Positions 1-64,000 of a stretch of DNA of 64,000 nt are shown piece by piece. The translations under genes and the position numbers were made by a program. Under the pieces are notes generated by a model. It ran no database searches. It was not told the DNA's origin and saw only the letters and a program-made list of their open reading frames with translations. Each line of letters starts with the position of its first letter. Positions within the stretch are counted from its first letter, which is position 1. Source of the DNA: an uncultured Gemmatimonadales bacterium (GTDB lineage Bacteria; Gemmatimonadota; Gemmatimonadetes; Longimicrobiales; RSA9); the NCBI GenBank assembly GCA_963798085.1, contig CAWCRS010000002.1, forward strand, positions 224,001 to 288,000. Reading direction: 5' to 3'.

Positions 1-1
1 G

Positions 2-190
2 CTCAACGGCGTAACCACCAGCACCACCAACTTCCAGTCCTTCGCGGAGCTGGCCTTCAGCGTGCGCGTCACGCCCGGTGTCATGCTGCAGGGCCTGATA
101 TTCGCCGTGCTGATGGGCCTGATCGGCGGCTTCCTGCCCGCACGCCACGCCGCCCGCCAGGTCATCGCTGTCGCACTCCGAAAGGCCTGA
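2..190 (+). CDS. ABC transporter permease (FtsX/MacB-type), C-terminal fragment
   Basis: Frame 2 reads ...NFQSFAELAFSVRVTPGVMLQGLIFAVLMGLIGGFLPARHAARQVIAVALRKA*, with the typical 'GGxLPAxxAAR...ALR' C-terminus. Truncated by the window edge. Confidence 0.8.
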   Translation, partial: LNGVTTSTTNFQSFAELAFSVRVTPGVMLQGLIFAVLMGLIGGFLPARHAARQVIAVALRKA

Positions 191-470
191 TTCACCGCGA
201 GAGCACGCGGAGGACGCGGAGGGCCGAGGCGTTTGCGCTACGCCATGCGCTGCATTTCACTGGCGCATGGCGTAATGCGGATGGGAATTCCGGATTTCAT
301 CTTCGCGCGGTGAACAGCGGCGTACGGGATGGAAACGGGTTTCTTGGTTTCAACGGAAACGGATTCAGGCGGGCGGTGCATCCGGGTGGTGCGCATTTCA
401 CCGGCGTCACGGGAATCGATGTTTCCGTCGCCATCCAAACCAGGAATCCGTTTCCTCCGCGTGCGTCTCG
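191..470. repeat. Nested inverted repeats, REP/MITE-like, between convergent genes
   Basis: ttcaccgcg (191-199) pairs with cgcggtgaa (306-314); tacgccatgcgc (239-250) with gcgcatggcgta (263-274); ggaaacgggtttcttggttt (331-350) with aaaccaggaatccgtttcc (437-455). Confidence 0.7.
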
Positions 471-474
471 GCGC

Positions 475-1788
475 TCACCGCGCCCTCTGCGCTGAAGAGA
501 GCGTGCGGGCGAGGCTGTCGAGGAGCGCGATGGGGAGGGGCGCGCGGAGGATGATCGTGGCGTCGGGCAGGCGCGCGACGGACGTGGTAACAGGGAGTTT
601 GGCCTGATCCTTTTCAGCGGGCGCCGCGGGCGGGCGCTGCGCGCCAGCCCCGCCGGCCGTGCCGGCGCCTCGGAAGTCGCCTTCGGCAAGCGCACTCTGC
701 GCGGGCGAGCGCGGCCATTGCAGCAGCTCGATGGCGGTGCCGGAGCCTGTGTGCTGTACCAACCGCACGGCGGCGCCGTAGTCGGCAACACTCGCGGTCT
801 GGATGGAGTCGATGGCCAGACCCTGGATGCTCGAGGGAGAACGGCCGAGCACGCGGGTCGCTTCCTCATGCGTGATGCTGCGCCATTGCGCCGCGGCCAG
901 TACAGCCAGCATGTGCGACTCGATCGAGTCGGGGATGGCGCGCCCGACGGGGACTCTGTCTCCCTTGACACCGAGCCCGCTCAAGTCCGTCGCGTCCAAC
1001 GCCCGGCCATCACGGCGCTGCTGCGCCTGCTGGTCGGCGAGCTGGCGATTCGCACCCCCCGACGACGCCTGCGCCTGCTGCTGGAGCTGCGCCCGCAGTT
1101 CCACTGTCTTCGGTGGCGGAGCGGCCTGCTGCTGCACGGGCGGCGGTGCCGCCGCCATCTTGCCCTCCTGCTTCGCCGCCGTCCTGCCCTCCTCCTTCTC
1201 GAGTGCGCGCTGGCCCGCAATCTCTGCATCAGTGATGGCGTTCGCTGAAGCCGGTGCATTCGCGGCCACACCGGGCGCGGTCTCGTGGGCGCGGGTCTCA
1301 TCGCGTGCATTGCTGGCGGGCGGCACAGCGGTCGCGGGCGGCGCGGCTTTGCGATCGGCGCTTTCCTGCGTGCGATCGAGTGCCAGTACGGCCTCCGGTC
1401 GGGAGGCGCGCGGCAGGTATACGCGCGCGTACCACGTGGCGGTGAGGGCGAGCATGACGGTCGCCGCCAGCGTCAGCGGGATGTAGAACCGCCTGCCCGG
1501 CCGTCCGGCCGCATTGCCGGACCCGCCACGTGATGCGGAGGCCGCGACGCCTGCGTCCGTACGGCGGGCCGCAAGCATCTGTTCGAAAGTCCCGGTGCGC
1601 ACACCGGCGGGAGCCATGCGTCCAAGCAATTCGTTAGCGCGCTCCCGCACCTGCCGCTCCTGCTCGAGCTGCGCCCGGCACTGGGCGCAGGACGTGAAGT
1701 GCGACTCCAGCGTGGCGCGCTCCGGATCATCCTGACCCCAGGCGCCATCGAGGTACGCGTGCATGCGTCCTTCATCCACGTGCGACAT
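475..1788 (-). CDS. Anti-sigma factor with zf-HC2 zinc finger and one TM helix
   Basis: MSHVDEGRMHAYLDG...HFTSCAQC (HxxxCxxC), TM segment IPLTLAATVMLALTATWYA; overlaps the 3' end of the ECF gene. Confidence 0.8.
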   Translation of the reverse strand: MSHVDEGRMHAYLDGAWGQDDPERATLESHFTSCAQCRAQLEQERQVRERANELLGRMAPAGVRTGTFEQMLAARRTDAGVAASASRGGSGNAAGRPGRRFYIPLTLAATVMLALTATWYARVYLPRASRPEAVLALDRTQESADRKAAPPATAVPPASNARDETRAHETAPGVAANAPASANAITDAEIAGQRALEKEEGRTAAKQEGKMAAAPPPVQQQAAPPPKTVELRAQLQQQAQASSGGANRQLADQQAQQRRDGRALDATDLSGLGVKGDRVPVGRAIPDSIESHMLAVLAAAQWRSITHEEATRVLGRSPSSIQGLAIDSIQTASVADYGAAVRLVQHTGSGTAIELLQWPRSPAQSALAEGDFRGAGTAGGAGAQRPPAAPAEKDQAKLPVTTSVARLPDATIILRAPLPIALLDSLARTLSSAQRAR

Positions 1789-2287
1789 GACTTCCCTCCG
1801 CGCCCTGCGCCGCATCGTGCGCGGCGACCAGGCGTTTTCTGGCTCGCGAGAGCGTGGTGCCGATGGCGCCCACGGCGAGACCGGTCTGCTGCGCGATTTC
1901 CACGTAATTGAAGCCGGCATCCCAGAGCAGCAGCACTTCGCGGTCGCGCTCACTCAGCTGCTCCAGTGCGTTGCGCGCCGCCTGCTCTCTTTCACGGCGA
2001 TCCATTGCGTCCACGGGATCGGGGGCCGGATCGGCTTCGTCGCTTTCGGCCTTGATCAGTGTCAGGTGCCGGCGCCGGCGCAGGGTCGAGCGCACTTCGT
2101 CGTGCGCGAGATTCGTGGCCACGCGAAACAGCCACGCCCGCGGGTTGTCAGGCTGATCGTCGAGTACGCGCACGAACGCCTCCTGCGCCAGGTCCTGGGC
2201 CCGCTCCGCATCCCACACCTTGCGGTAGAGGTAGCGGACGAGGGCCGTCCAGTTCGTGCGGTACACTTCCGCCCAGTCGGTGCTCAC
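1772..2287 (-). CDS. ECF RNA polymerase sigma-70 factor
   Basis: AQDLAQEAFVR, AWLFRVATNL, LSERDREVLLL...YVEIA...GTTLSRARKRL. GTG start chosen at 2287. Confidence 0.92.
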   Translation of the reverse strand: MSTDWAEVYRTNWTALVRYLYRKVWDAERAQDLAQEAFVRVLDDQPDNPRAWLFRVATNLAHDEVRSTLRRRRHLTLIKAESDEADPAPDPVDAMDRREREQAARNALEQLSERDREVLLLWDAGFNYVEIAQQTGLAVGAIGTTLSRARKRLVAAHDAAQGAEGSHVARG

Positions 2288-2357
2288 GCTTCGCCGGTCT
2301 CGCGCTCGTTCGAACGGGGACGACGCCACCAGGGCACCGCCCCCGACTGCTCGAACG

Positions 2358-4637
2358 TTATCGGGCGCGGAACTGCTGGACCACCCCCGCCAGCTCGGCA
2401 TCGCTCAAACGTGTGCTGCCACCCGCCGTCAGCTCGATGGCGACGTTCCTGCCCATCACGACCACGTGGTCGAACGCCGTCCAGTACGGCTGCAGCTCGG
2501 GCAGCGCGCGCAGCAGCGCGAAGTACGCGTCGCTGAATGGGTCGATGCGCACGGTCTTCGCGCCACTCTGCAGGCCCGCATCCTTCCAGCTGCCATCGCT
2601 CTGACGCGTGAAGCTGCGTCCCGCGACGGTCTGTGCAGCGAGATCGCGACGATTGCCCTCGTCCTTCCGGTAGCCCTGCACCTGCTGCTGCGCGGATTCC
2701 TGCGCCTGCTTCACGTCCTGCAGCGTCTTCGCTTCGCGCGAGCGCTGCGACTGCACCGCATCCATCACGGCCTGCTGACCCTGCTGCGACGCAGGCGGCG
2801 CCGCCGCGACACGGGCGGACAGGCCACCCGCACCCGGTGCGTTCTGGGCGCGCAGCAGTTCCGGCTCCTGCACCAGGTACGATGTGTACGCGCTCAGCAG
2901 CCCGTAGCGCAGCGCCGTCTGGCGGATCTCGTCGACCAGCTCGGGATTCGCGCCGTTCAGCCTGATGTCCTGTTCGAGCGCGCCGATCTTGCGGCTGGCC
3001 CAGAGGCGAGGAATGAAGTCGTTGCCCGTCTCGTGCGCCGGGAACGTGGCGCGCACCGTGTAACGCTCGCTCCGACCATTGCGCTGGCCGCCGATGGCCA
3101 GGTCACCACTTACGTCGCCCGTCGCGCGCTCGGCATGGTAGCGGCCGAAGATCACCAGATCCTCACCCGCGAACAGATCGGGCAGCTTGCGCGGGTAGAT
3201 CTCGTCGAAGCGCACGGGTGAACCCGCGATGTCGAGATCCGCGAGGACCGGGTGGCGGATCTTGGTCGTCAGGCTGCCCAGCGCCGCTTCCACATCCTCG
3301 CCCGGCTGCACGTACTGCGTGCTGCCGCGGCCGGCGGCGCCCAGCCTGTCGAGCAGATACGTATTCACATCGTAGCCCACGCCGAATGCGAACACGCGTG
3401 TTCTGCCGGCTTCGTGCTCGGCCTGCTGCGCAATGCGCTCGGGATTGGTCTCGCCCGCGGAGGGCAGACCATCGGTCACGAAGACGACGACGGGTAAACG
3501 GCTGTCAGGCGACGATGCCCGGAACGCTTCCGTCAGAGCGCCGGCAATGTTGGTGCCGCCTTCCGCGCGCAGCTCGTCGACCCAGCGCAGGCCCTCGCGC
3601 ACCTGGTCCGCCGTGGCCACAGTCCAGTCCTCACGCCAAGTGGTGACGCCGCTGCTGAAGCGGATCAGGCGGAAGCGGTCGCGCCGGTCCAGCGACTGCA
3701 GCAGCTGGCGCAGTGCGGAGCGCGCCTGCTCGATTTTCTCCCCGGACATTGAACCGGAGACGTCGACTACCGCCGTGATGTCGCGGGGCACCTGCGATTC
3801 CGCCGCTTCTCCCGGCGACAGTGTCAGCATGAAGTAGCCGTCCTCGCCGGACGGCCGGTGTGTGGCGAGCGTCAGGCCAATGGCACGCTCCGCCAGCGGC
3901 AGGAAGAGGGCGAGGTCGCCTTCCAGCGCGCCCGCGGGCCGCACCACCATGTGGCCCGCCTCACGCGTCACACGCAGCTCGTGCGTGGGTGAGAACGCAT
4001 CGCGGAACAACTCGCCGTTATCCGCGGTCAGCATGAACGTGAGCGGCGCACTGGCGGGCAGGGTCTGCACGCCCGGCGCGTGCTCGCTGCCCGGTGGCAC
4101 GATGCCGCCGAAACGGCCGCCCGCCGCGTAGCGGAACTGCACCGCATCGCCGGCGCGCTGCAGCAGCTGGGTGTAACGCAGCGTTATCTTGCGCGTCTCA
4201 CCGGGGTTGATGGGGAACACGCGCGCACGCACCAGCCCGTGGCCCACCAGCTCGATGAGCGCCGGATCGCGCTTCTTGCGCACGATCTCCTCGTAGATGC
4301 TGCGCGCACGGTCCGCATCCATGGTCTCGCCGCGAAGCTCCTGATCGCCCTGGAACAGCGAAAAGTTGCTGAACACGGCTTCGCCCGGCAGCGGGTAGAT
4401 GTAGTCGCCTTCACCCAGCGGATTGCGCCCGGAATTGCGGAACCACTCCTCCACTTCGACCTGTGCCACGCGATCCGTCACGTGCACCTGTACGCTCGTG
4501 CGCACCTTCACCACCCCCGGATCCGAACGCCCCGGCGGCGGCTCGATCCACCCCTGTGCATGTGCCTGTTTGCTCAACGGGAAGATCGCGAGCAGCGGCA
4601 GCAGCGCCGCGAACCGTGACAGACTGCGTCGTCGCAT
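2358..4637 (-). CDS. Secreted VIT + vWA domain protein
   Basis: Signal peptide, VIT domain (EGDYIYPLP...ARSIYEEIVRKKRDPALIE), MIDAS motif DVSGS, GGTNI, VTDGLP; GGAGG RBS. Confidence 0.9.
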   Translation of the reverse strand: MRRRSLSRFAALLPLLAIFPLSKQAHAQGWIEPPPGRSDPGVVKVRTSVQVHVTDRVAQVEVEEWFRNSGRNPLGEGDYIYPLPGEAVFSNFSLFQGDQELRGETMDADRARSIYEEIVRKKRDPALIELVGHGLVRARVFPINPGETRKITLRYTQLLQRAGDAVQFRYAAGGRFGGIVPPGSEHAPGVQTLPASAPLTFMLTADNGELFRDAFSPTHELRVTREAGHMVVRPAGALEGDLALFLPLAERAIGLTLATHRPSGEDGYFMLTLSPGEAAESQVPRDITAVVDVSGSMSGEKIEQARSALRQLLQSLDRRDRFRLIRFSSGVTTWREDWTVATADQVREGLRWVDELRAEGGTNIAGALTEAFRASSPDSRLPVVVFVTDGLPSAGETNPERIAQQAEHEAGRTRVFAFGVGYDVNTYLLDRLGAAGRGSTQYVQPGEDVEAALGSLTTKIRHPVLADLDIAGSPVRFDEIYPRKLPDLFAGEDLVIFGRYHAERATGDVSGDLAIGGQRNGRSERYTVRATFPAHETGNDFIPRLWASRKIGALEQDIRLNGANPELVDEIRQTALRYGLLSAYTSYLVQEPELLRAQNAPGAGGLSARVAAAPPASQQGQQAVMDAVQSQRSREAKTLQDVKQAQESAQQQVQGYRKDEGNRRDLAAQTVAGRSFTRQSDGSWKDAGLQSGAKTVRIDPFSDAYFALLRALPELQPYWTAFDHVVVMGRNVAIELTAGGSTRLSDAELAGVVQQFRAR

Positions 4638-4678
4638 GATGCTCCTCCAGCCAGAATCGTGGTTGCGTTCCAACCGGG

Positions 4679-4705
4679 ATGACGGCTGGGGCCGGAGGAG
4701 TTGCA
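4679..4705 (-). promoter_or_regulatory. Candidate ECF-type promoter for the VIT-vWA/ECF/anti-sigma operon
   Basis: Minus strand TGCAAC-N16-GTCAT about 40 nt upstream of the VIT start, matching the generic ECF AAC/(C)GT arrangement. Confidence 0.4.
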
Positions 4706-4930
4706 CAGGTGGGCGCCTGCGGCGCCCGTTTCTGGGCTGGGGCTGGGGCTCGGGCTGGGGTTAACCTGTCGGACCGTCCTGGCATTCTTGCGATGCGCGC
4801 CAAACGCTCATGGTGAAGACGCGCACGGCTATCGACGGACCGGTCTTCATTCCTGTGCGGGTCGCGGCGCTGTCGAAACCGGCCGGAAGGAAAGAACGCC
4901 AAGCTGGTCCGATAGCCTGCAGAGTGGGGC

Positions 4931-5022
4931 GGCGTTGCTGGGTCCGAGCAACCAGCCCCAGCAACGCCATTGATCCGTGTCTGTTTCCGAGCAACCAGCC
5001 GGAGCAACCAGCCCCGGCAACG
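4931..5022. repeat. Hairpin plus three GAGCAACCAGCC direct repeats downstream of the M14 peptidase
   Basis: ggcgttgctggg (4931-4942) pairs with cccagcaacgcc (4957-4968); gagcaaccagcc at 4946, 4989 and 5002. Confidence 0.6.
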
Positions 5023-5026
5023 AAAT

Positions 5027-7855
5027 TCAATTCGTCGCGGGTTTCGTCGACGATGCACCCCCCAGCATGACGCCATTGAAAAGCAGTTTGAACGTGGCAT
5101 GCGGCTGGCCGCGGAAGGCGACCTCGGGACCGAGCAGCATGACGCGGCCCTTGCCCAGAGTGGCATCGACGATGGCGGTGCCGCCGTCGAGGTATTCCTG
5201 GCCCCAGGCCCAGCCGCTGTCCAGCACCTTGGGGCTGGCGAACCAGGCCACAGGCGAGGCGTGTTTGAGCGCGGCGTCAGGGCTCATGCGGAAAACAGGA
5301 CTGTTATCGAACACCACATTGACGGTCGAAGGCATGCCGTACGCCAGCGGGTCGGTGTTGTCCACGCTCACGCGCAGCAGTGAGCCGGGGATGTAGAACT
5401 TCTCGGGTGGCAGCGGCTGCTCGCGACCATTGTGGTCCAGTTCGGTGAGGTAGTCGCTGACGGGCAGGCCCAGCAGCTGGCCCATTCCGGTCGAGCTGCC
5501 AATGCTGACCACCGCGCCGCCGGCTTCGACGAACCGGCGCAGCTGCGGAATCGTACGATCTTCGCTGATGCGGCCCAGCCAGCCGCGGTACTCGGCCGGG
5601 ATGCTGGCGGGATCGGTGCTCGTGCCGTCGCCGCCGCTGCCCGCACGCATTTCGCCCGCGGCACTCTCGCCACGCGCGCGGCGGAACGCGCCATCCGTGA
5701 ATACGAGGACGTCGTACTTGTTCTGCAGATTGCCGGCATCGAGTGTCTGCGGATACACCAGCTCGCAGGGGAACTCGTACTGCTCGAAGAGCCAGCGCGC
5801 CCAGCCGGTGGGCATGAGGCCGCCATAGATGTCGACCAGCCCGATGCGCACCGGCTTGAGCTTGATCGCCGTCTGTATGGCGCGCGCCGCACCATGCACG
5901 TCCACACCCAGTTCTTTTGCGGCGCGCTCCAGTATGGGCCTGCCCGCCGTGCACGCAGGCGTCCAGATGGTGCCTGTTCCCAGGTCCACATGCTCGTCGG
6001 TTTCAGCGCCGGGCAGCCAGTATACATCGCAGCCCGCCTTGAGCAGCCGGTTCACGACAATGAACGAATTGTTAGTCTCATGGCTGATCAAGTAGCCGGC
6101 GGCATTGGCTGGACCGGTCACGGTGCCGGCTGGCGGATCGACCAGACCGGTCAGCTTCGTGAACGGTCCGTCGAACGGATCCAGCAGCCGGTCGTACTGC
6201 ACGCCCATCTGCATGGCCAGTGTCCAGCCCGTGATGTCATAGGGCGGGATGGGCGGACCGCCCGGATAACGGAAATCGTTGGGGTGATCCTGCGGCTCGA
6301 ACATGTCGAGCACGTGCGGGCGGTACGCCTGCGCCGTCTTCACCACGTAGGAACCTGCGGGATAGCTCTTGCCGCCCGCCTGGAAACCCGCGCTGGCGCG
6401 CTGTACCGTGATGCCGGTCTTGAGGAGCGCATTCACGAACTTCGTCGCGGTCGCGAAATCGGGCTGGTCCGCGGGAATGATGTAGCCGCGCGGATCGCGA
6501 TGCTGCGGATCGTGCAGCACGCTCTCGTAGAGCGATGCTGGCAGCGCGTTGCCGCCGCCGCGCAGCGCGGCATTCGCGGTGCGCCCCTGCGCCGCCGCCC
6601 GCAGCGCCTCGATGCGATCCGGTGTCACCGTCCAGGAATCGCGGCTGCCGCGCTCGATCGAGTTCATGCCCTTGCGGTACATGTCGTAGAGCAGCGTCTC
6701 GCGATTGCGTGATGCGTAGTCGAGCACCGCGCGGTTGATCTCGATCTCATAATCGATCGACTGCCGGTAGTGCCATTTCTGCGGCGGCACGGGATACGGC
6801 AGATCGCCTGTGGGCAGCTGCCGGTCCGCTACCAGCGGGATGTCGACGGGTGTGGGATTGCCGATAATCTCCGTGAGCAAGCCGATGGTGTTGTGGAAAT
6901 AGCCGATCGTGCGCAAGCCGCCGTTCCACCACGTCGAATAGTTCGAGTAGCTGCGCATGCCCGAACCCGGCATGCCCTCGGAAATCAGGCGGGCGTGCAT
7001 GGCGCTGGCCACCTGCTCGATCTGCACGGGAATGAGCGGATCGAAGTTGTAGTTGAAGGGATCGCGGAACGGTGGCATGAACACCACGCCGCCCGTGGCA
7101 TTGGGACCGGGCTGATGGTGGTTGTAGACGATCTGCGGGAACCACTCGAGGAACATGACGCGATTCATGTTCGTGGTTTCCGGCATGTTGGAGATGAAGA
7201 AGTCGCGGTTGTCGTCGTGGCCGATGTACTTGTTGTACAGGCGGGGCAGCGCATTCAGCGACCGCTTCGCCGGGTCCGACTCACGCATGTACCACTTCGC
7301 CACCATCTCCTGCCCGTCCGGATTCGCCTGCACGGCCAGCAGGATGTCATCATTCAGGAAACGCATCGTCTCGGGATCCGTGCGGCTGACCATCTGGTAG
7401 ACGGTCTCCATGATCTGCTGCGAGCCGACCGTCTCGCTGGCGTGCAGTCCGCCATCGATCCATACGACGGCCTTGCCTTCGCGCGCCAGCGCGTGCGCCT
7501 GGTCCTCGGTCAGACCTTCCGCGTGCGCGAGACGCGCGGAAATATCGCGATAGTGGTCGAGCTTCTTCAGATTCTCCGGCGAACTGATGATGGCCATGTA
7601 CTGGTGCCGGCCCTCTGCGGTCGGGCCCATGTCGACCAGCTTCATGCGGTCCGACTCCGCAGCCAGCTTCTTCCACCAGCCCTCCAGTTGCGTGTAGTTC
7701 GCCATCTGGTAGTCGTCACCCAGATTGAACCCGAGCGCCTGTTTCGGCGTGGTCACCTTGAGCGGCGCCTGCGCCCGCAGCGCGGACGTCTGCGCGGCCA
7801 GTGCCAGCAGCAGCGTGAGCAGCAGTGTCGATTGACGCGCGGCGCGTGCCTTCAT
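5027..7855 (-). CDS. Secreted M14 family zinc carboxypeptidase
   Basis: Signal peptide, GLHASE (HxxE), NPDG, HDDNRD, YNHHQ; C-terminal glutamine-amidotransferase-like domain. Confidence 0.9.
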   Translation of the reverse strand: MKARAARQSTLLLTLLLALAAQTSALRAQAPLKVTTPKQALGFNLGDDYQMANYTQLEGWWKKLAAESDRMKLVDMGPTAEGRHQYMAIISSPENLKKLDHYRDISARLAHAEGLTEDQAHALAREGKAVVWIDGGLHASETVGSQQIMETVYQMVSRTDPETMRFLNDDILLAVQANPDGQEMVAKWYMRESDPAKRSLNALPRLYNKYIGHDDNRDFFISNMPETTNMNRVMFLEWFPQIVYNHHQPGPNATGGVVFMPPFRDPFNYNFDPLIPVQIEQVASAMHARLISEGMPGSGMRSYSNYSTWWNGGLRTIGYFHNTIGLLTEIIGNPTPVDIPLVADRQLPTGDLPYPVPPQKWHYRQSIDYEIEINRAVLDYASRNRETLLYDMYRKGMNSIERGSRDSWTVTPDRIEALRAAAQGRTANAALRGGGNALPASLYESVLHDPQHRDPRGYIIPADQPDFATATKFVNALLKTGITVQRASAGFQAGGKSYPAGSYVVKTAQAYRPHVLDMFEPQDHPNDFRYPGGPPIPPYDITGWTLAMQMGVQYDRLLDPFDGPFTKLTGLVDPPAGTVTGPANAAGYLISHETNNSFIVVNRLLKAGCDVYWLPGAETDEHVDLGTGTIWTPACTAGRPILERAAKELGVDVHGAARAIQTAIKLKPVRIGLVDIYGGLMPTGWARWLFEQYEFPCELVYPQTLDAGNLQNKYDVLVFTDGAFRRARGESAAGEMRAGSGGDGTSTDPASIPAEYRGWLGRISEDRTIPQLRRFVEAGGAVVSIGSSTGMGQLLGLPVSDYLTELDHNGREQPLPPEKFYIPGSLLRVSVDNTDPLAYGMPSTVNVVFDNSPVFRMSPDAALKHASPVAWFASPKVLDSGWAWGQEYLDGGTAIVDATLGKGRVMLLGPEVAFRGQPHATFKLLFNGVMLGGASSTKPATN

Positions 7856-8017
7856 GGATCGCCTCCGGGCGGGCGTGGTGGATCCCTAACGTGATATTGT
7901 GCGGACCGCTCGCGGCGCAGTGCCGACCCGCGGGCCTCGCCGGTGACTGACCGTTGCCGGCCGGCCGGCGCGGCGCAGCATTCGAGGAAGCGGGCGTTTG
8001 CGAGTGTGCGTCGGAGT

Positions 8018-8878
8018 CTAGGGATGGCGCGGCGCAGGCACAAGGCGGCGCGACCCGGCCGCCTCGGCTGCGCCACGCATGGCGAGATCCAGGGCCTGCA
8101 TCTCCCGTGTCGTCAGCGCGCGGAACCGGCCGCTCGCCAGTGTGCCCAGCGCCAGCGGTCCGATGGCCACGCGCACGAGACGGCGCACCTGCACACCCAG
8201 CGCCTCGAGCAGGCGACGGATCTGACGGTTGCGGCCCTCGTCCAGCACCACTTCCAGCCACGCGTTCCTGTCGCCACGCCGCAGTTCGCGCACGGCCAGA
8301 GCGCGCAGCGCGCCGGCACGCGGATGCGTGATGCCCCGCTCCATTGCAGCCAGCAGCGCCGCATCCGGCAGCCTGTCGATCTGCACGTGATACACGCGCT
8401 CCACGTGCCGCGCCGGCGAGAGCAGACGGTCCGCCCAGCGCGTGTCGTTGGTGAACAGGAGCAACCCTTCACTGGCCTTGTCGAGCCGGCCCACGGGTGA
8501 GAGCCAGGGCAGCGCGTGTCCGCGCAGACACGTGTACACGGTGTCCCGCCCCTGCTCATCGGATGTCGTCGTCACCAGACCGCGCGGCTTGTTCAGCATG
8601 AGATACAACGGATGGTGGGCGACGACTCTCTTTCCGTCCACGTCGATGCGATCGCGCTCCGGATCGACGCGGAGTGTCGTCGCGCGCAAAAGGCGGCCGT
8701 TGACGCGCACGCGCTGCTGCGCGATCAGCGATGCGGCCTCACTGCGCGAACAATGGCCCAGACGCGAGAGAGCGCGCGCAATGCTGAGTACACCGTGGCC
8801 GTGCGGCGACGGCGAGTTGCCCGGCGCTGCCGTGCTTCGCCTGCGGGAAAGCCGGGATCGTGAATCAGACGTCGTCAT
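8018..8878 (-). CDS. rRNA pseudouridine synthase (RsuA/RluB family)
   Basis: S4 domain (SRSEA..LI..RVRVNG), LNKPRG, VGRLDKASEGLLLFTND, EGRNRQIRR. Confidence 0.93.
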   Translation of the reverse strand: MTTSDSRSRLSRRRSTAAPGNSPSPHGHGVLSIARALSRLGHCSRSEAASLIAQQRVRVNGRLLRATTLRVDPERDRIDVDGKRVVAHHPLYLMLNKPRGLVTTTSDEQGRDTVYTCLRGHALPWLSPVGRLDKASEGLLLFTNDTRWADRLLSPARHVERVYHVQIDRLPDAALLAAMERGITHPRAGALRALAVRELRRGDRNAWLEVVLDEGRNRQIRRLLEALGVQVRRLVRVAIGPLALGTLASGRFRALTTREMQALDLAMRGAAEAAGSRRLVPAPRHP

Positions 8879-8899
8879 GGCATCGTCGCCTGCAATCCG

Positions 8900-9149
8900 T
8901 CATGCACCGGACAGTGCATCCAGCACGCTTGAGCACTTCTCCGCGTGGGAGCGCATGCACGGGATTGGCGCCGCCTCGCACCCAGCGCACGACACCGCCG
9001 CGGTCCACGATGACACTGCTGCTGCGCTGGAGAAAAGCACGACATTCCGGCCGCGCAGGGCGGAGAGTGCAACCGCATCGCCATGCGTGGTGTGCGCCGA
9101 GGAATCGGGCGCGGGCAGTCCCACCATCTCGGCCCTGGAAAGGCGTCAT
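8900..9149 (-). pseudogene. Peroxiredoxin (AhpC/TSA, BCP-like) remnant with internal deletion
   Basis: N-terminal VGLPAPD..AHTTHGDAVALSALRGRNVVLF is joined, with frame changes, to C-terminal SVIVDRGGVVRW...VLDAL. The catalytic PxxxTxxC region is absent. Confidence 0.6.
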
Positions 9150-9320
9150 GGGCGTTCCTCTCGCTGAGGGCGCCCGCAACGTGCCGGGCGCGAACGCGGC
9201 CCGCAAGACTGCGCAATGCACGGACGACCCGGCGCCGGTGGCGCCGGGCCGCCGCGACGCGTCACTGCGACCGGTGCTTCAAGGTGAGAGTGGACGCGTC
9301 GATCTGTGCATGCGTGCGCG

Positions 9321-9539
9321 TCAGGTATGGCGGGATGGTTCGGTCAGCGTCTCGACCCAGGAATCCACCTCGCGCTCGAGTTCTTCCTTGTTCCTGCCGT
9401 AGCGCTCCTGCAGCCTGCCGAGCAGCTCCATCCGCCGTCCCTGTATGCGATCCACGTCATCATCCGTGAGCTTGCCCCAGTGCTGCCGCACGCGGCCCTT
9501 CACCTGCTTCCAGTTTCCTTCCATCTGCTGCCAGTTCAT
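9321..9539 (-). CDS. csbD: CsbD family general stress protein
   Basis: MNWQQMEGNWKQVKGRVRQHWGKLTDDDVDRIQGRRMELLGRLQERYG. Confidence 0.92.
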   Translation of the reverse strand: MNWQQMEGNWKQVKGRVRQHWGKLTDDDVDRIQGRRMELLGRLQERYGRNKEELEREVDSWVETLTEPSRHT

Positions 9540-9636
9540 AGCGACTCCTTTCCCATCCGGAAAGCGAACATCGCCGACAGCCGCGACCGTGCCTCCTGCG
9601 CGGCAGGCGCCGGCGACAGCTGCACGATCATGCAAC

Positions 9637-9652
9637 GCAAGCCATGTGCCCA
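9637..9652 (-). promoter_or_regulatory. Candidate sigma-54 promoter for csbD
   Basis: Minus strand GGCAC-ATGGC-TTGC (GG-N10-GC) about 100 nt upstream of the start. Confidence 0.55.
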
Positions 9653-9842
9653 TCGCATGGTTGTGCGGAAACTCACTGCACGGCTCGCTAGCACGCGTGT
9701 TCGCACGGCACCCCAGTGTACACTCGTCGCGGCGCCGGCAATGCGCTGACTGCGCGCCGCGGTACGGGTTCTGCACACATTGTGCAGTGCACCCGGCACG
9801 AGAAGCGGAGGGTGCGCTTCAACGCATGGAAGGAGCAGGACG

Positions 9843-10142
9843 ATGCCGGAAGCATGGAGCGAGAAGGACGAGAGACAGTACCGGCACATCCGCGACAGTG
9901 AAGAGCAACGGGGTCGCACGGCGGATCGCGCAAAGGAAATCGCCGCGCGCACCGTCAACCGGCAGCGGCGTGAAGAGGGCAGGACGCCCTCGCGTCGCAC
10001 GTCGGGCACCGGCAGTCGCAACGCGCGACTCGACGCACGCACCGTGGAGGAGCTGCGCAATCGGGCCGCCGAACTGGGCATTCGCGGACGCAGCGGCATG
10101 AACAAGAGGCAGCTCATCGCTGCCATCCGCGAAGAGGAGTAG
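9843..10142 (+). CDS. Small stress protein with C-terminal Rho-N-like domain
   Basis: MPEAWSEKDERQYRHI...AKEIAARTVN...TVEELRNRAAELGIRGRSGMNKRQLIAAI; AGGAG/AGGA RBS. Confidence 0.8.
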   Translation: MPEAWSEKDERQYRHIRDSEEQRGRTADRAKEIAARTVNRQRREEGRTPSRRTSGTGSRNARLDARTVEELRNRAAELGIRGRSGMNKRQLIAAIREEE

Positions 10143-10361
10143 TGGGCCGGAACGGTCCGCTACTCTACCGCAGCACACAGTCCCGCCCCATCGACGGCGT
10201 GACGTCGGCCACGATCACGGCAGCGTGAAGCGTGGCGACGTCCGCCGCTCGCCACTGCTGTTGTTCCGCGCACGGGCCGCGGTATATTGGCCGTCGTCTG
10301 CACACGGCCGTCCAGGGGCCGGATGGCCGCCCACCTTCCGTGAACGCTCGGAGAGATCCTC

Positions 10362-13783
<3,422 letters not shown>

Positions 13784-13796
13784 CACGAAGTTGGAA

Positions 13797-13835
13797 CGGC
13801 CCGGTCCGCGCGCGTTGCCTGCGCGGACCGGGCCG
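13797..13835. terminator. Hairpin between convergent genes
   Basis: Perfect 15-bp inverted repeat cggcccggtccgcgc / gcgcggaccgggccg. Confidence 0.6.
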
Positions 13836-13882
13836 CCAGTCCTCCGCCACGCGGGGCGGCCGATCGGGTTTTCAGGCTGGAC

Positions 13883-15119
13883 TCAGCCCGCCTTCCTGAG
13901 GAGCGGGAAGCGGCGCACGGATTCCACGTCCAGCTCATTGCGCCAGACACCCAGCACGTAATCGCGGCCGATCTCTTCCGGCCGGAAGTTCGCGGGCATG
14001 TGGACCGTGCCCAGCCAGCGTCCCTGCCCGTCGAACACCGACCACGGACCATCCGTGTCCACCGCGGTCGTGAAGTCCTGCACCCAGAGATCATTGTCCG
14101 CGTCCACCACCCAGACGTTGCCGTACGCCGGCAGCGTCGCCGTGTGCGGCTTGTCCGCGTAATCCTTCTCGATGGCCGCACGCCGCTCGGGCGCTGCCGC
14201 ATCAACGTCGTGCTGCTTCAGCTGATCGAGCAGCGACGCGGTGACGGCTCGCGGCTGCGCCGGATGGCGCATGCTGAGCAGGTGCCGGCCGTGCACGGTG
14301 TACACATCGACCGTGTAGTCGTCACCCATGCCCCGGTAGTAGAACGTGTCGTGCGCCATGAGCACCGCGAAGCGACCGAAGCGCGGCACGTTCGGCCCCC
14401 AGCTGGGCGTGGTTACGTAATCCGCGTCCGCGAAGGTGCCAATGGTGTCGACGACTGTGCCGTCATCCCTGGTGCGCACGGCGGGCACCATGGTGCGGCC
14501 ATTGCCTTCCTTGATGGCCGCGTCGATGAAGCGGTTGCGGCGCAGCAGGAACGTGCCATCGGAGAAACGCGCGTAGGGAATGGCGCTCAACCCCTGCGAC
14601 CCCTTCTGCTCGAAAGTCACCATGCGCGCGGGAGCGCCGGCAACGTCGAAATACGTCATGCGCGCGTTGCTGGCGTCGAACACCAGGATCGTGTCCGGGC
14701 GGATGAACCACGCATCCCAGATCAGGCGTATCTCGCCGGGCCCCGAGCCCATGTGGCCGATCGTGCTCTGGTATTTGCCGGACGCGTCGAACAGGCGGAT
14801 CTCGGGCGGCCGGCTGGTGTTCACCACGGCAATGCGGCCGTCCGGCAGCGTGAACGTCCGCTTGATGCTTGTGAACTCGTCGTTAGGGCCGGCCGGATGC
14901 TCGCCGATGGCCAGCGTGGGCGCCGCGCCGAGCTTCCATTCTTCGCCTTTCTTCCACAGCGGCGTGCGGCTCTCCACGATGCGCACACCTGCGCTGTCCT
15001 TCGCCTGTGCCGCGGCGGGTGAGCGGGATCCGGAAACTGCCAATCACGCTCACGACCGCCAGCATCGGGAGCTGACGCGTGCTGCTCGACTGCCGGCGCT
15101 GCCATCGGTCGACGCTCAT
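13883..15119 (-). CDS. Secreted beta-propeller-like hypothetical protein; start uncertain, probable frameshift near 15040
   Basis: DSAGVRIVES, GSGPGEI, WVVDADNDLWV, WSVFDGQGRWLGTV, GVWRNELDVESV. The N-terminal leader appears to lie in another frame. Confidence 0.7.
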
Positions 15120-15193
15120 TGAGCCGTTCCCGTCTTCCGGGTAAATGTGCTGGTCGCGAGGGCAGATTATTGGAGCACGCGGTGCGCACGGCG

Positions 15194-15808
15194 TCAACCA
15201 CCTCGCCCGGAATCGGGGTGAGCCATCGCCTGCGCGCGCACGACTGCCTCGCGCTTCGTAAGCAGGCGCTGGAAGGCCTCGGCATCTTTCGGTCGCGCGC
15301 CATCGTGGCCGATGCGCGCCCAGTCCGCATCCTCCGGATCCAGTCCCAGCACCCGCACCGCTTCGGCTGTGCACACGAAGAAATGATGGCGATAGGGCAG
15401 CAGGTAGCCGCCTGCGCGCTCCAGATCCGCCTTCGCTTCCTCGTGACGCGGGTACCAGCGATTCAGGAAAACGGCCATGCCGCGACCGTACCAGATCTCC
15501 TCCGCCGCATTGCGTCGCGCAGCGCGCCGTGGCGCCGGGACGGGCATGGTCGCCTCCAATGCGCGTTTCATTGCCGTCCATGACGCGTAGCCGGCCTCCT
15601 GCGCCACCACGGCCAGCGCGTGCTTGAGCTGGATGCGTTCGTGTTGCGCGGTATCGGCTGCGCTCAGGGTGGCGAAACTGCGCAGGCCGCGGAATCGTGC
15701 GAGCGCCGCAGCAACCGCGTCGGCTTCACCGGAACGCAACTGCTTGAGGAGTCGCCGCGCCGACGCGCGACACGAAGACAGCGAAGGTGTTTCCTGCGGG
15801 CTCGACAT
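15194..15808 (-). CDS. Hypothetical protein with 'A(R/K)xLLK...LxHALxVVAxExGYxSW' N-terminal domain
   Basis: Good codon usage and GAGGGAG RBS. The N-terminus resembles the helical domain found before ankyrin- and glyoxalase-type proteins. Confidence 0.75.
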   Translation of the reverse strand: MSSPQETPSLSSCRASARRLLKQLRSGEADAVAAALARFRGLRSFATLSAADTAQHERIQLKHALAVVAQEAGYASWTAMKRALEATMPVPAPRRAARRNAAEEIWYGRGMAVFLNRWYPRHEEAKADLERAGGYLLPYRHHFFVCTAEAVRVLGLDPEDADWARIGHDGARPKDAEAFQRLLTKREAVVRAQAMAHPDSGRGG

Positions 15809-15973
15809 GGATTTCTCCCTCGATCTGCTGCGCCAGCCCGACGAATTGCAGCATCAAGGAGATCCGTGTGAACCACCCATCAGGGCAGAACGAGGGTGAG
15901 CGTGCTCTTTCTCGGGCGCAGGCGTCCCTCGCCACCTGCGCTCGAATGATCGCGCAATCCCGCCGCCTGTCAA
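15809..15973 (-). promoter_or_regulatory. Sigma-70 promoter plus structured 5' leader (three hairpins, last one covering the RBS)
   Basis: TTGACA (15968-15973)-N16-GATCAT; stems at 15916-15941, 15874-15898 and 15809-15865. Confidence 0.55.
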
Positions 15974-15986
15974 GCCGGCGCGACGC

Positions 15987-16536
15987 TCAACCGGCTTTGT
16001 GTTTGACGTACATCGCGTCGAACGTGGACTGCCAGTTCCTGCCATCGCGCGACACTTCAATGACCTGGTGCACGCGCCCGTCGGCCATGGGCGTGAGCGT
16101 CGTGCGATCCTGAATCTCGCCACCGCTCAGCAGCGGAATGGTTCCCTGAAAGCGTACGGCGCCTCCGGCGAGGGGCGGCTGCAGCTCTTTCTCTTTCACA
16201 CCGCCGGGCGACGACGGGTTTTCCGTGACCCACACCTGTTTCCAGCGACGTGTGGGCGGCTGATAGTAGAAGAGACTCTTCCCTTCACCACCGCCCGCGC
16301 CTCGCCAGTTCTCGAATGAGCGCGCAGCCTGACAGAATCTTCTCCACGCGATCCGTGCCCGCCAGCTGATCGCCCGTGAAGACATCCCATTCGCCCACCC
16401 AGAAGTCGAGCAGGCTGAACGCGGAATCCGCGGCGCAGCCGCCCGCGGTCTGCGCCTGCACCCGGGCGGGTCGCGCTGCCATGCACGCGCACAACGCCGC
16501 GAGCAGCAGCGATCCGATGACAGCGGGTTTGCCCAT
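15987..16536 (-). CDS. Secreted hypothetical protein (DUF1579-like beta-barrel), frameshift near 16316
   Basis: Signal peptide, LDFWVGEWDV...ILSGCALI | ENWRG...GKSLFYY...WKQVWV...EVSRDGRNW. Confidence 0.7.
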
Positions 16537-16675
16537 GGCGGCTCCATGTTGACGGGAAGCTGCCGCCAATCTGTTGCCGCGTGCCTTCGCGTGGCGAGCC
16601 CGCAGCAAGCCATTCGTCGCACACCACGAGCCGTTGATCACGACAGCCTGCGGGTGCGCCGCACCGGCGGGAGGA

Positions 16676-17533
16676 TCAGACGGTCGCGCTCCAGATGCCG
16701 GTGCGTTGCGGTGCGCGCAGACTGTCCCGACGGCCCTGCAGATAACGCGCTGTCATGGTGACCGCATCCAGTCCGAGAATCTGCGAGAAGCCCAGACCGT
16801 ACAGCCGTTCCCGCAGTACATCCGGATCCATGTGCGTGCGGAACGGTTCGCCCACGGCAGCGGCGCGCGCCGCCAGCGCGCTCTCGCCGTCGCCTGCAGC
16901 GGTAGGCGGCGCACTCATCGTGAACACCAGCTCGCTGCCGCGCGGCAGTCCGGCGGCGAAGCGGAACACGGCATCGACGCCCGCCGCATCGAGGTATACC
17001 AGCACGCCCAGGCAGGCGGCCAGCACGGGCTGCGCCGGGTCCATCCCAGCCTCGACCAGTCGCGGGTGCAACGCAGGCGAGGTGATGTCGGCGGGCACGA
17101 ACACGGTGTTTGGGGGCGGGACCACACCCGCCTGACGCAGCCGTTCCAGCTTGGCCTGCTGCGTGGCCGCCTGGTCGACTTCGAAGATGCGCAGGGCGCC
17201 GGCCCAGGCCGGCTGGCGGCAGGCAAACGTGTCGTAGCCCGCACCCAGAATCACGTACTGCGTCACGCCCCGCTGCACCGCTTCCGCCAGCCGATCCTCG
17301 GCGAACCGGCTGCGTACCACGACGTGCGTGCGCAGCGCACCGGCACGCGGCGCCTGGAAGGACTGGGCGTGTGCGCGAATGCCGGCTTTCGCCTCCGCAT
17401 CCAGCAGGCGCAGGATCACGGGATCGTCGTGCACGCACGGCGCATCGTCCAGCAGCTGGTGCACGGCGCGCAGCAGGGCCGCGCCCAGCGCGGTCGCGCT
17501 CGCGCCCGCTGGCGCAGGTCCCTCGTCGTTCAT
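16676..17533 (-). CDS. SAM-dependent methyltransferase, LCM/TIGR00027-like
   Basis: ATALGAALLRA, RSRFAED, QYVILGAGYDT, IFEVD, LGVLVYL. Confidence 0.88.
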   Translation of the reverse strand: MNDEGPAPAGASATALGAALLRAVHQLLDDAPCVHDDPVILRLLDAEAKAGIRAHAQSFQAPRAGALRTHVVVRSRFAEDRLAEAVQRGVTQYVILGAGYDTFACRQPAWAGALRIFEVDQAATQQAKLERLRQAGVVPPPNTVFVPADITSPALHPRLVEAGMDPAQPVLAACLGVLVYLDAAGVDAVFRFAAGLPRGSELVFTMSAPPTAAGDGESALAARAAAVGEPFRTHMDPDVLRERLYGLGFSQILGLDAVTMTARYLQGRRDSLRAPQRTGIWSATV

Positions 17534-18273
17534 TTCGCGCGACGAGGCCGCTTCGAGGCCGGCGCGCTGCGCTTGACGTAGCGACGCCGGCGGGCGTCCG
17601 GGAAGCGCTCGACCGCGTAGCGCAGCATGGTGCGCGGCATGCGCGCGTGATGCTCGCGCAGGAACGCTTCCTCCACCGCCATGTCGCGCTTGCCGATCTC
17701 CCGCAGCATCCAGCCGGCGGCCTTGTGGATCAGGTCCTCCTCGTCATCCAGCAGCTGGCGCACCAGCTCGAGCGTGGTCGTGAATTCGCCCTGCTTGATG
17801 TACGTGAACGTGGCCAGGATGGCGACACGCCGCTCCCAGAGACCCGGCGAACGCGCGAGCCGCGCCAGGAGCGAGCGGTCACCTTCGCGCAGGTGCGCAC
17901 CTACAATGTGTTCCGCCGAGCAATCCACCAGATCCCAGTTGTTGATCCAGTGCAGGTGCTCGAGGTAGGTGTCGAAGAGCCGCTGGCGGGTGGCGGCGTC
18001 GCCACGCTGATACTGGTGTACCATGATGAACAGCGCGAGCGCCCGCTCCTCGTGGTAGCGGGAACGCAGCAGGCGGCGCACTTCGGTGGGCGACAGCGCG
18101 TGATAACGCCGAGTCAGCTCACGCAGCACGGGTACCCGGATACCCAGGAACGCATCGCCCTCGCCGTATTCGCCGGGTCCGGTCTTGAAGAATAATGCGG
18201 TACGCCGCGCAATCGTGGCATCCGCCTGGCGTCGCAGCTCGCGTTGCGCCTCCGTCAGCCCCGCCATGGTCAC
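17530..18273 (-). CDS. DNA alkylation repair protein (AlkD-like)
   Basis: FFKTGPGEYGEGDAFLGIRVP, INNWDLVD, LWERR, DLIHKAAGWMLREIGK, MPRTMLRYAVE. Confidence 0.9.
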   Translation of the reverse strand: MTMAGLTEAQRELRRQADATIARRTALFFKTGPGEYGEGDAFLGIRVPVLRELTRRYHALSPTEVRRLLRSRYHEERALALFIMVHQYQRGDAATRQRLFDTYLEHLHWINNWDLVDCSAEHIVGAHLREGDRSLLARLARSPGLWERRVAILATFTYIKQGEFTTTLELVRQLLDDEEDLIHKAAGWMLREIGKRDMAVEEAFLREHHARMPRTMLRYAVERFPDARRRRYVKRSAPASKRPRRAK

Positions 18274-18300
18274 TCCCGTCCGCAGGCACCGGGCGACGGG

Positions 18301-18705
18301 TCAGCCCGACGCCACGGCTTCCATGCCCGTCACCGCATCGCGGTTCACGAGAATGCGGATGTTGTTGCTCTTCGTGTCGACCGGCACGACGAAGAAGTAG
18401 GGCCGGTTGGGTGGATACCGGATGGTGAGTCCGACAATGGTCTCTCCATCCGCGAAGCGCAGCTTCACGATGGTCGATCCGCGGGCGCGCGGATCGGTCG
18501 GATCCGGCGTATTCGCTTCCTCGTGTCTGGCATCACCCTCGAGCGAGCGCACGAAGAACAGCGCCTTCAGCTCGCTGAGCTTCACCTCGAGTGCGGCGCC
18601 TTGCGGTGGACGTACATGAAACGCGGGCCGTGCCGGGTCCACGTCCAGGCTGATGCCGCGCACGACGCGGCCATCCAGGAAGCGCGCGACGACTTTGTTG
18701 CTCAT
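18301..18705 (-). CDS. Conserved hypothetical protein (DUF6982-like)
   Basis: MSNKVVARFLDGRVVRG...LKALFFVR...FADGETIVG...FFVVPVD..SNNIRI. Confidence 0.75.
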   Translation of the reverse strand: MSNKVVARFLDGRVVRGISLDVDPARPAFHVRPPQGAALEVKLSELKALFFVRSLEGDARHEEANTPDPTDPRARGSTIVKLRFADGETIVGLTIRYPPNRPYFFVVPVDTKSNNIRILVNRDAVTGMEAVASG

Positions 18706-18794
18706 GTCGGATTTTGCCGTGCAATTCGCTGGCCATGGTTGTCGCGGGGGCGGCCAAAGCTGCAGGACGGCGGGCGCAGCGGCAAGAGCGCGCC

Positions 18795-19514
18795 TCAGCC
18801 TGCGGGCTTCTGCAGCACGAGCTGCATCCGGGGCCGTTCCGCGCTGGCCGCCAGGACCTCCGTGAAGTCGCTGCAGGCGAGCACCAGCTCGAGGCCGGCC
18901 GCGTGTGCCGCCACCGCCAGCGATTCCGGTGTGTGCACCTGCCACTGGAAGCGATCGGTATCGCCGGAGCCGGCGTACTGTAACTCCACGGTTAGCACGT
19001 CGCCGGTCAGCTGCTTGCGCTCGTGGACGGCAATGCCATCGCGCGTGAAGCGGCGCTCGTCGTGATGGCGTGCGAAGAAGTCGCGGTGGTACACGTCGAG
19101 GAGCAGGCGGCCGCCCGGCCGCAGCAGTGCGTACACCGCGTCCAGCACTGCCTGGTTCTGCGCCGGTGTGAACCAGCCGAAGCTGGCCCAGAGGATCAGA
19201 ACGCCGTCCCACCCGGCCTGCAAGCCGGCGAGATCACGTATATCCTGCTGCAGGAACCGGCAACCGGGCGGCGCGGCCGCGCGGGCCGCAGCAATCACCC
19301 GGGCGTTGCGGTCCACACCCGTGACTTCGTAGCCGAGGCCAGCCAGCGGGATGGCGTGGCGCCCGTATCCGCAGCACAGATCGAGCAGGCGGCGGAAGTG
19401 CGGGAGTGGCAGCTGGCGCGCGACGAACTGCAGCTCCACGCCTGTTTGCGCTGCCGGTACCGTCGCCAGGAACGTGCGGTACCAGGTCGGAGAGAACACG
19501 CCGCCGTCAGTCAT
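18795..19514 (-). CDS. Class I SAM-dependent methyltransferase
   Basis: LLDLCCGYGRH, VTGVD, SFGWF, LRPGGRLLLD. Confidence 0.88.
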   Translation of the reverse strand: MTDGGVFSPTWYRTFLATVPAAQTGVELQFVARQLPLPHFRRLLDLCCGYGRHAIPLAGLGYEVTGVDRNARVIAAARAAAPPGCRFLQQDIRDLAGLQAGWDGVLILWASFGWFTPAQNQAVLDAVYALLRPGGRLLLDVYHRDFFARHHDERRFTRDGIAVHERKQLTGDVLTVELQYAGSGDTDRFQWQVHTPESLAVAAHAAGLELVLACSDFTEVLAASAERPRMQLVLQKPAG

Positions 19515-19767
19515 GCGCGTCGTGCGCCGGCGGCAGGCCAGTGGGCCCGGCAGCCGGGACCGGCGCGGGACCTGCGGCCCGTTTCGAACGAGCTGTTAGG
19601 GAGGCTGCGGGCCGGGGCTTGCTGCGCTGGCACGGGGCATGGCGCGGAGTTGGTGGCGGTACGCCACCCTGCCGGGACGGTCCGCCCGCTTCGGCTGGGG
19701 ACCGTCCCGGATCGGGTCACGGGATGGAACGACGTGCGACGCGGAGTCCGGTCGCCCGCCGCGGTAA

Positions 19768-20088
19768 TCAGCGACGTCCGCGCTTGCTCTTCGCCGCAGT
19801 CCGCCTGCGTGCTGCTGCTTTCTTCGCGCGGGCCGGCTTGGAACGAGGCCGGGTCGATGCTTCGGGATCCCTGGACAACTGGTCGATCAACTTCGAGAGC
19901 TCGGTTGACCGGCGACGCGCGAGCTTCAGCGCAGCGGCCTGCCAGCCTGCGGGTGGATTGCAATGACCCGGATTCGAGGGATCGAGTCGCGCCAGACGCA
20001 GCACACCATGGCTCGTCCCGGTCTCCTTGGCGAGGTCTTTCAGGGTCACGCCCCCGATCAAGGTTGAAGTGGCGCGCGTGAAGTCCAT
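19768..20088 (-). CDS. Small basic protein, HTH-like N-terminus and K/R/A-rich tail (paralog 1)
   Basis: MDFTRATSTLIGGVTLKDLAKETGTS..RLDPSNPGH..PAGWQ; clear homolog at 51765-52088. Confidence 0.75.
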   Translation of the reverse strand: MDFTRATSTLIGGVTLKDLAKETGTSHGVLRLARLDPSNPGHCNPPAGWQAAALKLARRRSTELSKLIDQLSRDPEASTRPRSKPARAKKAAARRRTAAKSKRGRR

Positions 20089-20412
20089 GAACCCTTGCCT
20101 CCAGTTTGAGGTGGATCGGGGGTGCAGGATGGTGATGTGCGTGCGAGACTTGCGCAAGATCCGCCAGTGTGTGCACACCCGGCACCCATCCCTAACTCGC
20201 TGGAAAAATGCATGCTCGACATGTCGTGTGTCCAGCCTCGCACGGATAGTGGTCCCGCGGCCCGTGCAATTCGTCGTGTCGCGGAACTGTCTGTTCAATG
20301 GCCGGCCGCGTGTTCTGCAGGTCCCGCGACCGGCGCGCCAGGGGTGCTCCCGCCCCCGGCCCGGCGACCGGGCCGGACGGCGCGCGAACCGGCACCGCCC
20401 GGCCGCCGCCGG

Positions 20413-20440
20413 TTGACATGCGGGGGGATTCGGCTATGTT
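20413..20440 (+). promoter_or_regulatory. Sigma-70 promoter of rpsU
   Basis: TTGACA-N16-TATGTT. Confidence 0.6.
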
Positions 20441-20480
20441 GCCTTTCGTACCATCCGGATTTCGCCGCCGACTGATTCCG

Positions 20481-20510
20481 AGACCTGACGCGTGCGCCAG
20501 GTCTTTTTTT
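20481..20510 (+). terminator. Intrinsic terminator-like hairpin inside the rpsU leader
   Basis: agacctgacg-cgtg-cgccaggtct followed by a T run, between the promoter and the start codon. Confidence 0.6.
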
Positions 20511-20534
20511 GCTGCCCCGTTATGGAAGGATCCC

Positions 20535-20744
20535 GTGGTCGAAATACAATTGGAAGAACACGACCGGCTGGACTGGGCACTGAAGCAGTTCCGGCGCCGC
20601 ATGCTGCGCTCTGGACTGTTCAAGGACATGAAGCGGAAGCGCTTCTATGTGAAGCCCAGCGTTGCCCGCAAGGCCAAGGAGCAGGCAGCGCAACGTCGCC
20701 GTCACAAGGACCGGAAGCGCGCCGCGCGCTGGAAGAACGACTGA
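20535..20744 (+). CDS. rpsU: 30S ribosomal protein S21
   Basis: VVEIQLEEHDRLDWALKQFRRRMLRSGLFKDMKRKRFYVKPS; GTG start with GAAGGA RBS. Confidence 0.9.
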   Translation: MVEIQLEEHDRLDWALKQFRRRMLRSGLFKDMKRKRFYVKPSVARKAKEQAAQRRRHKDRKRAARWKND

Positions 20745-20800
20745 CCAGCTGAGCGAGCAGGTCCGAGCCAGAGCTGGCCCGGACCCGCTCGTATCACGCG

Positions 20801-21124
20801 TCAGCGACGACCGCCGCCGCCGCCACCACCGGGGCCGCGATCACGCCGGCCACCACCGCCCCCCCCACCACCAAAGCCACCGCGCCCTCCGGGCGGCGGA
20901 CTTCCTCCCGCGGGCGCATCCAGACGCACGACGTTCTCTGCGGCCGGCCCTTTCTGGCCCTGAACCACATCGAACTCGACCCGCTCACCCTCGTTCAGGG
21001 TCCGAAAGCCGGAACCCTGAATTGCTGTGTGGTGGACGAATACGTCATCGCCCCCCTCACGTGTGATGAATCCGAAACCCTTGTCTGGATTGAACCACTT
21101 GACCGTCCCGTTCTCTCTCGCCAT
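20801..21124 (-). CDS. Cold-shock domain protein with Gly/Arg-rich C-terminal tail
   Basis: GTVKWFN..KGFGFI...DVFVHH...[10 protein letters not shown], then [29 protein letters not shown]. Confidence 0.93.
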
Positions 21125-21296
21125 GTCGACCGATCCTAAAGGGATGTCACCCGGTGCCCGCGCAAACGCCAACATACGTCGCTAAGTGCAGACGCGCCAT
21201 TGCAAGGCGATTTGCTGGCGCCGGCGCGGCTGACTGGAGCCGCTTCGTGAAGCCCGGCTCGTCAGCCCGGGAACCCGGCCGGAGCAACCGACGGAT

Positions 21297-21325
21297 TTGA
21301 CGTCCTGCTATCGCGCCGTTATCGT
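21297..21325 (+). promoter_or_regulatory. Sigma-70 promoter of the cspA-like gene
   Basis: TTGACG-N17-TATCGT. Confidence 0.6.
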
Positions 21326-21373
21326 GTAGCAGAGCGGGAACCAGATCCGGGCAAGTGCCCGGGGACCACTGAG

Positions 21374-21405
21374 AGGGACTGGGCCAATGCCCGGTCCCTT
21401 TTTTT
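21374..21405 (+). terminator. Intrinsic terminator-like hairpin inside the csp leader
   Basis: agggactgggc-caat-gcccggtccct followed by a T run. Confidence 0.7.
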
Positions 21406-21508
21406 GTACCGCTCTGCGTTTCGCGGACACAGTGTCTGCGGGACATGGTGGCGACAAGGTACGGATACCCGTCCCCCGACACCACAACTCGTTCAAGGGA
21501 GTACGGTT

Positions 21509-21718
21509 ATGCGTACGACAGGAGTAGTGAAGTGGTTCAATGATACCAAGGGCTTCGGCTTCATCACGCCGAGCAATGGTAGCAAGGACTGCTTCGTCCA
21601 CCACAGCGCCATCAGCGGTTCGGGCTTCAAGAGTCTGTCCGAAGGCGATCGCGTCGAATTCGACGTCGTGCAGGGTCAGAAGGGTCCGGCGGCCGAGAAC
21701 GTGAGCCGGGTCCAGTAA
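21509..21718 (+). CDS. cspA: Cold-shock protein
   Basis: [21 protein letters not shown]...DCFVHHSAI...[10 protein letters not shown]. Confidence 0.95.
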
Positions 21719-21738
21719 CAGCGGTTCAGTGCAGTGGT

Positions 21739-21772
21739 GAACCGCCCGCGCCGCAGTCAGCGCGGGCGGTTC
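21739..21772. terminator. Hairpin between convergent genes
   Basis: gaaccgcccgcgc / gcgcgggcggttc. Confidence 0.6.
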
Positions 21773-21777
21773 TGCAT

Positions 21778-22056
21778 TTAACGCGAGCCACGCGGCTGTC
21801 GAGCGGGAAGCAGGACATTCGAGGAGGCCGCGTAGAACGGCGGCGCCTGTCGGTCCAGGATACGCAGCTCGAGCAGACGACTCCCATCGCTCGTCTTGCC
21901 GCACACGCGTGAAACTTCGGCGCGGCCCTCGGTGCAGAAGACCGTATCGCCCTTGCGTGGAGCCCTGCTGTCCGACGGCTCCCATCCCGGATGGGAAGAC
22001 GGGTCCACGCGAAGATCCGCATTCCGGAGCCGCCTGGCCGTGTTTCCTGATGCCAT
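21778..22056 (-). CDS. Small hypothetical protein, possibly an SH3/KOW-like barrel
   Basis: PRKGDTVFCTEGRAEVSRVCGKTSDGSRLLEL...FYAASSNVL; GAGG RBS. Confidence 0.6.
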   Translation of the reverse strand: MASGNTARRLRNADLRVDPSSHPGWEPSDSRAPRKGDTVFCTEGRAEVSRVCGKTSDGSRLLELRILDRQAPPFYAASSNVLLPARQPRGSR

Positions 22057-22473
22057 GCTCTCTACCTCGGGGTCACCATGGAACTGCGTGCGCCCGTTAG
22101 CGATACGGTACGCGGCGGGTGGGTTCGGATGGCTCGTGCGGACACGACCCCCGAAGCGAGTCCTTCGCGGAATGCCTTGCGCGACGTTACCGCCAGTCTT
22201 CCAGTCTTCGGCGCCGACGCGCTGGGCTGCGCCAGACAACGCTTCTTTCACAGTTTACCGAAAAACCGGCCGAACGGCCAGTGCCCGCAGCATTCGGCGC
22301 GCGGATTCGACACCTGAACTGATTGCTTGTCGTTAGCGGAATGCAGAGTGCGTTGCCGGCGACAATGCTGCTGCCGCTCCGGCGCGACCGCCGCGCGCCG
22401 GGCGGGGCCGGCGCCCCATCAGCCGCAGCACCTTAACACGATATTACGATGCCGGTGCCTTCCCCGGACTCGC

Positions 22474-23241
22474 TCACTCCGCGTCGGGCCGCAGTGCCGG
22501 CGGACTGCCCGGATAACGACGTTCGCTGAAGCCGCGCGGCCCATCCGCTTCCAGGAACGAAACCATGTCCGTCGCCACGTCGTGGGCAGGCACCAGCATG
22601 CCTGCGCCGGCCAGCTGGCGGAATCGCGGGGCGAGCGGAAAGGCGGCGGCGTCCCGTTCCCTCGCCTGGCGCTGCATGTCGGTGTCGACAATGCCCGGCT
22701 CGTAGCTCAGCACTGCCACATCCTCACCCGGACGCCACTGCTCCGCCTCCAGCGACGCCACCATGCCTGCCATGCGCATGCCGGCCTTGCTGCTGCAGTA
22801 CTCGGCCAGTCCGGCAAACGCCGTGGTAGCCGCCCCTGACGACACGTTGAGGAAGCGCAGCGCGCTGCCTGCGGGCCAGAGGCGCAGGAAGAGTCCCATG
22901 AGCGCGATGGGCGCCGCGACATTCGTGGCGACCACGGGTGCCACCGCCGTTGGATCGAGCAAGGCCAGGCCACGCATCTGCCCGGCCGCCGCAGCATTGT
23001 TGACCAGGGCGAAGCGCGCGCACGGACGAGCCTGCAGCTGCGACTCGAGCACGCGCTGCAGCGTGACCCAGCCCGGACCCACGTCGGCCAGGTCCAGCTG
23101 CACGTGCTGATAGCTGGTCGCGGCATTGGCCGGCCGGCGCGCCACGCCGATCACGTACCAGCCGCGCGCCAGCAACTGCCGGGTGAGCGCGAGGCCGATT
23201 CCCGAGCTGCTCCCCGTCACCATCGCCAGGCGATCGCTCAT
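22474..23241 (-). CDS. SDR family oxidoreductase (sepiapterin/benzil reductase-like)
   Basis: TGSSSGIG, LVNNAA, NVSSGAA, YCSSK, PGIVDTDMQ. Confidence 0.9.
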   Translation of the reverse strand: MSDRLAMVTGSSSGIGLALTRQLLARGWYVIGVARRPANAATSYQHVQLDLADVGPGWVTLQRVLESQLQARPCARFALVNNAAAAGQMRGLALLDPTAVAPVVATNVAAPIALMGLFLRLWPAGSALRFLNVSSGAATTAFAGLAEYCSSKAGMRMAGMVASLEAEQWRPGEDVAVLSYEPGIVDTDMQRQARERDAAAFPLAPRFRQLAGAGMLVPAHDVATDMVSFLEADGPRGFSERRYPGSPPALRPDAE

Positions 23242-24247
23242 GGCACAGCCTCCACTCCGCCAGCCTGCAAGCGGCCGCCATCCGGTTCCCGCGGCAGTCG
23301 CCCGGCGGAAACGTCGAGCCAGGGCGACAGGTCGCGGGCCAGCAGGCGCTGCAGCAGCTGGATGTCGGGCGCATACGCTTCCACGGCGAGAGACCGGTCG
23401 GCGGGCGTGGCGCGCAATGGCGGCGCCGCGTGATACCAGCGGCGTGCAACGGCGGCCGTCCGCGCCGGCAACAGGGAAGCGAGTCGTCGCCTGAACGATG
23501 CGGGAAGGACCCGTTGCAGCAGCGGGTAGCGCGGCAGCAATGTGGTGTTATGACGCTGCCTCGTGTCGATGGCGGCCTCCGGGTTCACATTGAGGAAGGC
23601 GAACAGCTCCCGCAGCACGGACGCGGGCGCTTGCGCGAAGTCGTCATACAGGCCGACAAAGATGCGCTCGCGGGGGAAGAACCGGAGGAAGCGCTCGAGG
23701 TGCTCGCCGTAACGGCCCGTGCGAATGTGACCGAAGGGTGTGGAACCGGCCGCTTCCTGGCGCGCCTGCGCTTCGAGCCACGCGGCAAAGGGCAGCGACG
23801 TGGAGCGGGTTGCGCGGAAGGCGGCGTACTGGGAAAACAGCCTGTCAGCGGGATCGCGCAGCAGCATGACGATGCGAGCCTCCGGGATGCGCGCGTGGAT
23901 GCGTTGCGCGGCCTGCCGCGAAGCCAGGTACGCTACAGTAGCCTCGCCGATGGCGCTTTCGTCCTGCACGTGGCGGAACAGCATCAGGTAGGACTCCCAC
24001 TCGAGCACGGTACCGTGGTCGCGCTTCCCCGGCATGGGCCCGTCCAGCCACGCGCGCAGTTCGGCGCCATCAGCGGCCCGCTGCGCATGCGGCCGGGGCG
24101 CATGCTCGATCAGTTCCGGTGCGAAGAAGCCCGGCTCCTTGAGCGGGCTCATGTACACGGCCGGATGCTGATCGAGGTAGTGATAGAGCGAGTGGTGCCC
24201 GCCTTGGGCGCACCGACGACGAAGAAGGTAGGCGCGGGCGGCGCCAT
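23238..24247 (-). CDS. Sulfotransferase, frameshift near 24195
   Basis: PTFFVVGAPKAGTT | SLYHYLDQHP..KEP.FF, GEATVAYL, LRDPADR.FS. Confidence 0.85.
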
Positions 24248-24306
24248 CAGCGCTCTGCCCGCGAAGCGTCGCGCGCGCACGAAGCGAAGCGGAGGACCAC
24301 GACCCG

Positions 24307-24895
24307 TCAGGGGCTGGCGGCTGCGGCTGGAAACCGCAGCTCGAGCGCGGACCCGGCCGGCACTGCGGCCCAGCGCTGGTGCAATTCGCGCGTGCAGGCA
24401 CGCACGTCGTCCAGCTGTGCTGCGCCCAGCTGGAGGGTGTCCAGTCCGGTGCGCGTGCATATGGCGAGCAGCTGGGCGTTGAAGTCGGCGGCGCTCCACT
24501 CGCTGCCGCCCGCGCGTTCCGCGGTGAAGAGGCCCACCAGGTGCTCGACGAGCACGGTTCCGGGGCAGCGGTCCGCGCCGGCCCTTGCCGGTCGTGTCTT
24601 CAATGTCCCAGCCCGCCGCGATCAGTCCGAAGAAGCCCTGACGGAAGCCGAGTCGCGTTTCCACTGCGTAATGCGTGAGATCGTGCAGCGGGAAGAAGCG
24701 CGCGTGTCTTCCCTGCTGGCGCTGCCAGGTGGCGGATCCATCATCCCGCTCGCATTGCAACACGACATTACCGTCAGTGTGGGCCGTGAGCGTGATGCGC
24801 AGACTGCGGTCACTCTGCGCCGCGGCCGGGCGGCCGGGAGATGCGGCGGGCTGCGCCGGGCGCTGCGCGGCGCGATCAGCGGGCGGGCGGGCCAT
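24307..24895 (-). CDS. Hypothetical protein with HDLxH motif, frameshift near 24560; start uncertain
   Basis: FFPLHDLTHYAVETRLGFRQGFFGLIAAGWDI | VLVEHLVGLF... Confidence 0.65.
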
Positions 24896-25571
24896 AGCTG
24901 ACCAGACGGGCGGAGCCATCGCGCACCAGGCCGATCCCGGGCGCGTAGTACTTGTACTCGTGCACCAGCGGCTCGAGCGGCGAGGTCTCGGCTGTCCTGA
25001 GGATCTGCTGCAGGTGTCCGGCGGGCACGTTGATGCTGTCGCTGAGGCTGACGATTTCGGCGCGGTCCATGGCCGTACGCGGCGCCTGCTCCTGGTAGTA
25101 GCGACTGCCCAGCAGCGGCACCCCCGGCATCATCATGCCGAACTTCGCACCGTTCTCGCCCGCCAGCCAGGAACCTTCGTGGTTGCGCAGCTGGCCGTTG
25201 TGGTACGTGTCGACTTCCTCGCCGAAATAGAATACGCTGTTAGTGCGCTTGCTGATGGCGTAGAAGTTGCGCGACACCTCGACCAGCTGGCCGTGCTCGG
25301 TCTCGCGCTCCTCCACCACGCGCGTGCTGACACCGGCCACGATTCGTGTTTCAGCCCGCACAGTCACGGTGAGGCGGGTGTCGCCGTCCTCGAGCACCAG
25401 CTGCCAGCCCGGCTCGAGCACGAACCAGGGGTTGCGACCCGTGTCGGTCAGCTCATCCGGCTGAATCAGGAAATCGCGGGTCCAGTCGGAGCGGGCGGCC
25501 TGGCGGCGCATGGCGAAGACAGCCGGCACAGCCAACAACGCGATAATGCCGAAGCCGTGGATCCGGCGCAT
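24876..25571 (-). CDS. Secreted hypothetical protein
   Basis: Signal peptide; NPWFVLEPG, VFYFGEEVD, GSWLAG, YYQE.AP..AMDRAEI, KYYAPGIGLV. Confidence 0.75.
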   Translation of the reverse strand: MRRIHGFGIIALLAVPAVFAMRRQAARSDWTRDFLIQPDELTDTGRNPWFVLEPGWQLVLEDGDTRLTVTVRAETRIVAGVSTRVVEERETEHGQLVEVSRNFYAISKRTNSVFYFGEEVDTYHNGQLRNHEGSWLAGENGAKFGMMMPGVPLLGSRYYQEQAPRTAMDRAEIVSLSDSINVPAGHLQQILRTAETSPLEPLVHEYKYYAPGIGLVRDGSARLVSYGPPAR

Positions 25572-25604
25572 GGGAATCCTCCGCGTGCGTGGTGCGGTAT
25601 GCTG

Positions 25605-27053
25605 TCAGCCGGCGCCGTCACCGTCGTCCGGCTCGGCCAGCACACCGCTTTCCTGGTCCAGCAGGTCGAAGACGCCTTCCTCGTCGAGCACGCGCACGCC
25701 CAGCCGTTGCGAAGAAACGCCGGGTCGCAGCACGTAGTCGAATTCGAGGCGGCCGCCGCGCTCGCTGGCTTCGAAGCGGCGACAGTCGACGGATCCGGTA
25801 TCCTCGAGCGCGTCTCCCAGCTCGATGAGATGCGAGGAAACGAGGAAGATGTTGCCGTCCTTGTCGGCGAGGCGCACGAGCACGGCGCGCGACGCGTCCA
25901 GTGCATCCTTCACGTTGGTGCCCTTGAAGGGCTCGTCCATCAGGGCGATCACACGACGACCCTCCGCGACCGCCTGCGCGATACTCTTGACGCGCAACGC
26001 CTCCGCGCGGAAAAAACTGACACCTTCGCGCACATTGTCATTCAGGCTGATGGCGCTGAAGAGCGCGTCGCAGGGGGAGAAGCGGCAGCTGCGCGCGGGG
26101 ACGCCCATGCCCAGATGCGCGAGATAGGCGGCAGTGCCGGCGGCGCGCAGGTACGTGGTCTTGCCGGCCATGTTGGGGCCCGTCAGAAACAGCAGGCGCT
26201 GCGTCTGATCGACGCGCAGCGGATTGGCCACGGGTTGCGCCACAAAAGGGTGAAAGATGCCTTCCGCGACCAGCTCGAGCGGCCCATCGTGCAGTTCCGG
26301 AATCACCAGGCCGAACTCGCGCACGGCATCCGCCATGGAGAGCAGCGCATCGATCTCGAATACCAGATGCAGCAGGCGCTCGACAGCATCGCGCTGATCC
26401 TGACGCAGCAGCTTGTCGAGGCGCATCCAGCGCCACGACGTCATCTCCGCGCCGACCTGTTGCGGCAGTGCCTCGAGCAGGGGTCGGCGCACCAGCACGC
26501 GCATTTCCTCGAGCCATGGTCCCAGCTCGCCGGGCGCCTGACCCAGCTCGGGCCGGCTGGCAATGTGCTGCAGGGCCCGGATCATGCCCATCGTGCGTTG
26601 CACGCCGGCCACGATCTGCCAGTAGTGACGCAGATCGCCGAAACGCACTTCGATGGCCTCGATGACGAACTCGAAGCGGTTCTCCGTTGTGAGCAGAGGC
26701 AGGCCGGCGTACAGGTAGCGATCGATCCCGCTGACCACACTCTCGCCGGGGAGGATGTCGAAGGCTGCGCGGTGCTGGATCAGGTAGCGCACGGAATCCT
26801 GCACGGCGCGAATGTGCTCGAGCTTCGACCACGGCTTGCGCCAGCGGGCCTGGAGCACGCGGGCGCCGCCCGTAGTGCGGGTGCGGTTCATGAGCGCGAA
26901 GAGGCTGGGCGCATTGCCCTCGCCGTGGAAGATCTCGAGGTCGAGGTAGGTGCGCTCATCCATCATCATCTCGAGTTCGCTGCGGCGAGGCAGCGGTCGC
27001 CGCGCGACGCGGTCCGTCAGGGGCCGGCGCGGGATGTGGAAGAGCTTCGCCAC
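25605..27053 (-). CDS. MutS-related protein (ATPase domain V, no mismatch-binding domain)
   Basis: Walker A TGPNMAGKTT, S.F.AE, Walker B LMDEPFKGTN, SSH. GTG start after GGAGG. Confidence 0.88.
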   Translation of the reverse strand: MAKLFHIPRRPLTDRVARRPLPRRSELEMMMDERTYLDLEIFHGEGNAPSLFALMNRTRTTGGARVLQARWRKPWSKLEHIRAVQDSVRYLIQHRAAFDILPGESVVSGIDRYLYAGLPLLTTENRFEFVIEAIEVRFGDLRHYWQIVAGVQRTMGMIRALQHIASRPELGQAPGELGPWLEEMRVLVRRPLLEALPQQVGAEMTSWRWMRLDKLLRQDQRDAVERLLHLVFEIDALLSMADAVREFGLVIPELHDGPLELVAEGIFHPFVAQPVANPLRVDQTQRLLFLTGPNMAGKTTYLRAAGTAAYLAHLGMGVPARSCRFSPCDALFSAISLNDNVREGVSFFRAEALRVKSIAQAVAEGRRVIALMDEPFKGTNVKDALDASRAVLVRLADKDGNIFLVSSHLIELGDALEDTGSVDCRRFEASERGGRLEFDYVLRPGVSSQRLGVRVLDEEGVFDLLDQESGVLAEPDDGDGAG

Positions 27054-27290
27054 TATGACCTCCCGGGGCAGGTCGGAGATGTATGGCGCGGGGCGCAAAG
27101 GGGGGCATGCGCCGGGCGGAGCATCCGCGAACGCCGTGTTGCGAGTGGGCGGCCCTGCGCCGCGTCTGCAGGGTTGCGTTGCCCCGGCCTCACCGCAAGG
27201 GGCCGTCCGTCTGCGAGGCGCCCTTCTGCGGCGTGGCGCGGCGTTTTAGCTTGCGCTTAATCAGGATCACCCTCACAACGGAGAAAGTCG

Positions 27291-27698
27291 ATGACGATGG
27301 TGAATGGGGCGGCCGCGACGCTGCAGGCGAAGGGTCTGGCTCCTTCGCTGACCGTGAACGATATGCGGAAGAGCCTGCATTTCTACACGGAGGGCCTGGG
27401 CTTCGGGATCGAGGACCAGAACGAAGAGAACGGCCAGGTGCGTTTCGCGATGCTGCGTGCCGGCGATGGCCGGCTGGGCATTGGCCAGGACGACTTCGCC
27501 AAGGGACGGGATCGCGTGAAGGGCGTGGGCCTGCGCATGTGGATTTCGACTACGCAGGATCTCAACGCGTTGGCTGGTCGCATCAAGGCCGCGGGCTACC
27601 AGCTCGACAGTGAACCTGCCGCACTGCCATGGGGCCCGCTGGCCTTCGCCGTCACCGACCCGGACGGTTTCAAGTTCACCATTGCCAGCGACGTGTGA
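27291..27698 (+). CDS. VOC/glyoxalase family protein
   Basis: PSLTVNDMRKSLHFYTEGLGF...PWG..AFAVTDPDGFKFTI. Confidence 0.88.
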   Translation: MTMVNGAAATLQAKGLAPSLTVNDMRKSLHFYTEGLGFGIEDQNEENGQVRFAMLRAGDGRLGIGQDDFAKGRDRVKGVGLRMWISTTQDLNALAGRIKAAGYQLDSEPAALPWGPLAFAVTDPDGFKFTIASDV

Positions 27699-27819
27699 GC
27701 GACACGCAGCGCAGCGTGCCTGCCGCGTCCAGCGCGTGCCGGCTTTCGCGGGCGCGGGTGCTGAATGCACTCGCGCCCGGGGTTCCAGCGGCCGCAGCGG
27801 CGTTCCGCAGCCGACCGCA

Positions 27820-29502
27820 TCACCGCGGAGGCAGTGTCGTCGCCTGCAGCTTCGCAGCCAGCCAGTCCGCAATGGTGCCGAGCACATCGCGGCCCACCTG
27901 GTTGCTGCGCAGCTGGTCATAGTTCCGGAAATCGCCGTCCGGGTCTTCAATGAACAGATGGTTGCGATCCGGGAAGATCTTCACGGTAACATCAGTGTTA
28001 CCACCGGCGCGGATGAGCGCGGCCAGCTTCGCCGCCTGCTCCACGGGCACCTGCCGGTCGGTCGAGCCCTGCACGATCAGTGTGGCGGCCTGCACCTTCC
28101 TGGCGACGGGAGCGGGATCCCAGGTCATCCAGAAGCGGACCCAGGGAATCGTCTGCTTCGAGCTGTCCAGTGAAGCACGCGCCACGCGCAGCAGGGAATC
28201 GCGCTGCGCCGGCGTGAGCGTGCTGTCGTGGTCGACGAGGAAGCGATTCTGCGCCATGCTGATCTCGATGCCCTTCTCGCCCGGTCCGGCCATGATCACC
28301 ATGGCCTTCAGCTGCGGGTCCGTGGCCGCGATCATGGGCGCGATGGCGCCGCCTTCGCTGTGGCCGATCAGGGCGAGGCGCGCGCCATCGATGTCGGGGC
28401 GGCCGCGCAGCCAGGCGAGAGCGGCGCGAATGTCGTCGGCGAAATCCGCGCTCGTGGCCTCCCGTGCATCACCGTTGGAGGCGCCCACACCGCGATCATC
28501 AAGACGCAGCACCGCAATGCCTCGGCGGCTCAACGTGTCGGCAACCTGGCGGAACAGCCGGATGCCGCCGGCGAAGGGAATGTACTCGTCGCGATCCTGC
28601 TGACCGGAGCCGGTGATGGTGACGGCGGCCGGCACGCTGCCGCGCGCATTCTTCGGCATGGTCAGTGTGCCGCCCAGATGGATGCCGCCGGGACCGGTGA
28701 CCGTGACTTCCTGCGCGGTGTACGGCGCACCGGGCGGTGCGGCGTAGTCGGGCCGTGGCGCAATCGAGCTGGTGTCCGTGAGCGTGACGTCGAGGCCGGC
28801 GCTGGCTTCCGGGCCGGCACGCAGGAACTCGAACGCTGTCCCCTCGATGACACCGCCGGCAATGCGACCGCGCGCATCGATGCGCAGCCGCTCGACCTGC
28901 TTCTCAATGGTGAGGGTGACCGAGTCGCTGCCAATGGGACGGATGGCGGCGTTCAGCGTGGCGCCGCCGTTGAGCGCGAAATACGGAATGTCCGCCACGT
29001 CGCCCGTGGCGCGGGCGCGGCGGGTGAACAGCTCGCTCAGCGCCAGGGCGTTGTTGAACATGGGAATGGCGCCGGCCTTCGTGCCGACGCGCTGCACACC
29101 GGCGGCAGTCTGCACTACCACGCTATCACCACGCAGCTCGACGCGCACACGCTGCTGCGGCGCTGCTCCGGGGGCCGCTCCCGGCGGGTATACGGCGATC
29201 ACGAGCGAGCGGACGGCGTCGCCGGCATTGAGCACGGCCAGGTAGTCGATGCGCGGCTGCCCGCGGACCTGCACGCTGCCACGCAGCGTGTCGCCGGCGC
29301 GAATGAAGCGGTCGGTGACCACAGTGTCCGCGCCCCGGCGAATCAGCAGCGCGCCGCGATCAGACAGCTGGCGGGCGGCCAGGGGCGTGACCGGAACCGC
29401 AAACAGCAGCGCGACAGGCAGCAGCCGCAGTATGCTGGCGCGCCACCCGATGTGCCCGCGTCGACGGTCCCACGAACAGGCTGTTACAGGCGGGAACTGC
29501 AT
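27820..29502 (-). CDS. Secreted alpha/beta hydrolase
   Basis: GTLTMP, TGSGQQDRDE, DDRGVG, nucleophile GHSEGG, QGSTDRQV, NHLF. Confidence 0.87.
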   Translation of the reverse strand: MQFPPVTACSWDRRRGHIGWRASILRLLPVALLFAVPVTPLAARQLSDRGALLIRRGADTVVTDRFIRAGDTLRGSVQVRGQPRIDYLAVLNAGDAVRSLVIAVYPPGAAPGAAPQQRVRVELRGDSVVVQTAAGVQRVGTKAGAIPMFNNALALSELFTRRARATGDVADIPYFALNGGATLNAAIRPIGSDSVTLTIEKQVERLRIDARGRIAGGVIEGTAFEFLRAGPEASAGLDVTLTDTSSIAPRPDYAAPPGAPYTAQEVTVTGPGGIHLGGTLTMPKNARGSVPAAVTITGSGQQDRDEYIPFAGGIRLFRQVADTLSRRGIAVLRLDDRGVGASNGDAREATSADFADDIRAALAWLRGRPDIDGARLALIGHSEGGAIAPMIAATDPQLKAMVIMAGPGEKGIEISMAQNRFLVDHDSTLTPAQRDSLLRVARASLDSSKQTIPWVRFWMTWDPAPVARKVQAATLIVQGSTDRQVPVEQAAKLAALIRAGGNTDVTVKIFPDRNHLFIEDPDGDFRNYDQLRSNQVGRDVLGTIADWLAAKLQATTLPPR

Positions 29503-29694
29503 GGCGCCCCCCTGGTTCTGCGCATCCGCCAGCAGGCGGCGTAATACAGCGCCCTCGTATCCGGCCCGGGCGGACCGCCGCTGCGAAGTGTACGCGTGCC
29601 TGTGGTGGTGCGTCTTGCGCTTTGCCCGGACACTGCCGACCCGTGCCGGTCCGCAGTGCACTACGGACGGCAGGGCTGTGTTATTTCCGGCTGC

Positions 29695-30312
29695 TCAGCG
29701 CTCGCCGGGCATGAGGTATCCCACCTCCTCGAACAGCGGGTGTCCCTGCAGCGTGGCGGCCAGCGTGGAAGGCGAGACCTTGCCGTCCCGCATGTTGAAC
29801 AGCGATGCCGCGGCGACGCCGGACTGCGCGGCCACGAACTGGTACACGTACACCACGAACTGCGAGCAGAAGAAGCGGTGCCCCTTGCCCTCGAGGATGC
29901 GCGTGAGCAGCGAGTCCATGTCTCCAGGTGTGGCAGGCTTGCCTGCCCCGCCGAAAAGCGAGCCGATCGCGCCGGGTACGGAATACTTCAGATTGCCCCC
30001 GCGCTTGTGTATGTCGAACATCATCTTTGCGCAAGTCCCGGCGCCCGCCCCCATGCTGCTGTTGCGGCAGCGGTACACGTAATAGCCGTAGTGGTTGTTC
30101 TGCACGCGCAGGTCGTGCGCGTCAATGCCGGTGCCCTGGGCCTCGATGATGAAGGTCGAGTCGAACATGACGCCGGCATGCACGACGCCGGCGTTGGGAC
30201 CACCGGTCGCGGCCTGTCCGAACTGGATCGCCTTCCCGATGATCGAGCCATCCGCGACCTTCAGCAGAAGATCGCCAGCCTTGAGATCACGACAACGCAA
30301 CTGACGGGTCAT
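29695..30312 (-). CDS. Permuted papain-like amidase (YiiX/YebB-like NlpC/P60)
   Basis: LKAGDLLL, HAGV, IIEA, KYS, FFCSQFV, SP; His precedes Cys. Confidence 0.75.
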   Translation of the reverse strand: MTRQLRCRDLKAGDLLLKVADGSIIGKAIQFGQAATGGPNAGVVHAGVMFDSTFIIEAQGTGIDAHDLRVQNNHYGYYVYRCRNSSMGAGAGTCAKMMFDIHKRGGNLKYSVPGAIGSLFGGAGKPATPGDMDSLLTRILEGKGHRFFCSQFVVYVYQFVAAQSGVAAASLFNMRDGKVSPSTLAATLQGHPLFEEVGYLMPGER

Positions 30313-30435
30313 TACCGGCCTCCCGCAGCCATGAAGCGGGCACGCCACGGTGCATGCCCGTGCACCAGTGTACGGCGGCGGCTGGCGGGCGGCCACCTCT
30401 CGAGTCGGGGTTCGACGTGAGCGGATCCAGCGTAC

Positions 30436-31302
30436 TCATCCCGGGCGGGTTATCCCGCGGATGACGTTGGCGAAGCGGCGAGGGGCGTGCGGGGCCCGGT
30501 CGAGCAGCAGCGACGGCTCGATCAGCTCGACCTCCATCACCAGCAGGCGTCCCTCACTGGCACAGCCGTCGACGCGCGCATACAGCCACTCGACAGGAAC
30601 AGCGTCGAGCACCGCTTCCGCCTGGCGAACGAGGCCGGCGGCGGGCGAGAAGTCCTCGACAATGCCACCGTGAATCGACTGCACGCGGTAGTCTCCCGCG
30701 CGTGGTCGCTTGCGTACGGCGTGACTGTAGAGGCCGCCCAGGAACACGAACGAGAATTCTCCGTCACTCTGCACTTCGGGCACGAAGCGCTGCACCATGG
30801 CGCCGTTGGCTGAGGCTGCCAGCCCGGCGAACGCCGGCTCGTCTGCCCGCGCGCTGCGCTGACCCGTGCGGAACGTGCGATACGCGTCCGCCGAGATGCG
30901 CGGCTTCACCACGGCGTCGGTCCAGCCGCAGCGCTGCAGGATGGATGCGAGCGGCTCGGCGCCATCGGCGTACCATGTGGGCACCACGTCAACGCCGCGG
31001 CCCTGCAGCTCGGCGAGATAGCGCTTGTCGAGGTTCCAGCGCACGGTCGCGGGGCGGTTCCACAGGGGCGCGCTGCATGCTTCGATCGCATCCAGCCAGG
31101 CGAGGAATTCGGGCACCTTCGCCGGATAGTCCCAGGTGGAGCGCAGGAGCAGTGTATCGTAGCCCGCCCAGTCCACGCCGGCCGCATCCCAGATCACCGG
31201 CTCCACGGCAATGCCCATTGCCCGCAGCTCGGCGGCGGCCAGGCGGTCGTCGGGCGAGAGATCCGGCCAGCGCGCGGCGGTCAGGAATGCGACGCGACTC
31301 AC
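30436..31302 (-). CDS. RimK-like ATP-grasp protein
   Basis: RSTWDY, WNLDKRYL, VVKP.IS, GDYRVQ..HGG, YARVD, MEVELIEPSL. Confidence 0.87.
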   Translation of the reverse strand: MSRVAFLTAARWPDLSPDDRLAAAELRAMGIAVEPVIWDAAGVDWAGYDTLLLRSTWDYPAKVPEFLAWLDAIEACSAPLWNRPATVRWNLDKRYLAELQGRGVDVVPTWYADGAEPLASILQRCGWTDAVVKPRISADAYRTFRTGQRSARADEPAFAGLAASANGAMVQRFVPEVQSDGEFSFVFLGGLYSHAVRKRPRAGDYRVQSIHGGIVEDFSPAAGLVRQAEAVLDAVPVEWLYARVDGCASEGRLLVMEVELIEPSLLLDRAPHAPRRFANVIRGITRPG

Positions 31303-31352
31303 CGCGTCGGCTCCGCGTTCATGCCTGTTCTAACACGCTGATAGAAGCGGAG

Positions 31353-31835
31353 TCAGCCGTACTTCATTGCGGGGTGGCCCAGGTACTTGCGCAGCAGGGC
31401 CAACTGTCCGATGTGGTAGGACTCGTGCTGGATCATGAAGCTGATGGCGCCCAGCAGGCTGGGATCACTTACGGGAAAGAGCTGCCGTGATGGCGAGCGC
31501 AGCTCGTCCTCGTCGAGCGTCCCGAGACAGGCATCGAGCGTGGGCGCCAGCTCGCTCCAGACGCGGCGGACGACGCTCAATGCAGGCAGCGTCGGGATTT
31601 CTTCGATGCTGCTCGCATCGCTCAACAGATCGGCAAACGGGTTGGCGTCGGGCAGACCGAGGTAGCCGGCCAGGAAATAGCGCGCGTCCACCACGTGGCA
31701 GGCAATGAAGGCCAGGCTGTTGACCTGCCCCGTTGGCCGCTGACAGGCTTCGGCATCCGTGACATCCGCCAGACAGTTCAGGAACAGACGCGTGTTGAGG
31801 CGGACCAGGCTGGCGATCGCAGCGATCTCGCTCAG
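31353..31835 (-). CDS. DinB family protein lacking a canonical start codon
   Basis: In-frame LSEIAAIASLVRLNTRLFLNCL...NSLAFIACHVVDAR...HESYHIGQLALLRKYLG. The frame opens with CTG straight after the upstream TAG. Confidence 0.8.
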   Translation of the reverse strand: MSEIAAIASLVRLNTRLFLNCLADVTDAEACQRPTGQVNSLAFIACHVVDARYFLAGYLGLPDANPFADLLSDASSIEEIPTLPALSVVRRVWSELAPTLDACLGTLDEDELRSPSRQLFPVSDPSLLGAISFMIQHESYHIGQLALLRKYLGHPAMKYG

Positions 31836-32894
31836 CTAGGCCTCCCCGGATTGACCCGCGCGTGCGCGGTGCCACGCGATCAGCTGCTCGGCCGCCGTGC
31901 TCAGCTTGCCGGCATCGCCCTCGCGACAGTCCACGTAATCGATGATCTCCATGTACGGCAGCAGCTCCGTGCTGTGCAGGTATATGGGGAACAGCACATT
32001 GCCGAGCTTGCGGTGCCTCGCCCTGGCCATGTTGAACTCCTCCTGACACACCCTGGATGCGATGTAGTGTGGCGAATACAGCGGCACGATGCGCGCGCTG
32101 CTCACGATGGCCCGATCCATCTCGTCCTGCCAGGAATCGCCCGGTTTGATTTCGAGCGTGTCGACGAAGATACGGAACTGCGGCAGCTGCCGGCGCAACT
32201 GATCCGCGAACGCCGTGGCGGACGGGCCGTCCTTGCGCGAATAGCTGATGAAAACGTCGTAGAGCAGTGGACGCGATACCGGAGTCGTCACGTTTGCGGC
32301 CTGGGCGCCAGCCTTGATGGCCGCGAAGCGGCGCCGCAGGTCCTCGGCCTTCGCAGGGTTGCGCTCGACGATCTTGATGGTCTCGAGTGGCAGGCCGCGC
32401 TGCAGCCAGAGCATGGCGGCGCGGACGAGCGGCTCGAAGATGGCCGAGGCCGGCACGCGTGCATTGCCCGACGCCACCAGCGGCAGCGCCACACTGCGGA
32501 TGGGCGGAACGCCCCAGGCAAAGGGCATGAGGCAGCGGAAGATGTCACCCACGACTTCCGGTGGTGAGCCGCGCAGCAGCGGCTCGAAGCAGAGCAGACG
32601 CTGGAAGTGGAAGCGGGTGACGACGTCGGGCGGCAGCGGCCCGGTGAGCCAGCACCCGAACGTCGCCCGCAGATCCTCGGCCTTGTGCTGTGCCAGATCC
32701 GCCACCGACAGCCCGCGCTGTTCGAGCGCACCTATCAGCGTGTTGGGGACGGGGTCGTAGTTGTCGGGGAACGCGGACACGACCAGCAGGTCTACGCTCT
32801 CCTCTTCCGGGATGGCAGAGAGATCGCCCTGATAGAGGCGGATCTGACTGTCGCCATCCGCGCGCTGCACGGTCAGGCTTTCGAGCAACTCCAT
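31836..32894 (-). CDS. Macro-domain-like + TIR domain protein
   Basis: N-terminus IRLYQGDLS...VDLLVVSA...SVALPLVASG; C-terminal TIR YDVFISYSRKD...IFVD...GDSW...SPHYIASRVCQEEF. Confidence 0.82.
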   Translation of the reverse strand: MELLESLTVQRADGDSQIRLYQGDLSAIPEEESVDLLVVSAFPDNYDPVPNTLIGALEQRGLSVADLAQHKAEDLRATFGCWLTGPLPPDVVTRFHFQRLLCFEPLLRGSPPEVVGDIFRCLMPFAWGVPPIRSVALPLVASGNARVPASAIFEPLVRAAMLWLQRGLPLETIKIVERNPAKAEDLRRRFAAIKAGAQAANVTTPVSRPLLYDVFISYSRKDGPSATAFADQLRRQLPQFRIFVDTLEIKPGDSWQDEMDRAIVSSARIVPLYSPHYIASRVCQEEFNMARARHRKLGNVLFPIYLHSTELLPYMEIIDYVDCREGDAGKLSTAAEQLIAWHRARAGQSGEA

Positions 32895-32987
32895 GTTCGC
32901 CTCCGCTACGTGTACACCGTGCGTACTGCGCGCGCCACACCCGCGCGTCGCATCACTGGCCTGTGCGTGCGAGGCCGGGCTCACCGG

Positions 32988-33719
32988 TCAGGGCGCGCCC
33001 AGGTAGCGGGCAGGCAGGGCGCGCTCCTCCACGCGACCGGCGCGCCGCGACACGTGATACGCCGTTGCGGCGGGCCGCGAGCTGACGACGCGGCGCAGGC
33101 GAGTGCCCACATAGTGCAGGGCCGCGCCATCGTCCACGCCGTACCCGGCACTCAGCCTGCCAGAACGAATCAGTCGCTGGTACGCCGGGCGACGGCCGAT
33201 CTCGCCATCATAGTGCGGGCAGTGACTGCCGCGCAGCCAGCCGAGCGCGCGGATCGGCTGGAGCCTTCGGGAAAGCGAATCGCTGAGGCCCTCCCGGAAC
33301 CAGCAGAGCGAGCCCGCGCTCAGACCGCACATCACGGCGCCTCGCCGCCATGCCCGCCGCAGCAGCCGGTCAATGCGCCAGGCGCGCCACAGCAGAACCA
33401 GGTTGTGCGTGCTGCCGCCGCCCACATAGAAGATGTCCTGGCGCGCGATGATCGACGCGAAGTCCGGCGGCGGCGTGACGAAGAGCGGCAGATGCGTGGG
33501 CGCGCAGGGCAACCGCGTGAAGGCGGAATAGAAGCGCTCGATATAGCTGGCGGCATCGCCGCTGGCGGTGGCCAGGAAGCAGATCGCCGGCCGCTTGCGA
33601 CGCGCACATTCGAGCACGTACTCGTCGAGCAGCGGGTTGTCCGGCTCCATGGAAAAGCCGCCACCTCCCATGGCTATGATCTGCCCCGCTCGCCCGCCCA
33701 GTCCTCGCGCTCCGGCCAT
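32988..33719 (-). CDS. Peptidase E (S51 family)
   Basis: IIAMGGGGFSME, TASGD, YVGGGST, GLSAGSLCWF, CPHYDGE, GVDDGAA. Confidence 0.88.
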   Translation of the reverse strand: MAGARGLGGRAGQIIAMGGGGFSMEPDNPLLDEYVLECARRKRPAICFLATASGDAASYIERFYSAFTRLPCAPTHLPLFVTPPPDFASIIARQDIFYVGGGSTHNLVLLWRAWRIDRLLRRAWRRGAVMCGLSAGSLCWFREGLSDSLSRRLQPIRALGWLRGSHCPHYDGEIGRRPAYQRLIRSGRLSAGYGVDDGAALHYVGTRLRRVVSSRPAATAYHVSRRAGRVEERALPARYLGAP

Positions 33720-33923
33720 GACCCGCTCGCCTCCCGGTTGTCTTCGACGCAAGCGTCCAGAAGCTAATCGGTGCCTCGCGTGCGCGCGCGGGCACACGCC
33801 GCACGCAGGCAGGCGGCGTGTGCTGTTGGCCGCACGAGTTGACTGCCCGGCGCATTGGTGATCGATTGGCCGTGAATCCCGAGACCCATCGTCGCCTGCA
33901 GTATTTCGTACGGGAGGCCCGGC

Positions 33924-34442
33924 ATGAGCGCAGTTTCGACGCGGCGGGTGCACGCAGCCCGCAACGGCACCGGCCTGCTGGTCGTGCTGATGGCCATCGC
34001 CAGCGGCTGCCAGCGCCCCGCCCCGGCTGGCTACCAGCCGCGTGTGCGCGACATCACCGTCACCACCGTGCCTCTGCTGGTGAGGGAGGCGCGCGACCTC
34101 TATCCGTTTCTGAAGGATGCATTCGCGCCCGGTGGCGTGCTCGACGGCAAGGAAGTCTATGCCTTCTCGCCCAGCACGCTCACGGTAGTGGAGGGCGATA
34201 CCATCCATTTCCGGCTGATCAATCCGGAAGACGACGACCACTCCTTCGTGGTGCAGGACCTGGCCGTGCCCCTGCCGCCGCAGAAGATCACGGAGGCCAC
34301 GTGGGTGGCGAAGCGCGCCGGCATCTTTCCCATCCTGTGTTCCGTGCCCAGCCATCTGCCCATGATGTCGGGCCAGCTCGTGGTGCTTCCGGCGTCGGCC
34401 ATGGCGGGTGCAGAGACAGCGGGCAGTCAGGCAGCTCGCTGA
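33924..34442 (+). CDS. Cupredoxin-domain lipoprotein
   Basis: Lipobox IASGC, FSPSTLTVVEGD, HSF, CSVPSHLPMM (type-1 Cu ligands). Confidence 0.8.
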   Translation: MSAVSTRRVHAARNGTGLLVVLMAIASGCQRPAPAGYQPRVRDITVTTVPLLVREARDLYPFLKDAFAPGGVLDGKEVYAFSPSTLTVVEGDTIHFRLINPEDDDHSFVVQDLAVPLPPQKITEATWVAKRAGIFPILCSVPSHLPMMSGQLVVLPASAMAGAETAGSQAAR

Positions 34443-34472
34443 CGCGCTGTTAGAGACGCGGCACGGTCCGGC

Positions 34473-35477
34473 TCAGGCCGTCGGGCGGCGCTCGCTGTCC
34501 AGCATGGCCATCGCCTGCGCCGGATAGCGTTCACCGACAGCGGCGCCGGGCGGCACGGCCTGCTCGATGCGCGCGAAATCGGCGGCGCCGAGGGACAGGG
34601 TTTCCGCGGCCAGCGCTTCCTCGAGCCGGTCGCGACGGCGGGCACCCACCAGGGGCACGATGTCGTCGCCGCGCGCCAGCACCCAGGCGATGGCTACCTG
34701 CGCCACGGTGGCGTCCAGCGACTGCGCCACACTGCGCAGCGCTTCCACCAGCTCGAGATTGCGTCCCACATTCTCCGTCGCGAAGCGCGGACTGAAGGCG
34801 CGCACGTCGCCGGGGACCACGGCACGCTCACGCGACCAGTGTCCGCTCAGCAATCCGCGCGACAGCACGCCGTACGCGGTGATGCCCACGCCCAGCTCAC
34901 GGCAGGCGGGCAGAATCTCCCGCTCGATGCCGCGCGACAGCAGCGAGTATTCGATCTGCAGGTCGGCCACAGGGTGGACGGCGTGCGCGCGCCGCAGCGT
35001 GTCCGCGCCGGCCTCGGAGAGACCGACATGGCGCACCCAGCCGGCCGCGATCAGATCGGCAATGGCGCCCACGGTTTCCTCGATGGGCACGGCGGGGTCG
35101 ACGCGACCCGGCCGGTACACGTCGACGTAGCTGGTGCCCAGGCGGCGCAGTGTGTAGGCGAGGGACGTGCGGACCGCGGCCGGGCGGGCATCGAAGCCCA
35201 GCCAGCGCCCGGCGGGGTCGCGCTGGGCGCCGAATTTCACGCTGATAACAGCCTGTTCGCGGGACCTTCCGCGCAACGCCTCGCGGATGAGCAGCTCGTT
35301 GTGACCCATGCCGTAGTAGTCGCCCGTGTCCAGCAGCGTCACGCCCCGGTCCAGCGCTGCATGGATGGTGGCAATGCTCTCGGACTCATCGGCCGGACCG
35401 TAGAGGTCGGACATGCCCATGCAGCCGAGTCCGACGGCGGAAACGCGCAGCGCCTGGCCCAGGGTTCTGGTCTTCAT
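34473..35477 (-). CDS. Aldo/keto reductase
   Basis: GLGCMGMS, DTGDYYG, SVKFG, GLSEAG, QIEYSL, YGVLSRG. Confidence 0.93.
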   Translation of the reverse strand: MKTRTLGQALRVSAVGLGCMGMSDLYGPADESESIATIHAALDRGVTLLDTGDYYGMGHNELLIREALRGRSREQAVISVKFGAQRDPAGRWLGFDARPAAVRTSLAYTLRRLGTSYVDVYRPGRVDPAVPIEETVGAIADLIAAGWVRHVGLSEAGADTLRRAHAVHPVADLQIEYSLLSRGIEREILPACRELGVGITAYGVLSRGLLSGHWSRERAVVPGDVRAFSPRFATENVGRNLELVEALRSVAQSLDATVAQVAIAWVLARGDDIVPLVGARRRDRLEEALAAETLSLGAADFARIEQAVPPGAAVGERYPAQAMAMLDSERRPTA

Positions 35478-35565
35478 GCTTTTCACCGCGCAGGAGAGGG
35501 TGGCGGCCGGAGGCCGCGCCAACAGCGTGTCAGTTCGCGCCTCGCGGCGTGCCAGCGGCTGCGCA

Positions 35566-36219
35566 TCAGGTGGCGCCGGGGTTCGCGCGCAGGGTACGCG
35601 CCACGCGCACCCAGGCGACGAGCACGAGCAGCGCGGCACACGCGCCCAGTACCAGGAACACGCGCATCAGCGCGGCCGGTACCAGGCCACGCGTCCAGCC
35701 CAGCACACCCAGGCCGGAGACGGTGCCGAGCGCGTAGCCCGTACGCTCCAGCAGACTCAGCGGAGCGCGGGCACCCGCGCGACTGCGCTGCGGCCACAGC
35801 ACCAGCTTCAGCCGGTCGTAGTCCCAGCACAGCAGGAACACAGACCCGAGCAGCATGCCTCCCGTTATGAAGGGCGTGCCCACGAAATGCAGCGACACGG
35901 TGATGATGAAAATGTTGAGCACGATCGGGAAGCAGAGCACGGCGCCCAGTGTGGCGGTGCGCGGGATCAGCAGCAGCATGGCGGTGACGAACTGCGCCAG
36001 CCCGATGAAGTGCCAGTACGCACCCGTGCGATAGAGTGCCTCGAAGAACAGCCCGACGGGGTTGTCCATGCCCATCGAGGTGAAGCGCTCGCCCAGCAGC
36101 TTGACCAGGCCCGTCGGCAGGAAGGCCAGCGCCAGCATGATGCGCGTAAGGATGGCCAGGCGCTGGAGCGCGGACTGGGCGCGGGCCCGTGTGTGCAGCC
36201 GATCGAGAAAGTCTTCCAT
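35566..36219 (-). CDS. DoxX-like membrane protein
   Basis: [22 protein letters not shown]...[12 protein letters not shown]; several TM helices. Confidence 0.8.
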
Positions 36220-36616
36220 TTGGATCACCGTGGATGAAGTAGCGCGACCGTTGCCCATGCAGCGCGCACGCGTCCCGAATTTACCAGCAATCCGCGAAAC
36301 AAGGCAATGGCGGGATGCGTACGTTCTGCGGTCACACAGCCGGGCCGCTGCGCGAGCGCCCCGGCCATGTGCGCGTGCGCTAATGTCAGGTTAGACGAAA
36401 CGGGCCATGCCCGCGCGGGCCTCAGTGCGGGATCCTGGCGCAGATACAAATCCGGGCCCGGTTCCGCGGGCTGCACCCAGCGCTCGATGCGGTCGCGCGT
36501 CTCCGCGTACAGGCGCTCCGCCACGGCGTCCAGCACGAAGCCGGCGACGGTGGCAAAATTCGGCTCGTCCAGCGCCGTCAGGAGGCGATGGGCCGCGGCT
36601 TCCTTCTAACAGTGCA

Positions 36617-37069
36617 TTATGGCTCATCGGCGGCGTGCTCCGCCTCTGGTTCGGCAAAGTCAGCGGGCTCGGCCGGCCGGAAGCTCAGGTCGAGGGCGAG
36701 CCAGAGCGCCTTGCTGAGCGGGTAGGTGAGGACCGGGAACAGCAGCAGGAACGCGACGATACCCGCCTCCAGCCAACCCCAGCGCACCTGGGGCCAGGCG
36801 ATCCAGACCCCCAGACCAATCGCCAGCGCCAGCGTGACCAGCGCCAGGATCAGATTGAGCGTGTACGCGCCAATGAAGTAATCGCTCTGGCCGCGATCGA
36901 AGTGCAGCCCGCACACGGCGCACGCGGTCCGTTGCTGCAGCCACGTGGCGAACATGCGGCCCTGGCCGCAAGAAGGGCAGCGCAAACGCAGCGCCCGCGC
37001 GGTGCGGCGCAGGAGAGTGGCGTCGCGCGACGCCGCCGCGGCTGCGGAGTCGAATACAGGCTCGGCCAT
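36617..37069 (-). CDS. DUF983 domain protein (Zn ribbon plus 2 TM)
   Basis: RCPSCGQGRMF...CAVCGL..., PLSKALWLALD. Confidence 0.82.
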   Translation of the reverse strand: MAEPVFDSAAAAASRDATLLRRTARALRLRCPSCGQGRMFATWLQQRTACAVCGLHFDRGQSDYFIGAYTLNLILALVTLALAIGLGVWIAWPQVRWGWLEAGIVAFLLLFPVLTYPLSKALWLALDLSFRPAEPADFAEPEAEHAADEP

Positions 37070-37100
37070 GCACCAAGATGGCACGACGCGCGGCTGTACG

Positions 37101-37889
37101 TCAGCCCGCGGCCAGCTTCTGCCGGATCCAGTCGGCGTAAGAGGAGACGCGCGTGTAGTACTCGACGACGCCGTAGCGCCCGCGGCCGCGGCCCATTCCG
37201 TCCTGCGCGACGGACACGCCCAGCACCCAGAGCCGGCCCTCCACTTCGAGCAGCGCCGGGCCGCCGCTGTCACCGGGCCCGCTGATGCCCTCGAGGTCGG
37301 TGGTACCGGGCGACGACGGGTCGTCGAAGGTCCAGCGCAATACATCAGCGCCGGCGTCCTCGACGCGATTGGTGGCGCCGCGCAGCCGGCCATCGGCGCG
37401 TGCCGGTCCGGTCAGGCCGGTGCCGGTGTCGCCACTGCCCACCACAGTCACCACCCGACCCACCTCGTCACGCGCGGTCCAGGGTGAGGCGACGCGCGGC
37501 GAGGGCACGTCCGTGGCCAGTCTTACTAACGCGATGTCAGAGGGGCCGCCGTCGGTCCAGCTCTCGTGGATGGCGATGGCCTGTATCGCGTAGTCCCTGC
37601 CTGCGACCGTGACTCGCAGCGTATCGCCCCGGGCCGCGCGCTGCCGCAGGTCGGCGGCGACGTGGGCAGCGGTGAGCACCCAGTGCGGCGCGATCAGCAC
37701 ACCCAGCCCGTTGCCCCCTCGCCGGGCGGGATCGGCGCGCCGCGGCAGGTTCAGCTCGACGAGCACATTGCGGTAGCGTTCGCCCAGCGCGAGGTAGCGG
37801 GCATCAGGACGGTCATGGCGGATGACGATGGGCACGCTCAACCCGGTGGCCAGCCAGAGGGCGAGCAGCGTTTGGAACCGCGTCGACAT
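37101..37889 (-). CDS. Trypsin-like serine protease (S1)
   Basis: Signal peptide, LTAAH, DIAL, GDSGGP, YTRVSSY. Confidence 0.92.
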   Translation of the reverse strand: MSTRFQTLLALWLATGLSVPIVIRHDRPDARYLALGERYRNVLVELNLPRRADPARRGGNGLGVLIAPHWVLTAAHVAADLRQRAARGDTLRVTVAGRDYAIQAIAIHESWTDGGPSDIALVRLATDVPSPRVASPWTARDEVGRVVTVVGSGDTGTGLTGPARADGRLRGATNRVEDAGADVLRWTFDDPSSPGTTDLEGISGPGDSGGPALLEVEGRLWVLGVSVAQDGMGRGRGRYGVVEYYTRVSSYADWIRQKLAAG

Positions 37890-37989
37890 GTAGTGCCTCG
37901 TGAGGAAAGGCGCGCACGGTGAAAGCATACACCGGCGCCGCCATGCGTGTTTGCCTTGTGCGTCGCCCGGCCGTGGTGCGGCGGGCTGA

Positions 37990-38082
37990 ATCGCCCGGTG
38001 GCATTGGCGATGTCGAAGCCGTGGCGGCACCGTCAGCGAGGGCGAGCAGCACCTGCGCGGTGCTCCAGGTCATGCGTGGCAT
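37990..38082 (-). pseudogene. PadR family regulator remnant
   Basis: MPRMTWSTAQVLLALADG | RHGFDIANATG, then homology ends; palindrome CTACGTAG upstream (38109-38116). Confidence 0.55.
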
Positions 38083-38174
38083 GGCTCGATCTCCATCCAG
38101 GTCTTTCTCTACGTAGCGGGATCTGACAGGGCGAGCCCGGCCGATGGTTGGAAGGCAGGGGCAGGCGCCGGCGC

Positions 38175-38657
38175 TCAGGGCTGGCGCACGGGCGCGAGGC
38201 CGCGCGGGCCCAGCTGGTAGCGCGTGTAGACGGGCTGGGAGGCGGCGCCCTGATAACCGTTTGTCAGCTTGCCCAGCTCGATCTGCCGGCCGCTGATGCG
38301 CGGGCGGCCGTCCGAGTGGTAGAGCCGGCTGGCCAGGCCATCCGGCAGTACATTGAGGATCTGCAGTGCGTAGTAGGGACCGCTGCCGGGATTGCGCGAG
38401 ATCACGACGTACTCGAGATCGGCATCGTCATCGAGCTGGCGATAGCCGGCTTCGAAGAAGGTGGAGTCACGCAGGCTGCCCCAGATGGCGACGCGCACGA
38501 CCTGTCCGGCGTCCTCCGTGCCCACGTGTGCCACCAGCCAGCCGCCGTCCACTTCGACGCGCAGTTTGCCGGGTGGCGAGGCCTGACGGCCCATTACGGC
38601 CGCCGGCAGCAGCATGATCGCGGCCAGGCCCGGCAGCAGTCGGATGTGCAGTCGCAT
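38175..38657 (-). CDS. Secreted hypothetical protein
   Basis: Signal peptide, QLDDDADLEYVV motif, good codon usage. Confidence 0.6.
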   Translation of the reverse strand: MRLHIRLLPGLAAIMLLPAAVMGRQASPPGKLRVEVDGGWLVAHVGTEDAGQVVRVAIWGSLRDSTFFEAGYRQLDDDADLEYVVISRNPGSGPYYALQILNVLPDGLASRLYHSDGRPRISGRQIELGKLTNGYQGAASQPVYTRYQLGPRGLAPVRQP

Positions 38658-38708
38658 GTCCGCAGTCCTCGCGTTGGTGTGTGGCAGTGCTCGCCGGCGC
38701 ATGTGCAT

Positions 38709-39804
38709 TCAACGCGCGAGCAGCAGACGATCTGCCTGGTCCATGCGCCGGCCCACGCGGAAACCGGTGGCGTTCGCCATCATGACCGTGCCCAGCCCGC
38801 GTGTCGGGTAGAGCCGCATCATGGAGTGGAATCCGCCACCGCCGCCCTCCTTGAAGCAGAACGGTACGCCATCCAGGGCGCGGGTGTGCCAGCCCAGCGT
38901 CATGGGAATGGGCCTCCCATTCGCAGTGGACTGGGGCTGGAACAGCAGGGCGCGTGCGGCGCTGTCGAGCAGCACCGACTCGGGACGCAGCAGGTCGCTC
39001 AGGAATGCGCCGAACCCGCGACTGGTGCCTACAATGCCGCCGAACGCGGGGCCGTTGGTGTAGTGGCTGCGTATGACGACCCAGCGACCCACGCGCTCGC
39101 CGATGAGGGCGCCGTCGATGAGCAGTCGTCTGGCGGCGTTGAGGAAGGAGAACTCCTCGAGGTGGCCGCCCGCCTGGCGTTCCGGGTCCGCGATGCGGTA
39201 TGCGAGCGCGTCCGGACCAGCGCCCAGCCGCTCGAACACATTGTTAGTGACGTGCGTCGTGAAGGGCGCGCCTGCCACCTGTTCGATCACCCTGCCCAGC
39301 AGCCAGTAGCCAATGTTGGAGTAGCGGTAGCTCCGGCCCGGCGGCGCTGCCAGGCGGGGGTGGGCGCGCAGCACTTCGGCGAGAGCGGCAGCCTCATCGA
39401 AGCCGTCGTGGGCCGCCGCCGGATGCACCCAGCGGAGCGGCAGCGGATTGGGAATGCCGGATGTGTGGCAGAGCAGCTGGCGGATGGTGACACCGAAGCC
39501 ATAGGGATTCGACGGCACGTGACGTACGAGCGCGTCGTCGAGGCCGAGTGCGCCCAGCGCCACGAGCTGCAGTGTCGCCACCGCCGGTGATGGTCTTGCT
39601 CATCGAGTAGGCCATCAGCGTGGTGGACGCGCTCATGGCGAGGACGGGATCGAGCCGCGCGTGCCCGTGCGCGCACTCCAGCACGACACCGTTCGCGTCC
39701 ACGACGAGGTACTGCAGACCGGGCGTTTCGCCACGCGCGACCATCCCGCTCAGCAACGATCGCACATTGTCCTGCGCGCTCGCGCGCAACATTCCGGCAT
39801 GCAT
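38709..39804 (-). CDS. Serine hydrolase (beta-lactamase class C-like), frameshift near 39583
   Basis: SMSK (SxxK) | ATLQLV, LLCHTSGI, YSNIGY, KEGGGGGF. Confidence 0.85.
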
Positions 39805-39818
39805 CGCGGGCGGAAGTC

Positions 39819-40967
39819 TCAGTCGTCCGCGCGCAGGGAGAAGATGGCAATGCGCGGGTCGTGCTCGCGCAGGAAGCTGAGCATGTTGGGCCTGCGATTC
39901 TGATCGAAATGCGACGACCCGCCATAGATCACGCCACGACCCCGCGGCGGCATGTTGCGGGCCCACACGTAGTCACGGGTTGTCGCACCGAGGGGGAACT
40001 CGCCGAACCGGAAGAGGATGAAGCGCGACTCCGTGTCCAGCGCATACACGCCCTTGCCCAGCGACCTCGCCTGCTCGATCAGCTTGAAGTAGGGGTTGTC
40101 GGCGGGGTCTGCCGTGACTTCGTCGCCACGCGTGTTCCAGTTGGTCTGATAGAAATGCAGCAGTGTGCCGCGACTGCGCGTGTACGCGTCACTGCCCGGA
40201 TGCGCGCGCAGGTACGCGTTGAGGGCGGGCTGCAGGTCCTCGGGCAGCATCTCGATGGCGATCCAGTCGATGACAGGCGAGGCGAGGAGGCGGCGAGCGA
40301 GCTCGCCGGGACCGGTGCCGCCGTGCGTCTCGCCAATGAGCACAACGGCGTGTGGCGAGGCGGCGAGGCCGAGCGTGTCGTTGCGGAACGCGACGACATC
40401 GCTGGCCTGAGGATGGTGCATGCGCCCGTCGACGATGCGCTCGATGTCGAAGTACGGGTTGGGCACGAGGTAGCGCGCCAGACCGGCGCGCTCCAGCAGC
40501 GCACGGAATGCGACGGGCTGTGCCGGATAGGCCGCGGGATCCTGCAGCTCGATGCGCGCGTACGCTCCCGGTACGGGATTGCCGTTGAGCATGAGCTTCG
40601 TGCCGTCGTGGAACGTCACGCGCGTGCCATCGCGCAGCGCGAGCGTAACCGCGAACGTCTCCATGTGCTCGAGCGTGGCGTACTTCGGCACCATGTCCGC
40701 GACCACGTTCTTCAACGATCCGCGCTGCAGTGCCTGCACGCCGAAGAAATCCGTGAGCCAGGGGCTGGGTTGTGCGACGCGGTCGAACAACGCCTGTGTG
40801 CCCACCGCCTGCGCGATGGCGCGGGCTTCGTCCAGCGTGAACGTCTCGACCGGCGTATCGAGCGCCACCACCAGCGCCGGCGACCGAGCGGCCCGGCGCC
40901 CGCCGCATGCCGCTGCGAGCAGGCATGCGACCAGCGCGGCGCCGCGGGCCCGCTGCCGTGACTGCAT
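39819..40967 (-). CDS. Lipoprotein with C-terminal ChaN/EreA-like domain
   Basis: Lipobox LLAAAC; VVLIGETH, IAIEM, VYALD, YGGSSH; GGAGGAG RBS. Confidence 0.65.
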   Translation of the reverse strand: MQSRQRARGAALVACLLAAACGGRRAARSPALVVALDTPVETFTLDEARAIAQAVGTQALFDRVAQPSPWLTDFFGVQALQRGSLKNVVADMVPKYATLEHMETFAVTLALRDGTRVTFHDGTKLMLNGNPVPGAYARIELQDPAAYPAQPVAFRALLERAGLARYLVPNPYFDIERIVDGRMHHPQASDVVAFRNDTLGLAASPHAVVLIGETHGGTGPGELARRLLASPVIDWIAIEMLPEDLQPALNAYLRAHPGSDAYTRSRGTLLHFYQTNWNTRGDEVTADPADNPYFKLIEQARSLGKGVYALDTESRFILFRFGEFPLGATTRDYVWARNMPPRGRGVIYGGSSHFDQNRRPNMLSFLREHDPRIAIFSLRADD

Positions 40968-41105
40968 CTCTCCTCCTCCTTCGTCCGCACCGTTGCGCGG
41001 GACGAAATAGCGGCGCCGACGGGATGCGGCAATCGGCCTCGTCTTGCCCGGCGGCACGGTCTCCCCGATCATGGCGAGAACGACGCACCTCATGCCAGGA
41101 AGCGA

Positions 41106-42371
41106 ATGCTCAATCTCTTCGACATTGTTGCGCTGATCATCACGGTAACCGCAGTGCTGAGCTACCTGAATCGCCGGGTGCTCAGGCTGCCCACCACGAT
41201 CGGCGTGATGGTGGGCGGGCTGGTGCTGTCCCTCGTGCTGCTCGGGCTGGGCGCACTGCACGTGATCCGCCCGGCGCGCGTGGAAGCGCTGGTCAGCTCG
41301 TTCCGCTTCGATACACTGCTCATGAACGGCATGCTCAGCTTCCTGCTCTTCGCGGGCTCGCTGAACGTGGACCTCGAGCAGCTGCGGCGGCACCAGGGGA
41401 CGGTAGCCATCCTGGCTACGGCGGGCACGCTGATCTCGACCGCCATCATCGGCTTGGCTACGTGGCAGGTTTTCGGCCTGCTGGGCATGCAGGTGTCGTT
41501 CGCGGCTGCGCTCGTGTTCGGCGCGCTCATCTCGCCCACCGATCCGGTCGCGGTGCTCTCGATCCTGGGCGAAACCAACGCGCCCGCCGACCTGAAGATG
41601 CTGGTCGTGGGCGAGTCGCTGTTCAACGACGGCATTGGCGTGGTGCTCTACACCATCGCGCTGGGGGTTCTGGCCACCAGCGGCGCGCCCAGCGCTTCCC
41701 ACGTCGGGCTGCTGTTCCTGGAAGCGGCGGGCGGCGGTGTGCTGTGGGGGCTCGTGCTCGGCTTCGTGACGGTGCAGATGCTGCGCCGGGTCGATGACTA
41801 CACGGTCGAGATCCTGCTGACACTGGCGGTGGTAACCGGCGGTTATGCGATGGCGGAGCGGCTCCACGTTTCCGGCCCGCTGACCATGGTGGTGGCGGGC
41901 ATCATTGTGGGCAATCCGGGGCGGCGGCTGGGCATGAGCCAGCGCACGCAGGCGCACCTCGACACCTTCTGGCTGGTGATCGACGAGATCCTGAATGCCG
42001 TGCTCTTCGTGCTGATCGGTTTTGAAACCCTGGTCCTCACGATCGAGCCCGGCTACTTCATGGCGGCGGCGATAGCCATTGTCGTATCGCTGGCTGCGCG
42101 GTGGATATCGGTGGTGCTGCCGGCAGCGGCCATGCGGCCGTGGACGCGCATGGACCGGGCGACGGTGCGTATCATGACCTGGGGCGGGTTACGCGGCGGC
42201 ATCGCGGTCGCGCTCGCGCTCGGCCTGCCCGCTCGCGACGAGCGCGATCTGCTGATCTTCATGACCTACGCCGTGGTCGTGTTCTCCATCCTGGTACAGG
42301 GCCTCACCGTCCGGCCTCTGCTGCTCCGGCTCTATCCCTCTCACCGCGGAGAAAGTGAGGGCGCAGAGTAG
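41106..42371 (+). CDS. Na+/H+ antiporter (CPA1/NhaP family)
   Basis: FGALISPTDPVAV, GESLFNDG, WGGLRGGIAVALAL; about 12 TM helices. Confidence 0.93.
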   Translation: MLNLFDIVALIITVTAVLSYLNRRVLRLPTTIGVMVGGLVLSLVLLGLGALHVIRPARVEALVSSFRFDTLLMNGMLSFLLFAGSLNVDLEQLRRHQGTVAILATAGTLISTAIIGLATWQVFGLLGMQVSFAAALVFGALISPTDPVAVLSILGETNAPADLKMLVVGESLFNDGIGVVLYTIALGVLATSGAPSASHVGLLFLEAAGGGVLWGLVLGFVTVQMLRRVDDYTVEILLTLAVVTGGYAMAERLHVSGPLTMVVAGIIVGNPGRRLGMSQRTQAHLDTFWLVIDEILNAVLFVLIGFETLVLTIEPGYFMAAAIAIVVSLAARWISVVLPAAAMRPWTRMDRATVRIMTWGGLRGGIAVALALGLPARDERDLLIFMTYAVVVFSILVQGLTVRPLLLRLYPSHRGESEGAE

Positions 42372-42540
42372 GGGCGCGCGGTGCTTCTGTTCCTCTGAGT
42401 CCAACCCGCCGTTCTGCAAGAATCTGTTAGGATCGTTCCCGGGTCCAATGTACCAGAGCCGTCACTGCCGGCAGTGGCTCCCTGATTCGCCCCACCATCT
42501 CACGCCGTGCTCTGCGACCTCAGTGCTCCTCGCCGTGAGA
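42339..42540. repeat. REP/MITE-like element with imperfect 30-bp terminal inverted repeats
   Basis: tctcaccgcggagaaagtgagggcgcagag (42339-42368) vs reverse complement of 42510-42540, tctcacggcgaggagcactgaggtcgcagag; related to 191-221. Confidence 0.65.
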
Positions 42541-43248
42541 GGCCGGCCGGAGGCGCTCCCAGCGTCGCGGGATGGCGGGAGGGACGGCGATCCAGCGGCC
42601 GTGGTGGCGGCGCTCGCAGGCGCGGAAGGCGCAGGGTCGGCCCATGGCGTGGACGTGAAAGCGGTCCATGAGGTGGAAGTGCAGGTGGGGCATGGCGGAG
42701 TTGCCGGAGTTGCCGACAGTGCCGAGCATGGCACCGGCGGCCACGTCATCGCCTTCGCGCACGATGATGCTGTTCTGGCGCAGGTGTGCGTAGAGGCAGA
42801 CGCCGCTCTGGCCCTCGGTCACGACGTAGTTGCCGCACAGCGGTCGCCAGTCATCGGCGGTCATGCGGATGGGCCGGAACTTCAGGCCGAAGCGCACTCT
42901 CGCCATCTGCCAGAGCGCGTTGACCCAGCGGCGGTCAGGCCAGCCGTCGAAGGCCTTGAGCACGCGGCCGGCTTCGGCGGCGAAGACCGGTGCGTTCCAG
43001 CAGCGGAATGATGTGACCGGCGCCACCAGCCACGCGTGCTGCCATGCATTGGGCCCGAAGGGCGTGAGCCAGCGAATGCCGGGCTGCACGAAGTCGAACG
43101 CGAAGCGCTGGCCCAGGAAGTCGGTGCCATGGCTGGGCACGCGCGTCGCGGGCGTGCGCATCGCGGTCCAGGTTCCGCGCAGCGGGAAGTCGAGGATGGC
43201 GACGTCGCTGTTATCAGGCATGATGTCGTCTGTCCGGTTCGATGCCAT
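42520..43248 (-). CDS. M23 family metallopeptidase
   Basis: SHGTD...FAFDF, GNYVV, LYAHL, GNSGNS..PHLHFH. Confidence 0.85.
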   Translation of the reverse strand: MASNRTDDIMPDNSDVAILDFPLRGTWTAMRTPATRVPSHGTDFLGQRFAFDFVQPGIRWLTPFGPNAWQHAWLVAPVTSFRCWNAPVFAAEAGRVLKAFDGWPDRRWVNALWQMARVRFGLKFRPIRMTADDWRPLCGNYVVTEGQSGVCLYAHLRQNSIIVREGDDVAAGAMLGTVGNSGNSAMPHLHFHLMDRFHVHAMGRPCAFRACERRHHGRWIAVPPAIPRRWERLRPASHGEEH

Positions 43249-43356
43249 GCTCGCGAACCGGGCTTCGCCGTGCAACCGCACTGCCACGGATGGGTGCTGC
43301 GGGGCGATGGACCGTGAGGCGGGCGTTGCGACCCGCCGCGGCGGGCCGACGCGCCA

Positions 43357-45507
43357 TCAGTGGGCGCGGCCGGCGCTCCCCTTGCCTGCCGTGATGGCGG
43401 ACCACGTCGCATTGCGGAAACGACCGGCGTCATGCACGGCGCGCAGTGTCTGCCGCAGGCCGGGCAGCAGTGCCCGGCCGCGGTCGGTGCCGGCGAGATC
43501 GTCGACTTCCCACGGGTCGACGCTGATATCGTACAGCTCCTCCGCACCATCGCCGTTGCGTATGTAATGCAGTGATCCCAGCACCAGGGACTTCATCGGT
43601 CCGCGCTTGATGGGTCCATCGAAGTCGGACAGCGCGTAGGGGTTGGCTTCAGAGAGGATGTCTTCGCTTGTCGTATCCGCGGTGGTCCATGCCCGCCGCA
43701 GCGAACTTCCGGGGAACGGCGTCGGCGCGAGCCCGGCGAGGTCGGTGATGGTGGCGGCCATGTCGCGGAGCGAGAAGGGCCGGGCGATGCGTACGCCCTG
43801 CGGCACAGTGCCCGGCAGCACGGCCACGAGCGGCACGTGGATGAGCGGCGAATACAGGCTGTTGGAGTGGCCTTCCAGTCCGTGCTCGAGGAACTGCTCG
43901 CCATGGTCGGAGGTCACGATCACCAGCGTGTTGCGCAGCAGTCCCTTCGCCTCCAGTGCGTCGAGCAGGTGACCGAGCGCGTCGTCCATGAAGGCGATGG
44001 CACTGTCATAGCGGTCGATGACGGACTGTTCCTCGTCGCTCAGCAGCTCCTTGTGGTTCGGCCCGGTGACCAGCGAATCGCGAGCGTATCCGGGCGGGAA
44101 CGCGTCCAGGAAGCGGGGGAAGCGCTCGTAGGGATCGTGCGCATCGAAGTAGTTGAGAAAGGCGAAGAAGGGCCGCGGCCCCACGTCGTCCAGCCAGCTC
44201 AATAACTCCCGGTTAACATCGGTGGCGTACTTGCGCGCGAACAGGCGGGGTCCGCCGGGCACGAGCGCACGCACGGCTTTCGTTGCCAGGGCGAGCATCT
44301 CCGCCGACTCCAGCCATGTGGGCAGGTCCAGCTGATGGTCCCGGTAGGCAGTGAAGCCGCGCGCCAGTCCGGTCTTGTGCGTAGTGAAGATCAGGTTGCC
44401 GACAAAGCCGCCGGTCACGTAGCCGTGTTCGCTCAGGAAGCCCGCCAGCGTGGGATACGCGTCATCCAGCGTGTGCACCCAGTCGCTGGACAGCTCGTTG
44501 TACCAGCGGCCGGTCATGAGGCTGGCGTGGGAGGGCAGCGTCCAGGGCGCGGCGGAATACGCGCGGTCGAACACCGTCCCGCGCTCGCTCAGCCGTGCCA
44601 GGTGCGGCGTCGTCGGCCGGGGATAACCGTAGATTTGCAGGTTGCCGGCGCGCACCGCGTCGAGCACCACGAGCAGCACGTTCGGGCGCGCGGGATCGGC
44701 GGTCACCGCCGCCATGCGCGAGCGTTCGCGCGCGTGGCGAACGGGGTGCAGCCCGATGAAGGCGATGAGCGTGCCTCCCGCCACCAGCGCGCCCGCCGTA
44801 TTGGCGTAACGCAGCAGCGCATCGCCCCGGCGTGACAGCAGTCGTGCCAGCTGGTAGCCGATGCCCAGCGCCAGCACCACCTTCGCAATCGGATGAATGC
44901 CGGAGCGCTTGAGCGCGAGCAGCAGGCCCAGCACGCCCAGCGAGAAGAGCACGAAGAGCAGCGAGCGCAGCGCGAGCCGGCGCTGTGGCACCGCGCCGAG
45001 TCCGTAGAGCAGCAGCGTCGCCAGCACGAAGAGGGCGGCGAGTCCCGTGGGAATCATCCAGAGCGCATCAGGATTCGACCACTCGAAGAACACGCCGTCG
45101 ACGCGATACTTCAGCGTCTTCGTCAGCACCTCGAGCGCACCGAACACGAGTCCGCTCGACAGGGCGATCGTGCAGGAAGCGGCGAGGCCGAGCGCCGGCT
45201 CGCGCTGGAACAGGCGCTGGCGCACACCACGCACGCCACCGGGCGACAGCAGCGCGGCGAAGCCGGCAACGGCAATGCCGCCCAGCAGCAGCGTGATGCC
45301 CAATGCGACGCGGCTCCAGCGCCGCAGGTAACCGTCGAGTGTGTAGTGCCCGCGGCCGCCGAGCATGTGGTTCAGGAAATCGAAACTCCGGCCTTCCTGC
45401 GCAGAACGAATGAGGTGGGGCGCCACGTACCAGGCCATCGGCAGCCAGCACAGCAACACGAAAACTGCGATTGCCGCGTAGCGAACTGCGAGTTTCCGCT
45501 TCTCCAT
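43357..45507 (-). CDS. Membrane-anchored sulfatase-like hydrolase/transferase
   Basis: About 7 N-terminal TM helices; PNVLLVVLDAVRA, APWTLPSHASLMTG, YFDAHDPY, TSDHGE. Confidence 0.88.
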   Translation of the reverse strand: MEKRKLAVRYAAIAVFVLLCWLPMAWYVAPHLIRSAQEGRSFDFLNHMLGGRGHYTLDGYLRRWSRVALGITLLLGGIAVAGFAALLSPGGVRGVRQRLFQREPALGLAASCTIALSSGLVFGALEVLTKTLKYRVDGVFFEWSNPDALWMIPTGLAALFVLATLLLYGLGAVPQRRLALRSLLFVLFSLGVLGLLLALKRSGIHPIAKVVLALGIGYQLARLLSRRGDALLRYANTAGALVAGGTLIAFIGLHPVRHARERSRMAAVTADPARPNVLLVVLDAVRAGNLQIYGYPRPTTPHLARLSERGTVFDRAYSAAPWTLPSHASLMTGRWYNELSSDWVHTLDDAYPTLAGFLSEHGYVTGGFVGNLIFTTHKTGLARGFTAYRDHQLDLPTWLESAEMLALATKAVRALVPGGPRLFARKYATDVNRELLSWLDDVGPRPFFAFLNYFDAHDPYERFPRFLDAFPPGYARDSLVTGPNHKELLSDEEQSVIDRYDSAIAFMDDALGHLLDALEAKGLLRNTLVIVTSDHGEQFLEHGLEGHSNSLYSPLIHVPLVAVLPGTVPQGVRIARPFSLRDMAATITDLAGLAPTPFPGSSLRRAWTTADTTSEDILSEANPYALSDFDGPIKRGPMKSLVLGSLHYIRNGDGAEELYDISVDPWEVDDLAGTDRGRALLPGLRQTLRAVHDAGRFRNATWSAITAGKGSAGRAH

Positions 45508-45843
45508 GTACTCCGATCCACGATGAACGCGGCAGCCCCGAGCTCCGGGCGCCCGCGACGCTGGAGGCAAGAACGCTGCCGTGCCCTGCTGTGCATTGCC
45601 GCCTGCACAACGGTCACACCGCGCGCCACCCGAGGCAACGGTGCAACAGGCAGAGGCGAGCGCGGCGGCCCGGTCGCCTTGTTGCCGGCTGCTCTCGCGC
45701 GGCGGCTTTCAGCGGTGCACTGCAGGGCCGTGCCGTCCCTGATTTCAGGGGTACTGCAGGGCACGATTCTTGACCCCCTCACCCGCCGAAACACGGCTGG
45801 CGGACCGTTGACAACGTCTCGGCCTGGAGCACAAGCTCAACGC

Positions 45844-46257
45844 ATGTTGCTTACCATCGACGACATCACCGTGGGCGATACCTGCACCGAGCAGGTCGAG
45901 TTCACGCCCGAGAAGACGGCGCAGTTTCTCCGCCTCACGGGCGATGCGGCAGGTATCCATACGGTCGAGTCGTTCTCCCGCGGCATGGGCTACGACAACC
46001 TGGTCGTGTACGGTTTTCTGCTGAGCCTGCAGTTTTCGCGAATGCTCGGCATGCAGCTGCCTGGCGAGAATACGGTGATCGGTTCCATTCAGCTGGACTT
46101 CCACGAGCCGGTGTACGTGGGAGACACGGTCACGTACACGGCGACAGTGCGACGCATCATCAAGCCTCTCGGTCTTGTGGCGCTGGATCTGGACGTGCGC
46201 AAGAGCAATGGGACGCTGTGCGTCCAGGGGAAGACGACGTGCGCCTTCAAGGCCTGA
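45844..46257 (+). CDS. MaoC family (hot-dog) dehydratase
   Basis: F.RLTGD...IH, VYGFL, LPG, F.EPVYVGD. Confidence 0.85.
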   Translation: MLLTIDDITVGDTCTEQVEFTPEKTAQFLRLTGDAAGIHTVESFSRGMGYDNLVVYGFLLSLQFSRMLGMQLPGENTVIGSIQLDFHEPVYVGDTVTYTATVRRIIKPLGLVALDLDVRKSNGTLCVQGKTTCAFKA

Positions 46258-46351
46258 AGCGGCCGGAACCGTCTCACTCGCCGACAGCCATCGAACGCGT
46301 GCGCAGCCGCCCCGGCATCACTCACTCGAACGCCCACGTCTGAGGCGACCC

Positions 46352-47246
46352 ATGGCATTGGAAGCACTCGAACGGTTCCAGAACGAGCTGTTCAGCAACG
46401 CGCAGATTTTCCGCAAGACGTTCCAGGACGTGCAGTCCGCGTTCGGACCGCCATGGGAGGCCGAGTTCGACGAGCACCTGCGCAATCTCTTCGGCGACAA
46501 TGTCGAGGCGTACCGCAGCGCCATTCGCGGCTACAGCCGCTTCGCCATCGATGCCATGCGCCTGCAGCGCATCTTCAACAAGAAGAAGAAGTACGAGGAC
46601 CAGAGCTACGAAGAGGCGTACGAGCACGTCTACATGAACCCGGATTACATGATGAATCTGTACCTTCCGGGTATTTTCGTTTCCCACTTCCTGTGGCGGC
46701 ACCACTACCGTCAGTTCGGCTACTACAAGCAGCAGTTCCTGCCGCGGCTGGACTCGGTGACCGACCGGCGCTTCTACGAGGTGGGCACGGGCACGGGCTT
46801 CTACACGGTCCAGGTCTACCGCCACGAACCGCGCTTTCACGGGTACGGCATTCGACATCAGTCCGCATTCGCGGCAGTTCACCCTGAACAACATCCGCGG
46901 CTGGGGCTTCGAGTCGCGCTTCACGTCGATGGAAACGAACATCATCAATGCCGGCCTCGAGCCGCTGCCGGTCGTGCAGTGCATCGAGGTGCTGGAGCAT
47001 CTTTCGGATCCGCAGACGTTCCTGGACCACCTGCGCAAGATGCTGTTACCGGGCGGGCACGGCTTCATCACGGCGGCGCTGACGGCGCCCAATGCGGACC
47101 ACATCGACCTGTACTGGACGCCGCAGGACGTGATCGACCAGCTGGAGTCCGCGGGCTTCAAGGTCGAGGATCACATTGAGGAGCTGGCGTACGAAGGCGC
47201 GCCCGGCGAGATCGTGCCCAAGGTGGCGGCCTTCATCGTGTCGTAG
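46352..47246 (+). CDS. Class I SAM-dependent methyltransferase, frameshift near 46850
   Basis: FYEVGTGTG, GYG | DIS, CIEVLEHLSDP, LLPGG. Confidence 0.82.
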
Positions 47247-47265
47247 CCGGACGAGACGCAGAAGC

Positions 47266-49135
47266 ATGGATGAATCGAAGAACGTGAACCGCAGTGGTGT
47301 GGGCCCGGCTGCACTGCCGCCGTTCCCGCAGCTGCAGCGCTGGAATGCGACGCCGCTGCCGGATCTGCCCGCACTGAAGATCGCGGTGCTGCGCAATATC
47401 GTGCTGGACCCGGTGGTGCCCCACCTGCGCTGGCTGGCCTGGCGCGAGGGCTTCAACGCTTCGGTGCGCTTCGGCGAGTACGACAACATTGTGCAGGAAG
47501 CCGTGGGCGGTGCGCCCGGCCTGCTGGACGAGAACACGGACTGCGTGCTCGTCTTCATGCGCCTCGACACACTCTCGCCGCGGCTGACACTCGATTACGC
47601 CAGCCTGTCGAGCGAAGAGATCGCCGGCGAAATCGAGCGTATCCGCGCGACCGTTACGGACGTCATCGCGGGGATCCGCCGCCAGACCAGCGCGCTCGTG
47701 CTGTGGCACAGCTTCGAGCAGCCGGTGCAGCCGGCACTGGGCATTCTGGACGGCCAGCAGCCGGGTGAGGGGCAGACCGGTGTGGTGCGCAGGCTGAACG
47801 ACGCGCTTGCGGATGCATTGCGCGCGACGCGCAACGCGTACAGCGTCGACATGAATCGCCTGCTGGCTCGCGTGGGCGCGAACGAGTTCTACGATGCGCG
47901 CTACTGGCACGCGGCGCGGGCGCCGTACACGCTGGCGGCCGTGCGCGAGATCGCGTTCGAGGCCACGAAGTACCTGCGAGCGCTGAAGGGTCGCGCGCGC
48001 AAATGCCTGGTACTCGACTGCGACGGCGTGCTCTGGGGCGGTACCATCGGCGAGGATGGCCTGGCCGGGATCAAGCTGGGCACCACGTTCCCGGGTTCCG
48101 CCTACCGCGAGTTCCAGCAGGAGATCCTGAACCTGCACAGGCGCGGCGTGCTGCTCGCGCTGTGCAGCAAGAACAACGCGGACGATGTCTGGGACGTGTT
48201 CGACCGGCACCCCGACATGGTGCTGCGGCGCGAGCATCTCGGCGGCGACGCGCGTGAACTGGACGGACAAGGCGACCAATCTGCGCGAGCTCGCGCAGGA
48301 GCTGAACATTGGTGTAGACAGCCTGGTCATGGTGGATGACAGCGACTTCGAGGTCGACCTGATCCGCGAGTTCCTGCCCGAGGTCACGGTGATCGGCATG
48401 CCCGCGGGCAAGCCCACGGAGTATCGCGGCATCCTGGCGGGCTCCGGGCTGTTCGACACGCTCACGCTCTCGGCGGAGGACCGCGCGCGCGGCGCCGCCT
48501 ACCAGGCGGAAGTGGCCCGCAAGCGGCTGCAGAGCGAAACGGCCGACATGGGCTCGTTCCTGCAATCGCTGGCGATGTCGCTGGAGATCCGGCTGGCCGA
48601 CGATTTCGCGCAGCCGCGCATCGCGCAGCTGACGCAGAAGACGAACCAGTTCAACCTGACGACTCGCCGTTATTCGGAAGAGGACATTCAGCGGTTCCGG
48701 GAAAGCGACGACGCGGATGTCATTTACCTGCGGTACCGCGACCGCTTCGGCGATGCCGGCATCGTGGGCGTGTGCATCCTGCGCTACGAGCACGACGCGG
48801 CGGTGGTGGACAGCCTCATGCTCTCCTGCCGCATCCTGGGTCGCAGCGTAGAGCAGACGTTCCTGGCGCACTGCCTGGCGCGCGCCGGCCTGCGCGGCGC
48901 GGTCCGCGCGCTGGGCGAGTACCGGCCCACCGCGAAGAATGCACAGGTGAAGGAATTCTATCCGGCCAATGGCTTCTCTTCTGCGGCCGGGCTTGCGGAA
49001 GGCGTCTATCGCATCGAGCTGGCCGCGCTGCCTTTGCCGGCCGCCACGCTGTTCCGCATCGAAACCGATCTCATGCAGGAAAGCAGTCTACCGGAGTCAC
49101 GAGTACTCGGGATCCAAGGAGAAGCCACGGCATGA
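47266..49135 (+). CDS. FkbH-family HAD-IIIC phosphatase/glyceryltransferase, frameshift near 48240
   Basis: KCLVLDCDGVLWGG.IGEDG, LCSKNN | VNW.DK, VDD, QL.QKTNQFNLTTRRY, DRFGD.G, LSCRILGR.VE. Confidence 0.9.
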
Positions 49136-49380
49136 AGCAGCGCGTGTTGCGTATCGTCAGCAATGTGCTGGGCCAGCCGGTCGAGAGTCTCGACGGTGCG
49201 TCGTCGCCTGACACCGTCGAGTCCTGGGATTCCCTGAACCACATGAATCTCGTGCTCGCGCTCGAGGAGGAGTTCGGCGTGCAGTTCAGCGACGACCAGA
49301 TCATGCAGCTGCTCTCGGTCGACGCCATCATCGCCGCCCTCGGCCAGGTGGTGCCGACCAACGACAATGTCGCTGGTTGA
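49132..49380 (+). CDS. Acyl carrier protein
   Basis: WDSLNHMNLVLALEEEFGVQF; ATGA overlap with FkbH. Confidence 0.9.
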   Translation: MKQRVLRIVSNVLGQPVESLDGASSPDTVESWDSLNHMNLVLALEEEFGVQFSDDQIMQLLSVDAIIAALGQVVPTNDNVAG

Positions 49381-49966
49381 TGTCGGCGGTGTTCTCCGCG
49401 GCTACAGTTTCCGTCAGCTGCTGGGCCGGCTGGCGGAGGAGTACCTGTGGTGGGTCATCCGCAGCTGGCCCGGCTTCGAGGGTGTCTACTTCCGCTACCT
49501 CTTCCTGAAGCTCTTCACGAAACGGCTGGACGGCTTCTGCTGGATCGCGCAGGGCTGCTCCATCGTCAACTGCCACGCCCTGTCCATTGGCCGCAATTTC
49601 GCCACCAGCCGCAATGTCATGATCAATGCGCTGGGCGGCCTCGAGATCGGCGACGACACGGGCGTGGGTCCGAATTCGGTGATCCTCGCGCTGGAGCACC
49701 GCATGGTGAGTCCGGGCGGCCATTTCGGGGCGCAGGCGAGGCGCCTGACGCCCATCCGCATTGGCTCACGCGTCTGGATCGGCGCGAACTGCTTCCTCAA
49801 GGCAGGCATCACGGTCGGTGACGACGTGGTGGTGGCCGCCTGCTCCAACGTGATCGGCGATGTTCCGGCTAACAGCCGCGTCATCGGTTCCCCGGCCCGG
49901 CCCTACTTCGAGGTACTGCGCGAAATGGCCGGAAAGAGTCATGGCCGCGCCGGCAAGAGTTCCTGA
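49367..49966 (+). CDS. Hexapeptide-repeat (LbH) acyltransferase
   Basis: LEIGDDTGVG, IRIGSRVWIGAN, ITVGDDVVVAA, GSPAR. Confidence 0.88.
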   Translation: MSLVDVGGVLRGYSFRQLLGRLAEEYLWWVIRSWPGFEGVYFRYLFLKLFTKRLDGFCWIAQGCSIVNCHALSIGRNFATSRNVMINALGGLEIGDDTGVGPNSVILALEHRMVSPGGHFGAQARRLTPIRIGSRVWIGANCFLKAGITVGDDVVVAACSNVIGDVPANSRVIGSPARPYFEVLREMAGKSHGRAGKSS

Positions 49967-51689
49967 GAACGGCGCGTTAGCCCCGGACGCCGCATCCGCC
50001 ATGGCCAGCACAATGCCTCGCCGCGCGCGCTCGCGCTATCTGCTGGTGGCGCTGCTGGCCGCGCTGCTCTACCTGCCTGCGTTCTGGTGGGGCGCACCGC
50101 ACGCGACTACTGCCGAGCGCGCGCACGCCTGGGGCGTGGATGATGAAACGCCGCTCGGCCCGCTGACCGAGCTGCGCGCCATCGTGCACCCCACACCCGG
50201 CCGCAACCTGGGGTACCCGCTGGGCTACGTGTTCATGGCGGCCGCCGCCTACTCGCCCTACCTCGCGTACCTCGAACTCAGCGGCGGGCTGGGCCCGGTC
50301 CGCGCCACCTACCCCTATGGTCTCGCGGATCCCGTCCGTGCGCTGCGCAACCTCACGGTGATCGCGCATTTCCTGACCGTGCTGCTGGCGGTGGGCGTAA
50401 TCCTGTGTGCGTACGACGCCGCACGCAGCCTGTGGGATGAGCGAACGGCGCTGCTGACAGCGGCGTTCGCGGCGGTGGTAACGCCGATGTTCTACTACGG
50501 CCGCAGCGGCAATGTCGACGTGCCCATGCTGTTCTTCATTGCCCTGGCGGTGGCGCTCTATGCGCGCGCGATCCGGTACGGCCTGACCGTGCGCCGCGCG
50601 ATCGTGCTGGGGGCCGCGGTGGGCGTGGCGCTGGGCACCAAGGAATCCGCGCTGGGTGCGTTCCTCGCGTTTCCCTTCGTGCTCGCGTTCACACACTGGG
50701 GCGGCAGGCGGGAACCGGCGGCCGCGCGGCCGTCATTCAAGGCACCGCTCGTGGCGCTGCTCGCGGCGTTCCTGGCGCTGGGTCTGAGCAGCGGCCTGTT
50801 CGTCGAGCCGGGCCGCTATTTCGCACACATCGCCTTCCTGCGGGGCCGCATCGAGTCGGCCGCGACCGGCGAGGTGATTCCCTTCACCTATCCGAACACG
50901 TGGCAGGGTAACATCGCGTTTGGTACGCTGATGCTGCAGCACCTGGCGGCGCTGCTGACGTGGGCGGGGCTGGCGCTGGCCGCACTGGGCCTGGGCTGGA
51001 CGCTGCTGCGCGAGCGACGCAGTGCGCTGCTGGCATTGCCCGCCTTCACCTACCTCGGCTTCATGTTCGTGGAGGCGCGAACGGAGCAGCTGCGTTATGT
51101 GCTGCCGGCGGGCTTCATCATGGCCGCCTTCGCGGCGAGGGCTGTGGTGCTGGGGTGGCAGTCCCGCCATGTCTGGCTGCGCGTGGCCGTCTCGGCGGCT
51201 GGCCTCTACGCGCTCGGCGTCTGCCTGCTGCAGGGCGCAGACCTCACGTGGCAGATGCTGCACGACTCCCGTTACACGGCAGGGGAATGGCTGGAGCAGC
51301 GGGCACCGGCGGGAACGCGCATCGAGTATTTCGGCGCCAGCCAGAAGCTGCCGCCGCTGCGTGGTAATGTCGAGACGGCGAGGGCGAACGAATTCCTGGG
51401 CATGTTCCGGCGCCCGTCGACGGACAGCGCACAGGCGGAGGAGATCCTGGCGGGGTGGGCGGCGCGGCGGCCGGCGTTCGTGCTGGTGATTCCGGACCAC
51501 TCGTCGAAGCCGGGGCAGCCGTACGATAACACCATGCCGCCCCGGCTCTATGAGGCACTGCTGCGGGGTGATCGCGGGTACCGCCTGGCCGCGCTGTTCC
51601 AGACACCGCGGCTGTTCTCGTGGATCGCGCCGATTCCGCTGGACTATCCGGTCGTCAATCCACCGATCCGCGTCTTCGCGCCGGACTGA
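49941..51689 (+). CDS. GT-C fold membrane glycosyltransferase (ArnT/PMT-like, GT39/83)
   Basis: First loop W..DDE, NVDVP, LGTKE, RYVLP; about 11 TM helices. Confidence 0.8.
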   Translation: MAAPARVPENGALAPDAASAMASTMPRRARSRYLLVALLAALLYLPAFWWGAPHATTAERAHAWGVDDETPLGPLTELRAIVHPTPGRNLGYPLGYVFMAAAAYSPYLAYLELSGGLGPVRATYPYGLADPVRALRNLTVIAHFLTVLLAVGVILCAYDAARSLWDERTALLTAAFAAVVTPMFYYGRSGNVDVPMLFFIALAVALYARAIRYGLTVRRAIVLGAAVGVALGTKESALGAFLAFPFVLAFTHWGGRREPAAARPSFKAPLVALLAAFLALGLSSGLFVEPGRYFAHIAFLRGRIESAATGEVIPFTYPNTWQGNIAFGTLMLQHLAALLTWAGLALAALGLGWTLLRERRSALLALPAFTYLGFMFVEARTEQLRYVLPAGFIMAAFAARAVVLGWQSRHVWLRVAVSAAGLYALGVCLLQGADLTWQMLHDSRYTAGEWLEQRAPAGTRIEYFGASQKLPPLRGNVETARANEFLGMFRRPSTDSAQAEEILAGWAARRPAFVLVIPDHSSKPGQPYDNTMPPRLYEALLRGDRGYRLAALFQTPRLFSWIAPIPLDYPVVNPPIRVFAPD

Positions 51690-51764
51690 CGACGGAACGT
51701 CGTCGCCCTGTCACATCCTGACCCGTGTCACGGGCGACGGGCGCGTACTGCTGAAAGCGGTGGT

Positions 51765-52088
51765 TCAGCGACGACGCACAGCACGCTTGCGCGCCGTCGT
51801 CTTCACTTTCGCGCGGCGTGTTGCCTTCTTCGCCGGCTTGCGTGTGCGGGCGGGTGCACTGGCGACGGCACGGGCCAGCTGATTGACCAGACGATCGAGT
51901 TCCTTAGCGCGCCGGCGGGCCAGCTTGAGCACGGCGCCCTGCCAGCCGGTGGGCGCACGGCGGTGACCCGGATTGTTCGGGTCGAGCCGGCACAGCGCGA
52001 GTACGCCGGGGCTCGAGCCCATGTCGCGCGCCAGATCCTTCAGCGTGGGCCCGCTGATCAACTGCGTCGTGACTTGCTGGAAGTCCAT
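51765..52088 (-). CDS. Small basic protein, HTH-like N-terminus and K/R/A-rich tail (paralog 2)
   Basis: MDFQQVTTQLISGPTLKDLARDMGSS..RLDPNNPGHRRAPTGWQ; homolog of 19768-20088. Confidence 0.75.
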   Translation of the reverse strand: MDFQQVTTQLISGPTLKDLARDMGSSPGVLALCRLDPNNPGHRRAPTGWQGAVLKLARRRAKELDRLVNQLARAVASAPARTRKPAKKATRRAKVKTTARKRAVRRR

Positions 52089-52494
52089 GTGTTCACCAGC
52101 CCGAAAGGGTGCGTACCCGGGGGACGCGCAATGTTGAGTCAGGGCCGGGCGGGGCGCAAGGGCAACCGGCTGCAACAGGCCATTTCGGTCGGACCGGCCC
52201 GCCGTCCGTCCGCCCGCGGATCTGCTCATGCGCTGTTAAGCGGCACTGCCACCCTGTCCGGTTACCGCAGGGCGTTTGATCGCCGCGATCATGGGCGTGA
52301 CCGCCATGAGCGCGCGGATGGGAAGCGTGATGGGAGGGCCTGGCTCAGCAAATCCCGTGTCAGTGAGTGCAGCGGTCAGAACGGGCTGGAGAGGGCGAAG
52401 CTCAGCAGGAAGAACGTCCGCACGGGCCCGGCCCCGGGGCGAAGCAGCCGTGTCCATGGCGCCAGCGATAACTGAACGTTAGAACGCCGGGACT

Positions 52495-53229
52495 TCAGCC
52501 CGCGCCGGCCGGACCCGGTTCGAGGCTGCTCCAGCCGAACAGTGCGGGCAGGTCGGCGACGCCGTCCAGCATGAAGTCGGGCATGGCCGCGCGCAGCATG
52601 GCATCCGGCTGGGTGCCGCTGCGCACGACCGCGGTCCAGGCCCCCGCGTTCCTGCCCTCTTCGATATCGAGCACCGTGTCGCCGACCTTGAGGACCTGGC
52701 GCGCTTCCGTGATCCCGAGCTTGGCCATGGCATCGAGGATCATGCGCGGGTCGGGCCGGCCGGCGCCCAGCGTTTCGGCACTGGCCACGTACGCCACCAG
52801 CCCGGCCTCGCGCCAGCCGAAACGCGCCACAATGCTCTCGACCAGCTCGGGCGGGAATCCACTGCCCAGGCCGGCGTGCACGCCATGATGCCGCAACAAC
52901 TCTAACACGCGTGTTGTGCCCGGCATTTCGCGCATGTCCGCCACCTGTGCTTCCAGCCGGCTCAGGAGTCGGGCGACGATTGCGTTCACCTCTTCGTCGC
53001 GTGGCGGCGTACCGGGCCGCTTCAGGCGCAGCAGTTCACGGACGGCGCTGCGTTTGTCGCGGCCGCGGTGCCTGGCGAGATCGTCTGCGTCCACGCTCAC
53101 GCCGGCTTCGGCGAAGCTGGCGCGCAGTGCTTCGACCACGCGCGAGCCACCGCCAGCCGCATCACTCACGGTCGTGCCGGCCATGTCGAACATCACGAGG
53201 TGGATGGCGGCGGGATCGAAGGTGCTCAT
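52495..53229 (-). CDS. HAD hydrolase, phosphonatase-like
   Basis: FDMAGTTV, GRPDP.MI, KVGDT..DI.EG.NAG. Confidence 0.88.
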   Translation of the reverse strand: MSTFDPAAIHLVMFDMAGTTVSDAAGGGSRVVEALRASFAEAGVSVDADDLARHRGRDKRSAVRELLRLKRPGTPPRDEEVNAIVARLLSRLEAQVADMREMPGTTRVLELLRHHGVHAGLGSGFPPELVESIVARFGWREAGLVAYVASAETLGAGRPDPRMILDAMAKLGITEARQVLKVGDTVLDIEEGRNAGAWTAVVRSGTQPDAMLRAAMPDFMLDGVADLPALFGWSSLEPGPAGAG

Positions 53230-53277
53230 GGTTGGACAGGCGACGACGCCGTTCGGGCCACCGTCGCCTCGCCGGTT

Positions 53278-53697
53278 TCAGCTGCGCGTGTCGAGCGCGC
53301 GGGCAGGCTGCGCATCCCACGCATCATTGTCGGACTTCGGCGGGATCATGACGATGACGCCCTTGCCGCCATCACTGTCCAGGCAGTCGCCCGCGAAGCT
53401 CTTGTCATCCTGAAGCAGCAGCGTGCAACGCACCGTCGCATCACCGGGCGAGAACGTGAACAGCAGGCGCTTCGCTTCCACCTTGATGCCGCTGGCCAGC
53501 AGCTCGCCCATGGGCGTCTTGAGCGTCAGGTGTGTGGTGTCACCGGCGACGCGCACCTCGAACGTCGCAGCGATCGCGTCTGCATCGGGTGGCTTGATCG
53601 TGCCCGTCCACGTCCCCGCTTTCAGTTTCTGCGCCCCGGCGGACACGGGCAGCGCGCACAGCGCCAATGCCATGAGACACAGGATGCGGCCCCGCAT
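53278..53697 (-). CDS. Secreted hypothetical protein
   Basis: Signal peptide, GTWTG motif, GGGAGG RBS. Confidence 0.7.
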   Translation of the reverse strand: MRGRILCLMALALCALPVSAGAQKLKAGTWTGTIKPPDADAIAATFEVRVAGDTTHLTLKTPMGELLASGIKVEAKRLLFTFSPGDATVRCTLLLQDDKSFAGDCLDSDGGKGVIVMIPPKSDNDAWDAQPARALDTRS

Positions 53698-54092
53698 AAC
53701 GTACCTCCCTCTGGGTGTGAGACCACCATACGCGGCGCGCGCAGGCCCGGTTTCCCCGGCGGGCCGGATTCGCCCTCTGCGAAAACTGCGTACCCCGCAG
53801 CACGCCGGCCGGCCGGTGGCGGGGGGCGCGACGTGGCACGCGGCGAGGCGCGCGCAGTCCGGCCGGCCGGCGTCGGGCTCTCGCGGCGGGCCGGCGGATC
53901 GACCACCCGTCGTCGCCTGTAATGTGCTGTCAGACACGGTGCAGCCGGTACAGCTCGACGGGCGGGTTCCTGAGGCAGCGGGCTCGACTCGAGATCTCCG
54001 CCCGCTGTTCCGCACTCATGTACGTGCGCGGCAGGGCGACAGGCCCCAGATTGTGGATCAACCATCCCGACATTGCACATTCGTGAGGCCGC

Positions 54093-57000
54093 ATGACCAG
54101 GACATCGCTACCGGTTGGAGTCTGGGTCGCACTGTGCGCACTGGCGCCCACCGCCGTACGGGCGCAGGCGCCGGCGTCACCGTTCGATTCGCTGCATTTC
54201 CGATCGATCGGCCCGGCGGGCACGGGCGGGCGCATCCACGACCTCCAGATCGATCCGACGAATCCGGCGATCCTGTACGTGGGCGCGGCCACGGGCGGGA
54301 TCTGGAAGTCCACGAACAAGGGCGTCACGTGGACGGACATCTTCGGCGGGCAGCCTGACAACACGTTCGGTTCGCTGGCCATCTTCGAGGGCGACCCGCG
54401 CATCGTGTGGGCGGGCACGGGTGAGAACAACAACCGCCAGAGTTCGTCCTGGGGCGGCGGCGTCTATCGCACGACGGACGGCGGCGAAACATGGAGTTAT
54501 ATGGGCCTGCACGACACGCGCTCGATCGGCCGCGTCGTGCTGCACCCGACGAATCCCGGCATCGCATACGTCGCCGCCGTGGGCAATCTCTGGCGAGGCA
54601 ATGAGGAACGGGGCGTGTTCAAGTACGACGGATGCGGGCCGCACGTGGACGAAAGTGCTGTACGTCGACACGCTCACGGGCGCCACCGACCTGGTCATGG
54701 ACCCGCGCGATCCGAACGTGCTCTATGCCGCGACCTATCAGCGGCTGCGCCGGGCGTACGGCTTCAACGGCGGCGGGCCGGGCAGCGCGATCTACAAGAC
54801 CGATGGACGGCGGGAATACATGGGGCAGGCTGGAGAACGGAATTCCCGCCGGTGACAAGGGGCGGATCGGTCTGGCGATTGCACGCTCGCATCCCGATGT
54901 GCTCGATCGCGACGATCGAGCACGCGACTGCCGGCTGGCACGTACCGCACCGAGGATGCGGGCGCGACGTGGAAGCGCATGAGCGCAGTGAACCCGCGGC
55001 CGATGTACTACAGCAAGCCGACGATCGACCCGAACAACGATCGGCGCGTGTGGCTCCCGGGCACGTACATCCTGAAGAGCGAGGATGGCGGGGCGACGTT
55101 CGAGGAAGAGCCGACGTCGCCGACGTACGATGTGGGCCTGAAGACGGACCACCATGTGATCCGCGTGGACCCGGCGAACTCGAATCACATCTACGTGGTA
55201 GGCGATGGCGGGCTGCACGAGAGCTTCGACATGGGCAAAACGTACACGCGCGTGAACAACATTCCAGTCAGTCAGATCTATCGCGTGGCCGCGGACGATC
55301 GCGATCCGTACTGGCTCTATGTGGGCCTGCAGGACAACCACTCGTTCATGGGCCCGAGCGCGACCCGCCACTGGCTGGGCATCCTGAATCAGGACTGGAT
55401 GGAGATCGGCTTCAGCGATGGCACCGGCAAGGCCGTGGATGTGCGCGACTGGCGCAAGGTCTACTCGTCCTCGAGCAACGGCAATCTCTCGCTGGTCGAT
55501 CCGCTGACGGGTGACGCGATGGGCATCAACCCGCGTCCGCCCGCGGGCGAGCCACCCTACCGCTATGACTGGGATGCGCCCGTCATGGCATCGCGACACA
55601 CGCCCGGCACCGTCTACCTGGGCGGTAACCGCCTGTTCATCTCGAAGGATTACGGTTCGACCTGGACCCGCACGGAAGACCTGACGCGCCAGATCGATCG
55701 CGACACCATCCCGATGATGGGGGTGCTCGACCGCGACATCAAACTGTCGCGCAATGATGGCGCCGACATCAGCGAGATCTCGAATTTCGCCGAATCGCCG
55801 ATCGATCCGAAGATCCTGTGGGTGGGCACCGATGATGGCAACGTCCAGCTGACGACCGACGGCGGCAAGACATGGACGGAGCTGAGCCACCACATCACAG
55901 GCGTGAGAGACGGCACGTTCGTGGGCGACATCGTCGCCTCCGCCGCCGGACGCGGCACCGCCTACGTTTCCTTCGATGCGCACCGTGATGGCGATTTCCG
56001 GCCGTACCTGTTCCGCACGACGGATTTCGGTCAGAGCTGGACACCGGTGGTCACGGGACTGCCGACGGATGATGCGTCGATCCGCGGGCTGGCCGAATTC
56101 CCGGGTCATCCTGACGTGCTGTTTGCGGGCACGGAGCGGGCGCTGTTCGTGAGCCGGGACAGTGGCGCGCACTGGACGCGGCTGCGCGCCAACCTGCCGA
56201 CGACGCGGTACGATGACATTCTGGTCCATCCGCGCACGAAGGATCTCATTCTGGCCACGCACGGCAGAGGCATCTGGATTCTGGATGACGCCTCGCCCAT
56301 CGCCGAGCTGACGCCCGCCGTGGCCGCGCAGCGCGCGCATCTCTTCAGCGTGCCCCTCGCCACGCTGATGCTGTACTGGGAAGACGTCTCCAACATGAGC
56401 CATTACTTCTTCACGGCGGAGAATCCGGCCGAGGGCGCGACGTTCACATATCACCTGGGGCAGCCGGCGGCGAAGGTGCGACTGCTCGTAACGCGCGGTG
56501 GCAGGACCGTGCGTGAGCTGACCGGGCCGGTTTCTGCTTCCGTGATCCATCGCGTCAACTGGGACCTGCGCTATCCGCTGCCACCCGGTGTGGGCGGCGG
56601 TGGTGGCGACGAAGGTGGCGGCGATCAGCAGCGACCGGGCGCCATTGCGCTGCCGATCCCATCGCACGAGATCGGTCCGCGCGGCCCGCACATCGCACCG
56701 GGCAAATTCACAGTCACGCTCGAGGTGGATGGCCAGGCCGTCGCAACGCAGCCATTCGAGGTGCGAGCGGATCCGGCCTCATCGATCACGGCCGCGCAGC
56801 ACAAGGCGCGCGATGCCTTCGTGGTGGAAGCTTCGGAACTGCTGCAGACGATCGATACGCTGGCAAATGCGCTGCACTCGAGGAGCGCCGCCGCCAGTGG
56901 TGAGGAAGCCGCTCGCCTGCGCGCGCTGGAGGTGCGGCTCGTGGGTGGTGGTGGCGGCCGCGGGGGTCGGGGTGGCGGCGGCGGCCGAGGCGGCGCGGTG

Positions 57001-57162
57001 CAGCCGCTTCGCCAGCGACTGGCGGCGCTGCTCAATGCGTTCACCGGCTCCGGTGCGCGCACCGGCACCCTCGCCGCGCCTACCAGCACCTTGAAGTCCG
57101 CGCTGGCGGAAGCGAAATCGGATCTGCACGCGGTCGAGAGCGAGGTCAACGCGCGCAGATAG
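54093..57162 (+). CDS. Secreted VPS10/BNR-repeat glycosyl hydrolase-like protein, several frameshifts at 54620-54940
   Basis: FRSIGP, GGIWKS, repeated S/TxDxGxTW Asp-boxes, GLQDN, ATHGRGIWILDD. Confidence 0.88.
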
Positions 57163-57212
57163 AACAGCGCATTAGCACAGCACGAAACTCCACCCCGGGG
57201 AGTCTCGCACCC

Positions 57213-59687
57213 ATGGCGAATTTCACCGTGAAGCCCGCGCTGCGTCAGCTGGTCGAGAACCGCCTGAAGGCCGAAGGCGTTTCGCAGAAGACCTGGGCCG
57301 GAGCCGTCCTCGCGGCTTTCGAGAGTCGGGAGGCGCTGGAGGACTACCTTGGCGGCGGCGAGGCCACGCAGCCAATCTCGACAGAGGCGCCGTCTGCACG
57401 CCCCGCCGAGGCATACCTTGCCTCGCTTACCGTCGAAGGCTTTCGCGGCATGGGTCCAGCGCGGACGCTGGACCTGAACGCCGCGCCCGGCCTCACCCTG
57501 ATCGTCGGTCGCAACGGTTCAGGCAAGTCCAGTTTTGCGGAAGGGCTGGAGGTGCTGTTCACGGGCGACAGCCAGCGCTGGGCGAATCGTCCCAGGGTCT
57601 GGAAAGATGGCTGGCGTAACCTCCACCATCCGCACCCGACTTCGATAACAGCCGAGTTGCTGCTCGCCGGGACAGGGCCCGTGGAGGTGAGGACGGAGTG
57701 GGATGCGGAAGCCCCGCTGGATTCGTACCGCACCGTGGTTCAACCGAAAGGCAAGCCGAAAACCTCGCTGGCCGCGCTGGGCTGGAACGAAGCACTCGTC
57801 TCCTACCGCCCGTTCCTCTCCTACAATGAGCTGGGGTCGATGCTGGACGAGGGCCCGTCAAAGCTCTACGACGCTCTGTCTGTGGTGCTGGGGCTGGAAG
57901 AGATCGTGTCGGCTCAGAACGTGTTAGCGAAGGCGAGGACGGAGCGCCAGAAGGCATTGAAGTTGGCAGAGACGGAGCGGGACGGGCTGTGCGATCAGCT
58001 GGAGCAACTGCTGGATCAGGGCTCGGACGACAGGGCGTCCGCAAGTCTCGACGCGCTGGACCATGACGACTGGGGCCTCGCCACATTGGAGAACCTGGTC
58101 TCCGGTGCTGCCACGGCGCAGGATAACACTGTGTTGGGTGTCCTGTTGCAGGCAGCGGGGATCGAGGTTCCCGACGCGCAGACCGCGGCGCAACACGTCG
58201 CGGCGCTGCGTGAGGCCGTTGCTCAACTGGAGGCCGTCGCGGCCACGGATGCGGAGCGATCGCGAAAGCTGGCGCGGCTGCTCGAGGCGGCGCTCGAGTT
58301 TCAGCAGAATCACGCGGTGTCGGATTGTCCGGTCTGCGGCACGGCGGATGCCATCGGGCCCGACTGGAGAGCCTCCACGCAGGCGGAAGTCGCGCGGCTT
58401 CGGGAGCTGGCCGCGGCAAGCGACGCGGTGCACCGCCGGGCGGATGCGGCACGCGATCAGGCACTGGCGCTGCTGCGGACCGCTCCCTCGAAACTGCTCG
58501 ACCCGTTGCAGATGATGGGAATCGAGGGTGTGCAGGCGGCGCGTGAATCGTGGGCGAATTGGACCCGGGGCGCGCAACTTCGTGACCCCATGGCGCTGGC
58601 CGATCATATCGAATCGCAGCACGCGGCCTTCCTGCGCGCGACCGACAACCTGAAGCAGAATGCCGCGAGGGAACTGCAGCAGCGACAGGATCGCTGGAAG
58701 CCGGTCGCGGCGGCCATCGCCGGCTGGATTCCAGACGCCAGGTCAGCCCTCGAGGGCGACGAAGAACAGGAATTCATCAGTGATGCGGAGAAATGGCTGA
58801 AGACCGCGGCGGCGGAGATTCGTAACGAGCGGTTTGCCCCGATCGCGGAGCAGGCGATGGAGCTCTGGGGGATGCTGCGCCTCAACAGCAACGTGGATCT
58901 GGGGCGGATCCAGCTGACAGGAGCAGGGTCGCAACGCAAGGTCAGTCTGGATGTGACCGTGGATGGCGTGGCCGGAGCGGCATTGGGCGTCATGAGCCAG
59001 GGAGAGCTTCACTCTCTGGCGCTGAGTTTGTTCCTGCCCCGCGCGACGCTCGCGGAAAGCCCGTTCCGCTTCGTGGTGATCGACGACCCTGTGCAGTCGA
59101 TGGATCCCGCGCGGGTGGACGGCCTGGCGCGCGCACTGAACGAGATCGCGCGAACGCGGCAGGTCATTGTGTTCACGCATGACACGCGGCTGCCCGATGC
59201 GGTCCGCCGGCTCGGCATCAAGGCCACGATACTCGAGATCACGCGCCGGCCCGAGTCGGTCGTCGAGGTGCGTACTGCGCTCGATCCGGTGCGCGCGCAC
59301 ATCGAAGATGCTCTCGCCCTGGCGTTCACGGCTGAGCTTCCCGGAGATGTGCTGCAGCGGCTGGTGCCAGGTTTTTGCCGTTCCGCTCTCGAAGCCGCCT
59401 TCACGCAGGTCGTGCGCCGTCGACGCCTTTCCGCGGGAAATGATCACGCGGCCGTGGAGGATGAGCTCCGGAACGCGCCGAAGCTCACATCCCTCGCCGC
59501 ACTCGCCCTGTTCGATGACCGGGAGCGCGGTGGCGACGTCATGAACCGTCTGAACAAGTTCGGCGCCTGGGCAGGCGATGTCTTCAAGAACTGCAAGGAC
59601 GGAGCACACGTCGGCGCCGCGGTGGATTTCAGGATTCTGATCGACAACACGCAGGACCTCTGCGACCGTGTCGTCGCGCTCAAGTAG
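57213..59687 (+). CDS. Rad50/RloC-like coiled-coil ABC ATPase with zinc hook and C-terminal helical domain
   Basis: GFRG, Walker A GRNGSGKSS, CPVC, signature MSQGE, Walker B/D-loop VVIDDPVQSMD, H-loop FTHD. Confidence 0.88.
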   Translation: MANFTVKPALRQLVENRLKAEGVSQKTWAGAVLAAFESREALEDYLGGGEATQPISTEAPSARPAEAYLASLTVEGFRGMGPARTLDLNAAPGLTLIVGRNGSGKSSFAEGLEVLFTGDSQRWANRPRVWKDGWRNLHHPHPTSITAELLLAGTGPVEVRTEWDAEAPLDSYRTVVQPKGKPKTSLAALGWNEALVSYRPFLSYNELGSMLDEGPSKLYDALSVVLGLEEIVSAQNVLAKARTERQKALKLAETERDGLCDQLEQLLDQGSDDRASASLDALDHDDWGLATLENLVSGAATAQDNTVLGVLLQAAGIEVPDAQTAAQHVAALREAVAQLEAVAATDAERSRKLARLLEAALEFQQNHAVSDCPVCGTADAIGPDWRASTQAEVARLRELAAASDAVHRRADAARDQALALLRTAPSKLLDPLQMMGIEGVQAARESWANWTRGAQLRDPMALADHIESQHAAFLRATDNLKQNAARELQQRQDRWKPVAAAIAGWIPDARSALEGDEEQEFISDAEKWLKTAAAEIRNERFAPIAEQAMELWGMLRLNSNVDLGRIQLTGAGSQRKVSLDVTVDGVAGAALGVMSQGELHSLALSLFLPRATLAESPFRFVVIDDPVQSMDPARVDGLARALNEIARTRQVIVFTHDTRLPDAVRRLGIKATILEITRRPESVVEVRTALDPVRAHIEDALALAFTAELPGDVLQRLVPGFCRSALEAAFTQVVRRRRLSAGNDHAAVEDELRNAPKLTSLAALALFDDRERGGDVMNRLNKFGAWAGDVFKNCKDGAHVGAAVDFRILIDNTQDLCDRVVALK

Positions 59688-60046
59688 CGATCCGCGCGCG
59701 CTGCTTGCCGCCGCGCGCAAGCTGATGGCCAGGCCTGACCCGAAAACAGCAGGGTTATGGCCGCGCGGGAGCCGCGCTGCTCGCCCGGCAGGCACTGGAG
59801 TCCGCGCTCGACGATCTGTGGCGCGAGCGAGCGCCCGGCCTCGAGCAATGCTCGGCGCGCGCGCAACTGCTCTGTTTGCCGGATTATCTGCACCATGGCG
59901 ATCTGGCCGAGCGAGTGGCGTACGCGTGGGCCGGGCTGAGCCGGGCCTGTCACCATCAGGCGTATGAGTTGCCGCCGACGGCGGGCGAGCTCGAGGGGTG
60001 GATGAGCGTGGTTGGAGAGCTGGTGGAGGCCGGAATGACACACTGA
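59668..60046 (+). CDS. Small HEPN-like helical protein, frameshift near 59768
   Basis: Joined frames read ...GLWPR | GAALLARQALESALDDLW...SARAQLLCL...AWAGLSRACHHQAYELPPTAGELEGW...*; overlaps the ATPase stop codon. Confidence 0.7.
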
Positions 60047-60226
60047 CGGTCGGGCAGCAGCTTACCTGCGCCCAGCCCTTCAGGTCAACGCTTGCAGATA
60101 CCGGACAGATATTCATGTCCGAAGTACCGTGTCACCAGGTTTGCGCTATCGAGCGCTTCCCCACGTAGCGATCGCCCTACGGCTTCGATCAGGAAAATTG
60201 CGGGCACTCTGCTTACGTGTGGTTGA

Positions 60227-63200
60227 CTATCCGTTCGACGACCGTCCCCGCCCACCGCGACGCGCCGCTCGGGCAACACGCTGTTGGGACTCCGCATCGC
60301 TCCGGTCCTCAATGTGAGAGCGAAGGAACGCACCGGTATACGATGCCCTGCTCGCTGCTACCTGCTCGGGTGTGCCCGCCACCACGATCTCGCCGCCGCC
60401 GTGCCCGCCGTCGGGACCGAGGTCGATGACCCAGTCGGCCGTCTTGATCACGTCCATGTGGTGCTCGATCAGCAGCACGGTGTGACCGGCATCGACGAGG
60501 CGGTTCAGCGACTCGAGCAGCTTCTCGACATCGGCCAGGTGAAGACCCGTCGTCGGCTCATCGAGGATGTAGACCGTGTGCTTCGAGCGCTGCAGCTTGC
60601 TCAGCTCCGTCGCGATCTTCATGCGCTGCGCCTCGCCGCCTGACAGCGTGGTAGCGGACTGACCGAGTGTCAGGTAGCCGAGGCCGAGGTCGTTCAGCAC
60701 CTCGATCTTGCGGCCCACCGCGCTCTCGTTCGCGAAGAATGTGACGCCTTCCTCGATCGACATGTTCAGCACATCGTCAATGGTTCTGCCGCGCAGAGTC
60801 ACCTCGAGTGTGTCGCTGTTGAAGCGCGCGCCCTTGCAGGCCGCACACATGACTTCGACATCGGGCATGAAGTAGAGCTGCGTCCTGATCACGCCTTCGC
60901 CCTGGCACTCCTCGCAGCGGCCGCCCTTGACGTTGAAGCTGAAGCGGCCCGGCTTGTAGCCGCGCTCGACGGAGAGCGGCGCGCGTGTGAACAGGGCGCG
61001 GATCGTGTCATAGAAGCCGACATACGTAGCGGGGTTCGAGCGGCTGTTGCGGCCGATGGCCGTCTGGTCGATGCTCACCACGCGGTGAATGTGCTCGAGC
61101 CCGTCAATGCCGTCGTGCGCGCCGGGCAGTGTGCGCGTGTCCACCAGCCGCTTCCAGAGGGCCTTGTAGAGGACTTCGCTGATCAGTGTGCTCTTGCCCG
61201 ATCCGGACGCGCCCGTAATGGCGACCATCATGCCCAGCGGGAACGTGACGTCAATGTGCTTCAGGTTGTTTTCGCTGGCGCCGCGCACGATCAGCTTCCT
61301 GCCATTGCCCTTGCGTCGCTTCTTCGGTGTGGGAATCCAGCGCTTGCCGGAGAAGAACTGGCCCGTGGGTGATGCCTCGCAGGCGAGGATGTCATCCATC
61401 GTGCCCTGTACGACGACATGGCCGCCGTGCACGCCCGCGCCCGGGCCCATCTCGACGATGTGGTCGGCGGCGCGGATGGTGTCCTCATCGTGCTCGACGA
61501 CGATCACCGTGTTGCCGATGTCGCGCAGACTCTTCAGCGTGGCGATCATCTTGACGTTGTCCTTCGGGTGCAGCCCGATGCTCGGCTCATCGAGCACGTA
61601 GAGCATGCCCATGAGGCCCGAGCCGATCTGCGTGGACAGACGGATGCGCTGCGACTCGCCGCCGGACAGCGTGCTCGAGCGGCGATTGAAGTTGAGGTAG
61701 TCGAGGCCAATGCCGAGCAGCAGCTCGAGACGGTTGCGGATCTCGTGCAGCACCTGCCGCCCGGCGTCGGCGCTGCGCCCTGTCGGCTCGATGGTGCCGA
61801 GGAACGCGTGCAGCTCATCGAAGTTGAGCTGGCCGAACTCGAACAGTGTGCGACCCGCGATGGTGAAGAGCTGGCGCGTGGCGCGCAGGCGAGCGCCATT
61901 GCAGTCCGGGCAGGTGTGCTCGAGCATCACTTTCTCCAGCCATGCCTCCATGCCCGAACTGGCTTCGCCACGCTGCCGGTAGCGGCGGTAGTGCCGCTCA
62001 ATGCGGCGGGCAATGCCGCCGAAGCCCACTTCCTTTCCCTGCAGGTCGTCGTGACTGACTTTCGCCTCGGGCGGCAGCACCACCGGTATCTTCCTCGCCT
62101 CAATGCCATAGAGGATGGCATTGCAATGCGTGTCGGCCAGCTTCTCCCATGGAGTGTCGAGCGAGAAGCCCACCGCCTGTGACAGGCTGTACATCAGGCG
62201 GCCGTCCCACGTGTCGGGATTGTAGCGGAACGCCTCGCGCACGAAGCAGCCGCCACGGATGCTGCGGCGAGGATCGGGCACGAGCAGGTCGGGGTGCGTG
62301 AGTTTGTGCACGCCCAGTCCGCCGCACGTGCGGCACGCGCTCTCGGGCAGGTTGAACACGAAGTATTCGGGCCTGATCTCGCCATAGACGAAGTGGTGCG
62401 TGAGGCTGCAGTGTGCGCGGTAGAAGCGCTGGGTCTCTGCCTTGCCGGCGCCGCGCATGACCTGCACCTGCATGAGGCCATCGCCCACAAGCAGCGCGGC
62501 GGCAATGGCGGCCTTGATCGCCTTCTCGTGCTTGCGGCCGACGATCAGCCGATCGACTACCGCATCCATGTCCTTGACCTGCGACTCGTCGAGCTCAATG
62601 TCCTGAGCGATATCCACGGTGCGGCCATCCACGATGAGCCGGCGACAGCCTTTCTTGCGCACTTCCGTGAGCACGAATTCCAGGTCTTCGCCGTAGACCT
62701 TGAAGACGGGCGCGCGCAGTTCGATCTCCCCGCCTTCGGGCAGGGACAGGATGGCCTCGAGGATCTGGGCTGCACTGCGGCTGGGTGTGTGCTCGCCCGT
62801 ACGCGGGCAGTGCGGCTCGCCCACGGTGGCAAACAGCAGGTTGAGATAGCCCGCAATGTCCGTGAGCGTGCCCACGGTCGAGCGCGGATTGCTGGACATC
62901 GTCTTCTGCTCGATGGAGATGACGGGCGAGAGGCCGAAGACGAAGTCGACATCGGGCCTGGTGACCTGCGCCACGAAGCGCTTGGCGTAACTGGACAGCG
63001 ATTCCAGGTAGCGACGCTGGCCTTCGGCGTAGATGGTGTCGAATGCCAGGCTCGACTTGCCCGAGCCCGACAGGCCAGTGACCACCACCATCTGGTCGCG
63101 GGGAATCTCGACGGTGATGTTCTGCAGGTTGTGCACGCGCGCGCCCTGCACGGCGATGGTGGTGCGCGGCGCCGCCGGTGCCGCGTCCGGTTGCGCGCGG

Positions 63201-63274
63201 GGCGCCGATTTCGCCGGACTGCGCTTGCGCGGCGCCGCTTTCGCCGCCGACTGTTTCCTGCGCCCGCCCTTCAC
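60227..63274 (-). CDS. uvrA: Excinuclease ABC subunit A-like protein (probably a class II paralog)
   Basis: [26 protein letters not shown] twice, [22 protein letters not shown] overlap with the upstream gene. Confidence 0.9.
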
Positions 63275-64000
63275 AGGCTGTCTCCGTTCTGCCCACCGGG
63301 ATGGAAGAAGGCCAGCTCCTGCATGCTGAGGTTGCTCCGTTTCGTGAGTTGCACCGACGCGGCCGCCTTGCCCAGCAGTCCCTGATCGGCCAGGTACTCG
63401 CACGCGGTGGTCACGCCACTGACGCCGTACTGTTTCGTGAACCAGTCCTCGATCTCCGTGCACGAGCGGATCTCGCCGACCTCGCGCAGGTGATCGAGCA
63501 CGGGCGCGAACAGGCGGTTTGCGCGCGTCGACATGTACTCGTCCACGGTGTCCAGCGCGGCCTGCACGTTCTGCTTCGTCTTCTTCTGGTTGAGCAGTTC
63601 CGAATAGATCACGCGGAACAGCTCGGGATTCAGCTTCATCGCCTGTGGTATTACTTCGCGGTCGGCGATCTGGCGCGCCTCAATGACTTCGATGCGGGCC
63701 AGTGAGCCGGCTGCCATGAGGATCCAGAGCGCGGTGTAGTCGAGGTCGCCGCGTGTCAGCAGGAACTTGTGCGCCTTGTAGATGGCGGGCAGTGCGAAGG
63801 TCGCGGCGCGCAGCAGCTGGAGATGCGTGTCGCGCTCGCCCAGCTCGCTCAGGCCCGCGCACAGCTGCGCAATCGTATCGTCGTGCGTGTAGAGCAGCCG
63901 CCCGCGTGTCAGGAACGTGTGCACGAAGGAGTTGTGCAGCGAGCCCTCGACGATCCGGCGGAACTCCGCACGCGGGATCAGCAGTGCGTGCACGTTCACG
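63271..64000 (-). CDS. Hypothetical protein, possibly nucleotidyltransferase-associated (5' part outside window)
   Basis: Open frame with good codon usage; GRLLYTHD followed by a helical bundle; coupled to uvrA. Confidence 0.65.

Follow-up and report, generated by a model that had tools for sequence, protein, structure and literature searches.

The window, the whole 64-kb stretch of DNA analyzed, contains a gene for a Rad50/RloC-type ATPase followed by a small partner gene (Table 1). A 19-bp direct repeat brackets the pair and is a possible integration footprint. The flanking genes, a BNR-repeat gene upstream and a uvrA-like gene on the other side, were not defence genes, and the GC content was like that of the surroundings. 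No promoter-like site or meaningful terminator was found, and no tRNA in the window. The closest orthologs of the two flanking genes were located on different short contigs, with diverged gene ends. Among the neighbors, Pfam was run on these two genes only, and the rest were judged by eye: no sbcD, scpAB, jet, or restriction genes were recognized among the translated ORFs between 45 and 64 kb or in the next 15 kb, in agreement with the first-pass annotation, which had reported no sbcD, scpAB, jetABD, or restriction genes nearby. The single sbcD match of the host genome was on another contig, beside a separate sbcC.

Table 1. Features of the ATPase-partner locus, in window coordinates.
Feature	Position	Strand	Basis
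Left copy of 19-bp direct repeat, in last codons of upstream BNR-repeat gene	57143..57161	+	Repeat search
ATPase gene (824 aa): split ABC ATPase of Rad50/RloC type, coiled coil with zinc hook, HEPN-like tail at C terminus	57213..59687	+	ORF, homolog alignment, structure model
N-terminal three-helix element of ATPase (residues 8-46)	57234..57350	+	Model and family consensus
Walker A GRNGSGKSS (residues 99-107)	57507..57533	+	Homolog alignment
CPVC zinc-hook motif between coiled-coil helices	58326..58337	+	Alignment; position from model
C-terminal head half: signature MSQGE, Walker B/D-loop DDPVQSMD, switch His656	58992..59180	+	Alignment
HEPN-like helical tail (residues 689-824) with C722-R723-x3-E727 and K792-x6-H799	59277..59684	+	Model, profiles, conservation
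Partner gene of 125 codons with a predicted HEPN fold; R-x3-E-x50-H (R codon 59786, E codon 59798, H codon 59951)	59668..60046	+	ORF reading, homologs, model
GGG run, site of partner frame change	59767..59769	+	Alignment of homologs
Right copy of 19-bp repeat, 17/19 identical, 36 bp past partner stop	60082..60100	+	Repeat search

The partner gene, which overlaps the ATPase stop codon, starts at a GTG and ends with a TGA, bearing out the earlier claim of a gene of about 125 aa hidden by a frameshift. Its copy in the window has one base more at the GGG run than five of five aligned homologs, all of which are intact, and this extra base is probably an assembly error. At least three further genes between 46 and 57 kb were also split by frame changes when the ORF list was inspected by eye, which indicates consensus indel errors. 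Contigs from reads did not span the frameshift; a contig of depth 4 lacked one base at 59881, close to where the contig ends, and we treated this gap as unreliable.

Alignment of the ATPase with 58 homologs revealed that its motifs were invariant in all 58, except for S103 of Walker A, which was conserved in at least 90%. The hook cysteines C372 and C375 were present in 58/58 homologs, with long helices on either side in the model. The signature motif corresponds to residues 594-598, the Walker B/D-loop to residues 624-631, and the switch to H656 (58/58). Invariant Tyr204 aligned with the Q-loop glutamine of SbcC from the same genome, and Walker B was DD, as in RloC-type proteins, instead of the DE of SbcC. 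Because of these two positions, the ATPase departs from a fully canonical motif set. With this refinement, the initial description of an 824-aa split ABC ATPase with all catalytic motifs and a CPVC hook was confirmed. The N-terminal three-helix element, absent from that description, was found across the family by consensus; it had no Pfam match better than E 0.12 and no usable Atlas match.

A structure search with the ATPase model gave Rad50 as the top match (Z 27.5, rmsd 5.9 over 345). Pfam AAA_13 (PF13166), which we take, partly from JGI names, to be the RloC model, scored 25.7 bits, below its cut-off of 36, over residues 592-660 only. Similarity to an RloC-type protein was confined to the ATPase motifs. 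The top PADLOC score was LmuB (E 1.2e-20), and the ATPase had no match in the phage collection searched.

The tail, first described as an extra C-terminal helical domain of about 140 aa, indeed comprised approximately 136 aa and was all-helical in the ATPase model. It had also been called a degenerate HEPN domain, which proved incorrect for most members: R was retained in 264, E in 260, and H in 261 of 265 proteins, with the spacing R-x3-E-x71-H in the window protein (R723, E727, H799). Likewise, R-x4-H was the wrong motif to look for; the relevant one is the RloC/PrrC triad R-x3-E...H, which both tail and partner carry. A Lys or Arg was found at -7 from the tail His in 170 of the 265 proteins, in the window as K792-x6-H799, which may correspond to the Rx6H form of the motif, and the RloC-like pattern [KR]-x2-N-x2-[AS]H was retained. 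Six Vicinamibacteria/Acidobacteriota loci (L013, L024, L029, L037, L053, and L074) had lost the tail His and kept that of the partner; two catalytic His are therefore not universally needed. Comparison by hhalign with an RloC-type tail did not reach significance (E 0.27); the 24 aligned columns placed the R-x3-E of both in register, and the RloC profile comprised 39 sequences of low diversity (Neff 1.7). In an Atlas search, the tail resembled unnamed clusters at 0.90-0.92; a cluster with AAA_13 on 13% of its members resembled it at 0.88 and is a lead only. A PADLOC scan of 64 tails gave scattered weak matches only.

For the partner, we modeled the homolog at locus L001 (pLDDT 92.5). The top match in a fold search was HEPN 2hsb (Z 15.5, rmsd 2.0 over 114), and most of the next ten rows bore HEPN or HEPN toxin titles; Foldseek gave a TM of 0.72 at an E of only 0.04. 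The HEPN-like fold suspected earlier is thus matched for the partner, which is predicted to be a HEPN domain. Its His, Trp, and Glu were invariant in 67/67 homologs, and the His, found in 98 of 100 proteins, is the best-conserved His of the pair. The spacing R-x3-E-x50-H lies inside the RloC definition R-x3-E-x36-52-H. The upstream Glu is conserved. No conserved Arg was found 5-7 places before the His; no basic residue occupies -7, and the partner therefore has no canonical Rx4-6H.

The partner fragments of the window matched no family in PADLOC, NCBIfam, or Pfam. With 67 intact partners, Pfam gave scattered weak matches (HEPN in one of the 67, E 0.079), PADLOC none at E 0.1, and NCBIfam nothing better than E 0.023; no model in these three collections that would mark the pair as already annotated matches the partner. 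PDB sequence searches gave nothing relevant, and at E 0.001 there were no matches in the viral fold library.

Profile alignment indicated weak homology between tail and partner, with E 0.001 and a probability of 21.6 over 113 columns, in line with the parallel pattern noticed at first. The predicted tail-partner complex scored 0.38, compared with 0.05 for the best control; the runs shared at least 77% of contacts, and partner pLDDT was at least 79. The mark applied was reached by 116/157 solved complexes and 2/215 mismatches, and at scores of 0.60 or under by 18/157 solved complexes and both mismatches. The prediction lends weak support to tail-partner binding, and the mark may have been reached because the pair resembles HEPN dimers of solved structure.

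The ATPase and partner form a conserved, patchily distributed unit. The partner was directly downstream of the ATPase in 74/80 GTDB loci (74/76 where downstream room exists), and by hand count its start overlapped the ATPase stop by 4 bases in 50 of the 74. Strong tail matches in 201 Streptomyces genomes were adjoined by a partner in 43/43 cases, matched by hand. Pairing is thus obligate, which settles in its favor the question of conservation raised by the first-pass annotation. In the Streptomyces sample the family was present in 40 of 201 genomes, several with 2-3 copies, and AAA_13 in one; the partner was found in 0/72 other genomes of the host family and 1/250 other genomes of the phylum sample. 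Clustered at 50% identity, the family forms at least 1,018 clusters, and the ATPase had matches on three plasmid records. Irregular loci were seen as well: an intact partner without ATPase in G430, broken ATPases beside an unbroken partner match in G309, G407, and G308:C26, and in L007 an ATPase cut short within the tail in a genome with no partner match. Three longer proteins that contain the partner were not used as evidence: two of them (P0122 and P0123) have the look of internal deletions, and the third (P0121) seems to read through into a NERD-UvrD protein. The 1,247-aa ORF of L091 looks like an over-long start call rather than a fusion.

Restriction-type genes were found within two genes of the pair in 16/20 Streptomyces loci (24/79 genes), compared with 0/20 controls (0/80 genes), the loci being hand-picked and partly related and the controls hand-placed in the same genomes. 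Frequent neighbors of the pair were McrBC, type I R-M, and a UvrD-like helicase; hsdR was directly upstream in L101 and L104, and one locus directly precedes pglZ. There was no conserved third gene, the biggest neighbor cluster covering 7/80 loci. No sbcD was present among the scanned neighbors, LmuA effector and LmuC were not found beside the ATPase, and no conserved MNT adjoined the pair (one nucleotidyltransferase match among 150 scanned neighbor representatives, at L038). Both the restriction-gene enrichment and the lack of sbcD there agree with the defence context first proposed.

RloC is a zinc-hook, wobble-excising anticodon nuclease of 658-897 aa with the triad spacing given above, according to the passages covered of Davidov and Kaufmann 2008 (PMC2610378). 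The window ATPase resembles it in the split ABC ATPase, the coiled coil with a central CxxC hook, the DDP-type Walker B, a length inside that range, the helical domain at the C terminus that carries R-x3-E and, late in the domain, a His, and links to restriction loci. However, x36-52 spacing does not occur in the same chain (x71 in the tail, x50 in the separate partner), the AAA_13 cut-off is not reached, sequence similarity is found only at ATPase motifs, and an obligate second HEPN gene and an extra N-terminal helical element are present. In PrrC and the ABC-HEPN fusions APECO1_4465 and ERFG_01251, an ABC ATPase likewise gates a C-terminal HEPN domain; PrrC also shares the association with type I R-M (here hsdR in L101 and L104) but is without the hook insert. 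The passages covered of Anantharaman 2013 (PMC3710099) describe no dedicated stand-alone HEPN partner for such fusions. In the literature searched, in the parts covered, RloC and PrrC were the only characterized ABC-gated HEPN tRNases, both with the nuclease in one chain.

Lamassu (LmuABC; passages covered of PMC12663957) also has an SbcC-derived zinc-hook sensor in a small operon, whereas the window system is without LmuA-type effector or LmuC, its structural match is lower (Z 17-19 vs 27.5 for Rad50), and its effector-like domain is a HEPN, partly fused to the sensor. SbcCD and Rad50-Mre11 share the head fold and hook, but the window ATPase has no neighboring sbcD and differs in the Q-loop Tyr, the DD Walker B, and the HEPN-like tail. 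An active HEPN RNase is a dimer with two motifs, and in Cas13 this dimer is asymmetric (passages covered of 10.64898/2025.12.03.690598). HEPN1 and HEPN2 of Cas13 are an analogy only: two non-identical domains make one sensor-switched site, but in one chain with the canonical motif, whereas the window system would use two proteins. In the passages covered of 10.1101/2025.01.08.631966, where three of its six Streptomyces systems are not described, none matches the pair. A full-text literature search gave no paper with a description of the pair in its listing or in the passages covered.

The pair probably has a defence role of some kind. It is likely an unnamed anti-phage system, best read as an RloC-type variant with a two-protein HEPN RNase of predicted activity. 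The first-pass interpretation, a DNA-sensing ATPase whose tail pairs with the small protein in defence, was supported, and none of the refutation tests that could be computed went against it. The ATPase would dimerize through head and hook and read DNA ends, like Rad50/SbcC and Lamassu. On sensing foreign or broken DNA, it would switch on an RNase site common to tail and partner, which would form an asymmetric HEPN dimer: the tail would contribute the basic residue at -7 from its own His, and the more invariant His would come from the partner. Activation would cut tRNA or other RNA and halt translation, which would make the pair a backup to restriction systems. That tail and partner compose one RNase active site, gated by an RloC-type sensor, we consider nearly an even proposition. 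Counted against it were the partner without Rx4-6H, the x71 spacing of the tail, the lack of a significant tail-RloC profile match, and the six loci without tail His. For the window locus, non-defence flanking genes and GC like the surroundings were also counted against.

More tentatively, the pair could represent an immune system that is widespread and unnamed. Its DNA sensor, resembling Rad50, would control a HEPN RNase encoded by two genes, with one asymmetric, Cas13-like site. It would be the usual RloC-type system of Streptomyces, and here a compact cassette without an integrase would have inserted at the 3' end of a gene. If true, this would add a common defence system, found in a fifth of sampled Streptomyces, with HEPN parts that PADLOC, Pfam, and NCBIfam do not recognize. 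The ABC-ATPase classification of Krishnan et al. 2020 is the likeliest place for this architecture to be listed; a listing there, or in the supplements of PMC3710099, could lower the novelty.

Other arrangements of the two domains were weighed against the composite site. The tail may be a self-sufficient RloC-like RNase acting as a homodimer, with the partner an inhibitory HEPN paralog (antitoxin) that keeps the dimer face covered until released by the sensor. This is rather unlikely: invariance of the partner His, Trp, and Glu exceeds the needs of a plug, the six loci keep the partner His and lose that of the tail, and L007 has no partner for its truncated ATPase, although a tail without partner was never seen in the Streptomyces sample (0/43), partners persist alone (G430) or beside broken ATPases, and the tail retains the RloC-like pattern, with no basic residue in the partner. 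The same persisting partners argue against the reverse arrangement, in which the partner itself is the toxin, kept inactive on the tail until the sensor frees it to homodimerize, as with effectors in Lamassu and PARIS; a free toxin should not be tolerated. Moreover, a mere clamp would not need a triad conserved in >98% of 265 tails. We regard this arrangement as distinctly improbable, even with a partner spacing that fits RloC exactly, a best-conserved His kept in the clade without the tail His, and the release of a sequestered effector described for Lamassu (passages covered of PMC12663957).

Finally, neither domain may be an RNase, both being non-catalytic HEPN-type binding or scaffolding modules, with the ATPase acting on DNA itself or assisting neighboring restriction, helicase, or repair enzymes. 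HEPN domains without canonical Rx4-6H, like the partner, can be non-catalytic, while active HEPNs with altered motifs are also noted (passages covered of PMC3710099), and both domains here keep R, E, and H. The ATPase matches Rad50 best by fold and the adjoining McrBC, type I R-M, and helicase genes suit such a role, but there is no conserved third gene, the genome encodes a separate sbcCD, and the patchy spread is unlike housekeeping repair, leaving this explanation rather doubtful. The pair would also offer a clean test of HEPN dimer gating, between a hetero-partner, an inhibitor, and a released effector. Intact copies occur in culturable Streptomyces, and a direct test of gating is therefore feasible.

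Across 58 aligned homologues, taken from 120 listed, the Walker A motif, both CPVC cysteines, the MSQGE signature, DDPVQSMD and His656 of the ATPase were invariant or nearly so. In the predicted structure (pLDDT 87.4), a short N-terminal element of three helices accompanies a split ABC head, CPVC is flanked by long helices, and an all-helical tail begins at about residue 689. Searches of Pfam and Atlas gave no match for the N-terminal element. Rad50 was the top structural match (Z 27.5, rmsd 5.9 over 345), and Lamassu LmuB scored 17-19 against the model. The first-pass annotation had described a zinc-hook split ABC ATPase with all catalytic motifs; its architecture and CPVC hook were upheld, while two motifs proved atypical. 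The invariant Tyr204 occupies the position of the Q-loop Gln in the genome's own SbcC, and Walker B has DD, a feature shared with an RloC-type protein. Because the same genome encodes a separate sbcD-sbcC pair on a different contig, the ATPase is not an orphaned SbcC.

Coordinates of the ATPase-partner pair, its surroundings in the window, and helicase genes at homologous loci (L-numbers)
Feature	Location	Remarks
Direct repeat, 19 bp	57143-57161 and 60082-60100	17/19 identical; brackets the pair
ATPase ORF	57213-59687	Encodes 824 aa
Three-helix N-terminal element	57234-57350	Common to the whole ATPase family
Partner gene	59668-60046	GTG start, inside the last codons of the ATPase
Partner frame change	59767-59769
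Frame-split gene	46175-47246	Methyltransferase-like (by reading)
Frame-split gene	47176-49135	FkbH-like (by reading)
Frame-split gene	54093-57162	BNR-repeat (by reading)
Divergent uvrA-like gene	60227-63463 (-)	Second in the genome
UvrD-like helicase	L093:2536-5922
UvrD-like helicase	L096:2588-5956
UvrD-like helicase	L103:2598-5966
UvrD-like helicase	L126:1852-5277
UvrD-like helicase	L127:1268-4660
UvrD-like helicase	L136:10928-14479

A small HEPN-like gene, overlapping the ATPase stop codon and hidden by a frameshift, had also been proposed, and such a gene was found. At its frame change, to which public contigs do not extend, the window is one base longer than all five aligned homologues. 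Further genes nearby, judged by reading of their translations, are broken in like manner, so the change is more likely, though not conclusively, an assembly error than the mark of a dead gene. The three split genes in the table suggest frequent consensus indel errors in the assembly. An intact partner homologue from locus L001 (72% identity over 85 aa) was modeled with a pLDDT of 92.5. Its top match among 48,161 chains was the HEPN protein 2hsb (Z 15.5, rmsd 2.0 over 114), a Z to be read against chance values for helical bundles that can near 13; the HEPN or HEPN toxin titles in most of the ten following rows therefore weigh as much as the score. The Foldseek ranking agreed with HEPN, with an E of only 0.04. 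These model-based matches point to the HEPN-like fold originally suggested.

The ATPase and the partner form one unit, as the first-pass annotation had anticipated. Among the best 80 of 579 GTDB stretches, the partner lay immediately 3' of the ATPase in 74. Four of the others were cut off; at L007 the ATPase match ends at residue 782 and the genome has no partner, and at L051 the partner lies upstream on the opposite strand (about 7570-7830, minus), with both motifs altered. In 201 evenly sampled Streptomyces genomes, with tail and partner matches paired by hand, all 43 tail matches with E < 1e-20 adjoined a partner match; three weak tail matches (E ~1e-4) without a partner were excluded. Three partner matches had no tail match, partial in genomes G417 and G376 and intact in G430. 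No third gene was conserved beside the pair, the biggest neighbour cluster found with a simple in-house gene caller covering 7 of 80 loci. The tail profile search returned at least 1,018 clusters at 50% identity, and named hosts were chiefly Acidobacteriota and Actinomycetota, with fewer Chloroflexota and Gemmatimonadota. Three longer proteins contain the partner domain (P0121, P0122 and P0123), one fused to NERD-UvrD and two to shortened ATPases; these may be deletions or gene-calling artefacts.

The catalytic triad of RloC and PrrC is R-x3-E-x36-52-H, with all three residues needed, according to Davidov and Kaufmann (PMC2610378). The tail carries R723-x3-E727-x71-H799 and the partner R36-x3-E40-x50-H91. 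In the tail, R, E and H were conserved in 264, 260 and 261 of 265 sequences, respectively, and K or R stood seven positions ahead of the His in 170 of 265; an RloC-type set reads R-x2-N-x2-SH in this region. The partner has no basic residue seven positions ahead of its His. Its E, W83 and H were invariant in all 67 aligned sequences (from 74, after removal of three with a faulty frame and four near duplicates), and the His was kept in 98 of a wider set of 100. With an alignment of 113 columns between their profiles (E 0.001, probability 21.6), tail and partner are probably paralogues. The match of the tail to the RloC-type tail profile was not significant (E 0.27).

The pair may be likened to RloC, but its triad spacing and an ATPase below the AAA_13 cut-off place it outside RloC, and it adds an obligate second HEPN gene. 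The partner had no model in PADLOC 2023, NCBIfam June 2026 or Pfam, and the tail had none in PADLOC. The pair was not described in the searched portions of main texts (including PMC3710099, PMC12839542, PMC12663957, 10.1101/2024.01.29.577857 and 10.1101/2025.01.08.631966); an earlier bioinformatic mention elsewhere is possible. The pair is a real, new variant on an RloC-like theme.

HEPN RNases require two juxtaposed domains, non-identical ones in Cas13, according to 10.64898/2025.12.03.690598. Two triad domains that are nearly always co-inherited and show complementary conservation fit a hetero-dimeric RNase site, which tail and partner would form and the ATPase would gate; we favor this reading tentatively. 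The ATPase might sense DNA ends, by analogy with Rad50, SbcCD and Lamassu (PMC12663957), and the RNA target could be tRNA, as for RloC. Complex prediction weakly supported tail-partner binding, with a score of 0.38 compared to 0.05 for the best control, at least 77% of contacts in common between runs, and partner pLDDT of at least 79. Of 157 solved complexes, 116 reached the mark, as did 2 of 215 mismatches; at scores of 0.60 or under, just 18 of the 157 did so, along with both mismatches. The score may reflect resemblance to solved HEPN dimers.

The partner could instead be an inhibitor, which would agree both with a tail that never occurs alone and with a partner that persists alone or next to broken ATPases, yet we consider this unlikely. 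Six loci (L013, L024, L029, L037, L053 and L074) have lost the tail His and retained the partner His, and form a natural test of the catalytic domain. A clade with a His-less tail speaks for a partner released as a toxin, which we regard as quite improbable; that both the ATPase tail and the partner are non-catalytic is rather unlikely.

In its patchy spread and its restriction neighbours in Streptomyces, the pair behaves like a defence gene. Of 72 further genomes from the host's family, many of them incomplete, none had the partner; it was found in one of the 250 others sampled from the phylum and in 40 of 201 Streptomyces genomes, some with two or three copies. Two genes per side were examined at 20 of the 43 Streptomyces loci, and each locus had as control four genes from a site placed by hand in that genome. 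Restriction-type genes were present at 16 of the 20 case loci, where they made up 24 of 79 genes, and at none of the 20 control loci (none of 80 genes), the case loci being hand-picked and several of them kin, and the category list set with results in view. The category comprised GmrSD, McrB/McrC, HsdM/HsdR, N6 methylase, Eco57I, type ISP and REase_MTES_1575, with McrB called from an AAA_5 match adjoining McrC or with DUF4357. In the GTDB set, where the nearest 150 of 472 representatives of neighbouring genes were scanned, no fewer than 17 of the 150 were PIN, HepT, MNT, BrnTA, HNH, GmrSD or methylase genes, with no matched control. At L052 (10946-13234) the pair stands immediately before pglZ, and L132 (3260-5296), which seems to be that locus again and entered the count only once, has brxL. 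The BNR-repeat and uvrA-like genes flanking the window's pair count against a defence context, and the unremarkable GC of the locus against defence-gene behaviour.

With pglZ directly after the pair and brxL beyond, the L052/L132 pair lies within a BREX locus or on its margin. In one Streptomyces branch (L093, L096, L103, L126, L127 and L136), a UvrD-like helicase of 1,120-1,180 aa comes after the pair on the same strand; L126 and L127 have lost the ATPase and retained the helicase. Another branch (L087, L089, L092, L094, L095, L097 and L098) has McrB/McrC-like genes after the pair, preceded at L087 and L089 by a 545-556 aa gene with a weak PADLOC HEC-07 match. The sole AAA_13 (RloC-type) match in the Streptomyces sample (L134, G285:C413) is on a short contig and shows identity to a Pseudomonas-named protein across the searched region; it is probably contamination in that assembly.

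Shuffling the window gave an expectation of 0.03 for a second copy of the direct repeat, which was chosen post hoc among 14 repeat families, and the 6.2-Mb genome holds just the two copies. The left copy forms the final codons of the upstream gene, as integration at the end of a gene should leave it. The repeat hints at a possible integration footprint of a 2.9-kb integrase-free cassette. Close orthologues (75-78%) of the divergent uvrA-like gene were present in just 4 of 72 family genomes, and the genome's other uvrA-type gene sits on contig C7. About 7 kb past the window (L138:4289-5743, minus) is an ORF that we take to encode a TIR-like N-terminal domain, a PASTA-like repeat and a papain-type protease.
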